From Eledone cirrhosa (lineage: Eukaryota): DNA of 64,000 nt. Positions 1 to 64,000 of this stretch are shown here, one piece after another. The DNA lies in contig OZ024746.1 in NCBI GenBank assembly GCA_964016885.1, positions 82,026,001 through 82,090,000 on the forward strand, in the 5' to 3' direction. A model generated the notes under the pieces. The model had not been told where the DNA came from. It made no database searches and saw only the letters and a program-made list of their open reading frames with translations. The position numbers and the translations under genes were made by a program. Every line of letters starts with the position of its first letter. Within the stretch, counting starts at the first letter, position 1.

Positions 1-219
1 GTAGCTTCGGCCATAAACTGAGTCCTTGCCATTCCTTCCGTTTTCTGTTTTTCTTTCTTTTTCTCTTTTTTCTTTTTATTTTCCTTTTCTAAATTTTCTT
101 TTTTTCTTTTTCTATAAAACTGTATTTACATGATATTATTACACATCAAGCAGAATTAAACCTTCAGCGAGTTGAGGCCATGAATCGACTTAGTTTCTTA
201 TCTATATCTATTCAGTAAC

Positions 220-620
220 TTTCTTTTCATTCTTTTACTGACTTTAGATATTGGTGCAGTACAGCTATACTGAAGCACAACTTTCAATGATTTAGTCAAT
301 CATATCGATTCCAGTACTTATTTAAGTGTACATCGTTTACTGATCTCTGTTTGTCGAACAGCTAGGTTGCGAGACATAAAGGGATACAACAAAAACAGCA
401 CTAGTTATTAGACTAGTATAAACATAAAGAGATGGATCCCCTCCATGTAAGTATATGTATGTATATAATGGGCTCCATCATAGTTTCTGTCTACCAAATT
501 CCGCTCATAAGACGTTGGTTAATCTGAGGCTATATTAGAAGACACTTATCCATAATCTCAACAGTTGAATCGAACTCGGAACCACGCCATTAAAGGCAAA
601 CGTCTTAACTACACAGTCAT
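220..620 (-). mobile_element. Degenerate composite tRNA-derived SINE
   Basis: Block agtttctgtctaccaaattc...gaagacactt...atcgaactcggaacc recurs at ~29905-30030, ~35395-35545 and ~42385-42520; B-box-like GAGTTCGATTC on the minus strand. Confidence 0.55.
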
Positions 621-1191
621 TTCTATACCTATTATCTTAGTATTGTAGTAAGGCTATTGAATACTTCTTTAGTTTTCAATGCTCCATTGTGTTCAATTTG
701 AATATAATTCCCCGCTTGGTCTTTATGGAAAGTGAAATGCTTTGCAAAGCATAATCAATATTTGTTTTAATAAATATGTTATAAGACTGAGACTGCCAGT
801 CGATCTAAACAATAAGACTAAACAAGATGTATGTTTTCAAATCCAACAAGGAGACATATTTCTTTCATTCTTAACCGTAATAAGCAGCTACACGAATCCA
901 AATTTCATCTTCTCACTACCGGCTTCCCCTCACATTCAAACATTCTATAAAACATCAATCCAACTGCCTTCGCTGTGAAAACCACAGAGATACTATGGGA
1001 CAGTGAAAGAAGTTTAACACGATCAGTTAGCCGTGTAGACTTACTGCCAGTTGTCAAGCAAATCATACTCCACCATCTTAAAATAGGAAGCACTTATTCA
1101 GATAATGAAAATGCAAGTCTTACTTTCTAATGTAATATGATCGAAATTAAGCTTCTATTTCTAGCAGCTCGGATGATCACATAGAGCCTGC

Positions 1192-1251
<60 letters not shown>

Positions 1252-1789
1252 TCACACACATATCTTAGTAGAATACTAGGCCTTTCCCTGATGAAAAGTA
1301 AATATATATGTATCATAATAATTTTTAATGTAGGGATATAAGTATTTGTTTTTTTATGTAAGAAATCTAATTTCATATTAGTTTGATATGTAATGTTAAC
1401 AGCAATCATAGCAGCAGCAGCATATGAGATTATAGTTGACGTAGTTATTTTAACTGCGTGTTTTGTAAAGCTTTTTACAATTTATTGGGCATCAGGTCTG
1501 AAGACAGAGGAGCCGAACTCCCACTGCTCCATCTCTCTTCCCTCCCCCATCTCTTACTATTATGAGCAAATGAGCGGACAAAATGGAGAAGGAGTTTCCC
1601 CGGAGGATGGTAAGGGAGATGGTAAGGGAAGAGGCATTATTATTTATTTCCAAAATAAATAATATACCATTCTTGTGTCTAATGCATTGTGTTACATACA
1701 TGCATAATGTATTATACTCAATATGAACACTTCAGATAGAAAAGTTCACAATGTTTGTGTCAACAAAGATAATACGCCATTAATGTGGA

Positions 1790-3990
1790 TATAAGTTGTA
1801 ACGATGAAAGAATGGTATTTAACTAGGGTATTGGTACGCGATGGGGCCCACCCACAGCCCCAGCGGACAGAATGGAGAAGGCGTTTCCCCGGAGGACGGC
1901 AAGGGGAGACGCGCTGGAAAAGCCACTCCAACTCGCGGGACACACCTGCAGCTGGCCAGCTGAGCGCCTATGGTGGGGCCGAGGACACCAGAAGTTTCCA
2001 CTGCCAGGGGAACGACCGCAAACCTGTCGGAGAGCGACCAGTATTTGAGGAGTTTGGCCCCCTCAGCTCGACGTGTAGCAGAACCTGGGTCAGTCAAAGA
2101 CTGCACCAGATTGCGGCTGCAGAAAGTGTTGGTGCAAGTGGCATCCCAGACGAGGGGTTTGCCACCGCGGAACGGGAAGATGGTCATGTCATCTGACCTT
2201 TTGCTATCCCCTCGATCCAGCTCCACCGGCTCGAGCTGGGAAGGGAAGCCTGCAGCGTCCAAGCCATGCTTAATGACCTCGTTGAGGGCAGTATGGCGTG
2301 GAATGCGGCCGGCACTGTGGCGATAGGAAAGCGGGTGGAGGCCGAAAGAGTCCACGGTGGAACCGCAGCGACATTGGTGTGGCTGGCAGATCCGGAGGCC
2401 GAGCCTCAGGGAAACGCTGATTCGCAGGCTATGGTTGTCTAGCTGCGTGCCAGTGGAGAAGGAGGGCAGAGCATGGAGCTAGGCACCACTGTGGGGTTTG
2501 GAGGCCGCACGAAAACAAGCAAGGCGGTGCTGGTCGAGCTGGCGCGTGAGCCTGTCTGAGGCCAGGATGCACTGGATGGCATCCCAAGTGCGTTGGGGGA
2601 ACTTGATGTCAACAGGGGAAGAAGGAGGAGGGACGTCTACTGGGCTAAGTCCCAGCCGGTTTCACGTCTCACAGGCGGCCTCACGTTCTCTGAACACAGA
2701 GGGTTCTGTTGTGTTTTGAAGAACCCTGCTGACGAGGATGCGGCACGAGGTTACCGACGAAAGATACGCCGGAAAAGCTAGTGAGATCGGGGACCGGAGG
2801 CCTAGGCCGCCATACCTGACCGGTAAAGTGACCTGTTGCCACCCTATGTCGTCAAACTTGACGTTGCATATCCCCTCGGCTGCGGCTCGGATACAAGTAT
2901 CGAGGTCAGCGAGGAGAGATGTCTGGGTGTAGCATGGAGCGCTGCGGAGTGTATAGAGGAGCTTCGGCATGGCGAAGCAGTTCCTCAGCAGAAAGAGAGC
3001 TGGGTGGCCGTCAATCAAGCCCAGTCGGCTCGTGAGAGTCTGGAGCTGTTGAAGCCTGGACTTGATGGTGGAGCGGATGGCCGGCGGGTGGACCGGTGAC
3101 CCGAGGATGAGGACATCCTCTTTGGGGGTCACATGAACCTGGCGGAGATTGGACCGCCCGTCCAAGACGGAAGCTGCAAAACTCGCAGCATCGAGGCTGA
3201 CGTTCACCACCTCCGACTTGGCCGAGTTGACCTGGAGGCCGATTCTCGCCAGGGCAGGAATCACCGATTGAAGGTCTTGGCAGACCGTCCGTACAGGCCT
3301 ACCCAACGTAGCATCATCCAGATACCAAACGTTGAGAGGGGCCGTGATACTCCGGGCGATGTGGTCAATACCAAGGGCGAACAGGAGGGGTCCCAAAGGG
3401 TCACCCTGTTGGACCCCAGTAGCCGAGGGTATGACCGTATCAGCAGCTAGGAGCATGCTCGGGGCTCTATATGACAGGTAGGCCAGCGGGTAGGCAGAGG
3501 GGGCTCGGCTGAGGCTGGTCTCGAGCAGATGATCCCGGCGTAAAGGCATTCCTCATGTCAAGCTTGACAATGAGATGCCTGGACTCCCTGGATGCCGGTA
3601 CCGATGGGCAGCTGCTGAAGAACTGCCTGATTGCATGAGAGGCTCCCTCACAGCCACCGGACACGCCGACACCCAGTTGCACCGGACTAAACTCCTCACC
3701 CAGTTCGTGTGTGACGGACTTGCAGATCACCTTGGCAGCCAGCCTCCGGAAGACATTGCCCACAGCAATGGGGCGTATGCCACCCTCTTTCTTCCTGAGA
3801 GCGGTGAGGCTGGCCGAAAAAAAGAGGCCTCGGGCGTAAGGGTCGAGAGCACCATGAATGAGCCTATTGGTGAGCGCCACAATTGCACTCAGAAGGCGGC
3901 GCCCGGCCTCAGCGGAGAGGGGGGGATGTCAACTCCTTGAGGTGGCCTGGTCGGGGACCAACAACACCTCCGCAGCTGCTAGCTGGGAAG
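1790..3990 (-). mobile_element. 5'-truncated, degenerate CRE-like non-LTR retrotransposon (RT, zinc knuckle, restriction-like endonuclease)
   Basis: Fragmented ORFs 3467-3880 (GGIRPIAVGNVFRRLAAK), 2662-3549 (GVQQGDPLGPLLF, WYLDD, GGLGL) and 1819-2355 (RIPRH, KRSDD in place of RPD, LVWDATC, AEGAKLLKY, PLAVETSG); frameshifts and stops between them. Confidence 0.85.
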
Positions 3991-4893
3991 GACCTGATGG
4001 CGGACATTATATCGAACATAGCTTTAGTATGTTATATTTTTTCTTGAAATACTTTACTTCTGAAAAAATATTAAAATTAGTAGAAACCAGAGTTGGGATT
4101 AAACTCCAAATATAAATACAATCATTCTTATAACGAAACTAGCCAGGAGAGAAATACTTAAAACAATAAAAACATGACATTTAAAATTGTGATCTATTTA
4201 AGCTTTATCAAACTAAAACTGTAACTGTCATCGCCTTAAGAGCTCTGAACACTGTCATGACAGCACCTCAAATGCACGATGTTTTGGGTGTTACAAGCAA
4301 GGGCATAAATAATGACATGTTTTTCATGGTATTGTTGATGGAAACATCAATAAAGAAATCATTATTGATGGAAAATATCACGAGTAAAAAACATATTGAA
4401 GAAAAAAAAAACATTTACTGATATATAATATATTCTGCTTTTCTGTTTTGTTTTTTTTTGTTATTTTTATGAGTTCTTAATATATTTGAGAAAACAGATA
4501 AAACAGCAAGTTAATTTAACTGAAAATATATTAGTTTAAACTGGCCATATCCGGCCGGAATTCTCTCACCTCTTTCTGTTCAAACCAGCTGTAACCGGCC
4601 GCTGAAACTGATGTTAAGGTATTGTTCTCAAAATGAGTAATATCAGCATCTCATGATATTTTATAAGATAAGAAACTAGTATGTAGATCGAACCCGCGAG
4701 ATTAATGTTATTACGACAAAGCCCTATCCAACTGAGCTAATCGCTCTTTCTGTGTTTTGGCTTTAGAAATTTAGGAGTTGATGGAACAAACACATAGGCA
4801 AACACTTAGAAATATATAATCTAACATAACACACACACACATGTATATATATATATATATATATATGCACACATACATACATACATACATACA

Positions 4894-4926
<33 letters not shown>

Positions 4927-5088
4927 TTACATACATACATAACAAACATACCTAACCTAACATACATACTTACATATATAGGCCGTGTGTATCCGGTTTA
5001 GAATGGGTACGCCATATTGCTGCTGGTGGGACAAATGATGATAGTGAAGAAGAAGAAGAAGAAGAAGAAGAAGAAGAAGAAGAAGAAG

Positions 5089-5450
5089 AGATCACAGCTC
5101 CGATACTATGGGCATGTGGTTAGACTGTCTTAGAAATGAATCGCTAGACAGATTTTTACGGGCAAAACCAGCCGGCAGGAGACCCATGGGTAGACCCGGC
5201 AGGAGACCCATGGGTAGACCCGGCAGGAGACCCATGGGTAGACCCCGACCAAGATGGTTGGATAACATCCATAAGCTTGGCTGGTCACGCTTGGAGATCC
5301 AGCTGGATCAGTTGGAGACTGTTGCTACTGACAGGTCCCGCTAGAAGGAATATTTGAGGACTCTGTCCCCACAAGCGTCTCAGAAATATGTGTGGGTGTG
5401 TGTGGTGAAAGAAGAAGAAGAAGAAGAAGAAGAAGAAGAAGAAGAAGAAG
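5089..5450 (+). mobile_element. RTE LINE 3' fragment with (GAA)n tail
   Basis: Encodes a degenerate RSQLRYYGH...GRPRPRWLDNIHKLGWSRL segment; internal 24-bp triplication at ~5172-5244; GAA runs on both sides. Confidence 0.75.
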
Positions 5451-6102
5451 AGGTGGTGGTGGTGGTGGTGGTGGTGGTGGTGGTGGTGGAGAATTGGAGA
5501 AGGATTTCATACATTCACACTTGACTAGAAATAAACAGAAAAGAGGTGTAAACAACTAAATTGCTCCTAAATCATCATCGACAAAGGAAAGAGAAACATA
5601 GTAATAACGGTAACAACGGTAATTTTAATGAGGATGGGGGGGGGGGAAGAAGGAAGATTATGTTGATAAAGATGATAATGATGATAATGATGACTATAAT
5701 CGTGATCAAAAAATAATATCATCACCATCATAATCATTAGAATCAGTAGCAATTCTTTGATTAGTTAATGTTAAAATGAGAGATTAGTAATCAAAATAAT
5801 AAAAAAAAACATTTCTCTAAAACTTTTGATATCCAATTATATATTTATTCAAAACTCTTGCTAATGAAACTTCAGCACGACATTCATTCAACGTCGTGAT
5901 GTGGTATACAGCAGTTTCCTGAAATCTAAACTGTGCCGTAAAATGGTTAAATATGGTGTTTTTATTAATGATACCTCAAACCATGCAATGTTAGTTTGTA
6001 ATAGTAAATATATATAGTTGAGTTGAGTCGACAGACTTCTCGGCTTCAATTCATAACAGAAACCATTTTCGTTTCTCTGGAAAGGTATATATGTCACACA
6101 CC

Positions 6103-6169
<67 letters not shown>

Positions 6170-6224
6170 GTAATCTGAGTTTTTCGAATATTAATAATAA
6201 CATTCGATTCGTTTGCAATTATGC

Positions 6225-6370
<146 letters not shown>

Positions 6371-6423
6371 TTGGGAGCCCCTACACTAGAAGACCAAGGT
6401 TAACGTATGTTGATGCCCTAAGG

Positions 6424-6836
6424 ATATATAAGTATTAAGTTGTTAAACAATATTCGATGAATATGTCAAAGAATGAGTTTTACAGTAGATTGGAAGCACT
6501 CAACAAGAAATCATTTTCAAGAGTTATTAATATTAAAATATTTTAATATTTTAATATTAATATTAAAATCAACTACCTTGATTAAATCTTAACCATTTAA
6601 CATCTCAGGGTATTTCATGTATCATTATATTTTGTCTGATGAGGACGTACTGTTGTACATCCGAAATATGTATAATAAAATGTAATTGATCAAAAGAACA
6701 TCTATTTTATTAATACTTATATTTTAATATTAATAACTCTTGAAAATGATTTCTTGTTGAGTGCTTCCAATCTACTGTAAAACTCATTCTTTGACATATT
6801 CATCGAATATTGTTTAACAACTTAATACTTATATAT
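6424..6836 (+). mobile_element. Fold-back hammerhead element, family A (PLE pLTR/retrozyme-like)
   Basis: ~117-bp inverted arms 6424-6540 and 6720-6836 in TA repeats, enclosing an HHR. Confidence 0.75.
6621..6690 (+). ncRNA. Type I hammerhead ribozyme
   Basis: Stem I ATCATTATATTTTGT, CTGATGA (6636), stem II GGACGTAC/GTACATCC, GAAA (6663), TATGTA, TA^ then ATAAAATGTAATTGAT. Confidence 0.85.
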
Positions 6837-8178
6837 ATATATATATATATATACATATATCAACAGAGAGACAATCGACGAGGTGGGTGACAGGCAGATG
6901 TGTGTGTGTGTGTGTGTGTAAACTTGTCCTGAATATCGCCTTTCTTTATTTTCTTCTTCTAGCAACTTATAAGCGCTAATACACTTCTCCTTGTCCTACT
7001 CATCTATGAATCTTTTATATATTTCATTTGCCTGTCACCCACCTCGTGGTTTTTCTCGACCTTTTGATGGATTTTTGCTGATCATTGTCATTGACAGCAT
7101 TTTACTGTTTTAACAGTTGTTCTAGCGTTGAGTTTTGTATACATATGAGAATAAGTTAAGCTTAACTTCTGTGGCGTTATCGGGTATATGCAGTGAATTC
7201 TTCCTCAGTTGTGTTATTTTCATTTGTGAATAATTCATCTGTTAATGTAAACTAATATTCCGTATCTAAACAAACCTTGGCTAATGGTATTCAGTGTCCA
7301 AATGATAAGACTGGAAGCCATATCATTAAAACACGCCCCCAATTACTTACATGCGAGTCAACTTTACAGGAGGTTCGCTAGACCTACACAGGAATAAGCC
7401 GTAACAACTAGAATCTATACAAACCTATCTAAACTAATGATATTCCGTTTCCTAGAGATATGCCACTTAACGATAAGAATATTTCTGCCAAATCAAGAAA
7501 ATATATTTAAATCTCTTGGTTTATATTTCTTTGTTTTTGAAATCACTATATTAATCTCTTCGAGACAGGATGAAATACTAAATCAAATACTTTTAGAAAA
7601 TTAATAGAAACACACACATATATAAATGTGCGCGTGTGTGTGTGTGTGTGTATGTGTGTGTGTGTGTGCGTGTGTATGTATACGTGTGCATGTGTGGGTT
7701 TGTGAGCGTATGTATGTGTGTCTGCGTATCACAATGTAGTTGCTGTAAAAGATAAACTGGTGAACATTATACAAGTTTCTAACATTGTCTGTAAAACAAG
7801 AAATGACCACGACATACATAGGAAGAACATTGAATAAGATAGTCTACTATCTGAAAAAAGGGTGATGATCATGGATGGAACGCCTTTGATTGTAAGGATG
7901 AATAGTAAACCGAAGGTACACAGAATTTGAATTCAAAACGTAAAGGGATAAGTAAATATTTCAGTGTATTTTGTTCAGCTGTCTACCGTTTCTGCGAACC
8001 TACCGCCCTAATTGTTATATTAATAAAAGTAAGAATGGTTTCTTATTTTATCGAGACAGAAGCAGTGAAAGGTAAATCAAATTCGCTGGAATTTGAATAA
8101 TAATCTTAATAATAATAAGCCTAAATGCAAATAAATAAAAGCCATATGAGAAAATTAATGGTTGTTATTGACATAAAA

Positions 8179-8355
8179 GGTGGCGAATTGGCAAAGCCAT
8201 TAGAACGCCGGGTGTAATGATTTGCGATATTCGTTTCGGTTCTCTGAATTCAAATCCTGACGAACTTAATTTTGCCTTTTGTTCTTTGGAAGTCGATAAA
8301 AAAGTACCAGTCCAGTACTGGGTCGCTTCTTTCTCTACATCTCTTTCTCACCACC

Positions 8356-8445
<90 letters not shown>

Positions 8446-8595
8446 TTCTCTTTCACTCCCCTTGCGCCTTTCTGGAAGAAATCAGCTATGTTCAAACTTA
8501 GAGAGGAGATGGAGACTGCTAGGTTTCAAGTGCTAAATATCAATACCTGGACCCACGATTCCTGTATGAGTTACAGGACTGTATATACATATACT
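8179..8595 (+). mobile_element. tRNA-derived SINE, long-tailed variant
   Basis: A/B-box-like head, ttttgcctt...gtcgataaaaaagtaccagt core, (CT)n, then a tail also seen on the minus strand at ~61775-62100 and ~9430-9690. Confidence 0.65.
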
Positions 8596-9916
8596 GACAT
8601 AAATGTGGCATAAACGAATCCCAAATAACAGAGTTCATTGAGACGACGGTGCTGATAAACAACTATAATAATTTTCTATCTTGAACAATCTATTAATACA
8701 TCTATTTTATATAAATTAACGCAAGTGCTGTAGATTGGCAGAATTGGTAGAGCATCGGATAAAAATTCCTTTACGGTCTTGTTCTGGCCTTTTAGATTCT
8801 GAGTTCAAATCCCGCTGTTCTTAACTTTTCCTTTCATCCTTTCTGGGTTGATAAAATATAATACTACCCTACCAGTGAAGTACTGGAGTTGAGTTAATCA
8901 ATTTTGCCTTCCACCTCCCCTTCCAACAATTTTCTGATATTTTACCTGAATTAGAAATCAATATATGTTAACACGCACCAACTGAAAATTGCATTTCAAG
9001 AACAAGAAAGTAATAGAATAAAATAAAGTGCGCAAAAAATAACAACAAAAATATGTAAAAAGAAAAAGCAGATACAGTCACAAACAGGTAGTGGTTCTCT
9101 AACATACCCTCGATTGGATAAACTAATCATTTATGTTTCATTTGTGAATATCTCCCCAATTTTTAATTAAGTAATGCTTAAAATTCTATCAAAGCTTGAC
9201 AAAAAACAATTCTGTTTTAACACCATAAATTTCGGCGAGTAATAGCCTCGCCATTTCAATAATGTCAATATAAATTGGAAAGCCATTGAATTTCAACAAT
9301 GGTAAAGTGATAGGGAGGGAAGGTACAACTAATTAAAAAGACTAATGTACTTGATTGGTATACTCATTGTCATGTCATAGTGCAGTCGTTTGGGCACTGT
9401 AGTGCTATACGGCGTGTCTTTGTGATTTAAACTTGATGGAGACTATCGATCTCCAGATCTAGACATAGCTGACTTCTTCCAGAGAAATTGAGAGAACGAA
9501 AGAGTGGAAGTGAGAAGGGGATACGGAGACCGAATCGAGCCCAGAGCTGGAACGGTACTTTATTTAATGACCTCGAAAAAATGAGAAGTAAAGTTGACCT
9601 TTGTGAAATTTGAACTCAGAGTCCAGAGTTGGGATGAATACCCGAAGCGTTCCATCCAACGTTATAATTACATCGTTTTACACTAGTTAACATTTGAAAT
9701 TATGTTCATCTAGTATCCAGTGGAGTACCTAGCTCTATAATACAATGACACTCTTTTAACGTTCTAAGTTGAAATCTTGCTGAAATCGACTTTGATTCTT
9801 ATTCTTCCATAATGGATAAAACAAGTCCTACAGGAGAATGTATAGAAAAATACAGGAGGTTTAATTGCAGTGGGGACGTATATTTGAATTGGTACATGTA
9901 CGTGGTTAGTAGCACT

Positions 9917-9973
<57 letters not shown>

Positions 9974-10105
9974 GCGAGTATATATATGAGGAATATTAAC
10001 ACTATAAACCAGTCTTCAGCTATTGTTTGAAAAAGTCTGTGCCAGAAAATTAATTCTCAATCTATGCCTACAGTATATGCATACTATATATATCTTTGTT
10101 TCGTG

Positions 10106-10400
10106 AGAGCGCGTGGCGTAGTGGTTAGGGTGTTGGACTCACGATCGTAAGGTCCTGGGTCGGGAAGCGCGTCGTTTCCTTGAGCAAGACACTTTATTTC
10201 ACGTTGATCCGGTCCACTAAACAGGCAAAAATGAGTTGTATCTGTGCTCCAAAAGGCCGCTCTTGTCACACATCGTGTCACGCAGAATCTTCCTGAGAAC
10301 TATGTTAAGGGCGTATATGGCTGTGGAAGGCTAAGCCGTTTACACATTAATTTCACGAGCAGGTTTTGTTGATTGAGCATTCGTCGTCGTAAACGACAAA
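10106..10400 (+). mobile_element. tRNA-derived SINE (CORE-like domain)
   Basis: A box TGGCGTAGTGG, tRNA-like head, ccttgagcaagacacttt motif; related blocks at ~29740-29900 and ~42200-42370 (-). Confidence 0.65.
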
Positions 10401-10603
10401 GATACAACGCTCGTTTTCTTGTTCCCATGTAGTTCTTTGTTTCAAACAGTGATAGATCATCATCAATCTACTCGATGTTTTGTAAATCAAAACCACTAAA
10501 CGTTATCCTCCGATTAATATCAATCTCGGTTTTATTACTAACAAATTGTGAGAATATACATGTATGAAGACGAATGCATGCATAATTTTGCAAGTATATA
10601 TAT

Positions 10604-10716
<113 letters not shown>

Positions 10717-10882
10717 TAAACAAATAATGAATAAACAATTCCTTATATTAAACAAAAAAAGTTCATTATTTAACGATCGTTTCTAGGATATATATGTGTT
10801 AGAGTTGGCATGCATATTCAACAGATCTATGTACAAAATTATACAAAATTATACAAACTATCAAGATTAAATATACATACCA

Positions 10883-10940
10883 ACACATATATATGCCGTC
10901 TTCAGAAATAATTATTTCTGAAGACGGCATATATATGTGT
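10883..10940. repeat. Perfect 58-bp palindrome
   Basis: acacatatatatgccgtcttcagaaataa|ttatttctgaagacggcatatatatgtgt. Confidence 0.95.
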
Positions 10941-10949
10941 ACAATAATA

Positions 10950-11215
10950 TATATAGTACAATAAAGCAATGCAGATATCGGATAAGTAGCACTCTACAGT
11001 TTGTAGGACTGGAGTATAAATAATAATATATAAGATCAAAAGATGGTTAAAAGAGTTCCATGTATTTTATTATGCGCATTTCAAAAACAAATATCATCAT
11101 GCAATATCATCTGATGAAAACGCAAATGTTATTGCATGATGATATTTGTTTTTGAAATGCGCATAATAAAATACATGGAACTCTTTTAACCATGTTTTGA
11201 TCTTATATATTATTA
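10950..11215 (+). mobile_element. Fold-back element related to family A, with a truncated HHR core
   Basis: Inverted arms ~11021-11105 and 11131-11215; the spacer contains CTGATGA (11111); agcactc...ctggagtat motif shared with family A. Confidence 0.6.
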
Positions 11216-11267
11216 TATATATATATATATATATATATGCATATATATATATATATGCATATATATT

Positions 11268-11342
<75 letters not shown>

Positions 11343-11347
<5 letters not shown>

Positions 11348-11506
11348 TTGCAAGGTTTTGGATATGAAATCTTGTGTTCAAACAAATATTATTATATTTG
11401 GGGAGGGTCATATTGTTATAATATTCCCAGAAATACAGTGAGTGTGTTTTATTATTATTTCTGGCAATATTATAACAATATGACCCTCCCCAAATATAAC
11501 AATATT
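11343..11506. mobile_element. Family C fold-back pLTR tail
   Basis: Inverted atatttggggagggtcatattgttataatatt / aatattataacaatatgaccctccccaaatat; opposite-orientation homologue at 25841-26055. Confidence 0.7.
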
Positions 11507-11576
11507 AACATATGTGTGTGTCTGTGTATGTATATGTGTGTGTGTGTACTTGGGTGGTGTATGCTTATGTATATAG

Positions 11577-11668
<92 letters not shown>

Positions 11669-11704
11669 GGTTGTCCTTCCTATTCCGTATAACCATGATC
11701 ATTA

Positions 11705-11742
11705 CGAGCTAAGGATTCGTTAAGGTGAAACAATTGTTCTCG
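11705..11742 (+). ncRNA. Degenerate minimal hammerhead
   Basis: CGAG, CTAAGGA (core G to A), weak stem II, GAAA, CAATTG, TT^, CTCG; lies in a ~105-bp segment between TA runs. Confidence 0.4.
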
Positions 11743-12001
11743 GTATGGTGAACTAACTGTTGTGTTACCACTTATATATATATATATATTGCTTTTTGCT
11801 GAACTCCTTATTATAGAATTTTTTTCGGAATGTTTTTGACTGTTGTTTCATGTAAACAAACATTCGTCCCATTCTGACGTCACCAGCCCTGTTTTTCCAC
11901 ATGTGCGTTTTATTTTCATAATCACGCATGATGTTAAACTAGCTTGCTTTTAAATTCCCTTTTTGGCATATTAATCAGTGAGACCTTGGTTACCATGTTG
12001 A

Positions 12002-12083
12002 GCTCTGCTGATGAAGGAAATCAAACCGTGACCATCCCCACTGAAAGTGTTCGTGAAATAGTCTTTTCAAGACTATACAGAGC
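12002..12083 (+). ncRNA. Type I hammerhead ribozyme with a long stem III
   Basis: GCTCTG, CTGATGA (12008), AGGAA...TTCGT, GAAA (12055), TAGTCTT ttc AAGACTA, TA^, CAGAGC. Confidence 0.8.
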
Positions 12084-12326
12084 ATTTGAAGTTGTCCCAA
12101 ATTGAAGGATGAGTACTTTAGACCTTGTTTTATCATGAGTTAAGGCTCTGTTGATTTTTCCCTGGATTTCTCTAAATTCTGTTGGATAAATCTATATCCT
12201 GATTCTTTTTGAATTGAGTTTGAATTATTTTCCCACATCTTACGTTAACTATTTTCCTATTTTGACGCTATAGTCACTTATATATTATGGAATACTGTTA
12301 GCTTCTCGCTACAATAATTTCTATAC

Positions 12327-12445
<119 letters not shown>

Positions 12446-12508
12446 ACATATAACTATATATATATATAAAATATAGAGAGAAAGAGAGGGAGAGGGAAGA
12501 GAGAGGGG

Positions 12509-12547
<39 letters not shown>

Positions 12548-12634
12548 GTGGTATACAACGTACATGTCCGTAGGAAGAAACATGGAAAAGAGCGTGCTAT
12601 CTTGTGAAAGAGAGCGATTTAGTATTGTTATTAA

Positions 12635-12820
12635 GGGGGGATTGGCAGTATCGGTAGAGAGTCGGACGGCATGCTTTCCCGCATAGTTACGTCCCTTTAC
12701 GGTCTGAGTTCAAATCCCGTTGCGGTTAACTTTGCCTTTCATCCTTACGGGGTCGATAAAATAAAGTACCAGTAATGTACTGGGTAATTGCTGGCCTTGT
12801 GCCAAATGTAGAAACAGTTA
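12635..12820 (+). mobile_element. tRNA-derived SINE (main family)
   Basis: A box TGGCAGTATCGG, B box GAGTTCAAATCC, core ctttgcctttcatccttacggggtcgataaaataaagtaccagt, end gctggccttgtgcc...gaaac. Confidence 0.85.
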
Positions 12821-13269
12821 CTATGTTTCATACGCGCAACATATATCTATATTATAAAGCTGACGGCCGTATGTAACAAACCTTTCGCCAAACGGCTGGA
12901 CCAAAAAGCACCAAATTTGCACCATAGATGTAACTTTTTCCAAGTAAGAAAGTGAGGGTATTTTTGTCTTCTAAATTTGGTTAAAAGATTAAAGATATTT
13001 TATCGTTTATTTAAATATTCACTTCTTTAAAATTTTCAAATGTCAACACTTCCGGTTATACGACATTCCTCGCTCTTTCTTAGTCTGTCTTTTTAAATAG
13101 ATACATAGCTATAACATGGCGCCCTTATAATATGTCTCTGTGTGTCTGGCTGTCTGTATTAGATACATAGCTATAACGTCGCACGCTTATAATATATGTC
13201 TGTCTGGCTGCCTGGTTGCATTGACTTCGCTTCTAACCAACTTTTAATTAATTCAGTGCAAAGATACCG

Positions 13270-13330
<61 letters not shown>

Positions 13331-13590
13331 TTTCTTTATTAACCACAAGGGTTTACATAAAGTAGACATTAAGGACAGTGCAGGACAATGCAGGACGGTA
13401 CAAATGGGCATTTCTGCGTGTAAAAAAACAAAAACAGAGGATGTAACAAAAATAACAATGAAAATAACAATGAAAAATTCCCCAATAGGGGGGAGACTTC
13501 GGAGGGACATTTGTGGAGAAAGCCCAGTAAAAAGCCACAATGACCCTGACCACCAAGGCAAGTGCCCTCTCCCAGTTTTCCACCTTTAGT

Positions 13591-16500
13591 TTACAGATAT
13601 ATACTCAGAGTCGGCCCATTCACACGGGCCATTCTTGCTTCTCTCACCCATCTTTCAACAAAATGCTGGGAAGAGAGCACTTCCTTCTCTACTCTGATTT
13701 TCCTTTTCAAATGAAATTTGAAAAAGTCAATCAGAGCATCACCGAAGAGGTAAGTGCTCGTCTTCAGCCCTTTCAAACGTGTCCACCATACTATCTCTTT
13801 CGCCATGGCCACCAGACAGATAAAAACTGCCTGCCCTTCCCGGCTAAAGGAGGAGGGCGGGGCAATCCTCACGATAGACTCAGATGATAGCTGGATCCGT
13901 CCTAAACGCGACAGCAGGTGTTCGACATAAACCCACAAGTCAGCAATTTTCGGACACTGGACGAGTGCGTGCAGGACGGTTTCGTCGCCCTGCGCGCATC
14001 TCGGACATGCCCGGCTGACGGCACCTCCATGCCTGTAGAGTTTATCCCGAACTGGCAAGGCTCCTCGGTAGCACTGCCAGGCCAGAGATTTCTGGAAGTT
14101 GTCCATAGGCCCCGGCCCGAAAGTTCTTCCGAAGAGATTGGCTAGTTGATTTTCGTCGACGCCTAGAGTTTCCCCAAGTACGTCGTCGCTCTTCCCCTCC
14201 ACTAATCCTCTATAGAACGCCGAGGTGGAGTTTCCACCGATCACATTGCCCGATTGGTCGAGGGCTGTGAGCGCCTGAAGACATTCCAGTCTCCAGGCGC
14301 TCCCTCTCGGTCTTCGCTTGACCCAGGACTGCAGCTCCGTCAAGGAAACGAGCTGGGGAAAAACGCGTCTAGCAAACGGCGACCACACCTGATCACCGTC
14401 GAGGAAGAGGTGGAGATGTCGTAGCCTGAGCGCGTGCCTGCGCATCATCAGCCACGGCATGCCCAGCCCTCCACGTAGCGGGTGTTGACAACAGATGGAC
14501 CGCCTGACCATCGGAGCACGTCCCTTCCACAAAAAGCGAAAGAGCAAACGCTCCAGCGCAGTCAGGCGAGGCTTAGGACAAGGTACGACGGTTAGGCGGT
14601 AGCAGATGACAGACGCGATGTACGCGTTAGCCACCTCCGCTCGACCTTTCAGGGATAGCTTCCTCTCCGCCCATTTCTGGGTGAGAGAAGCCACCCTGCT
14701 CGTCACCTCGTCCCAGTTTTTGTCCGTCTGGAGGTCCGGACCGAACCAGACCCCTAGCAATTTAACCGGTCCGTCCGTCCAGCGCCCGACGACGCTGTTG
14801 GACGGCATGGACCTGCCTCTCCAGGTGCCGAGCTGCAGGCCCACTGACTTTTCCTGGTTGATCATTGCTCCTGTCACCGCTTCGTATTCTCTTAGTGTAG
14901 TGCCGATCGCCTCGATGTGTTTGGCGTTCGACACCACTACGGTGACATCGTCCGCATATGCTGACACGGATCTTCCGCATCCTAGTTCGCGCGGGACTCC
15001 CCTCAACGTCTCCAGTTTGTGCAGTAATGGCTCGAGAGTCAATACGTACAAGAGGGACGAGAGGGGACATCCTTGGCGGACCGAGCGCATGATGTTGAAC
15101 GGTTCCGACAGGTGACCGTTCACTCTCACCACAGAGCAGATGTCGCTGTGCATGGCAGCGATCCAGCCTCTGAAGACGGGCCCAAAGCCAGCCGCCCTCA
15201 GGACTGCCGCTAGGTAACGATGGTCGACCCTATCGAAAGCTTTCGACTGATCTAAATTGATCAAGGACCCACCCGTGCCAGGTTCCCTAGCTACCCTCTC
15301 TACGATGTATCGCATGAGGTGGAGGTTGTCGTGGATGGATCTGTCGGGAATGGCGCATGTCTGCGCCTCTCCCACCAGACCACCAACGACAAGCGCCAAC
15401 CTCTTTGCTAGCACCTTGGCCAAAATCTTAAACTCTGTGTTTAGCAGAGTTATGGGCCGGAAATTGTCTATGTTATCCCCCTTGTTCGGATCCTTTCTCA
15501 GCAGTGCCACCGCTCCTCGGCTCACAGAACTGGGAATTCTCCCGTTCTGTTGCCAGTTGCAGTAGACGTCCGCCAAGAGGCCTCCGAACAAGTCTGGCAT
15601 CTGTACGTAAAGTTCATAGGGCAGACCATCCAAACCAGGCGATTTACCCCTTGTGCAGCCAGTCATTGCCTCCCGTACTTCAGCGGCTGTTATCGGCTTT
15701 TCGCAACACCTCGCCTCAGTGGCCGAGAGCCGCGGCAGCCCGTCGAGGTAGACACTAAAGTCCATCCCTCTACCCGGCCCCCCGCTGCCCCCGAACAGCT
15801 GAGCGAAGTGTCGCTGAAAAGCTTCACACATTTGCCCGGGATCGAGTAGCATGCGCCCGTCGTGGTCCACCAAAGACCGGATCGTGGCTTTGTTGCCACG
15901 ACGCGCCTCCGCCACTCGGGCCCATTGAACGGCTTTCGTCCCCTCGTGTCTGAGAGCACGCACCCTAGCTCTGACAACGCAGCCTTCGTGCTTTGCATTG
16001 AAGAATTGGTCAAGGGCCAATTTCGCCGCAAGCACGTCGGTCGCAATGCCTTTGCTAAGCGCCTCGTCTAATTTTCTAACTAGTTCTCCCTCTGCTCTAT
16101 TTTTCTCTATTGCTAAAGCCTTACTAAACCTAATCGATTCTATTCTAATCGCTCTTTTCAGAGCAAACCACCACTTGTTGTTGACGATGGCCCCCGTCAA
16201 CGCCCGCTTAACTAGTTCGCTAATCCGGTCTCTGTAGGCCTTGCGCGCTGGTAAGGACGCGTTTAGCTTCCAGTAGCCGGGTCCTCGTCTATGAAGCCTA
16301 TCTAAGTCAAGCACACAGGTCACGAATTTGTGGTCCGTGTAGCTGACTATCTTGAATTGTGGACAGCCTATGCTAGACCTATCTATTTCCCTACAAAATA
16401 CTCTATCTAGATATGATCTGGATGACCCTATGCGGTTTGTCCAAGTCCACATTGGCACATTCGGGAAATCCAATCGGTACCTGTCAGACAGTTCAAAACG

Positions 16501-17010
16501 CCTGAGCAGGTTGGTGAGGCTCTTGCACCCTCCACCCCTATCCGCTAATCCCACACAGTCCCAGCGTGCATCTAAGATCCCGTTCCAGTCGCCCACTAAC
16601 ACTAAAGAGCGGGACGTTCCAAGAAAGGTCTCCAGACGCCGGAAGAAATCAGGCCGCCCTGCTCCTGTCGGGGCATAGACGGCCACTAGCCTGAAAGCTT
16701 GCCCGTCTCCGCTGGTCACGTCCAGCACCACCAGCTTACCCTCTGGGTCCAGGAAGATGGCCCGTATGGCGAGATCCAAACCTCTCCGAAAAAGCACAGC
16801 AACTCCTCCACCCGATCCAGGACGGCTGGGAGATGCGTACACATCGTAGCCGCCGAAGATCGGTGCGAAGGCCCGTGCTTCGGAGATTCTGGTCTCGCTG
16901 ATGGCCACTACATCTATGTTTAGTGACCTGAGGTCGTTGAGCAGGTGACCCTGCTTCCATGACGACCCCAAGCCACGCGCATTTATGCTGCCTATTCTGA
17001 GTGAGGTCAT
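13591..17010 (-). CDS. LINE ORF2: AP endonuclease, reverse transcriptase, CCHC zinc domain (1139 aa)
   Basis: GSINARGL, ISETR, VYAP, VGDWN, LDRVF, TDH; FRPITLLN, DQSKAFDRV, VRQGCPLS, YADD; CPRC...HALVQC. Confidence 0.95.
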   Translation of the reverse strand: MTSLRIGSINARGLGSSWKQGHLLNDLRSLNIDVVAISETRISEARAFAPIFGGYDVYASPSRPGSGGGVAVLFRRGLDLAIRAIFLDPEGKLVVLDVTSGDGQAFRLVAVYAPTGAGRPDFFRRLETFLGTSRSLVLVGDWNGILDARWDCVGLADRGGGCKSLTNLLRRFELSDRYRLDFPNVPMWTWTNRIGSSRSYLDRVFCREIDRSSIGCPQFKIVSYTDHKFVTCVLDLDRLHRRGPGYWKLNASLPARKAYRDRISELVKRALTGAIVNNKWWFALKRAIRIESIRFSKALAIEKNRAEGELVRKLDEALSKGIATDVLAAKLALDQFFNAKHEGCVVRARVRALRHEGTKAVQWARVAEARRGNKATIRSLVDHDGRMLLDPGQMCEAFQRHFAQLFGGSGGPGRGMDFSVYLDGLPRLSATEARCCEKPITAAEVREAMTGCTRGKSPGLDGLPYELYVQMPDLFGGLLADVYCNWQQNGRIPSSVSRGAVALLRKDPNKGDNIDNFRPITLLNTEFKILAKVLAKRLALVVGGLVGEAQTCAIPDRSIHDNLHLMRYIVERVAREPGTGGSLINLDQSKAFDRVDHRYLAAVLRAAGFGPVFRGWIAAMHSDICSVVRVNGHLSEPFNIMRSVRQGCPLSSLLYVLTLEPLLHKLETLRGVPRELGCGRSVSAYADDVTVVVSNAKHIEAIGTTLREYEAVTGAMINQEKSVGLQLGTWRGRSMPSNSVVGRWTDGPVKLLGVWFGPDLQTDKNWDEVTSRVASLTQKWAERKLSLKGRAEVANAYIASVICYRLTVVPCPKPRLTALERLLFRFLWKGRAPMVRRSICCQHPLRGGLGMPWLMMRRHALRLRHLHLFLDGDQVWSPFARRVFPQLVSLTELQSWVKRRPRGSAWRLECLQALTALDQSGNVIGGNSTSAFYRGLVEGKSDDVLGETLGVDENQLANLFGRTFGPGPMDNFQKSLAWQCYRGALPVRDKLYRHGGAVSRACPRCAQGDETVLHALVQCPKIADLWVYVEHLLSRLGRIQLSSESIVRIAPPSSFSREGQAVFICLVAMAKEIVWWTRLKGLKTSTYLFGDALIDFFKFHLKRKIRVEKEVLSSQHFVERWVREARMARVNGPTLSIYL

Positions 17011-17045
17011 GTTTAAAATAGAGTGGAAAAGATGGGAAAGACCAC

Positions 17046-19145
17046 TTACCGTACTTTTGGTAGAGGAGGGATGGTTTTTACATCCCTTTTCACTTGATCG
17101 TCTGGTGAAGGGACCGTTGAATCGTCCCTTCGGCTGGTCGTCGGCTCTTCTAAGAGAATGTCTGAATATACTCTTCGATTAATGGTTCCTCCTAGGTCCC
17201 TGAAATCACCAACAGCGTTGGGGAATTTCGTTTTAATGTTTGTGTATTGTTTCTGTGCTATTTTTAGCAGTCTTATGTTAGTTGGCGTTTTGATTGGTGC
17301 TGGTATTATGTAGTCCTGTTGTGAAATGTCTGTGTGTTCAATTATGTAAGTCATTAGTTTCTTGTTGTGTGTGTTTATTGCCGTGCATTTGTTTTTCTGG
17401 GGGTGGGGTGTGGTTCTGCTATTTTCTTGTCGTTGTTGCTGGGTGTGTGTGTTTTGTTGTTGTGTTTGCGATGTTGGTGCTTGTGGTGGTGGTGTTGAAG
17501 GTGTTGTTGGCGGTGGGGTTGTCGCCGGTGGTGATGGTGGTGCTGGTGTGGGTGGTGATGGTGTTGGTGGTGTTGCTGCTGTGGGTCTCTTTGCAGTAGA
17601 CTTTACCCTTTTCTCATTTCTTTCCTCCCTTTTCAAAGGCGACGATGCGCTGCTTCTGCGTTTGTGCCTTCTTGAGACCTTTTGCCATCCCTCTCCCACC
17701 TCACACTCCATGTCTGATTCTGTAAGGTCGGGGAGGGGTACCAGCTCCACTCTTTCACTTGTTGTTGTTGGTGATGTTTGCACTGGAGTCTCTGTTGCAG
17801 CTGCATTTGGTATTGCTGTTGTTGTTGTTAATATTTCCACTGCTGCTGCTGTCTTTGATTTCCGTGGAGTGGGTATGGGTGCCACGGACCTATCGTTCCT
17901 GGTTGCCGCTTGTCCTGTTGCTGGTAGCCGTGGAACCGGATTCGGGAGGAGGGGGGTTTTCTCCTTTCTCATGGTCTTCTCGTTGCAGAAGGCCCTGAGG
18001 TGAGTCTTCGATCCACAGCGAAAGCATTTCGGGCGTTTGCCCTCAACACTTATGGGCAGTTGAGTGCCGTTATCGAAGTCTATCACATCCGGGATAGCTT
18101 CGATGCACTCCTGGTTGGTTTGGATTAGCATCTCAATGGAGGAGCCGACCCAATCTTCTCTTACTTTTTTCTGTACTTGCAGTACAGTTGTTTTGTCCTC
18201 GATTCCGACGAGGACAGACGCGGCCAGCCAAGAAGGGGTCATTCCGGGGGGGACGTGGGTCAGTTTGACCCTCACAATTTTTTGCCCGCAGTAGGAGGGC
18301 ACCAACACCATTTCCTCGCTCCTTAGGGTCACTACTGATTGGGCCTTTGCCTCCTGGGGTGTGGCAAAAAGTACGTCTACGGTGGCGTATTTTTTGCCTC
18401 GGGTGATGTGCGTTTTCCTCTGCCACACAGACCCCAAGGCTTTTTGTATTTGGGCCTCTGTGGCTCTTTCCACCCTACGGGATTTTGTACTTACTGTACG
18501 GTACGTGACCGTACAGTGCTCTTGGGTTTCGAAAAAATTTTTCGCTGCCTTGCAGATTGCTCGGTGTCCGTTCTTTGTCACCATCTTCTTCGCTTCCTCT
18601 AATTCCTCATTTGTTATGAGGATTGTTTCCAGGTTTTTCGCAATACCTGCAAATGAGATTGGTTTTTCTCTGCTGTTGTTGTTGTCGTCAGAGCTGCTGG
18701 TACTTTTGTTGTTGCTGCAGGTACTACGACTACTGCCTCCGCCGCTGTTGCTGTGGTTGTTGTTGGTGTTGCTGCTGCTAATGCTGTTGTTGTTTATGCT
18801 GCTGGTGATGCTGTTGCGGCTGCTACTGTTGTTTTCATTGTCACTGTTGCTGTTGTTATTACGGCTGCTACTGCTATTATTCCTGACGTCAGACGAATGA
18901 ACTGGGTTTTCGTATTTCCCGCACACCTGTTTCGTCGCTGTCGTCGTCGTCGTGGAGAAACCTTGCACGCTTTGCACGAGACTTTTCTTTTCTTTCGTCG
19001 CTTGCGAAAGAGAAGGTAGGGAGAGAGACACATTTAAAGAAGGGAGGGAGAGAGACAATCTTCTCTCTCCTGTAGTGATGATTGAGGAAGAAGAAGACGG
19101 AATGAGTGGGAGTGACGTATGAAATTTTTTTTTTTTGGTAGCCAT
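17046..19145 (-). CDS. LINE ORF1 (gag-like, CCHC zinc knuckle)
   Basis: First ATG at 19145 within the 17046-19178 ORF; CFRCGSKTHLRAFC knuckle; S/N-rich and P/T-rich low-complexity segments; 35-nt spacer before ORF2. Confidence 0.88.
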   Translation of the reverse strand: MATKKKKFHTSLPLIPSSSSSIITTGERRLSLSLPSLNVSLSLPSLSQATKEKKSLVQSVQGFSTTTTTATKQVCGKYENPVHSSDVRNNSSSSRNNNSNSDNENNSSSRNSITSSINNNSISSSNTNNNHSNSGGGSSRSTCSNNKSTSSSDDNNNSREKPISFAGIAKNLETILITNEELEEAKKMVTKNGHRAICKAAKNFFETQEHCTVTYRTVSTKSRRVERATEAQIQKALGSVWQRKTHITRGKKYATVDVLFATPQEAKAQSVVTLRSEEMVLVPSYCGQKIVRVKLTHVPPGMTPSWLAASVLVGIEDKTTVLQVQKKVREDWVGSSIEMLIQTNQECIEAIPDVIDFDNGTQLPISVEGKRPKCFRCGSKTHLRAFCNEKTMRKEKTPLLPNPVPRLPATGQAATRNDRSVAPIPTPRKSKTAAAVEILTTTTAIPNAAATETPVQTSPTTTSERVELVPLPDLTESDMECEVGEGWQKVSRRHKRRSSASSPLKREERNEKRVKSTAKRPTAATPPTPSPPTPAPPSPPATTPPPTTPSTPPPQAPTSQTQQQNTHTQQQRQENSRTTPHPQKNKCTAINTHNKKLMTYIIEHTDISQQDYIIPAPIKTPTNIRLLKIAQKQYTNIKTKFPNAVGDFRDLGGTINRRVYSDILLEEPTTSRRDDSTVPSPDDQVKRDVKTIPPLPKVR

Positions 19146-19358
19146 GTTTTTTTGTTTAAAATGAAATTTTGGGTACAAAACCCCAATAACTGATTATTTA
19201 ACCCCGAAGGGCCAAATAACGGACAGAAAGACCCCTCTCACGAGGAGGAGGGTGTCTTTATCAACAATTTGGTTCAAGTTTTAAACAATTTACAATTGTT
19301 TTAACGGTTAAAAATTACTATACCTTACAGAGCCGAGCCTCCGTCAACCATGGCATTC

Positions 19359-20187
19359 AATAATAATAATAATAATGATTTCTTTATTAACCACAAGGGT
19401 TTACATAAAGTAGACATTAAGGACAGTGCAGGACAATGCAGGACGGTACAAATGGGCATTTCTGCGTGTAAAAAAACAAAAACAGAGGATGTAACAAAAA
19501 TAACAATGAAAATAACAATGAAAAATTCCCCAATAGGGGGGAGACTTCGGAGGGACATTTGTGGAGAAAGCCCAGTAAAAAGCCACAATGACCCTGACCA
19601 CCAAGGCAAGTGCCCTCTCCCAGTTTTCCACCTTTAGTTTACAGATATATACTCAGAGTCGGCCCATTCACTCGGGCCATTCTTGCTTCTCTCACCCATC
19701 TTTCAACAAAATGCTGGCAAGAGAGCACTTCCCTTTCTACCCTGATTTTCCTTTTTAAATGAAATTTGAAAAAGTTAATCAGGGCATCACCGAAGAGGTA
19801 AGTGCTCGTCTTCAGCCCTTTCAAACGTGTCCACCATACTATCTCTTTTGCCATGGCCACCAGACAGATAAAAACTGCCTGCCCTTCCCGGCTAAAGGAA
19901 GAGGGCGGAGCAATCCTCACGATGGACTCAGATGATAGCCGGATCCGTCCTACGCTCTACAGCAGGTGTTCGACATAAACCCACAAGTCAGCAATTTTCG
20001 GACACTGGACGAGTGCGTGCAGGACGGTTTCGTCGCCCTGCGCGCATCTCGGACATGCCCGGCTGAGTTTATCCCGAACTGGCAAGGCTCCTCGGTAGCA
20101 CTGCCAGGCCAGAGATTTCTGGAAGTTGTCCATAGGCCCCGGCCCGAAAGTTCTTCCGAAGAGATTGGCTAGTTGATTTTCGTCGAA
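19359..20187 (-). mobile_element. 5'-truncated copy of the same Tx1 element, in tandem
   Basis: Near-identical to ~13310-14159; 21-nt deletion (DGTSMPV in the antisense ORF) and an in-frame stop; (TAA)n at both ends. Confidence 0.92.
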
Positions 20188-20596
20188 TAATAATAATAAT
20201 AGTTATACTTATATATATAATATATATATATAATTATAAATAAGATACGGGTAATATTGTGTATTACCCGATTACCCGTAAGATTATTAGCTCAATGTAA
20301 AATATTAGATATACTACAGAGGAGAAATAACACTTCACAACTATAGATATTACCATTTTCTACATAAACCTTATGACTAACATTATAAAACTTTTCACCT
20401 AAATCTTTTCGCCTCTAACTAATATATCTTATAATACTTATAACATATAACACCTATATGTATACTCTCACTACACAATTGTCTTACATTTATTGCATAT
20501 TCACTGCTATTATTTATATTCTTGCTATAATGTTTTATAAGTAATATAAACATGCCAATCTATGTTTAGAATCCCGAGCAACGCCGGGCCATTCTG

Positions 20597-20686
<90 letters not shown>

Positions 20687-21234
20687 TGTGTGTGTCTGTG
20701 TGTGTGTGTGTGGGTGTGTGTGTGTGTGTGTGTGTGTGTTTCTGCATATAAATGTTGGTATGACTGTACGTAAATCTGTGCCTATGAATATATATGTAGA
20801 TGCGGTGCTGTGTGTATGTATATGTGATGCGAGAGTATCTTGTGCTTTACCATAGTAGAGCAGTGAATTACAGAATTGTTGGAGCATCAGTTAAAATGTT
20901 TTGAGTTATTTAGTAATGTCCCTTTATGTTGTGTTTTCAAACACTACTGGCGTCGACTTTTCATTTGATTCTCACCCCGAGCTCAATAAAATAAGTAACA
21001 TTAAGCGAGATGATTCAATCACCACGTCTCTTTCACTAAATGTTCTACAATTATCCTTTTCTTTTAAAAGATTAGAATATCTGCTTCCGGATGTAACCTG
21101 CTATGATTCTTTCATTGCAAACAAGGGATACTACACGAAAATGCTGTTTATAATACGATTACATACGTCTGTATAAAGTTTCTATTCTCTTGTTTGTGGT
21201 TGGTAACGTTTTCATTTAGATCGATCGATCAATC

Positions 21235-21498
<264 letters not shown>

Positions 21499-22007
21499 AC
21501 AATATTGGAAAGGTGGCTTCAAGACAACAAAAAGACCATATTCACAATGTTATTTCCATAAGTATTAGAGTATATCGAATTTTTTTTTTTTTTTTAATAG
21601 AAACGCGAAAATCAATCAAGCATTTCGCATAACGTAGAAGTTTATAGAATGTAAATGATTGTTTGAACAAGCAGCGTTGAATGAATATACATAAATTTAA
21701 ATATACTTGAATACACGCAGTCTCTACATCCGTTTTTCAGTGTTATTTAATATTCTATTTCTGACTCCAAACAGCACCGTAAAATAGAAAATCTTAACAA
21801 GTTGCGCCATGACCCAGTTTCGATTTCCAATTGGAGTTTCCACTTCATTAAGAGCTCATACAAGATACCAACATTTTCTTTTATGTGGAAAAAAAACAAG
21901 TATACAGAACACATATGTATATATGGACATACGGCGTGTTTTGGTAACTTTAAATCTAGCGAAACCCATCCCCACCCCGGGTCGGAGAGAGAGAGAGACA
22001 ACAAAGC

Positions 22008-22090
<83 letters not shown>

Positions 22091-22407
22091 GATCGATCCT
22101 AGTACAAAACTAGTATTTGTTACTGACCCCGAAGGATAAAGATAAAGCTGACCTCAGTGGGATATGAACTCAGAGAGCCGGAACGTATACGACAAGCCCT
22201 TCTATGCGATGTTTTAAAGACTCTGCTAATTCGCCGCACCCAGACCACATGTATTTACAGCATATCGGTACATACAAGGCAGCAGGTGTGAAACTATTTG
22301 TAGATTCAGAAATCATGTTTTTACCAATAGCAACAAATGAGACCCAAAATATATATAATATAGAAATATAGCACGCTGGCACACACTCACACACACACAC
22401 ACACACA

Positions 22408-22482
<75 letters not shown>

Positions 22483-22514
22483 CATACATATGTACATACG
22501 TACATAAACTCACA

Positions 22515-22985
22515 AGGGTTACTCGATAAAGTGCGTAGTTCGGAGATCAGAGAGTCACTCCAGGTAGAGCCGCTACTTCCCCAAATTGAGAGATCACAGC
22601 TCCAATACTAAGGGCAGGTGGTTAGAATGTCTCAGGCATTAATCGCTGGACAAATTTTACGGCCAAAATCAACCGGCAGGAGACCCAGGGGTAGACCCTG
22701 GGCAAGATCGTTGGATAAGATCCATGAGCTTGGCTGGTCTCGCTTGGGACTCAGCCGGATCAGTTGGAGACGGTTGCTTCTGAGAAGACCCGCTAAAAGC
22801 AGTGTTTGAGGACTCTGTCGCCACAACCCTCTCAGGAATATATGTGAGTGTGTGTGGTGGAAGAAGAAGAAGAAGAAGAAGAAGAAGAAGAAGAAGAAGA
22901 AGAAGAAGAAGAAGAAGAAGAAGACGAAGAAGAAGAAGAAGAAGAAGAAGAAGAAGAAGAAGAAGAAGAAGAAGAAGAAGAAAGA
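22515..22985 (+). mobile_element. RTE 3' fragment with (GAA)n tail
   Basis: Homologous to 5089-5450, 26210-26540 and 63422-63790. Confidence 0.75.
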
Positions 22986-23664
22986 AGAAAAATGTTGACA
23001 GTGACGTTGACGTTTTACCGTGGATGGTTTCATCGAATATCTTGTAAAGTTAGAATTAGTGAAAACTCAAAATTACTCCCATCTTTTCCTTGTAAACATG
23101 AAATTTCTCAAACTCAATATCGATCGACGAAAGTGAATGAGAACGAATGCGCTTCAAGTTAGTGAAAGGTATATATTTTGAATGAGTTTCCAATAAGAAT
23201 CGAAACCATGCTGTAGTCTCGATTCGCATGAACCTTCTTCTTCCCATATGTGAGTTATTACGCATTTAATAATATTTTGTGTATGCGTCCAAGTATTTAA
23301 AAGAGCACCGCGATAATTACAACATGTGCCTAAATGGGTGTTAGATTTAAACCGCCATCCAGTTTATCATACAACCTGATTCTTGTGTGCCTTTAGCGGA
23401 GACCACCCTGTTGCAGGATTTGGGATTATTTTTTTTTATCAAAGAGAAACGCGAACCTTTCCTTCTCTAAGAGATAAAAAAAGTTAAATTCGGAGAAATT
23501 TCTGCGATCATGTTTTATATGGTATATAATTTATAAATATCATTCACAGTTATATTTTATATATGGTATAAACGAGTGCACATAAAGGAAATATACAAAA
23601 TCGCATGAATAAATACATAATATACGAGTATATATGGTGTATGTTTGTGTTTGTGTGTATATAT

Positions 23665-23738
<74 letters not shown>

Positions 23739-23862
23739 GCTTATATAAGTTTATGTGATTTGACAATGCCTATGTATGTTTATGTACACATGTGCACACT
23801 CATGTATTTTGGGACATATAATGTCTTTATTTTCTACTTTCTATTTATTCTATCTAGCGTTC

Positions 23863-23938
<76 letters not shown>

Positions 23939-24331
23939 ATATATATATATTATATATTGTGTGTGTGTGCAAATAGGTGAATAGGTGGGTGTGTGTGTGT
24001 AAACAATTGCGTCCGTGACTTTACATAGGCAAGAAACATATTTTTTTTAAAATTAGTTTGCTATACAAATCATAAAAAACATTATATCGAACTGCGGGAG
24101 AATAACGCTCCATGATATGCATTAATATAATGAAGAATGGTATTTTAATAATCAAATTAAATGACAACTACTGCTAGATTGAATTAAGAATATCAGACGT
24201 GATAGGGCATCAATTCCATGAAAAGGGACATAACTACTCTTTTATCTCTGCAATGTGATTCTAATATGGCATTCGTAAATATTTTATCTATTATCCTCAT
24301 ATCTTCAGCAAATAGAATTATTGCATATACT

Positions 24332-24440
<109 letters not shown>

Positions 24441-24531
24441 ATTTGCGCTTGCATGTTTAGATGTATTTCTGGTTTCTGGTGTATGATTGTATACAATTCT
24501 ATACTAATTGAAATCACACACATCTATATTA

Positions 24532-24574
<43 letters not shown>

Positions 24575-24578
24575 TATA

Positions 24579-24702
<124 letters not shown>

Positions 24703-24743
24703 ATGATATTAAATAAATTGAAACTATATTTATAAAACCATAT

Positions 24744-24808
24744 TTATTTTATTATATATATTTCAAGGGTACCAAGACAACATTGGTGCGCTTTCATCAG
24801 ATAAACTA
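24744..24808 (-). ncRNA. Type I hammerhead ribozyme (inverted copy)
   Basis: Minus strand: CTGATGA, AAGCGCACCAA/TTGGTACCCTT, GAAA, TATATA, TA^, ATAAAATA. Confidence 0.75.
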
Positions 24809-24938
24809 CAAAGTTTGTTTTATAAATAGAGATGTACCCATGAATATCAAACCTTATCGGTTGGAAATTCACTGGATAATTTCCAACCGATAAGGTATGA
24901 TCTTCATGGGTACGTCTCTATTTATAAAACAAACTTTG

Positions 24939-25003
24939 TATTTTATCTGATGAAAGCGCACCAATGTTGTCTTGGTTGCCCTTGAAATATATATAATAGA
25001 ATA
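24939..25003 (+). ncRNA. Type I hammerhead ribozyme
   Basis: TATTTTAT, CTGATGA (24947), AAGCGCACCAA/TTGGTTGCCCTT, GAAA (24984), TATATA, TA^, ATAGAATA. Confidence 0.85.
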
Positions 25004-25137
25004 AATATGGTTTTATAAATATAGTTTCCATTTATTTAATATCATGGAATATTTACTGCAGTAAACTGTTGAGTGCTCTAAATTAGTTATAAACATTTAT
25101 GTTTGTCGGACTTCCAACAAATTAAATACAACTTCTA

Positions 25138-25179
<42 letters not shown>

Positions 25180-25394
25180 TGCATATGTGTATATATTTAT
25201 GTATATACGTATGCAGGTACATATATAAATAGATTCAATTCACTGTATATTTATTTTAGTCACATTTAAAAAATACCACACCAAATCTCCATAATAAACA
25301 TATTTTAAATTTCGTCACATTCACCGCCATCACCTTCCCTCCCCATTTATCTTTTCCATTCTTTTCTCCTCTCTCTCTTTCTATGAAACACAGG

Positions 25395-25609
<215 letters not shown>

Positions 25610-25632
25610 TACATATATATATATATATATAT

Positions 25633-25772
25633 GTAACGAAGGAAATATGGTAAGGAACCAGATGGACCATAACGCACCAAAGTACTCAATACTTAGGGTA
25701 GTAGAGTGGGTAATAGGAACGAGTAGGACCCCGACGGCTGAGCTCAAGCCATTTCGACGGCTAATTCTGGAC

Positions 25773-25776
<4 letters not shown>
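25633..25776 (-). mobile_element. Family B pLTR tail with the 3' half of a hammerhead
   Basis: Minus strand: GAAA-TGGCT tgagctc AGCCG-TC^GGGGTC; homologue at 58714-58893; flanked by (TA)n. Confidence 0.6.
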
Positions 25777-25840
<64 letters not shown>

Positions 25841-25845
<5 letters not shown>

Positions 25846-26055
25846 ATACTTGGGGAGGGTCATATTTGCGTAATATTGCCAGAATTAATAACAGAACACA
25901 CTCACTGTTTGGTTGGTTTTCGCTTCTCGCTGTCTTTTTCAAAAAGTGAGTGTGTTCTGTTATTAATTCTGGCAATATTACGCAAATATGACCCTCCCCA
26001 AGTATAACAATATCTGTTTCGACACACGATTTCATATAAAAAAACCTCGCAAAAC
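25841..26055. mobile_element. Family C fold-back pLTR tail
   Basis: Inverted arms ~25841-25905 and 25946-26010, starting ttgttatacttggggagggtca; flanked by (TA)n. Confidence 0.7.
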
Positions 26056-26209
26056 TATATATATATATATATATATAGGAAAAAGAAATTGCAATTGCAA
26101 TTGGAGTCTTTAAGAAAGTGCATTTACAATAATTTATGACTTTAACGGTTTCACAAGTTTCATGATTTTCTAAATGGAATTCCCCCGAAGGGTCTTTGAA
26201 GTAACATTA

Positions 26210-26540
26210 ATCGATAAATGCGTATCTCGGAGATGAGAGAGTCACTCCAGGTAGAGCCGCTACTTCTCCGAATTGAGAGATCACAGCTCAGATATACTAA
26301 GGGCAGGTGGCTAGAATGTCTCAGGAAAGAATCGCTGGACAAATTTTACGGCCAAAAACCAACCATCTTGCCCAGGGGTAGACCCTGGGCAAGATGGTTG
26401 GATAAGATCCATGAGCTTGGCTGGTCACGCTTGGGGACTCAGCCGGATCAGTTGGAGACGGTTGCTTCTGAGAGGACCCGCTGGAAGGAGTGTTTGAGAC
26501 TCTGCCGCCACGATCCTCTCAGGATAAGTGGGCGAAGTGG
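26210..26540 (+). mobile_element. RTE 3' fragment
   Basis: ORF 26218-26559: ESLQVEPLLLRIERSQLRY...GRPWARWLDKIHELGWSRLG. Confidence 0.8.
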
Positions 26541-26544
26541 AAGG

Positions 26545-27200
26545 GATTATTATTTTTAATCCTGCACTGACCCTTTTTATTTTAAATCCGCACTGATCAT
26601 TAGTGTTTTTAACACGGGAATTAAATTTACTATTTTTAATCCGAAACTGATCATTTGTTTTCAATCCACCTCTGAAACTTATTAATTTTAATCCGGCAGT
26701 GACACTTATTATTTTTAATTCGGCTCTTATCCTTATTAATTTTAATCCGTCACTAATCCCTACTGTTTTTAAACCGGCACTGACCCCTATTATTTTTAAT
26801 CCGTCACTGATCCTTATCATTTTTAATCCGTCACTGATCCTTATTATTTTTAATCCGGCACCTATCCTTATAAATTTTAAAACGGCGCTGACCCTTATTA
26901 TTTTTAATGCGGTGGATTGGCAGTATCGGTAGATGGTCGGACGCCATGCTTTGACGCAAAGCGTTACGGTCCTTTCCATTCTGAGTTCAAATCCCGCCGA
27001 GGTTTACTTTGCCTTTCATCCTTATGGGGTCGATAAAATAAAGTACCAGTAATGCACTGGGTAATTGCTGGCCTTGTGCCAAAAGTAGAAACAATTATTT
27101 TTAATCCGGCACTTACCCTTATTATTTTTAATCCGGCACTTATTCATTTGTGTTTTTAATCTGGCACCGACCTTCATTATTTTTAATCCGGCACTAATTT
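26545..27200. repeat. ~27-bp minisatellite interrupted by a SINE
   Basis: Repeated ttattatttttaatccggcactgaccc. Confidence 0.85.
26909..27095 (+). mobile_element. tRNA-derived SINE (main family)
   Basis: Full head, core and tail; attatttttaat on both sides. Confidence 0.85.
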
Positions 27201-27574
27201 TGGGTTAATATTACCTATAGGAAGTAATTTATTTAATTTCAATAAGTGTCAGTACTATATTAATTGATAAGAGTTTAACACCTGTAAGCGGTCATGCGAC
27301 GGTAGTTATTCGATGGTTTTTCTAAAAAGGATGAGTGTTATGAGTTTACGAGTGATTTATATCCCGAACCGGGACAAAATATGATCAATGATGAATAGTA
27401 CAAGATATAGGGAATCTTTGTTAAATAGAATACTTTTAAGTTCAATCGATGAAATAAGCAATACATCGATATGACTAAGAAACTTTTGAAGGCTGGAAGG
27501 AAAGTCTCGGTTGTATTGTAGGATTTGGGGGTTGGATTGGGTTTGATAAATCGGTATTGAATGTTATGTCCTAC

Positions 27575-28598
27575 TAGCTTCAAAGTGCCATATTTCCCAC
27601 ACTATCTCCCCATTACCAAAGGGGTCATCTTTGCTCCATATTTCCATACTGAAGCTCTCCAGCCTAGTGTGCCACCCTAGTTCTGCAGTGCCATAGTGCG
27701 GCACCCTAACTCCGAAGTGCCGTATTTTACCCCCCTATCTCCCCATTGCCATAATGTGATATCCTAACCACCCAGTTCTATAGTGTGCCACCCTAGCTCC
27801 GCAGTGCCATAGTGGGGCACCCTAGCTCTGAAGTGCTGTATTTTACATTTCCATACTGCGACATCCTATTTCCATACTGTGTCACTCAAACTTCCCAGTG
27901 CCATAGTGTACCACTCTAGCTCCGCAGTGCCATAGTGCGGCACCCTAGCTTCAAAGTGCCATATTTTTCACACTATCTTCCCATTGCCATAGGAGGTCAC
28001 CCTAGCTCCATATTTCCATACTGTGTCACTGAAGCACCCAAGTGTGTCACCTTAGCTCCGTAGTGTCATAGTGCGACACCCTAGCTCTGAAGTGCTGTAT
28101 TTACCACCCTATCTCCCCATTGCCATACTGCGACATCCTAACCACCCAGTTCCATAGTGTGCCACCCTATCTCCGCAGTGCCATTGTGCGACACCCTAAC
28201 TTCGAGGTGCCATATTTCACCACCCTATCTCCCCATGGCCATATTTTACCATCCTATCTTGCCAGTGCCCTACTGTCCCACCCTAGCACCCTAGTTCCAT
28301 AGTGTGCCACCCTAGCTTTGCAGTGCCATAATGCGGCACCTTAGCTTCAAATGCCTTATTTTACCACCCTATCTCCCCATTGCAATACTGCGCCACCCTA
28401 GCTCCATATGTCCAAACTGAGTCACTCAAGTTTCCAAGTGCCATAGTTTGACACCCTAACTCCACAGTGCCATACTGTGTCACCATAGCTCCACAGCGCC
28501 TTAGTGCGGCACCTTATTTACGAAGTGCCGTATTTTACCACCCTATCTCCCCATTGCCATATTTTACCATCCTATGTTCCCAGTGCCATACTGTCCCT
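27575..28598. repeat. Complex minisatellite of ~29-bp related units
   Basis: Recurring gtgccatagtg(t/c)g(c/g)caccctagctc and atttcaccaccctatctccccattgccat. Confidence 0.85.
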
Positions 28599-28744
28599 TA
28601 ACAGAATCTTAAGACGATTATGATGATGGTGATGATGATGATGATGATAATTATGATGATGTTGTGGATGACGACGATGATGATGATGAGTATAGTTTTT
28701 TTTTACACCATCCCCCTTCCTCCCATTTACACACTCATACATTC

Positions 28745-28830
<86 letters not shown>

Positions 28831-28867
28831 ACACACACACACTCACACACACACACACACACACACT

Positions 28868-28925
<58 letters not shown>

Positions 28926-29091
28926 CACGCACACAGAGCTTTGTGCAAAAGTTGAAACGCTGATTTTATTTTTTTTTCGCCGTAGAATGTTCACCATCCC
29001 CCTTCTTTCGTTTTAACTCATTCATCTGACGAGTGTACTGTACTGACACAGACGACCACGTCGACTTTTATTTATATAAATATTCTCACTA

Positions 29092-29283
29092 GTAATTGTT
29101 TCTACTATTGGCACAAGGCCAGCAAATACCCAGTACATTACTGGTACTTTATTTTATCGACCCCGTAAGGATGAAAGGCAAAGTTAACCTCGGCGGGATT
29201 TGAACTCAGAATGGCAAGGGCCGTAACTCTATGCGTCAAAGCATGGTGTCCGACCCTCTACCGATACTGCCAATTCACCGCCC
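29092..29283 (-). mobile_element. tRNA-derived SINE (main family)
   Basis: Reverse complement of the consensus, full length. Confidence 0.85.
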
Positions 29284-30946
29284 TGTATTCATTCCCACTA
29301 GTAATACCATGAAAAAATGTTCCACACATAAAAAGTTCTCTGCTGAATAAACAAATGAGCAGGGATCCTGTTTTGCTCATGGCAAATTTTATGTAGGGTA
29401 CTCAAGGCCATGAAATCTCCTAAATCTCTTCCTTTATAGCCCTACTGGTAAAACCGGAAACATTATTCATCCAGAGGAGCTTTCATGACAGCGTTCGAAC
29501 TCCTAAAGCTCAGTTGGTTACAAATCGAATGTCATAAAACTGAGATTCATTACAGTTATTAATGTCACTTATTTTATTGTTTCAAGTATTGCTCTTAGCC
29601 TGTTCCAATATTTGAGTTGGTGAATTACTTTTGGGTATTTTGTTATGACAATAATTTTATTTTCATTAATGGTTTAACCACCAAATCTAATTTGAAATAT
29701 CCTTTTTCAAAAATGAAACGTTTCATTTTAAAAAATAGACCTCGGTCGGTTTCAACGACGAATGTTCCACTTTTGGGATCAATGGAACGGCTGCTCGTAA
29801 AATTAAAGTGCCAGGAAGTGCACCTTTAATGTAATTCTCTGGGAGATTCAGTATGACACAGTGTGACAAGGTTAGCCTTTTGAATTACAAGAACAATCCA
29901 TGCCATGGCTTTCCATGTGGTCTCTGTTTACCCAGTTTCACTCACAGGGCATTGGTCGAACGAGACTATGTTAAATGACACTTGTCCAAGTGCGATTAAA
30001 CCCGGGAACTAATGACTGCAAAATTAACTCCCTATATTCATTTACAGTTTTAAATTTAAACTGTTTTATACTCACTTCACATAGCCCCGAACATTAATAT
30101 ACTAACATTGAGTAGCTATTGCCATTCCAATTGCTTCACACACTGGAATACTGTCTATAACTCTCTACTACGTATCAATTCGCTATATAATATCTACAAG
30201 GTTGAATTATGAAATATACTATCTATATTGAGTGCGTATATGTAGCCCAATGCAAAAGACACAGGGATGCGGTAAACGTTTCTGAAAAAAAAATGTTCTC
30301 ACATGGACACTAATATTTAAAGAGAAACTCAATACTGTTTTATTACCCGAATATGCTTTCATTAAGAACAATAATTCCGGTGTACATATAAATTCTTCTC
30401 GGTCCTGTTATTCCGGGAGGGTTGTGGAGACAATCCTCAGACGCACCATTCAGAGGGTCCTATCAAAAGTAACCTCCAATTAATCCGGCTAGATACCCAA
30501 ACGAGACGAACCAAGCTCATGGATGTTATTCAACTATCTTGATCCTGGTCTACTATGTCCAGTGGTTTTAACCACATGTCCGTTTTTGTAATATTGACCT
30601 AGCTGCACCCTCTCTGTAAAATGAATATATTTGCACACATACCTATAAAAATATGGAAAACATTTTAGGTATGTTTTCTGCATAAAAAAAACATTTATGT
30701 GTGAGGTAACATATTTAACGCAATTAAAGAAAACCATCATTGAAGTTAACGATGTTTCACTTCAGTGATTAGACATTATTTGGGATTCACTGTATATACT
30801 GTTAGAGAAGAGATAAATCAAGATTACTTAAATGAAATTATCTGGCATGGTTAAATATATATATATATATATATATATAGAAGACGTAAAATAAGAAAAT
30901 CCTATAAAAAGTTGTTTTTTTTAAATGTTAACTTACTTAAATTTTC

Positions 30947-31028
30947 ACTCCAACTAATTAGTTTCTGCAATGGGATAAAGACAGTTACGTAATCTAACTG
31001 TCGAGAATTCATTGCGTCATCAGGGAGT
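30947..31028 (-). ncRNA. Type I hammerhead ribozyme (inverted copy)
   Basis: Reverse complement of 31572-31653. Confidence 0.7.
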
Positions 31029-31571
31029 CTATTCTCAGCTAAGTCTCCAGGCAATGCGCGGACACTGGGGGCTCATATAAAAATAATAATAATTCGGTAG
31101 ATGGAACAGCTAGCGGGGACTGAATTCCATGCACTGAAATCCTCACTGCCTCTAGTCAAATGGCCGATTCTAAAGAATCAATCACATGACACAGAGGCTA
31201 GTCAGTAGGAATGGGATGGTAACCTGTGTATTTGCTGGCATTAGCGTACATCTGTGCGCTTATGTTAGTTGATATATTAAATTATCTATATTTATCTCCA
31301 AATCACTGATTTGTCGAGCAAACCTGCCAAAACCACTTCTAAATTTTTTTTGGGGGTGTTGGTAGGCGTCTGTCATCTTACCATCCCATTCCTACTGACT
31401 AGCCTCTGTGTCACGTGATTGATTCTTTAGAATCGGCCATTTGACTAGAGGCAGTGAGGATTTCAGTGCATGGAATTCAGTCCCCGCTAGCTGTTCCATC
31501 TACCGAATTATTATTATTTTTATATGAGCCCCCAGTGTCCGCGCATTGCCTGGAGACTTAGCTGAGAATAG

Positions 31572-31653
31572 ACTCCCTGATGACGCAATGAATTCTCGAC
31601 AGTTAGATTACGTAACTGTCTTTATCCCATTGCAGAAACTAATTAGTTGGAGT
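31572..31653 (+). ncRNA. Type I hammerhead ribozyme with an extended stem II
   Basis: ACTCC, CTGATGA (31577), cGCAATG...GACAGTTA/TAACTGTC...CATTGCa, GAAA (31635), CTAATTAG, TT^, GGAGT. Confidence 0.75.
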
Positions 31654-31840
31654 GAAAATTTAAGTAAGTTAACATTTTTTTTTAAAAACTTTTTTTAAAG
31701 GATTTTCTTATTTTACGTCTTCTATATTATTGTTCTGCATCCTCCTGCATTGAACCACCTAGGTACTATGACATAACCTGTGTATTTGCTGGCATTAGCG
31801 TACATTTGTGCGCTTATGTTAGTTGATATATTAAATTATC

Positions 31841-31929
<89 letters not shown>

Positions 31930-31931
31930 AT

Positions 31932-31966
<35 letters not shown>

Positions 31967-32587
31967 AAGAGAGGGAGAGAGAAAGAGAGAAAGAAAGAAA
32001 GAAAGAAGACAAACAATTGTCATGTGTCGATAAACCTATGAATTGTAAAATCTCAGTTTTATATTTCCAAAGTTCATAACGTAAGGTGAGAATATTCTAC
32101 GATGGAATGGATTACAGAAAGTTGTCATGGCGAAACACTTCAAATTCTTAACTGAATATCTTATACCAAGTCCCTAGATTAAACTGATCACCAATTGACT
32201 AATAAATCTAAAACTGAATGTTGTCATGGTGTAATGTCAGTGAAGCTATATCAGAGTAAATAGAGACGTAAATGTAACCAATTGCTAACTCCCTAAAATG
32301 TAAGATGAGGTGAGTTGGCCGAATTGGATGATCGTCCGTATTTGTTCCGGCCTTTTGCGTTCTGAGTTCATATCTTAAGGTCAGTTTCATCTGTCATCAC
32401 TCCGGGGTCGATAAAATAAAGTACTAGTCAAATACTTGGATCAATAAAATCGATGTTCACCTGTCATCAAATTGCTGGCCTTGTGCCTAAATTAGAAACT
32501 ATTATTTGAAAAGTGTGGCGGTGTCTCCGCGGCCAATAAAAGAAATCAATATGATATATCTAAATTACTATAATCATGATTCTTTAT

Positions 32588-32776
32588 AATTTTTTCTACT
32601 TTTGGCACAAGGCCAGTAATTATCCCAGTGCATTACTGGTACTTCATTTTATCTAATCCGTAAGGATGAAAGGCAAAGTTAACCTCGGCGGGATTTGGAC
32701 TCAGACCGTAAAGGGATATAACTCTATGCTGGAAAGCATGGCGTCCGACCCTCCACTGATACTGGCATTCCACCGC
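32588..32776 (-). mobile_element. tRNA-derived SINE (main family)
   Basis: Full length; an older + strand copy lies at ~32310-32505. Confidence 0.85.
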
Positions 32777-32829
32777 ATTTGATTCTTTATAATTAAACCT
32801 TAATAAACACATATGTGCGCATGAAATTA

Positions 32830-32920
<91 letters not shown>

Positions 32921-33506
32921 GCGCGCGCCCATACATACATCCACACTGAACAAGTAGATTTCTGCCGTTCGAAGTCTTTTCAATAATGAAAAGCCGGAAA
33001 GAATGTTTTATTATCTAAGCTTTTCATTATTTCATTTTTTTTTTTTAAATACGAATGAAAGTTTTTCGAAATAGTTTCCCAATAAGGTTTTGATTTCGTT
33101 ATGCTTTGAAAGATTTGATCTAATGAGAAGGAATTTCAAAATACTTTAATTGGCTTCGAGCGTGTGTTTAATGCAACGAACAAAAAAATGGTGAATGGAA
33201 AGTGAGATGTAGATATCCGTATATGCCAGTAGGCCATGGTAGATCTCTGATATAACAGCTTCAATCATTGCATTAAATTAAACCAATTATCAATGAAATC
33301 ACGCAGAAATGTACATGTGAATTAATAAGATTTTTCTGAGAGAGAATAGCCAAGTACAGTGCGGTCTGTGTCAATGAGAAAAAGAAGCAAGCTATCTGTC
33401 ATTAATTGCTTCTAATAATGTTTCAAATTATTATTCCGAAGTAATGTAATTATTTTCCAGTTACTTTCGAGATGACAAAACTACAATTACACGTTATTAT
33501 TCACAC

Positions 33507-33697
33507 TGGCGGTGGATTGGCAGTATCGGTAGAGGGTTGGACGCCATGCTTTCCAGCATAGTTACGTCCCTTTACAATCTGAGTTCAAATCCCGCCGAGG
33601 TTGACTTTGCCTTTCATCCTTACGGAGTCGATAAAATAAAGTACCAGTAATGCACTGGGTAATTGCTGGCCTTGTGCCAAAAAGTAGAAACAATTAT
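33507..33697 (+). mobile_element. tRNA-derived SINE (main family)
   Basis: Near-consensus copy; an older - strand copy lies at ~34255-34467. Confidence 0.85.
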
Positions 33698-35000
33698 TCT
33701 ACTTATGTGTTAATTATTCTACTTTATTTGTTAAATATTTCTTCTTCACCACGGAGCATAGAAAAGGGAAATTAATGAACCGAAAAAATAATTGAGTTGT
33801 GTAAGATGTTTTGGGTATGGAGGTGAATTAGTAAACGTAATTACTTTTGTAAGCAGCAAAGGTGAATAACACATTTATCTGTTTAATCGTAGAAGCTAAT
33901 TGTAGAGATTAAATATGTTGAACTCATTGTAGTCATGTCAGAACCCTCAGGTGGAGGGTGGAGTTGGATTTTATAAGGACCTGAGGAACTGAAAAAGCTT
34001 GCAAGAATAAACTGGAGTTTTAAAAACGGTATTCTAACCTGAGAAGCAAATGGTAATAGCTATTCGATGTTAATATATTCATGTGTTGAGCTATGTTAGC
34101 AGATATTTGTTTGTTTTTCATAGTCACGTGTAATTAATATTTGCAAATTATTTTAAAGTCCTTGTTAACTAACTATTAGGCTTCTATAATCAGAGTAACA
34201 AATATTAACTTCGAATGGCATCTAATTAGGCGGTATAAATTGAAATATTTGATAATTATTTCTGAGTTAGGCACAAGGTCAGCATTTTGGGGGGAGGAAA
34301 AATTCAATTAAATCGATCCTAGTATGTTACTTGTGCTTTATCTTATCGACCCCATAAGGATGAAAGGCAAAGTTAACCTCGACAGGATTTGAACTCAGAT
34401 CTTAAAAGGCCGTAACTCTATGCCATAAAATATGTTGTCCGACGCTCCACCGATACTGTCAATCCAAATAATAAAAATACAGTGAATGCGGCAAAGCGCA
34501 AATATGCTAATATTTCAAATCATATCAAAATGAAATATGACAAAACATAGCGATCGAGCTCCTCCTTAAGCTGTTATACATAAGCGCTATAGACATCTAC
34601 ACATAGACAACAGATGCCAGACATACACTTCTTCCATAAATACCTTGAAAATAACTCCAATTGGGAAATGATGACAACCAAATCTTCAACAAAATAAATA
34701 CACAATTGCGACATAGCTTGGGTTGCGCTGCACACTTCCTACGCTAAGACGACACAAAATTAAAACCTTCAACGTTGTTACAAATTCTAGACTTGACAAT
34801 CTCTGATCTCCCACTGCAATATCCACATGTACAACATAGCTACAACTATATCACAAAGACTTTTCCGATTCAGAAAGTATTTCATTCCTAACCAGTTGCT
34901 GACCCTTTACAAAGCCCCAACAACAGAAAATAGGACTACTCTTTCCTACACATACAAGTAACTTAGACCAAATTTTGAGAAAATGTCGATATAGTAGGAG

Positions 35001-35360
35001 AATAGTTTTAACGATTCGGACGTTAGTCCTTCATCAAAAGATAGAATGAGAAATAAAAGAAGAAATAGAAAGATGGATGAGCGTGAGAAGAGGATGAAAC
35101 GGAAACAAAAAGTGAGAGTGTTATAGTTTGCTTGGAGCATTGTGGAATATGAAAATTGGTTGTGTTTAGGAACCCATAACAATGCAGATAGAGTTATAAA
35201 TATCAAGGCAACAAAGTCGGGTGAAGAAACTGAGAAGTTGGGTTGAAAAAGAACCGGAGATAACGTTACCTAGAAAATATTTAATAGTCCCTATATTTTG
35301 GATGCACCATCCATTATCAAGGTGGTAGAAGGGAACCTCGGAGAATGTCGGAAAGGACAT
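35001..35360 (-). mobile_element. Degenerate Penelope-like 3' end (possible GIY-YIG C-terminus plus mutated HHR)
   Basis: ORF 35166-35360 (IKYFLGNVISGSFSTQL) resembles PLE C-termini; it is followed by TTGATGA-A-GGAC taac GTCC-GAAT-CGT, homologous to the intact HHR at 57974. Confidence 0.45.
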
Positions 35361-36190
35361 TTCTATGTCTGATTTACTCTACCTCTCAAGAATAGGCTTC
35401 CACTGTTTCAATCTACAATATTTCACTCAGAAGACTTTGATTGGCCCGAAACTATGGTAGAAAACACAAGACCAAGGTGCTTTGCAGTGGGATCGAATCC
35501 GAAAGTTTGCAATTTTGAAGTGAACCACTTAATTCTACAGACATACACTAATTATATTTTTAGAGTGCTTTAGCTCTCTTGTACTGCATTTGCGTTTGTA
35601 AAATTAAAATTAAAATAAATAGTTTGCTTTTGAATCTCTAGAACCATGCAAGTTATTATTTGAAAGGTGGGCTTGGTATTCCGTGATAGAAACGATAATA
35701 TTCTGAAGCGAAATCACTATAATCATCATCTGGTATAATTACGCCAGCTTAAATGTGTATTAGAATAGACACATATACGCACAAGAAAAACACAGATAAA
35801 TGCTCACACACGTATACACACACAAACACATACTCGCACTGAACAAGTATAGAAGTCTATTCTTCAAGATCTTCCCAATAATTAAAATTTAAATAGGAAA
35901 TAGTTTTTAACAATTGGGTTTTCCATTTGGTTCATTTTCTTTAATGCGAATGAATGATTTTTCATTCGCTTACCTGATGATAAAGAATTTTTGAAATCTA
36001 TTGTTCTCAGATGTTATTTCAATGCACATCGGGATAAATTTATATTACAAAGGTAAAACAAGTCTATAGTTCCTTGAAGAATAGTGAATTAAAGTCATTG
36101 GAAATTTGTTTTGTTCTTAATAGTTCGGATGCCAGTTACTGCGTCCCTAAGGCCTGAAAATTAATATCTTTATACTATATATATGTATAT

Positions 36191-36265
<75 letters not shown>

Positions 36266-36509
36266 AATATATACATATGCGTATATAAATGTGTGTACGT
36301 GTCCGTAAGTGGGGGTGTGTATATACACACACACAGACACACACAAACACAAACACACAAGACTACGACTAGAAGTGCGGCCAAAGACTAATTACAAAAA
36401 TTACCATTCCTATTCTCCTGTTGCACTAAACATAGAATTTTATGACAACAATTGTCACTGACAATTACCGTCAGGTTGTTGTTTTTTTCTTTCTCCATAC
36501 ATAAGGACA

Positions 36510-36740
36510 TTGTTTGCTGTTGTACCCCTGGCAGTGGAGACTTCTGGTGTCCTTGGCCCTAGGGCTACCTCCCTATTCACCACCATAGGCGCTGAGCTGG
36601 CCAGCTGCAGGTGTGAGCCCCGCGAGTTGGAGTGGCTTTTCCAGCGCGTCTCCCTTGCTGTCCTCCGGGGAAACGCCTTCTCCATTCTGACCGCCGGGGC
36701 TGTGGTGGAGCGCCATCGCGTATCATTCCATATTTAGTTG
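36510..36740 (+). mobile_element. 3' fragment of the CRE-like element
   Basis: FAVVPLAVETSGVLGP...LEWLFQRVSLAVLRGNAFSIL, matching ~1850-2030; another related piece at ~1490-1615. Confidence 0.8.
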
Positions 36741-37786
36741 TGGTCGGTGGGTGTGTTTGTATATATTGCTTTTGTTTTCATTCAGCATCATGTCATTCTT
36801 CATTGCTTTTCTCTACTAATGAATTATATTTGGAAAAAACTAAATAAAAAACAATTATTATGGCACATAAAAAAAAAAATCAAATAATTGAAAATCTCTT
36901 TAGTGGACCATTTAATACACTACACTGCAACCCTGTATATAAATTTAGTTCACTCGAGGTATTTTTCCTTATTTTCTTTCTTAATAATGTCAAATACTGT
37001 TTTTCTATATGTAAAAATCTTTGTCGATTGCTCAGAGCAGATTTCATTAGACTAGGCCAGAAGTTCTATTACATTATTATATTATTTATTATATATAAAT
37101 TAACGATTTTGTTTATTATATATTATTTACAACTTGCGTGTAGGCAGGTCTCTTTGGAAATATAGTTGGGGGGAGCCTTCAAAGCAGTAGCTAGATATTT
37201 CCCTAAATCCCATAGATACAGCAGAATATCCAATAGTCATACTATAAAACTTCCTACTCGACAACAAAGAAACAAGCACAAAACAACCAAAATAAATCAT
37301 AAAAGATTAGAAAAGAAACACAGTTTAAGTGAAAGCATACATAGCACAAATAACAAAACAGATACACCCGCAAATAACCTTTCAACTAATGGGGCCCTTA
37401 ACAATAGACGTGATAGTATACACCTAGACTGAGTTAAAAACCGCACTACTAACACCACCCATGAAAGTAACAGAAAGTGCAATTTTAGAAACCCAGTACT
37501 GCCCACTGCAGAATAGATGCTTACACCAAAACATGTACCAAACCCTAATTTCTAACTTTTCATGTATTTCGTTATATATGTCTAAAATCACTGTCTAATG
37601 TCTTTGAAATTTACATAATAAATGTTATGTAATACCATAAACTGAAGTATAAAATGTATAACTATTTACATTTTTAATTAAGTACTACTCCGTCGGATAT
37701 CATACCCAAAACGTGGAATGCTTAACACTGATTACACCATATTTCGTTGATTACGAATATCAACTAACACATACACACACAGACAC

Positions 37787-37858
<72 letters not shown>

Positions 37859-37869
37859 TGTATATATAT

Positions 37870-38266
37870 ATAAACAATAATTTATTTGGTTTGTTGATTA
37901 TTCAACAAAGTTAATTTTACAACAGATTAGAAGCACTCAACGAATTTTTTCTGGAGTATCGTTAATATCAATAATATTAATAAATGGAACATATCTTTAT
38001 AAAACCATATTTATTTTGTTATACGTATTTCAAGGGTACTAATATTTTAGTACTCTTTCGTCAGATAAAATATAATAATTGGTGTAAAGATAGTGACATA
38101 TCTTCATGTGAACTTCATGTTATAAGTTCAGTGAGAACTTATAACATGAAGTTCACATGAAGATATGTCACTCTCTTTACAAACGTACTTAAATATTAGT
38201 ACCCTTGAAATACGTATTATAAAATAAATATGGTTTTATAAAGATATTTTCCATTTATTAATATTA

Positions 38267-38270
<4 letters not shown>
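37870..38270 (-). mobile_element. Family A fold-back element
   Basis: Inverted arms centred ~38132; the + strand arm has lost the CTGA core; agcactcaac tail; flanked by (TA)n. Confidence 0.8.
38012..38072 (-). ncRNA. Type I hammerhead ribozyme
   Basis: TATTTTAT, CTGACGA, AAGAGTACTAA aata TTAGTACCCTT, GAAA, TACGTA, TA^, ACAAAATA. Confidence 0.85.
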
Positions 38271-38301
<31 letters not shown>

Positions 38302-38517
38302 TTAGAACCACCAGCGTGAGAAGAATATAAGCTACTAGAGGTATTGGTAAAACATTAAAATTAAAAGTATAAATTGAAATGAAAAATCATCCTCACCTAA
38401 ATCACACATGTACACACTCACCAGGAGCATGTTTCGCCATTTTAGTGGGTTCCAATACGGCCCGATGGAAATTCCTGTAATGAAAAACACACTCTCCTGT
38501 GTCTTTCCCCTCTATAT

Positions 38518-39021
<504 letters not shown>

Positions 39022-39172
39022 ATACTTTGGGAGGGTCATGTTGCCAATAAGAAACACACGCACCAGTTGCTTTCACTTCAATTTAATTTATTATATATTT
39101 ATAAATTTACAAATTTATAAATTTCTGGTTGGTTGGTTGGTTCCACAACCAGATAGTTGTTTATATATATAT

Positions 39173-39217
39173 AGTCATAGTTCTTTCGTCACACACTCTG
39201 TGACCTCTTCAGTGACT
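39173..39217 (-). ncRNA. Minimal type I hammerhead in a family C element (~39017-39280)
   Basis: AGTCA, CTGAAGA, g, GTCACA gagtg TGTGAC, GAAA, GAAC, TA^, TGACT; ~155 nt upstream of the family C terminus tgaccctcccaaagtataacaa(TA)n. Confidence 0.8.
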
Positions 39218-39296
39218 GGGGATTTCTTTCTTCGTTTCTGTGCCTTTCCTTTCTTCTATCCTACGCCATTTTGTTTGTATATACATATATATACAT

Positions 39297-39330
<34 letters not shown>

Positions 39331-39334
39331 ATAC

Positions 39335-39500
<166 letters not shown>

Positions 39501-40251
39501 CACATCACATACATGGTGATCTTCCTTTTCCTTTCTCTACTTATTTCTTCTCATCATGTTCAGAAAACGAATACAATCCAAAACATCAACAACACCTTTC
39601 ATTTCACCTGAGCTCCAAGCTAATAAGTTTTATTTTAGATCATATCTCGTCTTGTTTTCTCTTTTTTTTTTTGTTTTACTGTATAAATATGTATAACGCA
39701 TAATCTCATAAAACGTGAGAAAATTGCATCACACCAAACCACAAATTGGCACTAATAATATACCATGAAACCAACATCTACAAATAAGTAAACCTGAGAA
39801 TAAGTTGCAAATAAATTATGTGATTTATAAATTCGGTTGTAGAAATGATAGAGGGAAACTTAATGATTTCAAATAGTTACGTTAGCCATACAAATACAAT
39901 ACATTTTCCATAAGGATCAATTGCAGCACACTACAACAGAGAACACAAAATAAATAGGCAAACACTAACATGCAATACAGAATTACGCGCATTATACAGA
40001 ATATCATATAAAAATAAAAATGCAAGTTTAATAACGTAATGTAATTCTAGGATCAATACTCAAAACAATACTATGCTAACCACACAAACACCTTGTATAC
40101 ACACACGTCATAAATAAGGGACTGGTGACGTACACGTCTCACGATCAAACATCAAGTTTTAATTTCCGGTGATACGACAAAAATAGATACTGGCAATGAT
40201 AGATGTATGTATATAGATACCTATGTAGATAAATAACTACACACAGATACG

Positions 40252-40335
<84 letters not shown>

Positions 40336-40477
40336 AGTTAGTATGTATGTATGTAAGTTTTTATGTATGTGTGTATGTATGTTTGCATGCATGTATGTAT
40401 GTTTGCATGCATGCATGTATGTATGCATGCATGTATGTATGTATGTATGTATGTGTGTATGTATGTATGTATGTATG

Positions 40478-41300
40478 TCAGGTCACCAGTTGGTGCTATT
40501 GGTAACATGTATTCCAGTACAACCTGTCCCATGGTCGGGTCGTTGGCGACTAAACTGGCAACCCCACCAAGGTTTCTTGGTGAGGAGGGTGACTTTGGAC
40601 ATCCTGCAGGACTAAAAACAAAACCTGTCAAAGGAGCTCTTAAGAGTCAATGGCCATCCAAAATCACCGGGAGAGATGACCCCTTAGCCTTTGTCAAGGC
40701 AGAATTCTAGGAGAAGGAAAACTCTGATATAACACCTGCAACCCTGATAGTATCCAATGATGTTGACTTGTTCTTCTTTTTGGTAAATATCATCTTGGTT
40801 AAGAGAGTGGGACTGGCTTTGTGCAGTGCCTTTGCTCACTATAAAAGCTTCACGGCACAGGCATTGCTTTATATCTGGAGATCTCTCTGCACTTGTCATC
40901 ACATGGTACCATGGGCCCAGCACTATGTGTTAATAATTGTTACAAGTGTAGTGTTTGTACCAGAGTTTTCAAGTCGCTGGCTGGACTAAAAAGTCACACT
41001 CGTTCAGCGCATCGGTAGGGGTTCTCCTACATGGATATAAAGTAGTGGCCGTACTCGAAAACGAGTTGGCAGCCACCATTTATGTATGTTTGTATGTAGA
41101 ACTAGTTCCGGACTAAAAAAAAACACATGGTGGTACATAAAGATTGTGTCCCACAGGGTGACCCCGCCGGACCTGTGGAAAGCACAACTCTCTCCTGTTA
41201 CCTGGCCTACAAAGTCATCTACGAAGTCATGGGCGCAGATGGGATGACAACGACGAATCAATAACAGATGGCAATCGTCTGTAAGACTCTGCAATCCTCA
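40478..41300 (+). mobile_element. Non-coding RTE-derived element between (TATG)n arrays
   Basis: ctaggagaaggaaaactctgatataac resembles RTE 5' UTRs; shares tagcctttgtca.ggc...ctagga and gatgttga blocks with the 52848-53185 family. Confidence 0.5.
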
Positions 41301-42574
41301 TGTATGTATGTATGTATGTATGTATGCACGGGCGCTGGAAGCATTTCTTAATTGGGGGGGGGGGGGACACATTTGGTCAATTTAGTTGTAGCGATTGCAC
41401 TCTAAAATGATCAAAAAATTTCGATATGCGATAAACATAACATGTACATAAATTGTAGCGATATCCAAATAGATGGGGAGAAATTACCAAAACACGCACT
41501 GCTACACGGAACTCTCTTCCAATGCTCCTCTCTATATCAATTAATACCAAACTCTCACCCTCTCTTTATCTACTACACGGAACTCTCTTCCAATGCCCCT
41601 CACTATATCTAAACTCCAATCTCTCCCCCCGCTCTATATCTAATATACAACAGACTCTCCCAACCTTCCTCTCTATATCAATTACCACCACCAAACTCTC
41701 CCCCCTCCCATTATCTATCTCTATCTCTCCCATCTATTTTCTACATAACATGTACACAAATTGAAGCGCATATACAAATAGATGTGTGTTTTGGTAGTAT
41801 GGGGAGAAAATATATTATTATTGGGCGCCCAACCATTTAGTTCCATCGTCCCTCGTATGTATGTACATTTAAAGGACGCTCGTGATTTTAGACAGAACTA
41901 TCTTACAATCTTAATTCCTCTTAGAAAGATATTTAATCACTGAGAATGTGCAACGAAACAACTCAGTCTTGCTGATTTTATTTTCTTCATTATTTATGTA
42001 TAATGTCTACATGTAAATTGAACTAGAAACAGTAAGCTTCTAGCAATAATATCTTCATGTAATATCCTAACCGGAGAATTGACTGGTATATTCGTTGTGC
42101 ACGATTTAAGGTAATAAATATATGATTAAATTATACTTTATTACTAGATATCTTCTCCGACTTCCTTGTTTGCATCATTTGAATATATATCTACGTAAAA
42201 TGGATTTCTGTCGGTTGCGACGATGAGTGAGCAGTTGTACGATCAACAAAACTACTGTACATGGTCATTGAATTAGTGTATAAGCAGTTAAGTATTCCAT
42301 TGACACGTGGACTATTAATGTAATTCTCGAACAAAATCAACTTGTTACAATGTCTGACAATGATGGGTACTTCAATTACATTTGACGGGCTTCTGTACAG
42401 TTTCTGCTAACCTAATTTCACTTTTAAAAATTGGTTCGACTCAAGGTATGGTAATCAATATTATGTAGTTGTATCGAACTCACGATATCCTAATTGCGAA
42501 ACGAACTTCTTGATCACCATTAAGTCATAGGTCGTTTACAACAACCGACAATGTTACATTATTTTTTCTCGAAA

Positions 42575-42755
42575 GGTCGGTGGATTGGCAGAATCGGTAG
42601 AGCTTCGCAGCATAGAGTTACGTCTCTTTATGTCCCGAGTTCAAATCACGCCGAGGTTAACTTTGCCTTCCATCCTTACGGGGTCGATAAAATAAAGTAC
42701 CAGTAATACACTGGAATAATTGCTGGCCTTATGCCAAAAGTAGAAACAATTATTT
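42575..42755 (+). mobile_element. tRNA-derived SINE (main family)
   Basis: A/B boxes, core and tail. Confidence 0.8.
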
Positions 42756-43132
42756 TTTCTCGAGTTTTATTGGAACATTATTTATGTGATTGTATATACA
42801 CACACGTATATACACACACGTATATACACGTATATACACGTATATACACACACGTATATACATACAGAGGTTATGATTTCGTCATCCTACCAGTCTCTGG
42901 GGCCTTGCCTTTCATCCCTCTAAACGCGAGAGTGGGCTGAACAGTTCATAGACTAACTACGAAGGAGTGATGCTAGAGCTGTGAAATCCTGTATGCATTA
43001 AATTCAGCTCTCCTTTTTAATAACTGCATTGTTTTGGAGCGGGCGGTTCAGGAACTATGTTTTAAAATAAAGCTCATTTGGCAATTCCATAAGAGTATCT
43101 TTTTCAGCCTATGAACATTTCAGCCGACATTC

Positions 43133-43199
<67 letters not shown>

Positions 43200-43409
43200 T
43201 AGTTCAACCTGATTAGTTCTATCGTTGCTCTGGTATATATATTGTGTGTTAGTTTAGCCTACCACAATGTTCGATTTGTCAAGCTATTTAAACGTATGTT
43301 ATAACTCTAAGGCCCTACCTTATCGAGTGCTTTGCTAACTCATCATTTCATATAAGTAGGCCGAATTCACTTGCAAATCGCCAGAGATTCGATTTTACTG
43401 ATTTCCAAT

Positions 43410-43480
<71 letters not shown>

Positions 43481-43723
43481 TATGCTCGTATATTCATTTT
43501 CTTTATTGCACATTTGAAATTCACGCTTTCCGTTTGTTTAATTCATATAGATATAAAATCCTGATATTGACTAATTACTGAAACTTTTAATACCCTCGTC
43601 AATTAAATATTTCGCTTAGTTGATCTAAAATTGTACTGCCCAATTTTATATGCATCTGTCTGCTATACAATTCTTGACAATTATTTAAGTGGCCCAAATT
43701 ATTATATTCGCCTTCCTGTAGAC

Positions 43724-44000
43724 CAGAGGTTCTCAAACGTTTTGGGCCCCCCCCCCTCACAGCCACGTAATACCCTCAGTGCCTCCCACCCCTATTTCCA
43801 GAGAGACCTGTCTACATGAAAATTGTAAATGATATATAATAAATAATATAATGTATAAATAAATATTATAATTTTCTTTATTTTACTATATTTATATATA
43901 TGTATCATTTGCTATTATATTATCTCTACCCCAGCGCTCCCTGGAGCTTCTCACCCCCCCCCCCCCCCACACACACACTTTCAGACTTTCAGAACCTCTG
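43724..44000. mobile_element. hAT-type MITE
   Basis: TIRs CAGAGGTTCTCAAA / TTTCAGAACCTCTG; 8-bp TSD CTGTAGAC at 43716-43723 and 44001-44008. Confidence 0.85.
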
Positions 44001-44206
44001 CTGTAGACCATTCTCAAGGTATCCATTCTTTCGTCTCTAATACAGTTGTTATACGTAAGAGACTGCTCCGTACCTTTGAACATTCCTGTTTGATCTATAT
44101 AAGGGATGGCGAGAGAGATGGAGGCGATGATAGTGGGAGTTCGATTCTTCCGTGTTCGGACTTGGTGTGCAGCGTCAGTTATCCGTAGGGAGGTAGTGAT
44201 TCATAC

Positions 44207-44267
<61 letters not shown>

Positions 44268-44329
44268 AGTATTATATTGTTTACTAGGTGCTTATTATTC
44301 TATTTACACAGACCTGCCTACAATTATGT

Positions 44330-44570
44330 TCTATCCTGGAACAGAAAACCTCTATATAACCCGAAACCCTTGTGATGATAAAAACACCTGTATATTGCGT
44401 GGCTAAACGAGTTAGTCAACAGCGGCTGGCTATATGCAAGAGACTGCTCCGTACCTTTGACCTTAACCATTGCTGTTTAATTTATATACTCGAAACCCTT
44501 GTGATGATAAAAATATCTGTATATTACGCGGCTAAACGAGTCACTGTCTTTAGTTCAACAGCGGCTGGCA
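44330..44570. repeat. Imperfect ~130-bp tandem duplication
   Basis: cgaaacccttgtgatgataaaaa...gctaaacgagt at ~44361 and ~44490; gagactgctccgtacctttga also at ~44060. Confidence 0.7.
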
Positions 44571-44977
44571 TGGTAAAGTCGCCGAAGTATTAACATGGTT
44601 CAAGAGGTACCTTGTGTTAGATATCTAATATTTTCCTATTTTATATTCGACGCCCATTCTTCGTATAATTTACATATGCGTAAATTCATAGCACCGATAA
44701 CCTGCGAGGTAATTGAACCCTAGAATGAACTGAAATTGTACTGACTACTGTGAATGTGTTTGTGTGTTTGTGAGTATGTGTGTATGTGTGTGTATGGGTT
44801 TGCATGTGTTTGTTTGAGTGTGTATAAATATGTGTGTGCGTGGGTGTATGTTTGTGTATGTTTATGAGTATATGTTTGTGTGTCTCTCTCTCTCTCTTTC
44901 TCTCTACGTGTGGGCCCGATTCTGTACATGTATTTATGTGTGTATAAGTGTGTATGAGTGTTTGTGTGTGTGTGTGT

Positions 44978-45013
<36 letters not shown>

Positions 45014-45344
45014 AAACATGATTATTTTGTCGCCTTTCATCCTTACGGGGTCGATAAAATAAAGTACCAGTAATGCACTGGGTAATTGCTGGCCTTGTGC
45101 CTAAAATAGAAACAATTATTTTGTCGTCTAGATAATTTCATTTTCGCACTTGAATATTTGATACCCATAGAAGCTAAGCAACAGCTAAATTATCGACACT
45201 TCATATGTGACATGAAAGTATTCAACACTCTTAAGTCATCTTAGAAAACATGTTTGATATATTATTAAGATAGTGAAAGTTATTCAGAATTATCTTCTTC
45301 GTTAATCCTCACTTGATGCGTTTAACGTACGCTCACACACACAC

Positions 45345-45418
<74 letters not shown>

Positions 45419-45815
45419 CATATGTATATATACATAATACATACAAACATACATACCTATACATATACATAGATAGATAGATAGATGGATAGATACACAC
45501 GTGTGTTTGTGTGTATATATAAACACTCTAAACTTTGATATGGGATTAAGCATTTGTGCATACACGTGCGTGCCTGTGAGTACATGCATACATACATACA
45601 TACATGCATACATGCATACATACATACATACATGCATACATAGATACATACATACATACATACATACATACATACATACATACATACATACATACATACA
45701 TACATACATGATGGCTGCCCCCTCGTTATCGAGTATGGCCATTGCACGAGGAGAAAGAAAAAAAAAAAAAATAATAATAATAATAAATAAATAAAAATAA
45801 AAAATAAAAAAAATA

Positions 45816-45855
<40 letters not shown>

Positions 45856-45968
45856 CACATACATATATACACACACACACACATACTCACACACACATAT
45901 ACACACACATACATTAATAACAATAATAATAATAATAATAACAACAATAATAATAACGACAACAACAA

Positions 45969-46105
45969 TAATTGTTTCTACTTTAGACACAAGGCCAGCA
46001 ATTACCCAGTGCATTACTGGTACTTTATTTTATCGACCCTGTAAGGATGAAAGGCAAAGTCAACCTCGGCGGGATTTGAACTCAGATCATAAAGGGACGT
46101 AACTA
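45969..46105 (-). mobile_element. 5'-truncated SINE (main family)
   Basis: Tail, core and B box present; a 3' half copy also at ~45028-45120 (+). Confidence 0.8.
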
Positions 46106-46164
46106 TACAACAATAATGATATACATATACATATATATATACACACACACGCATACACATAAGC

Positions 46165-46198
<34 letters not shown>

Positions 46199-46206
46199 GA
46201 TAGCAA

Positions 46207-49200
46207 CTAACAGCGCTGCGATCGAATGTGGCTTTTTAGCCCAGCCAATGATCTAAAATGTCTTGCACAGAGTCGGCAACCAAAACATTCACTGGGAATA
46301 GTCGGCTGTGGTTGGAGTTCGTGTACTCTTGCATGTCGCTTGAGCCCTCCTGCTGATTTACATTCTCTACCACATGTTTGGCAAGCATGATGAGTAGCAT
46401 CTCCAACAGCAGCCTGGTAGTCAACCACTGGTCTTACTTTATGACTGCGAAGATGACTTTCGAGTCCAGCTTTGCTTAGGCACAGACGCTGCATGTCACC
46501 ACCATAGGAGGACCCTCACCGTCTGGAAGTGCAACAGCAATGCCCTTCCTCACATCCCGCTTTACTTTCTCGTATGTGATTCGAGATGTCTCAAAGGCAA
46601 CTTTTCCCTCATATACAGTCTTTCTCCATTTATTACGATCAGCAGCAATATTTTCCCATGTATCAGCAGAGATGTTAGCGTCTTTCAGAGAGGCTTTCAA
46701 GGAATCCTTATACCTCTTTTTTGGTTTATGTGGCGGTCGTTTTACTTTAACCAACTCTCCATAAAAGAGTTGTTTTGGTATTCTAGAATCCTTCATCCTG
46801 GCAAGGTGACCACTCCAACGGAGTCGTTGCTTAAGCACAAGAGCTTCTATACTGTCACACATAGAGCTTTCCAAAATCAAGACATCGCTGATGTGGTCCC
46901 TCCAGTGAACGCCATGGATCCGTCTGAGACACATCTGATAGAAACGCTCCAATTGCTTAAGGTGGTGTCGATATGTGACCCAGGTCTCGCAGGCATAAAG
47001 AAGACAAGAGAGCACACATGCCCTGTACACCTTTACCTTTGTCCTCCTGCATATGTCTCGCCGACCCCAGAGTCGCCTTTCTAGCTTTCCGAAAGCATCA
47101 CTTGCTTTCCTAATCCTAAGTGAGATTTCACTGTCAAGGTTGCTGTATCGATTGACAGTGCTTCCCAGGTAGACAAACTGATCAACCACTCCAAGTCATT
47201 TACCATACACATAGATATTTGGTTTAGTTTACTGCTTACCAGGGGCAGGTTGGTACATGACGACGGGTTTCTTGAGACTGACAGTCAATCCTAGGGCAGT
47301 GCAAGCGTCAGAAAATGCATTCAAAATGTGCTGCATATCACTCTCTGTGTGCGCTACAAGATCGCAATCATCTGCATACAAGAGGTCTCTTATGATTGAT
47401 GTAAATACTTTTGTCTTTGCAGCAAAGCGCCTGATGTTAAATATGCTGCCTGACGTTCGATATCGGATGTAAACTCCATGCTCGCAATTCCTGAATGCAA
47501 TACAGAAAACCATTGCAAAGTATATGGCAAACAGGGTCGGTACTGGAATATCCCCCTGTTTCACTCCATTTTTTACTGAGATAGGCTCCGACATGTTACC
47601 TCCGACATTAACCCAAGCCTTCATGTCGTCATGGAAAGACCTAACTAAAGCAAGGAACTTATCTGGGCAACCAAGTTTCTGGAGAACCTTCCATAATGCA
47701 TCTCTGTTAACAGTATCGAAAGCTTTTGTCAGATCGACAAAAACCTGATACAGATCCAAGCCTTGTTCCATGCACTTCTCCTGGAGCTGTCTAGCTGAGA
47801 AGATCATATCAGTAGTGCCGCGTCCAGCACGAAAACCAGATTGACTTTCAGGAAGGACACAATCTGCAATGTGTGTCAGCAGACGGTCCAGAAGCACCCT
47901 ACATAAAACTTTCCCTACGACAGAAAGCAATGATATACCTCTGTAGTTCCCACAATCATTCCTGTTACCCTTCCCTTGTACAAGACCACCATTACTGCAT
48001 CTCTCCAGTCCTCAGGTACGGATTCATTAGCCCATATCCTGCCAAACAAAGAGTGAAGATGTTGCAGGAGTCTCTCACCACCATATTGTAGGAGCTCAGC
48101 ATGTATGCCAACCATACCTGGAGATCTTCCACTGTTCAGCTTCGAAATAGCCGCTGCAACCTTCACAAGCGTCGGAGGTTCTGCGAGAGCTACTTTCACA
48201 GGACTTTCTGGAATGAGATTAAGGAAATCTTCACTGACGACAGACGGCTGATTCAAAAGATCATCAAAGTGCTCTCGCCACCTTCATAGAATTCCTTGTG
48301 AGTCACGAAGAAGTTCTTTGCCATCCTTGCTGCGAAGCGGTGTCACCAGAGAAGAAGACGGTCCATAAACCTCACGCAAGAGACTGTACAATAGCTTTGT
48401 GTTATTGGAATCTGACGCAGTTTGTATCTCACCAGCCTTCTCACTCCACCACTGATCCTTCATCTGAGAAAGACTCCGCCTAACACGTGATTTTACATCC
48501 TTGAGTTCCTCATGCAACGTACTCCTCTCCTGTGGTTTTGCCGTCAAGTAGCGTGACAGAGCACGCCTCTTATCAGCCAACAAGTCTTCTATATGTACAT
48601 CATTCTCATTAAACCAGTCCTGATGTTTTCTCTGCACCAATCCCAGAACACGTCTGCCTACATCATAAACCGACTTTTTAAGGGTCGGCCAATCATCACC
48701 AAGATCTGCAGCCTGCATCTCTTCTTCCAATGTCCTCTTCACATTTTTATCCTTAAGACGAGTAGCATTCAATCTTTTGGGCAGGGTAACACCAGGAGCC
48801 CGGATTTTACGTTTGGTGATTAGATTCACTTTTGCGCGTACCAGGCGGTAGTCCGTCCAGCACTCAGCTCCACGAAGAGCACGAACACACTGCACATCCT
48901 GTCTGTCACGCATCCTGACTAGGACATAGTCCAAAAGATGCCATTCCTTAGATGCAGGATGCATCCATGTGGTCTTGAATTTGTTCTTTTGTTGGAACAT
49001 GGTGTTGGTAACACACAGATCCAGCTCCTCACACATCTGCAGCAGGAGCATACCATTGTTGTTACAATTTCTCACCCCATGCCTTCCGATTACATTCCAT
49101 GTGTTAAAATCCCTACCCACTCTAGCATTAAAGTCACCAAGCACGATGACTTTGTCTGCCTGAGGGATATTTCTTAAAACACCTTTCAAAGCATGGTAAA

Positions 49201-49650
49201 ATGACACTTTTTCTTCATCGACAGAATTCATAGTTGGAGCATACACACTCACCAGGGTCGCATATCTTCCTTTGTCCAGCGGAATTCTCATGGACATAAG
49301 ACGCTCACTAATCCCTACTGGGAATTCTTCTAATTTATTCACAAGTACAGTCTTAACAGCAAATCCTACCCCAGCCTCTCTTCTGGTTCCTTCATCTCTT
49401 CCTTTCCAGAAGAATGTATATTCTCCACAAAATTCTGTAAGATGACCATCTCCAGCTAACCTCGTCTCAGATAAAGCCACGATGTCAAGATCGTAACGTC
49501 GAAGCTCCTTTGCAACAAGAGCGGTCCTTCGTTCAGGATGCTCCAAGGAATCCCTGTCAAGCAGCGTCCGTACGTTCCAGCAGCCAAGACTAAATGCCTT
49601 GTTTGGCTTTATTACAATGGCACGATGACGAGCGGCCCCAGGCTGTGATA
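46207..49650 (-). pseudogene. Near full-length RTE-clade LINE ORF, frameshifted (APE, RT, three C2H2 fingers)
   Basis: GCWNVRTL, LSETR, VYAPT, GDFNARVG, DLTKAFDTV, GVKQGD, YADD, LRWSGH; split over ORFs 48284-49789, 47915-48256, 47229-47930, 46476-47189 and 46207-46494. Confidence 0.9.
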
Positions 49651-50663
49651 ACCTGGGGCCCTTGCCCTTATTGCCAATTATCTTTTTTGTTCCAGAACCT
49701 AAATTGCCAATTATCTCTTTTTTATTGTTCTGGAACATCATTGAATTTAAAAAAAAAAAAATAAAAAAAAGTAATAATAATAGTAACAATAATAATAATA
49801 ATAATAGTACACTATTAATAATTATTAATGCACTCGTGCAATGCCTGTGCGTGACGAATATTTTTAAAGTGAGGAAAGACTGTGCACTGAGCCAATCCCA
49901 CTCTCAGTGGCTATAACCCAAAGTAGCTATAACCCGAAAAGAAGAAAAAATCAACATCATCGGTAACTACTGAGCCGCAGGTTTTATGTCGGAGTTAATC
50001 CAGTTTCCTGAGATGCCTTCTCCTAGAAGAATGCATACATACATACATACATACATACATACATACATACATACATACATACATACATACATACATACAT
50101 ACATACATACATACATACATACATCTGTATATCTTCTTTTAGTATACAACACCAGAATTATGATAGGTTACAATTGGTGTAATAAATTAGATCTCTTCGG
50201 AGAACATATTTCAGAATATAAGATGAACGAGTTTATACTGTAAAGATAATCTTATATCTGTATGTCAGTGTTTAGATGACTAATATAAATTATTTAGAAG
50301 CTACATATAGAAGATATGTAGCCTATGAATGTATATATAAATCAAGGAAACAAAAAACGGACAAACAAGAGGTTGCAATAACGTAAATTTATATTAATTT
50401 CACGCTATATATAAAACATGAAGTATAAGTCAAGGGGTTAAAATTAACTTCCTTTATTCATAGTCGCTGTTATGCAACATCTATGACCTCATCAGACAAC
50501 TAGAATTTGAACAGAAAAAAAAACAGAAAAACAGAAAGATGAAATAAACCTTACTTCTGTTGTTTTGATTCATTGATACGCTCCGGACTGAAGGAACATC
50601 GTAACAGTATTGAGTACTTTAACCGATGAATTGCCTGTAACTATAGTTATACACATATCTACC

Positions 50664-50694
<31 letters not shown>

Positions 50695-51119
50695 ATCGCC
50701 TAACGTTATCTAATAACCCATACAAGATGACACACATCCCCGCTAAAAGAAACATTTCTTTTCATTAACTACGTTTCACTATCTCTTTCACTTATTTACC
50801 AACCATTTACTAGTTGTCTATATATGGTTATATATTTATTTATTCATTTAATTATTCTCCCCATCCGCTTAAGATTCCATCAACATGTACCATGCGATAT
50901 AGTTCTCATATTATAATAATTACATAGAGACATAAGTACGTTGTAGTATTAAGGTGTATATCAATATCTTACCTATATTTATTATAGTGGAGATGGGATT
51001 ATATCCCATATGAAAACAACTGTGAGATGATTCTACCGCCACACACTCCACGGCATATTTGCATATTTGCATATTTGCATATTTGCATATTTACATAAAA
51101 ATCATATAATTTAACATTA

Positions 51120-51948
51120 ATAAATAACAATAAAGTATATATAATAAAATAACAATTGAAATCCCCAATAAGGGGGAACGTTACTGCAGGGTTGTTTTAC
51201 TCCTCGTGGATAGAACAACCCTCAACACCAGGAACACGTTTTGTAGGTGTTCCTGTCTTCCTTGTGTTTATCTTCCGCAACCTACAGGTTTATATACAGA
51301 AAAGGCCCATTCACTCGGACCATTTTCGCCACATTCACCCACCTTTCAGCGAATTTACTGGGGTGTAGCACCTCTCTCTCCACTCTCACCTTCCTTCTGA
51401 AGTTGTACTTAAAGAAGGGGATAAGTTGTCCACCATATTACCTCTTTCGCCATAGCCACCAGACAGAGGAAAACCGCCTCTCCTTCATTCTTAAATTAAG
51501 GCGGCGGGGTGATCCTCCCGATGGACTCGGCTGACAACTGGATGCGTCCCACACGTGACAGTAGCTGTTCGACATAATTCCACAGGTCGGTTACCCCTGA
51601 ATAATTGCGTGCAGAACCGTTTCGATGTCCTGCTCGCATCTTGGACAGGTCTTTTTGGCAGGATGTCTACCAGGGCGTCCGTGCCTGTAGATTTTGTCTC
51701 GAACTGGTAGAGCTCCTCGGTGGCACTTCCAGGCCAGAGACCTCTGGAAGTTATCCATAGGCCCTGGATGGAAAGTCCTCCCGAACAGACTGGTCAGTTC
51801 GTCCTCCTCGATGCCTAGATTTTCCCCGAGAACGTCGTCGTACTTATCCTCCACTAATCCCCTATATAATGTCGAAGTGGAGTCTCCGCTGATTGCCGTT
51901 TCCGCTTGGTAGAGGGCTGTGAGCGCCTGAAGGCACACGAGGTGCCAA
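51120..51948 (-). mobile_element. Divergent 5'-truncated Tx1 relative
   Basis: ORF 51591-51938 aligns to the ORF2 C-terminus (GPMDNFQRSLAW...CPRCEQDIETVLHA); related 3' UTR. Confidence 0.85.
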
Positions 51949-52228
51949 AATATTAGTTTCTAATCTTTTGCCTTTTGTTTCTGTCCTTATGTATTATTTT
52001 CACTTGTAATGTCAACTACTCGAGATGTTATTTTTATGAAATATTCTGCAGTTGCAGACATAGAAATAAAATGCCAGATATATTGTATATGTGTTGTATA
52101 TGATTATAAAACTGCTTGTAAACTCTTAAATGCCCCGTGGTTTATCTGCATCTAATACGTATTCACGTATCTGATGTCTGTAACTCACTGTTTCTTTATA
52201 TTCAATTAGATCATTTTACTTGGCATTA

Positions 52229-52412
52229 TGGATTGGCAGTATCGGTAGAGGGTCGGACGCTATGCTTTCCAGCATAGTTACGTCCCTTTACGATCTGAGT
52301 TCAAATCCCGCCGAGGTTGACTTTGCCTTTCATCCTTACGGGGTCGATAAAATAAAGTACCAGTAATGCACTGGGTAATTGCTGGCCTTGTGCCTAAAGT
52401 AGAAACAATTAT
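52229..52412 (+). mobile_element. tRNA-derived SINE (main family)
   Basis: Near consensus; an opposed copy at 52574-52765 and a fragment at 52771-52825. Confidence 0.85.
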
Positions 52413-52847
52413 GTGTACATACCCTCTCTCACACACACACATTTACACACACACACACAAATACACACATACATGCATGAATACATACATACATAAATTC
52501 CAATGAAAGAGTCTTGTGTCTATGTTAGAAGTCGGCTCTCTCTCTCTCTCTCTATTGGTAAAAAGTTATAAAATAATTATTTCTACTTTTGGCACAAGGT
52601 CAGCAATTATCTCAGTGTATTACTGGTACTTTATTTTATCGACCCCGCAAGGATGAAAGGCAAAATTAACCTCGGCGAGATTTGAACTCAGACCATAATG
52701 GGCCGTAACTCTTTGCTGCAAAGCATGGCGCCCGACCCTCTACCGATACTGCCAATACACTGCCCCTGAAATAATTGTTTCTACTTTTTTGGCACAAGGC
52801 CAGCAATTATCCAGTGTATTACTGGAAGCCTGAACATACATAAATAC

Positions 52848-53185
52848 ATGATGGCTGCCCCTCATTATAGAGTATGGCCACTGCACGTTATGACATTATT
52901 AATGATTATCAATTAATGCTATCACGCAATTCCTGTGCGTGACGATTTTTTTTTAGAGTGAGAAAAAACTGTGCACTGAGCCAATCCCACTCTCTGAGCG
53001 ACAGTAGCTATAACCCGAAAAGAAGAAAAGATCAACATCATCGGTAACTACTGAGCCGTAGGTTTTATGTCGGAATTACCCCAGTTTCCTGAGTTGCTTT
53101 TTCCTAGAAGAATGCCCTGACAAAGGCTAGGAGTCCTTGACTCCCAGTGGTTTAACCACACGATCGGGAATCTAGTCCGATTATA
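52848..53185 (-). mobile_element. Short RTE-related non-autonomous repeat with (ATGT)n ends
   Basis: Homologous to 49820-50034 and 45708-45748. Confidence 0.6.
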
Positions 53186-55227
53186 CATACATACATGTGC
53201 ACTACAGGATTTGTGTTATATCACTGGGTATAATTCTGAAGAGTATTTGTCGTGTGTTTTTAAGCGGAGAGGGGCGTGATATTTTTGTAGATTAGGTGTT
53301 GCGTATCTTGTGTAAAGAGTCTACTTCTGTAAGTTGTACTATTGAATTAGAAACATTTTCCATAGTATGTGGTCTGAGCTGAGCCAAGCTATTTTTTCAG
53401 ACTTTGTGTTTTAAACTCGGTGCTCTAATTATTAGTGATAATATATTTACTTTCATATCCCACATCCTGCTAATTTAAATTTCACCGTTGTCCTCTGTTA
53501 AAAATGCTAACACACCTAGCTAGTTTAAATTGAAATTATTTCGAAGGACCAACAATAACAACACTGCTATGAACAACATGTGCAATGGCAACTGGAACAA
53601 CAACATTAAAAATAAATATATTACGATCAGATAACAACATAACAGCCACAACTAGCATTGTTTCCACTACAACAACAATGACTGCACAAATCGACCAGTA
53701 ATATTTCCACTACCTCTACCACTAAAATCAATAGTTTTCAGTTTCTTCTACCACAGCCGCTCCCAACATTACTATTACCATATTCTCTGTGGCCTCCAGA
53801 ATTATCAAAGGATATTGTTTTTGCATCACTCTTGTTGCAACTGCAGTTTATACCACAATTACAACAAGAGTGCTGCAAATATCGTCTCCTTTGCAGTATC
53901 CATAAATGAAATTTAATCGATATTTCTCGAGGAGAAAAAAAAGACTCGAGAAAAGCTCAAAATCTCGTCCGGATACACAAGAGGGGGGACGTCATTTGCA
54001 TTGTCCCAGAGATCTTCAAGAGAATGGCCAGAACAAATACTTGTTGTTGTGTAGTGGTTAATGCCGATGAGTAGAAAATTTTAATTAAAAAACAGACGGT
54101 AGACCTATTTAATAAACAGATAAAATGTCATGTATAAACATTTCAAACTACTCTTTGAAAAACACAGAAATATTGTTGTTGAAAATATTAATTTAAATAC
54201 TAAAATGGTATAAAAAAAACACAGAAATCAACATCAAGAAAACTTCCTCTTTCCTAACGTTGTGGGTTTTAGAGAAATAGAGAAGTACTGATCGTGTGTC
54301 AACTTCGCAAAAAGGAAGATATGTGGAAAAAGTGTGTCACAAAAGAGAGTGTCGCCATGCTTTATTTTACGCATGAAAGAGCAGCGAGGATATTAACGTA
54401 CCTCCGTTTTGAAAATAATGGAAATGGTTGACATATGTCAACAAATAAAGAGTTATAAAGAGCACTGGACGATATGTGAAAAAATGTATCCTCCCTCGAT
54501 CTGGGCAGAACTTATGGAAACTTGTGTTGAGGATAATACGAGAAGGCATGTATTATAAACTGCTTCCAGTATATGAGAAAGAAAACTTCAAGGATCATAG
54601 CCAGAGATGTAGACTCTTGATTTGTTGTCACTTTTCCAGTACAATACGGGAAGGTAATGAGCACTGGAGTAACCCACAACAACAAATCCTCAGATGGGAT
54701 CTGTAGGAACCCTCACGTCGTAAGGGTTCTTAAATACCTTAATTCTATCGAATGCATACCCTATTGAGGGAGTCAAAAATGATCTGCTAGACTGGCTATG
54801 TTAAACAGAAAGCTCATTTGCTAGTCGTGCGATTGTAAGGACTATGTGGGGGCCTTCTCAGTAGTGGAAAAACGAAAACATAAGGGGTGAAGGTAACAGC
54901 TGTAACAGAAGTGATAACAGTAGAAATATGAGGTACAATAATATAAAGAAAGAGCATGTCTGCTGCTGCAGCCGCTAATTCCATATTACTACTGATCACT
55001 GCTTCGAGAATAATCAGAGCAAAAGCAGAGACAGTATCGCCTCATCCTCAGAAAAATTAACACAATGCGTTGACAAGGTGGTACACCGATAGACCTAAGC
55101 TTCTTTTCGGTCTACAGCATAGAGGCGGCCAGAGGGTCTGAGCAACATTCCCACCAGATTGTCTTGCGATGATGAAGAAAAAGGGAGCAAAAAGAAATGA
55201 GCCCTGACTATAAATAAGTAGATTGCT

Positions 55228-55257
<30 letters not shown>

Positions 55258-55259
<2 letters not shown>

Positions 55260-55440
55260 CATCATCATCATCATCATCACCATTTTACGTCCGTTCTTCC
55301 ACGCTAGCATGGATTAGACTGATTGTCCTGTTGTGGGCAGTGTCCAGTCGGCTGACCTTGTCTTGCTCATATGGGAACTGATTATGGCTTGATTTCTACA
55401 GCTGGATACCCTTCCTAACATCAACCTCATTTACAGTGAT
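55258..55440 (-). mobile_element. SINE-like repeat with (TGA)n tail
   Basis: catcat...cgtccgttcttccacgctagcatgg...gatacccttcctaac; second copy at ~58910-59095. Confidence 0.55.
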
Positions 55441-55599
55441 TGTTGGTTATATATATATATATATATGCTCCTTCTGAACGACTCGGAGGTTTAATTAAAT
55501 CTCGTGCATTAAAATCAGGTCAAGTTGTGTGGCATCTTATTTTTGTAGAAAGTACTGCATCTCCAACTAAAGACGATATTTCTGGGCCCATGTGGTAAG

Positions 55600-56230
55600 C
55601 CTATGGCTCAATATATGTGTATAGCATTGATGAGAATGTTTTAAGGTTGCTGGCTGGTTATGCCAAGACAGGAGCTTAGTATACCGACTGCTTTAAGCGT
55701 CTGATAACATTCCGTCTGATAATATTTCCTAATATTAGGGGTAATCTGGAATAGACACACGCTTTGAATACATGGGAATAGGTGATAGAACATACGTTAT
55801 ATCCGAGAGCGAGTTAGGAAAAGATCTGGCCAAGGGAGTGGGAACGCTCATCAATTTAAACCGACTAAATATTTAGACAGAATCTACAACCACTTCGAGA
55901 TAAACTCTATTGGTGCCACTGTGCTATCAGTGGGGCATGTCCAAGATGTGTACAGAACGAAGAAACTGTTATACACATATTCGTTCAATGTCCGTGTTAA
56001 ATAAATTGGTGATTTATGAGTATATATATCAGATCTGAAGATCGATTCACCGTTTTCTTTTTGGCACAACAGGCGAGCAATATTCCCGTGTCTGGTCCTT
56101 GTGGCAATGTATCTGCTGCACCTCATGAAATTGGCACCTATGGTACGGCTGGATTTCCACATCACAAATATCACTTGTAGTTTCCAAATCGGAAGAAGGC
56201 TATTTGCCTTAGGGTTAAAGTGTATCTAGA
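55600..56230 (-). mobile_element. Highly degenerate RLE-type non-LTR fragment
   Basis: Broken C..CG...TIGANFMRCSRY...RHGNIARLL, resembling the CCHC knuckle plus RH motif. Confidence 0.35.
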
Positions 56231-56336
56231 GATTTATGGGTTGCCAGATTTCCTCCTGCTATTCCTTTAATTTTGAATCTCCTATTCTTATCAATACATG
56301 TGCACTTATATATATATATACATATATATCCGGAGA

Positions 56337-56446
<110 letters not shown>

Positions 56447-56699
56447 ATACTTTGGGAGGGTCAACACACGATTTCAGATAAAGAATCTTACTAAACAAAT
56501 TCAGAAACGATATATATATATATATACAGAGAAATCCGGAGGGTGAAAGCAGCGATTTTTTGCTTAAACTTTAATCTGTTCTTATAATATATATCTATCT
56601 ATCTAAGGCGGGTAAAATTCCCGAGATCCATGGACGAGTTCTCTCCAGCGGTCTCTGTCCCTCATTATCGCTGCCATATCCTGCATCTCCAACAGACCA

Positions 56700-56900
56700 G
56701 TGTCTGTCCTTAGGGCATCAACATATGTTAACCTTATGCTGTATGGGTCTGAGACTTGGACACTGACCAAGAGACTCACTCAGATGGTGGATGGGTGCTA
56801 CACGAGAATGCTGAGGATGGCTCTGAACATTAATCAGTATACACTGAGGATGAAAAACTCAGAGCTGTATGGGAGCATCCCAAAAGTCAGCTCAAAAGAT
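56700..56900 (+). mobile_element. RTE ORF fragment
   Basis: LMLYGSETWTLTK...DGCYTRMLRMALNI. Confidence 0.7.
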
Positions 56901-57053
56901 AATATATATATATATATATATTATATATAGAGAGGGGGGGGGCATACCGCCTTCGGTCACCTAGAAAGTTCAGCCTCTAAGGCACAAAAATACATACATT
57001 GTGATTAAGAATCATGAAATATTTGAAACATATTTTATTATTCACATCTATTC

Positions 57054-57881
<828 letters not shown>

Positions 57882-57973
57882 TGCATGTAAAAGGTAAACA
57901 GAAATAACAACACAATTGGTACAGTATATGGAAGGAATATATTAGGTTAACACTTGAAATAGCAGGAAGGGGG

Positions 57974-58009
57974 TCTTTACGTTTCGGACGCTAGTCCTTC
58001 ATCAGAAGA
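57974..58009 (-). ncRNA. Minimal Penelope-type hammerhead
   Basis: TCTT, CTGATGA, a, GGAC tagc GTCC, GAAA, CG, TA^, AAGA (palindromic ACGT stem III). Confidence 0.8.
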
Positions 58010-58354
58010 AAGAATGAGAAATAAGATAGATTGAAGGGACGGGCGGGGTGGAATTGGAAAAAATGTCATTAGATGAAAATAACAGGTCCAATTATGTTGA
58101 TATCTCTTGGAAATGTATATATATGAAAAATGAAAGGCAAAGTTGACCTTGGTGGGATTTGGGCTTACAGAACCAGAACGATTACTGCAGAGTATTCTAA
58201 TAGATATTCTAATGATTCTGTTAATTCGCCACATACATTACAAGTATAATGGCACCTTATTACTGAAGATAACATATAATTGTTTCTACTTTTGGCACAA
58301 GACCAGCAATTACGCAGTGTATTACTGGTACTTTATTTTATCGACCCCGTAAGG

Positions 58355-58473
58355 ATGAAAGGCAAAGTTAACCTCGATACACACATATAAAAGATAAATT
58401 TCCACCTTGACGCAAGAAATGTTATTGGCGAATTTTATTCTTGACCCAAGACATTTTTATTGGCGAATTCTGT

Positions 58474-58521
<48 letters not shown>

Positions 58522-58522
58522 G

Positions 58523-58596
<74 letters not shown>

Positions 58597-58714
58597 ACAG
58601 AATTCGCCAATAAAATGTCTTGGGTGAAGAATAAAATTCGCCAATAACAATTCTTGCGTCAAGATGGAAATTTATCTTTTATATGTGTGTATCGAGGTTA
58701 ACTTTGCCTTTCAT
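58355..58714. repeat. Inverted duplication centred on a TA microsatellite, including part of a SINE
   Basis: atgaaaggcaaagttaacctcgatac... / ...gtatcgaggttaactttgcctttcat, with a few mismatches between arms. Confidence 0.85.
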
Positions 58715-58893
58715 AGGAAAAAGTATGACCCCGACGGCAGAGCTCAAGCCGTTTCGATGGCTATTTCTGGACTAAATTAGAATTTTTAGCCGTCGGGGTC
58801 ATACTTTTTCCTATTTCCCACTCTACTACCCTAAGTATTGAGTACTCTGGTGCGTTATGGTCCATCTGGTTCCTTACCACAATTCCTTTGTTA
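58714..58893. mobile_element. Family B fold-back tail with the 3' half of a hammerhead
   Basis: Inverted 58714-58738 / 58789-58813; minus strand GAAA-CGGC ttgagctct GCCG-TC^GGGGTC. Confidence 0.65.
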
Positions 58894-59207
58894 TATATAT
58901 ATATATATATCATCATCATTTAACGTCTATCTTCCACGCTAGCATGGGTTAGACGGGAATTGTCCCATTTGAGGTAAGATTGGTCGGGTGACCGTGTCTC
59001 GCTCGTATAGGACTGTCTGGCAGGTTTTCTGCGGTTGGATGCCCTTCCTAACACCAACCACATTTACAGTGTGGACTGGGAGCTTTTTACCGTATTACCT
59101 ACGCGACCACATTACAGCGTAGACTGTGTTTTTTTTCCTTCTCTCTTTCCTCCCCCCCCCCCTCTTTTTCCTTTCTTTTTTTTTGTCGTGACACCTACAC
59201 GACCGCA

Positions 59208-59850
59208 TTAGTTTGGACTGGTAGTTGTGGTACCAGCATAACTTTTTGTGGTAGTATGTATTATGTACCAACATAACTTTTTGTTGAGGTACCAATATAA
59301 CAACATACTAACTACAGAAAGGGTGGTGTTGGCGGGAGTGGAAGGGTGGAGTAGGGGTAGTGAGTTTAGATGTATGTTTGGAGGAGCCCACTGACTGTAG
59401 TGAACGCGGGTCTTCTGTATAACTTCGTGGCGCCAAAGATCTCGATCCAGTGACATTGTCTTAGAGAGGTGTAAGTGTGCAAGGTCGAAATTTATCAAGT
59501 CGTCCCTGGTTTTTCTGGGTCTACCCAGTCCGTAACTTCCATCAATTTTGATCGCCCTGCACATTTTTAAACAGCTGTCGTCTTTCATGCGCATCACATG
59601 ACCATACCAATATAATCTTCTCTCAAGTAAAGAGCACCTGATGCTTCTTATTCCTAATTTTTCACTTAGTTCGTTTATGTTTACTCGTTCGTGTATATTA
59701 CTATTACACATCCAACGGAGCATGCATATTTCCTTCCTTTCCCCCCTGCGTAGGTCCTCTGCATACAACACCCATGTCTCACTGCCATGTAACATTGCTG
59801 TTCGTATACAAGAATCATACAATCTGCTTTCATTTTTGGAGAGAAACCTT
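59208..59850 (-). mobile_element. RTE-type LINE 3' fragment
   Basis: AMLHGSETW...EICMLRWMC...RRLYWYGHVMR...GRPRKT. Confidence 0.8.
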
Positions 59851-59854
59851 TTGT

Positions 59855-59892
<38 letters not shown>

Positions 59893-61462
59893 CGTTTATA
59901 CTGGATAGTTTAACTAATGGATAGATCTAGTTATTCCGATTAGCATATTACGATGCAATAAATAAAAGTACTCAACGTTATGCATATCATCCATCATAGA
60001 TATGGTACCTCGAGGTTGGTGCAGGAACGGAGTTAAATACTTCAATAAAAAAGAAGTCAGGGTTCCAATATATTTGTTTAATGTTCCATAAATACCAATA
60101 CGTATTTCTATAGTCGGCTTGCGCCATCAGATTATGATGCCAGACAATCGATGACGTCGTCAGGTGTAATTAACACTAAAAAACATTTTAAAGATTTAAT
60201 AATTCCTACAGCGTTACGGTAAAATATAAACAAAGAAATGATACGGAAGTGGCCAACCCAATGATGAGAACACAGTGACAGACGGATTCTGTATGCCACA
60301 CACTCGATAAAGCTATGCACTGTTGGTTTGTAGACGCGACCAGGATGGGTGCTTGACAGCAACACATTCCTGCCGGAGGCTGATATGCGACACTATCAAT
60401 CACAGGCAGTCGTAAGCCCATCAAAACCATTTGTTTGGTGTTTCCAACAATGCGATAGCTGTGCTGTTCACTGGACAAAAGCCAGCGTAGCTTGAAGGTG
60501 AATCTCCGAAAGGATATATTTGTAGTGTAAAGTGTTATAAAGACTATAGAGATAATATAAAGATTACAAAACAAGAAAAAATCAATAGTAAATAACAACA
60601 AAGAGATAAACAAAAGTTAAATAATTGTTTCTAATTTAGGCACAAGGCCAGCAAAGCAGAAACAATTATTTAACTTTTGTTTAATCTCTTTGTTATTATT
60701 TACCATTGATTTTTCTTGTTTTGTAATCTTTGTTATCTCTATAGTCTTTGTAACATTTTTGTAAACAAAAGTTAAATAATGATAATAAGTATATAATTAC
60801 GAAAAGTGAATAATTATAATTATAATGTAATTAATTAGTTTTAAAAAGCAAATAATTAATTAAAAAAGTTTTTAAAAAACTATTCGCGTATACAAGTATT
60901 GGGCTATATTACGCAAGTGTAAACATTTTATGGCGTGAATCTAACACGAGCTCGACCAACCCACGTTCTCCTGTCCCCTGTGTGGAGGGAAGGATTCCAT
61001 ACAACCGAATAGGTTCAACATATGGAAATAGGGGAAAATTACTTGAATACTAAGATCAATTTATTCCAAGCACTCCAGGTAGGAATCAGATCCCGGCGTC
61101 TGACAAGGCAACCAAGAGGACAGCTAGGCAATCGATCCATACATTATAATATATACTTTAAGTATTATGTATTATGGCATATACTTTATATTTTATATGT
61201 AATTTGTAATTCCTGATATTATGTGACTCCATATTGACTCTATACCAATAGAGATAATAGAAGCAATAGCAAGCAATAATAATAGTCGTAATACAGATTA
61301 TATTCAATCATAGCGTTACCTCTTGCTAATGACAATATCAGTAACAACGCCACTTGTATTAACCATAAGAGAGAACCAATGGTAAATAACAACAGGTAGG
61401 AGAATCGTAAAAAGGTATATGAATTCAAAAAAGATAACAGTTACGAAAAGTAAATGATTATA

Positions 61463-61623
61463 ATAATTATTTCTACTTTTGGCACAAGGCTAGCAATTAT
61501 CCCAGTGAGGATGAAAGGCAAAGTTAACCTCGGTGGGATTTGAACTCAGACCATAAAGGGCCTTAACTCTTTGCTGCAAAGCATGGCGTCCGACCCTCTA
61601 CCGATACTACCAATCCACCGCCC
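61463..61623 (-). mobile_element. SINE (main family, internal deletion) with TSD
   Basis: TAAATGATTATAATAA duplicated at 61451-61466 and 61624-61639. Confidence 0.85.
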
Positions 61624-63421
61624 TAAATGATTATAATAAGTATTAAATATAATTATAGAAGTAGGTAATTGGTATAGAGTCAATATGGAGTCACGTAATA
61701 TCATGAATTACAAATTACATATAAAATATAAAGTATATACTATAATAGATAATACTTAAAGTATATATCATAATGTATGTATGGTCCTGTGGTTCCTGAT
61801 AGGAGTGCCGTATTGACATACGGCGTTTCTTTGACATTTTAAGCCTGGTGGGGCCCATCCTTCTCCAGGCCTGAGTACAGCAGATTTCTTCCAGAGAAAG
61901 ATAGAAAGTAAAAGAGAGGAAATGAGAAAGAGATATAGAGGAAGAATCGACCCCATTACTAGACTGGTACTTTCTTTTTATCAACCTCGAAATGATGAAA
62001 GGCAAAGTTGACCTCGGCCAGATTTGAACTCAGATAGCAGAGAGGCAAATATCATAAAACATTCTATCCGGCGTTCTAACGACTCTGCCAATTCACCACC
62101 TTATATATCATAATACAAAGTTATAAAAAGACCATATGCTAACTGGAGCGGAGAAGAACTTCCTTGGGCCTGTAAAGCACGCCTTTGTGTTAGATGTATG
62201 GTACAATATGTATGTTATCGAGCAATTAAGCAATTTCGTCAGAAATGTCATAATATGGTAAAACAAACTATATAAAAGAATATAATACAGTCCATTGTAA
62301 GATAAAAGAGTATCAGATTAATTCACCGAGACATCGTTTACTATGTTCCATCGGGTCGATGTTATGAGGCGAAATCTGTTAAAGCTGGTCACCCCGGCCT
62401 AGGGTGGTGGTTCATCTGGTTATATTCGTTGGTATCTATCCAATTAATAGTTTTCGAAGGTTGTACATTACTTGAAGTCGAGAGGATGTTTATGTTTTCT
62501 ATTCTTTATAATCTCTATCTCATCAAGTAGAAAATGAGGGATGTCTCCCATGTGTTAGATTACAGCTATATTAAGGAGTATATAACCCAGAGATCTCGGT
62601 TATGATACTTAAGCATAATAACTGTAGTGGGGATAGAGCCTCCATTCCTCATTACATCTGAAGACACTAAATATCCCGTTCATGTTCGATGGTTTAACTA
62701 ATGGGTAAATCCAGTCATTCTAATTAAATAAACTATTTAGTTTTTATAACTCTACACACGACAAATATGTATACCCTTTAAGAGATTCACTATCATTCTA
62801 CGCCTAGCATTGTAGTGTGTGGCATACGGAAGCCGTCTGTCGCAGTGATCACATCACTGGTCTGACTACCTCCGTATCAATTCTTTGTTTATATTTGACT
62901 ATAGGGATTACTAAATCTTTTATATTAATTACTCCGGACGACGTCACCGATTGTCTTGCGCCATGATCTGATGACGTAAGCCGGTCATAGAAATACGTAT
63001 TTATGCAACATTAACTTTCCCTTTCATCCTTACGGGGTCGATAAAATATAGTACCAGTAATGTACTGGGTAATTGCTGGCCTTGTACCAAAAGTAGAAAC
63101 AATTAAATGAATATATTGAAATACGGCCTTTTTTTTTTCTTTCAAAAATATATATATATACTAATAGGGAAAAATCTAGAAATAGTGCAACATTCTGGTC
63201 TTCCCCTCCTTTCTCATTAAGTGTCCAAACTAATGCTGAAAAGATGTTTTCAGCTCTCGTAGATACCCCCCCCCCCCCGGACACAAATGCCACAACATCT
63301 TTAACCGTGACTTCATGTTCTTGGCACATGAGTATCCAATTTTGACCGCATGACGGTTAAAGTAGCTGTTATAGAAGACATGTCTACTTTCCCGTTTCAT
63401 TTTTTTTAAAAATTAGAATCT

Positions 63422-63699
63422 GTTACACTCCAGATGGAGCCGCTACTCCGAATGGAAAGGTCACAGCTCCGATACTATGGACATGTGATTAGAATGTCTC
63501 AGGAAATAATCGTTGGACAGATTATACGGGCAAAACCAACTGCCAGGAGACACAGGAGTAGACCCCTTGGCTGGTCTTGCTTGGCTGGTCTTGCTTGGAG
63601 ATCCAGCCGGATCAGTTGGAGACGGTTTCTTCTGACAGAACCCGCTAGAAGAAGTGTTTGAGGACTCTGCCCCGACGACCCTCTCAGGAATAAGTGAGC

Positions 63700-63730
<31 letters not shown>

Positions 63731-63793
63731 AAGAAGAAGAAGAAGAAGAAGAAGAAGAAGAAGAAGAAGAAGAAGAAGAAGAAGAAGAAGAAG
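63422..63793 (+). mobile_element. RTE 3' fragment with (GAA)n tail
   Basis: MEPLLRMERSQLRYYGHVIRMSQE. Confidence 0.8.
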
Positions 63794-63964
63794 ATATATA
63801 TACGCATACATATATACATATATACACACATATATATATATATATATATATATCAATGATATTATGCTCCAGAAAACTTGTCGAGTGCTTTGAATCTGTT
63901 ATAAATATATTTGTTGAATTACCAACAAATTAAATATCTCTTTGCTTATATATATATATATATA

Positions 63965-64000
63965 CTAGCTGAATGACCCGGCGTTGCCCGGGTTTCTGCT
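63965..64000 (-). mobile_element. 3' end of a second Helitron, continuing beyond the window
   Basis: CTAG at 63965-63968 next to hairpin cccggcgttgcccggg, similar to 20572-20600. Confidence 0.6.

Follow-up and report, generated by a model that had tools for sequence, protein, structure and literature searches.

Which described systems come closest to a short, protein-free repeat that carries a hammerhead ribozyme and an inverted copy of itself? Animal non-LTR retrozymes have one type I hammerhead per short, ORF-free, low-GC tandem unit, reach copy numbers in the thousands, as monomers, as oligomers or in long arrays, and coexist with Penelope-like elements (PLEs) (PMC7229834; bioRxiv 10.64898/2026.07.22.740005). 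The element class itself is already known, as is its occurrence in a mollusc, and a PLE origin of retrozymes was argued in 2026; circular RNAs are abundant for the retrozymes of coral, mussel and axolotl (PMC7229834). EN+ Neptune-type PLEs are described with 5' truncation, partial tandems, an inverted 5' copy, a tail on one end only, a hammerhead and microsatellite targets (PMC8557442; PMC3846280). In vitro, Poseidon PAc nicks and extends both target strands without needing ribozyme cleavage, and is predicted to form a dimer (PMC11167929). MRC1 and other non-autonomous Chlamys PLEs of Chlamydomonas, finally, form multicopy head-to-tail insertions; most Chlamys are without canonical hammerheads, and the non-autonomous ones generally resemble an autonomous partner at the 3' end (PMC8557442).

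Two questions are at stake in these systems: whether the PLE tail and head-to-head insertions originate by antisense-RNA self-priming or by extension of both strands, and whether PLE enzymes move animal retrozymes, which has so far been argued from co-occurrence and pLTR homology. In the open-access literature, supplements aside, no retrozyme combining a PLE tail with inverted arms came to light, nor any tally of the one-of-each rule described below or any twin-priming account for PLEs; supplements could hold examples. The consulted parts of the retrozyme accounts (PMC7229834; bioRxiv 10.64898/2026.07.22.740005) do not mention fixed double 3' ends, a tail, inverted arms or (TA)n targeting, and the word 'ribozyme' is absent from those of the octopus repeat-annotation paper (PMC13282606).

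The family described here shares the features of animal retrozymes listed above, with units of 520-570 nt, compared with 170-400 nt in one account (PMC7229834) and within the 51-972 bp of the other (bioRxiv 10.64898/2026.07.22.740005). It differs from them in its very long two-part stem II and in that no pLTR homologue was found among 80 resident loci. With EN+ Neptune-type PLEs it has in common the entire anatomy given above, but it has no ORF, its tail exceeds the published 30-40 bp (PMC8557442) about threefold, its arms circle the unit several times and its junctions are not palindromic (PMC8557442; PMC3846280). As in Poseidon PAc, two internal start sites of reverse transcription would delimit the tail, the first of them ~80-90 nt 3' of the ribozyme cut in PAc, the targets are AT-rich, and there is no trace of RNA ends at the cut; unlike in PAc, which has no strand bias, the two arms always use different sites, and these resemble the target (TATAT) (PMC11167929). 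Multicopy head-to-tail insertion is shared with the Chlamys elements, whereas a partner resembling the family at its 3' end was not found here.

Anatomy of the window copy and its hammerhead

The window, a stretch of 64,000 nucleotides of Eledone cirrhosa DNA (contig OZ024746.1, positions 82,026,001 to 82,090,000), belongs to an AT-rich genome of 3.0 Gb that is rich in microsatellites. The insertion at 30875-31845 reads from left to right as an (AT)n target microsatellite (30855-30879), which overlaps the ...CTATAT end of the inverted arm, that arm itself on the minus strand (30875-31222), a main arm on the plus strand (31220-31845), and a right target microsatellite of (AT)n and then (GT)n (31846-31927). 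The 5' ends of the arms meet in the trinucleotide TAA (31220-31222), which is common to both. The main arm, 626 nt long, comprises the final 72 nt of one unit (positions 483-554; 31220-31291) followed by a full 554-nt unit, M (31292-31845); the stretch 31220-31291 recurs at 31774-31845, at a spacing of exactly 554 and with one mismatch in 72 nt. The inverted arm corresponds to M87-436 and is tail-less. It aligns with 31378-31727 over 348-350 nt at 96.9% identity, the differences amounting to 1 nt outside a hypervariable A/T-run (31655-31715, plus strand) and ~10 columns inside it; this run varies among nearly all units of the family, though less within insertions than between them. The first-pass annotation had described the direct repeat, the inverted copy joined through TAA and the lack of an ORF, and on all three points we agree with it: in six frames, the longest stop-to-stop stretch of the copy spans 56 aa.

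The two arms end at different points of the unit. The inverted arm ends at what we call site A (...CGTCTTCTATAT; 31723-31727 on the plus strand of the main arm, 79 nt 3' of the predicted ribozyme cut), the main arm at site B (...AATTATCTATAT; 31841-31845, plus strand), and the 118 nt that separate these putative start sites of reverse transcription (31728-31845, plus strand) form the tail, with two predicted hairpins. Unit M has a GC content of 37.9%, below the 45% taken as a bound for retrozymes, and folds at a z of -5.9 relative to shuffles. The (TA)n on both flanks of the insertions masks any target-site duplication. Contigs from four sequencing-run sets cover the repeat at high depth, no piece of them spanning the window locus.

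Since the main arm is 99.2% identical to two units of a long array described below, the copy is young, as had been proposed from the likeness of its arms. It had also been called a complete monomer, a term that proves misleading: with only one hammerhead per strand, the locus cannot release a unit-length RNA, and it probably cannot serve as a source of circles. An LTR/PBS/PPT layout is absent, the direct repeat being a product of truncation. Two known element types were considered and rejected for the locus: a plant LTR retrozyme, which has a type III hammerhead in true LTRs, a PBS/PPT and a 4-bp target-site duplication, while the hammerhead here is of type I and lies outside the direct repeat; and an autonomous PLE, as there is no ORF with a telomerase-like reverse transcriptase and a GIY-YIG endonuclease.

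The hammerhead occupies 31572-31653 on the plus strand, and its copy in the inverted arm, by coordinates mirrored from the alignment, 30947-31028 on the minus strand. Stem I pairs ACTCC (31572-76) with GGAGT (31649-53), and the core motifs CTGATGA and GAA are present. The long stem II is built in two parts, GCAATG/CATTGC and an 8-bp upper stem, with a C·A mismatch at its base (C31584 and A31634); stem III is the palindrome ACTAATTAGT, followed by the GTT (GUU) triplet, and the predicted cut falls at 31648/31649, which is M357/358. Rfam models gave no match in the window at the gathering threshold, so the ribozyme call rests on the motif, which agrees with the extended stem II and palindromic stem III noted at first, and on covariation. 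For the latter we used 21 diverse copies, namely the window copy and 20 copies at <93% identity drawn from 50 stem II types; the pattern by which they were selected fixes the core and stem III, so that only stems I and II are informative. In this set, 91.7% of cells are paired and 39 cells are changed on both sides, values that none of 500 shuffles reached, with slid controls pairing at 35-45%; two further measures, pair counts and pair types, did not exceed shuffles (147 and 473 of 500). Thus, on covariation, the type I structure appears to have been kept by compensatory changes across subfamilies that are 72-95% alike.

The first-pass annotation had suspected that the GUU triplet and the C·A pair may slow cleavage. 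The C before stem II, the A after it and the GUU triplet occur in all subfamilies seen, and motif matches with that A number 9,169, compared with 148 without it (control 56); the mismatch and the triplet are therefore a family-wide trait rather than decay. Whether the matches lacking the A might represent separate ribozymes was considered and dismissed, as the 30 loci retrieved were point mutants of the family or chance matches. The commonest form of the hammerhead is found in 94 of 129 parsed units of the long array. Other hammerheads of the same genome have U·U or A·A at the base of stem II, and the axolotl HHR_Amex2, with a U·U mismatch at the base of helix II, cleaves nevertheless (PMC7229834). 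PLE hammerheads typically combine a long helix II with a small palindromic helix III and an additional base ahead of 10.1; their cleavage is poor and probably takes place as dimers (PMC4209133).

An abundant family of head-to-tail units

A DNA search of the genome returned 2,010 candidates, 36 of them scored, with many head-to-tail arrays of a period near 554. A 22-mer from the 3' half of the ribozyme occurs exactly 9,169 times genome-wide (its reversed control not once), and a 24-mer specific to the young subfamily 164 times. The units, ~520-570 nt long, follow each other head-to-tail, older subfamilies being 72-95% alike; dispersed loci hold up to four consecutive units, and consecutive hammerheads occur in the family, though not in the window copy. 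By these sequence matches, the window locus is one copy of a very abundant, protein-free 554-base repeat rather than a lone monomer, and its initial reading as a retrozyme-like periodic unit is borne out. Judged on sequence, the family is to be placed among the animal non-LTR retrozymes, of which it displays every testable feature. Tandem copies had been anticipated as well, and they exist; the permuted copies expected with them are found only in part, as 5' ends scatter round the unit while 3' ends are fixed.

The largest array, of 88.8 kb and ~160 units (G000:C2:312,577,955-312,666,754), runs from an inverted arm to an end at M554 in (TA)n. It has higher-order repeats of 1,111 bp and ~7 kb with a recurring internal deletion, and carries a single allele class, several classes being spread elsewhere. 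Its inverted arm halts at unit position 216, without a microsatellite. As the direct multimeric template of the window copy the array is not supported: the arms of the copy deviate from the alternating 1,111-bp pattern of the closest units. The higher-order periods and the recurring deletion require amplification at the DNA level, which invites the view that the family is a satellite spread by unequal crossover or extrachromosomal circles without any reverse transcription. This would account for the growth of the array, whereas in dispersed copies the 3' ends are fixed and the 5' ends ragged, the anatomy is strand-polar and the ribozyme structure conserved, and even the array starts with an inverted arm and stops at site B in (TA)n; the end rule excludes the dispersed copies from such an origin, and as a general explanation we regard it as very improbable.

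Could the copies instead be 5'-truncated ends, that is solo pseudo-LTRs, of an autonomous Penelope element yet to be discovered? Partial tandems, an inverted 5' copy, a tail, a hammerhead and a (TA)n bias together make up the anatomy of a PLE end (PMC8557442), and pLTR matches are frequent among vertebrate retrozymes: 24 of 57 Xenopus retrozyme families match Repbase transposable elements, nearly all of them PLEs (bioRxiv 10.64898/2026.07.22.740005). On the other hand, long arms continue upstream into further units, up to four in dispersed loci and ~160 in the array; 55 single-arm flanks revealed no common ORF-bearing sequence upstream that was attached at one and the same point; and in 150 family loci, PLE-coding matches are scattered in position and strand. 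Extension of other copies into a reverse transcriptase ORF, named at the outset as an outcome that would overturn the retrozyme reading, was not encountered among the loci examined, and we consider an origin of the copies as such solo ends unlikely.

Fixed 3' ends and the pairing of arms

The 3' ends of the family lie at two sites, A (M436; 31727 in the window) and B (M550-554; 31841-31845), each adjoined by (TA)n or (CT)n. The sites are ~110-118 nt apart, which is the length of the tail, and neither coincides with the ribozyme cut. As a guard against score bias, loci were sampled by position; the 59 loci taken account for 94 of contig C1's first 100 motif positions. Among 36 divergent two-armed junctions in this sample, 31 pair an arm ending at A with one ending at B and none pairs A with A or B with B, the other five having truncated, chimeric or odd ends; if each arm chose its site freely, this excess would have a P of ~1e-9. 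In 46 loci selected by score, 19 of 22 two-armed insertions are A+B, three being unassigned, and in a set of variant motifs, classified by profile coordinates only, 10 of 13, the others running to or near the edge of the locus. Even among 44 apparently single arms, six hide a tiny second arm, which in 6/6 is of the opposite class. The ends do not simply reflect microhomology to any TATA: of the four TATA sites in the unit, the two besides A and B seldom serve as ends.

The 5' ends, by comparison, scatter round the unit without a pile-up; 3 of 164 fall within -3 to +2 of the cut, with 1.8 expected (5 of 169 arms were dropped for low score or a position at the reference edge, and L148 and L182 were excluded as near-duplicates of L147). 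Arm lengths are likewise scattered, with medians of 424 nt for A and 421 nt for B, ~420 nt overall, the longest arm of the sampled set reaching 1,488 nt; 34 of 91 arms are longer than one unit. The 72-bp redundancy, initially treated as a defining feature, therefore marks only where the B arm of this copy stopped. Junctions of young copies show an overlap of 0-7 nt or an insert of 1-7 nt in 25 of 28 cases, at scattered, non-palindromic positions. If A terminates a main arm of less than unit length, the 110-118 nt tail that this arm lacks is present on the inverted arm (for example L194, L200, L201). Taken from sequence, these hallmarks of PLE-type insertion are present: two fixed 3' ends, a tail on one end, 5' truncation with an inverted copy, and an AT-rich or microsatellite target.

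Do the two arms come from the same RNA? Subfamily alleles are discordant in 4.8% of comparisons between the arms of one insertion and in 33.8% between loci, and the A/T-run differs by a median of 4 edits between arms, as opposed to 13 for other loci of the same stem II, in pairs that are not independent of each other. On these alleles, both arms would derive from one source. Conversion from arm to arm after insertion could mimic shared alleles. A/T-run distances do not differ between same-arm and opposite-arm comparisons; private variants are common to all units in 4 of 130 cases, none of these four spanning both arms, and seven variants are found in only some units of an insertion. A register test for a template shared by the two arms gave 7, 4 and 2 ties among 13.

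The original proposal for this locus was a single reverse transcriptase that runs slightly more than one lap around a circle and then switches strands; a related possibility is self-priming on an antisense template, as has been put forward for head-to-head PLE structures (PMC3846280). Nearly identical arms, shared alleles and microhomology at the junction would all follow. However, a fold-back copy would end anywhere or at the site of the first arm, while the second arm ends at the other fixed site, next to (TA)n, in every case in which both ends could be assigned; the inverted arm can bear a tail that a short first arm lacks; and the junctions are scattered and non-palindromic. The pairing of A with B already largely refutes this route, the window's own inverted arm ending at a fixed site that abuts (TA)n, and we give it little chance.

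Resident Penelope-like elements and a probable route of insertion

Which enzyme might be responsible? From 10,597 candidates, we examined 80 GIY-YIG loci of 150 matches listed, and these comprise at least 8 families with a C-terminal GIY-YIG domain, six of them with a C-x4-C-x2-C linker like Neptune (PMC8557442). Two families, N1 and N2, have young copies that are ~97% alike at the protein level; many young N1 copies have long open frames, so that autonomous PLEs coexist with the family, as in other animals with retrozymes, and a search with the N1 protein returned N1-like copies only, 79-100% identical. Five autonomous families have two fixed ends ~30-65 nt apart at (TA)n. Of their 13 two-armed insertions, nine combine a long with a short end, three are unassigned, and in one (N5, L114) both arms seem to end at roughly the same site. 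Of 39 loci of a short N2 derivative, which had been selected on the long arm, 33 have a second arm, and this second arm ends at the short site in 33/33; the derivative runs off at a single fixed 5' point, which the retrozyme never does. The autonomous Neptune-like elements of the genome obey the same one-of-each rule.

A mobilising partner was not found among the 80 GIY-YIG loci, in none of which the family profile detected a homologous pLTR. The two strong profile matches, in L105 and L095, were set aside as pLTR candidates, the former lying beyond a long (TA)n and the latter on the opposite strand; both look like separate insertions. The window unit is weakly similar to the N1 end (0 of 200 shuffles), but three older units do not repeat the likeness, and local similarity between four units and seven PLE ends is inconsistent. 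In L011, one arm opens with a 216-nt N2 end at the long site and continues directly as retrozyme, the other arm ending at site A; in L167, an N1 end directly adjoins an older retrozyme copy. A further six PLE ends are found 22-90 nt from retrozyme 3' ends. The two chimeras are hints only of a partner, as later insertion into a shared (TA)n followed by deletion would look alike; L011 may even reflect a single complex that started one strand on RNA of the autonomous family and the other on retrozyme RNA.

Each arm abuts target DNA with its 3' end and can thus be read as first-strand cDNA whose priming began at one side of the break; given the pairing of A with B and the same rule in autonomous elements, a second cDNA, primed on the other strand of the target, is the most likely origin of the inverted arm. 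We therefore think it likely that the locus is a young, protein-free hammerhead retrozyme copy inserted by a borrowed Penelope-type enzyme that cuts both strands, with one cDNA per site. Transcripts of tandem arrays would be cleaved by the hammerhead, which might act as a dimer via the palindromic stem III, and would be ligated to circles of ~554 nt. A Neptune-type protein with reverse transcriptase and endonuclease, probably as a dimer, would bind around the tail and nick both strands of (TA)n; sites A and B would then each be primed by one of the two 3'-OH ends, either on a single RNA or on RNAs of common source. Each reverse transcriptase would proceed for a few hundred to ~2,000 nt, through the ribozyme site, and the cDNA ends would be joined by short microhomology or a few added bases, such as the TAA seen here, to yield a head-to-head insertion with the tail on one arm.

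Several observations run against this explanation. No partner turned up among the 80 loci, and the tail of 110-118 nt compares with 30-40 bp in print (PMC8557442) and with ~30-65 nt in the resident autonomous families. In vitro, PAc shows no strand difference in start site and primes without homology to the DNA it has cut (PMC11167929); in the present family, by contrast, sites A and B both finish in TATAT, which resembles the target. There are, further, the apparent same-site pair of N5 in L114 and the array's inverted arm that stops at 216 without a microsatellite.

As reverse transcriptase passes the cut site freely, the template would be either a religated circle or an uncut multimer. A circle seems to us somewhat the more likely, with uncut multimers serving otherwise. 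In favour of a circle are the lack of a run-off point, the spread of several allele classes, a ribozyme kept by compensatory change and the plentiful circles of the coral, mussel and axolotl retrozymes (PMC7229834). With the same enzyme and two-strand priming, the template could also be a linear multimer transcribed from arrays, the hammerhead being slow or idle. PAc insertion in vitro proceeds without hammerhead cleavage, uncut RNA being the dominant substrate (PMC11167929), 8 of 9 Xenopus retrozyme dimers remained uncleaved in vitro (bioRxiv 10.64898/2026.07.22.740005), an array of ~160 units exists, 5' ends are not enriched at the cut, and the seven variants confined to some units of an insertion point the same way. 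Against it, compensatory changes have kept the ribozyme structure across the subfamilies; the array carries one allele class where dispersed copies carry several; 5' ends do not pile up at a transcript start, unlike those of the short N2 derivative; and the window arms are off the 1,111-bp pattern of the closest array units. A multimeric template thus strikes us as possible, if rather doubtful.

What can be learned from this family beyond the locus itself? The element is of a known kind; its tail is long, its mechanistic footprint is unusually clean, and the family separates the models for PLE insertion: arms start at different fixed sites, junctions are scattered and non-palindromic, and autonomous Neptune-like elements follow the same rule. 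For the in vitro assay that already exists, the family further offers a small RNA with mapped candidate start sites as substrate, and young proteins as candidate partners. A bolder generalisation, which we put forward tentatively and hold to be somewhat less than an even bet, is that PLE retrotransposition is an obligately asymmetric two-strand reaction, in which one complex opens (TA)n, primes cDNA at either end of the tail with one circular RNA as template and unites the two products head to head, a pattern that ~60 resolved retrozyme insertions follow without exception. If this is true, the footprints of retrozymes would be direct evidence that PLE enzymes mobilise the circles of animal retrozymes.

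Variation within retrozyme units and growth of a large array

Two kinds of variation mark the retrozyme, the abundant ORF-free hammerhead repeat of ~554-nt units. The first is a non-CpG C/T site within GAATTC (window 31478, unit position 187), which varies inside 7 of 24 retrozyme insertions, in several subfamilies, and is split 96:59 in an 88.8-kb array of about 160 units (G000:C2:312,577,955-312,666,754; L063-L072). It is a hot spot of recurrent mutation, of editing or of RT error. The second is the A/T-run at window 31655-31715, which is unlike in almost every unit, young insertions included, suggesting RT slippage at each pass, while homopolymer assembly errors may also account for such differences.

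The array still displays the anatomy of an insertion, namely an inverted, head-to-head arm and the end at site B, one of the two fixed 3' ends of retrozyme arms. It has grown by DNA-level repetition, in higher-order repeats of 1,111 bp and ~7 kb, and unit positions 138-252 are recurrently deleted in it.

Other repeats and hammerhead families

The window also carries, on the minus strand, an apparently intact two-ORF LINE (13591-19193; a 715-aa ORF1-like and a 1,195-aa endonuclease-RT ORF), L1/Tx1-like by its features, a broken LINE (46476-49903), presumably RTE/CR1-like, and a broken RT-bearing element (1819-3928), presumably of another type than the latter. Minisatellite arrays of 27-nt and 29-nt units occupy 26547-28594, and short, dispersed SINE-like repeats lie in both orientations at 29108-29293, 32624-32788 and 33560-33682.

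Further hammerhead families elsewhere in the genome (L100:6199-6700, L108:7567-8600, L117:541, L103:184) are likely additional retrozymes; some are tandem, with periods of 459 and ~500 nt, and in several the pair at the stem II base is U·U or A·A.

Penelope families and their junctions with the retrozyme

Among the resident Penelope families, N1 is young and Neptune-like; L098:1775-5062 is one example, and some 78 other places resemble it. Long open frames are numerous in this family, 796 aa being a frequent length, and its 3' region is rich in microsatellites. N2 has a MITE-like palindromic derivative (L279-L307, e.g. G000:C1:193,159,592-193,159,952), flanked by (TA)n, whose long and short arms meet at one fixed point in 33 of 39 loci. 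At G000:C1:399,757,905-399,758,003 (L269-L271), at least three short, stutter-like fragments from the 3' half of the ribozyme, each followed by (TA)n, stand immediately ahead of a normal retrozyme arm. Retrozyme arms are fused directly to terminal sequence of N2 at L011:794-1261 and of N1 at L167:1304-1851. These joins are possibly template switches; if so, they would name the enzyme that mobilises the retrozyme.
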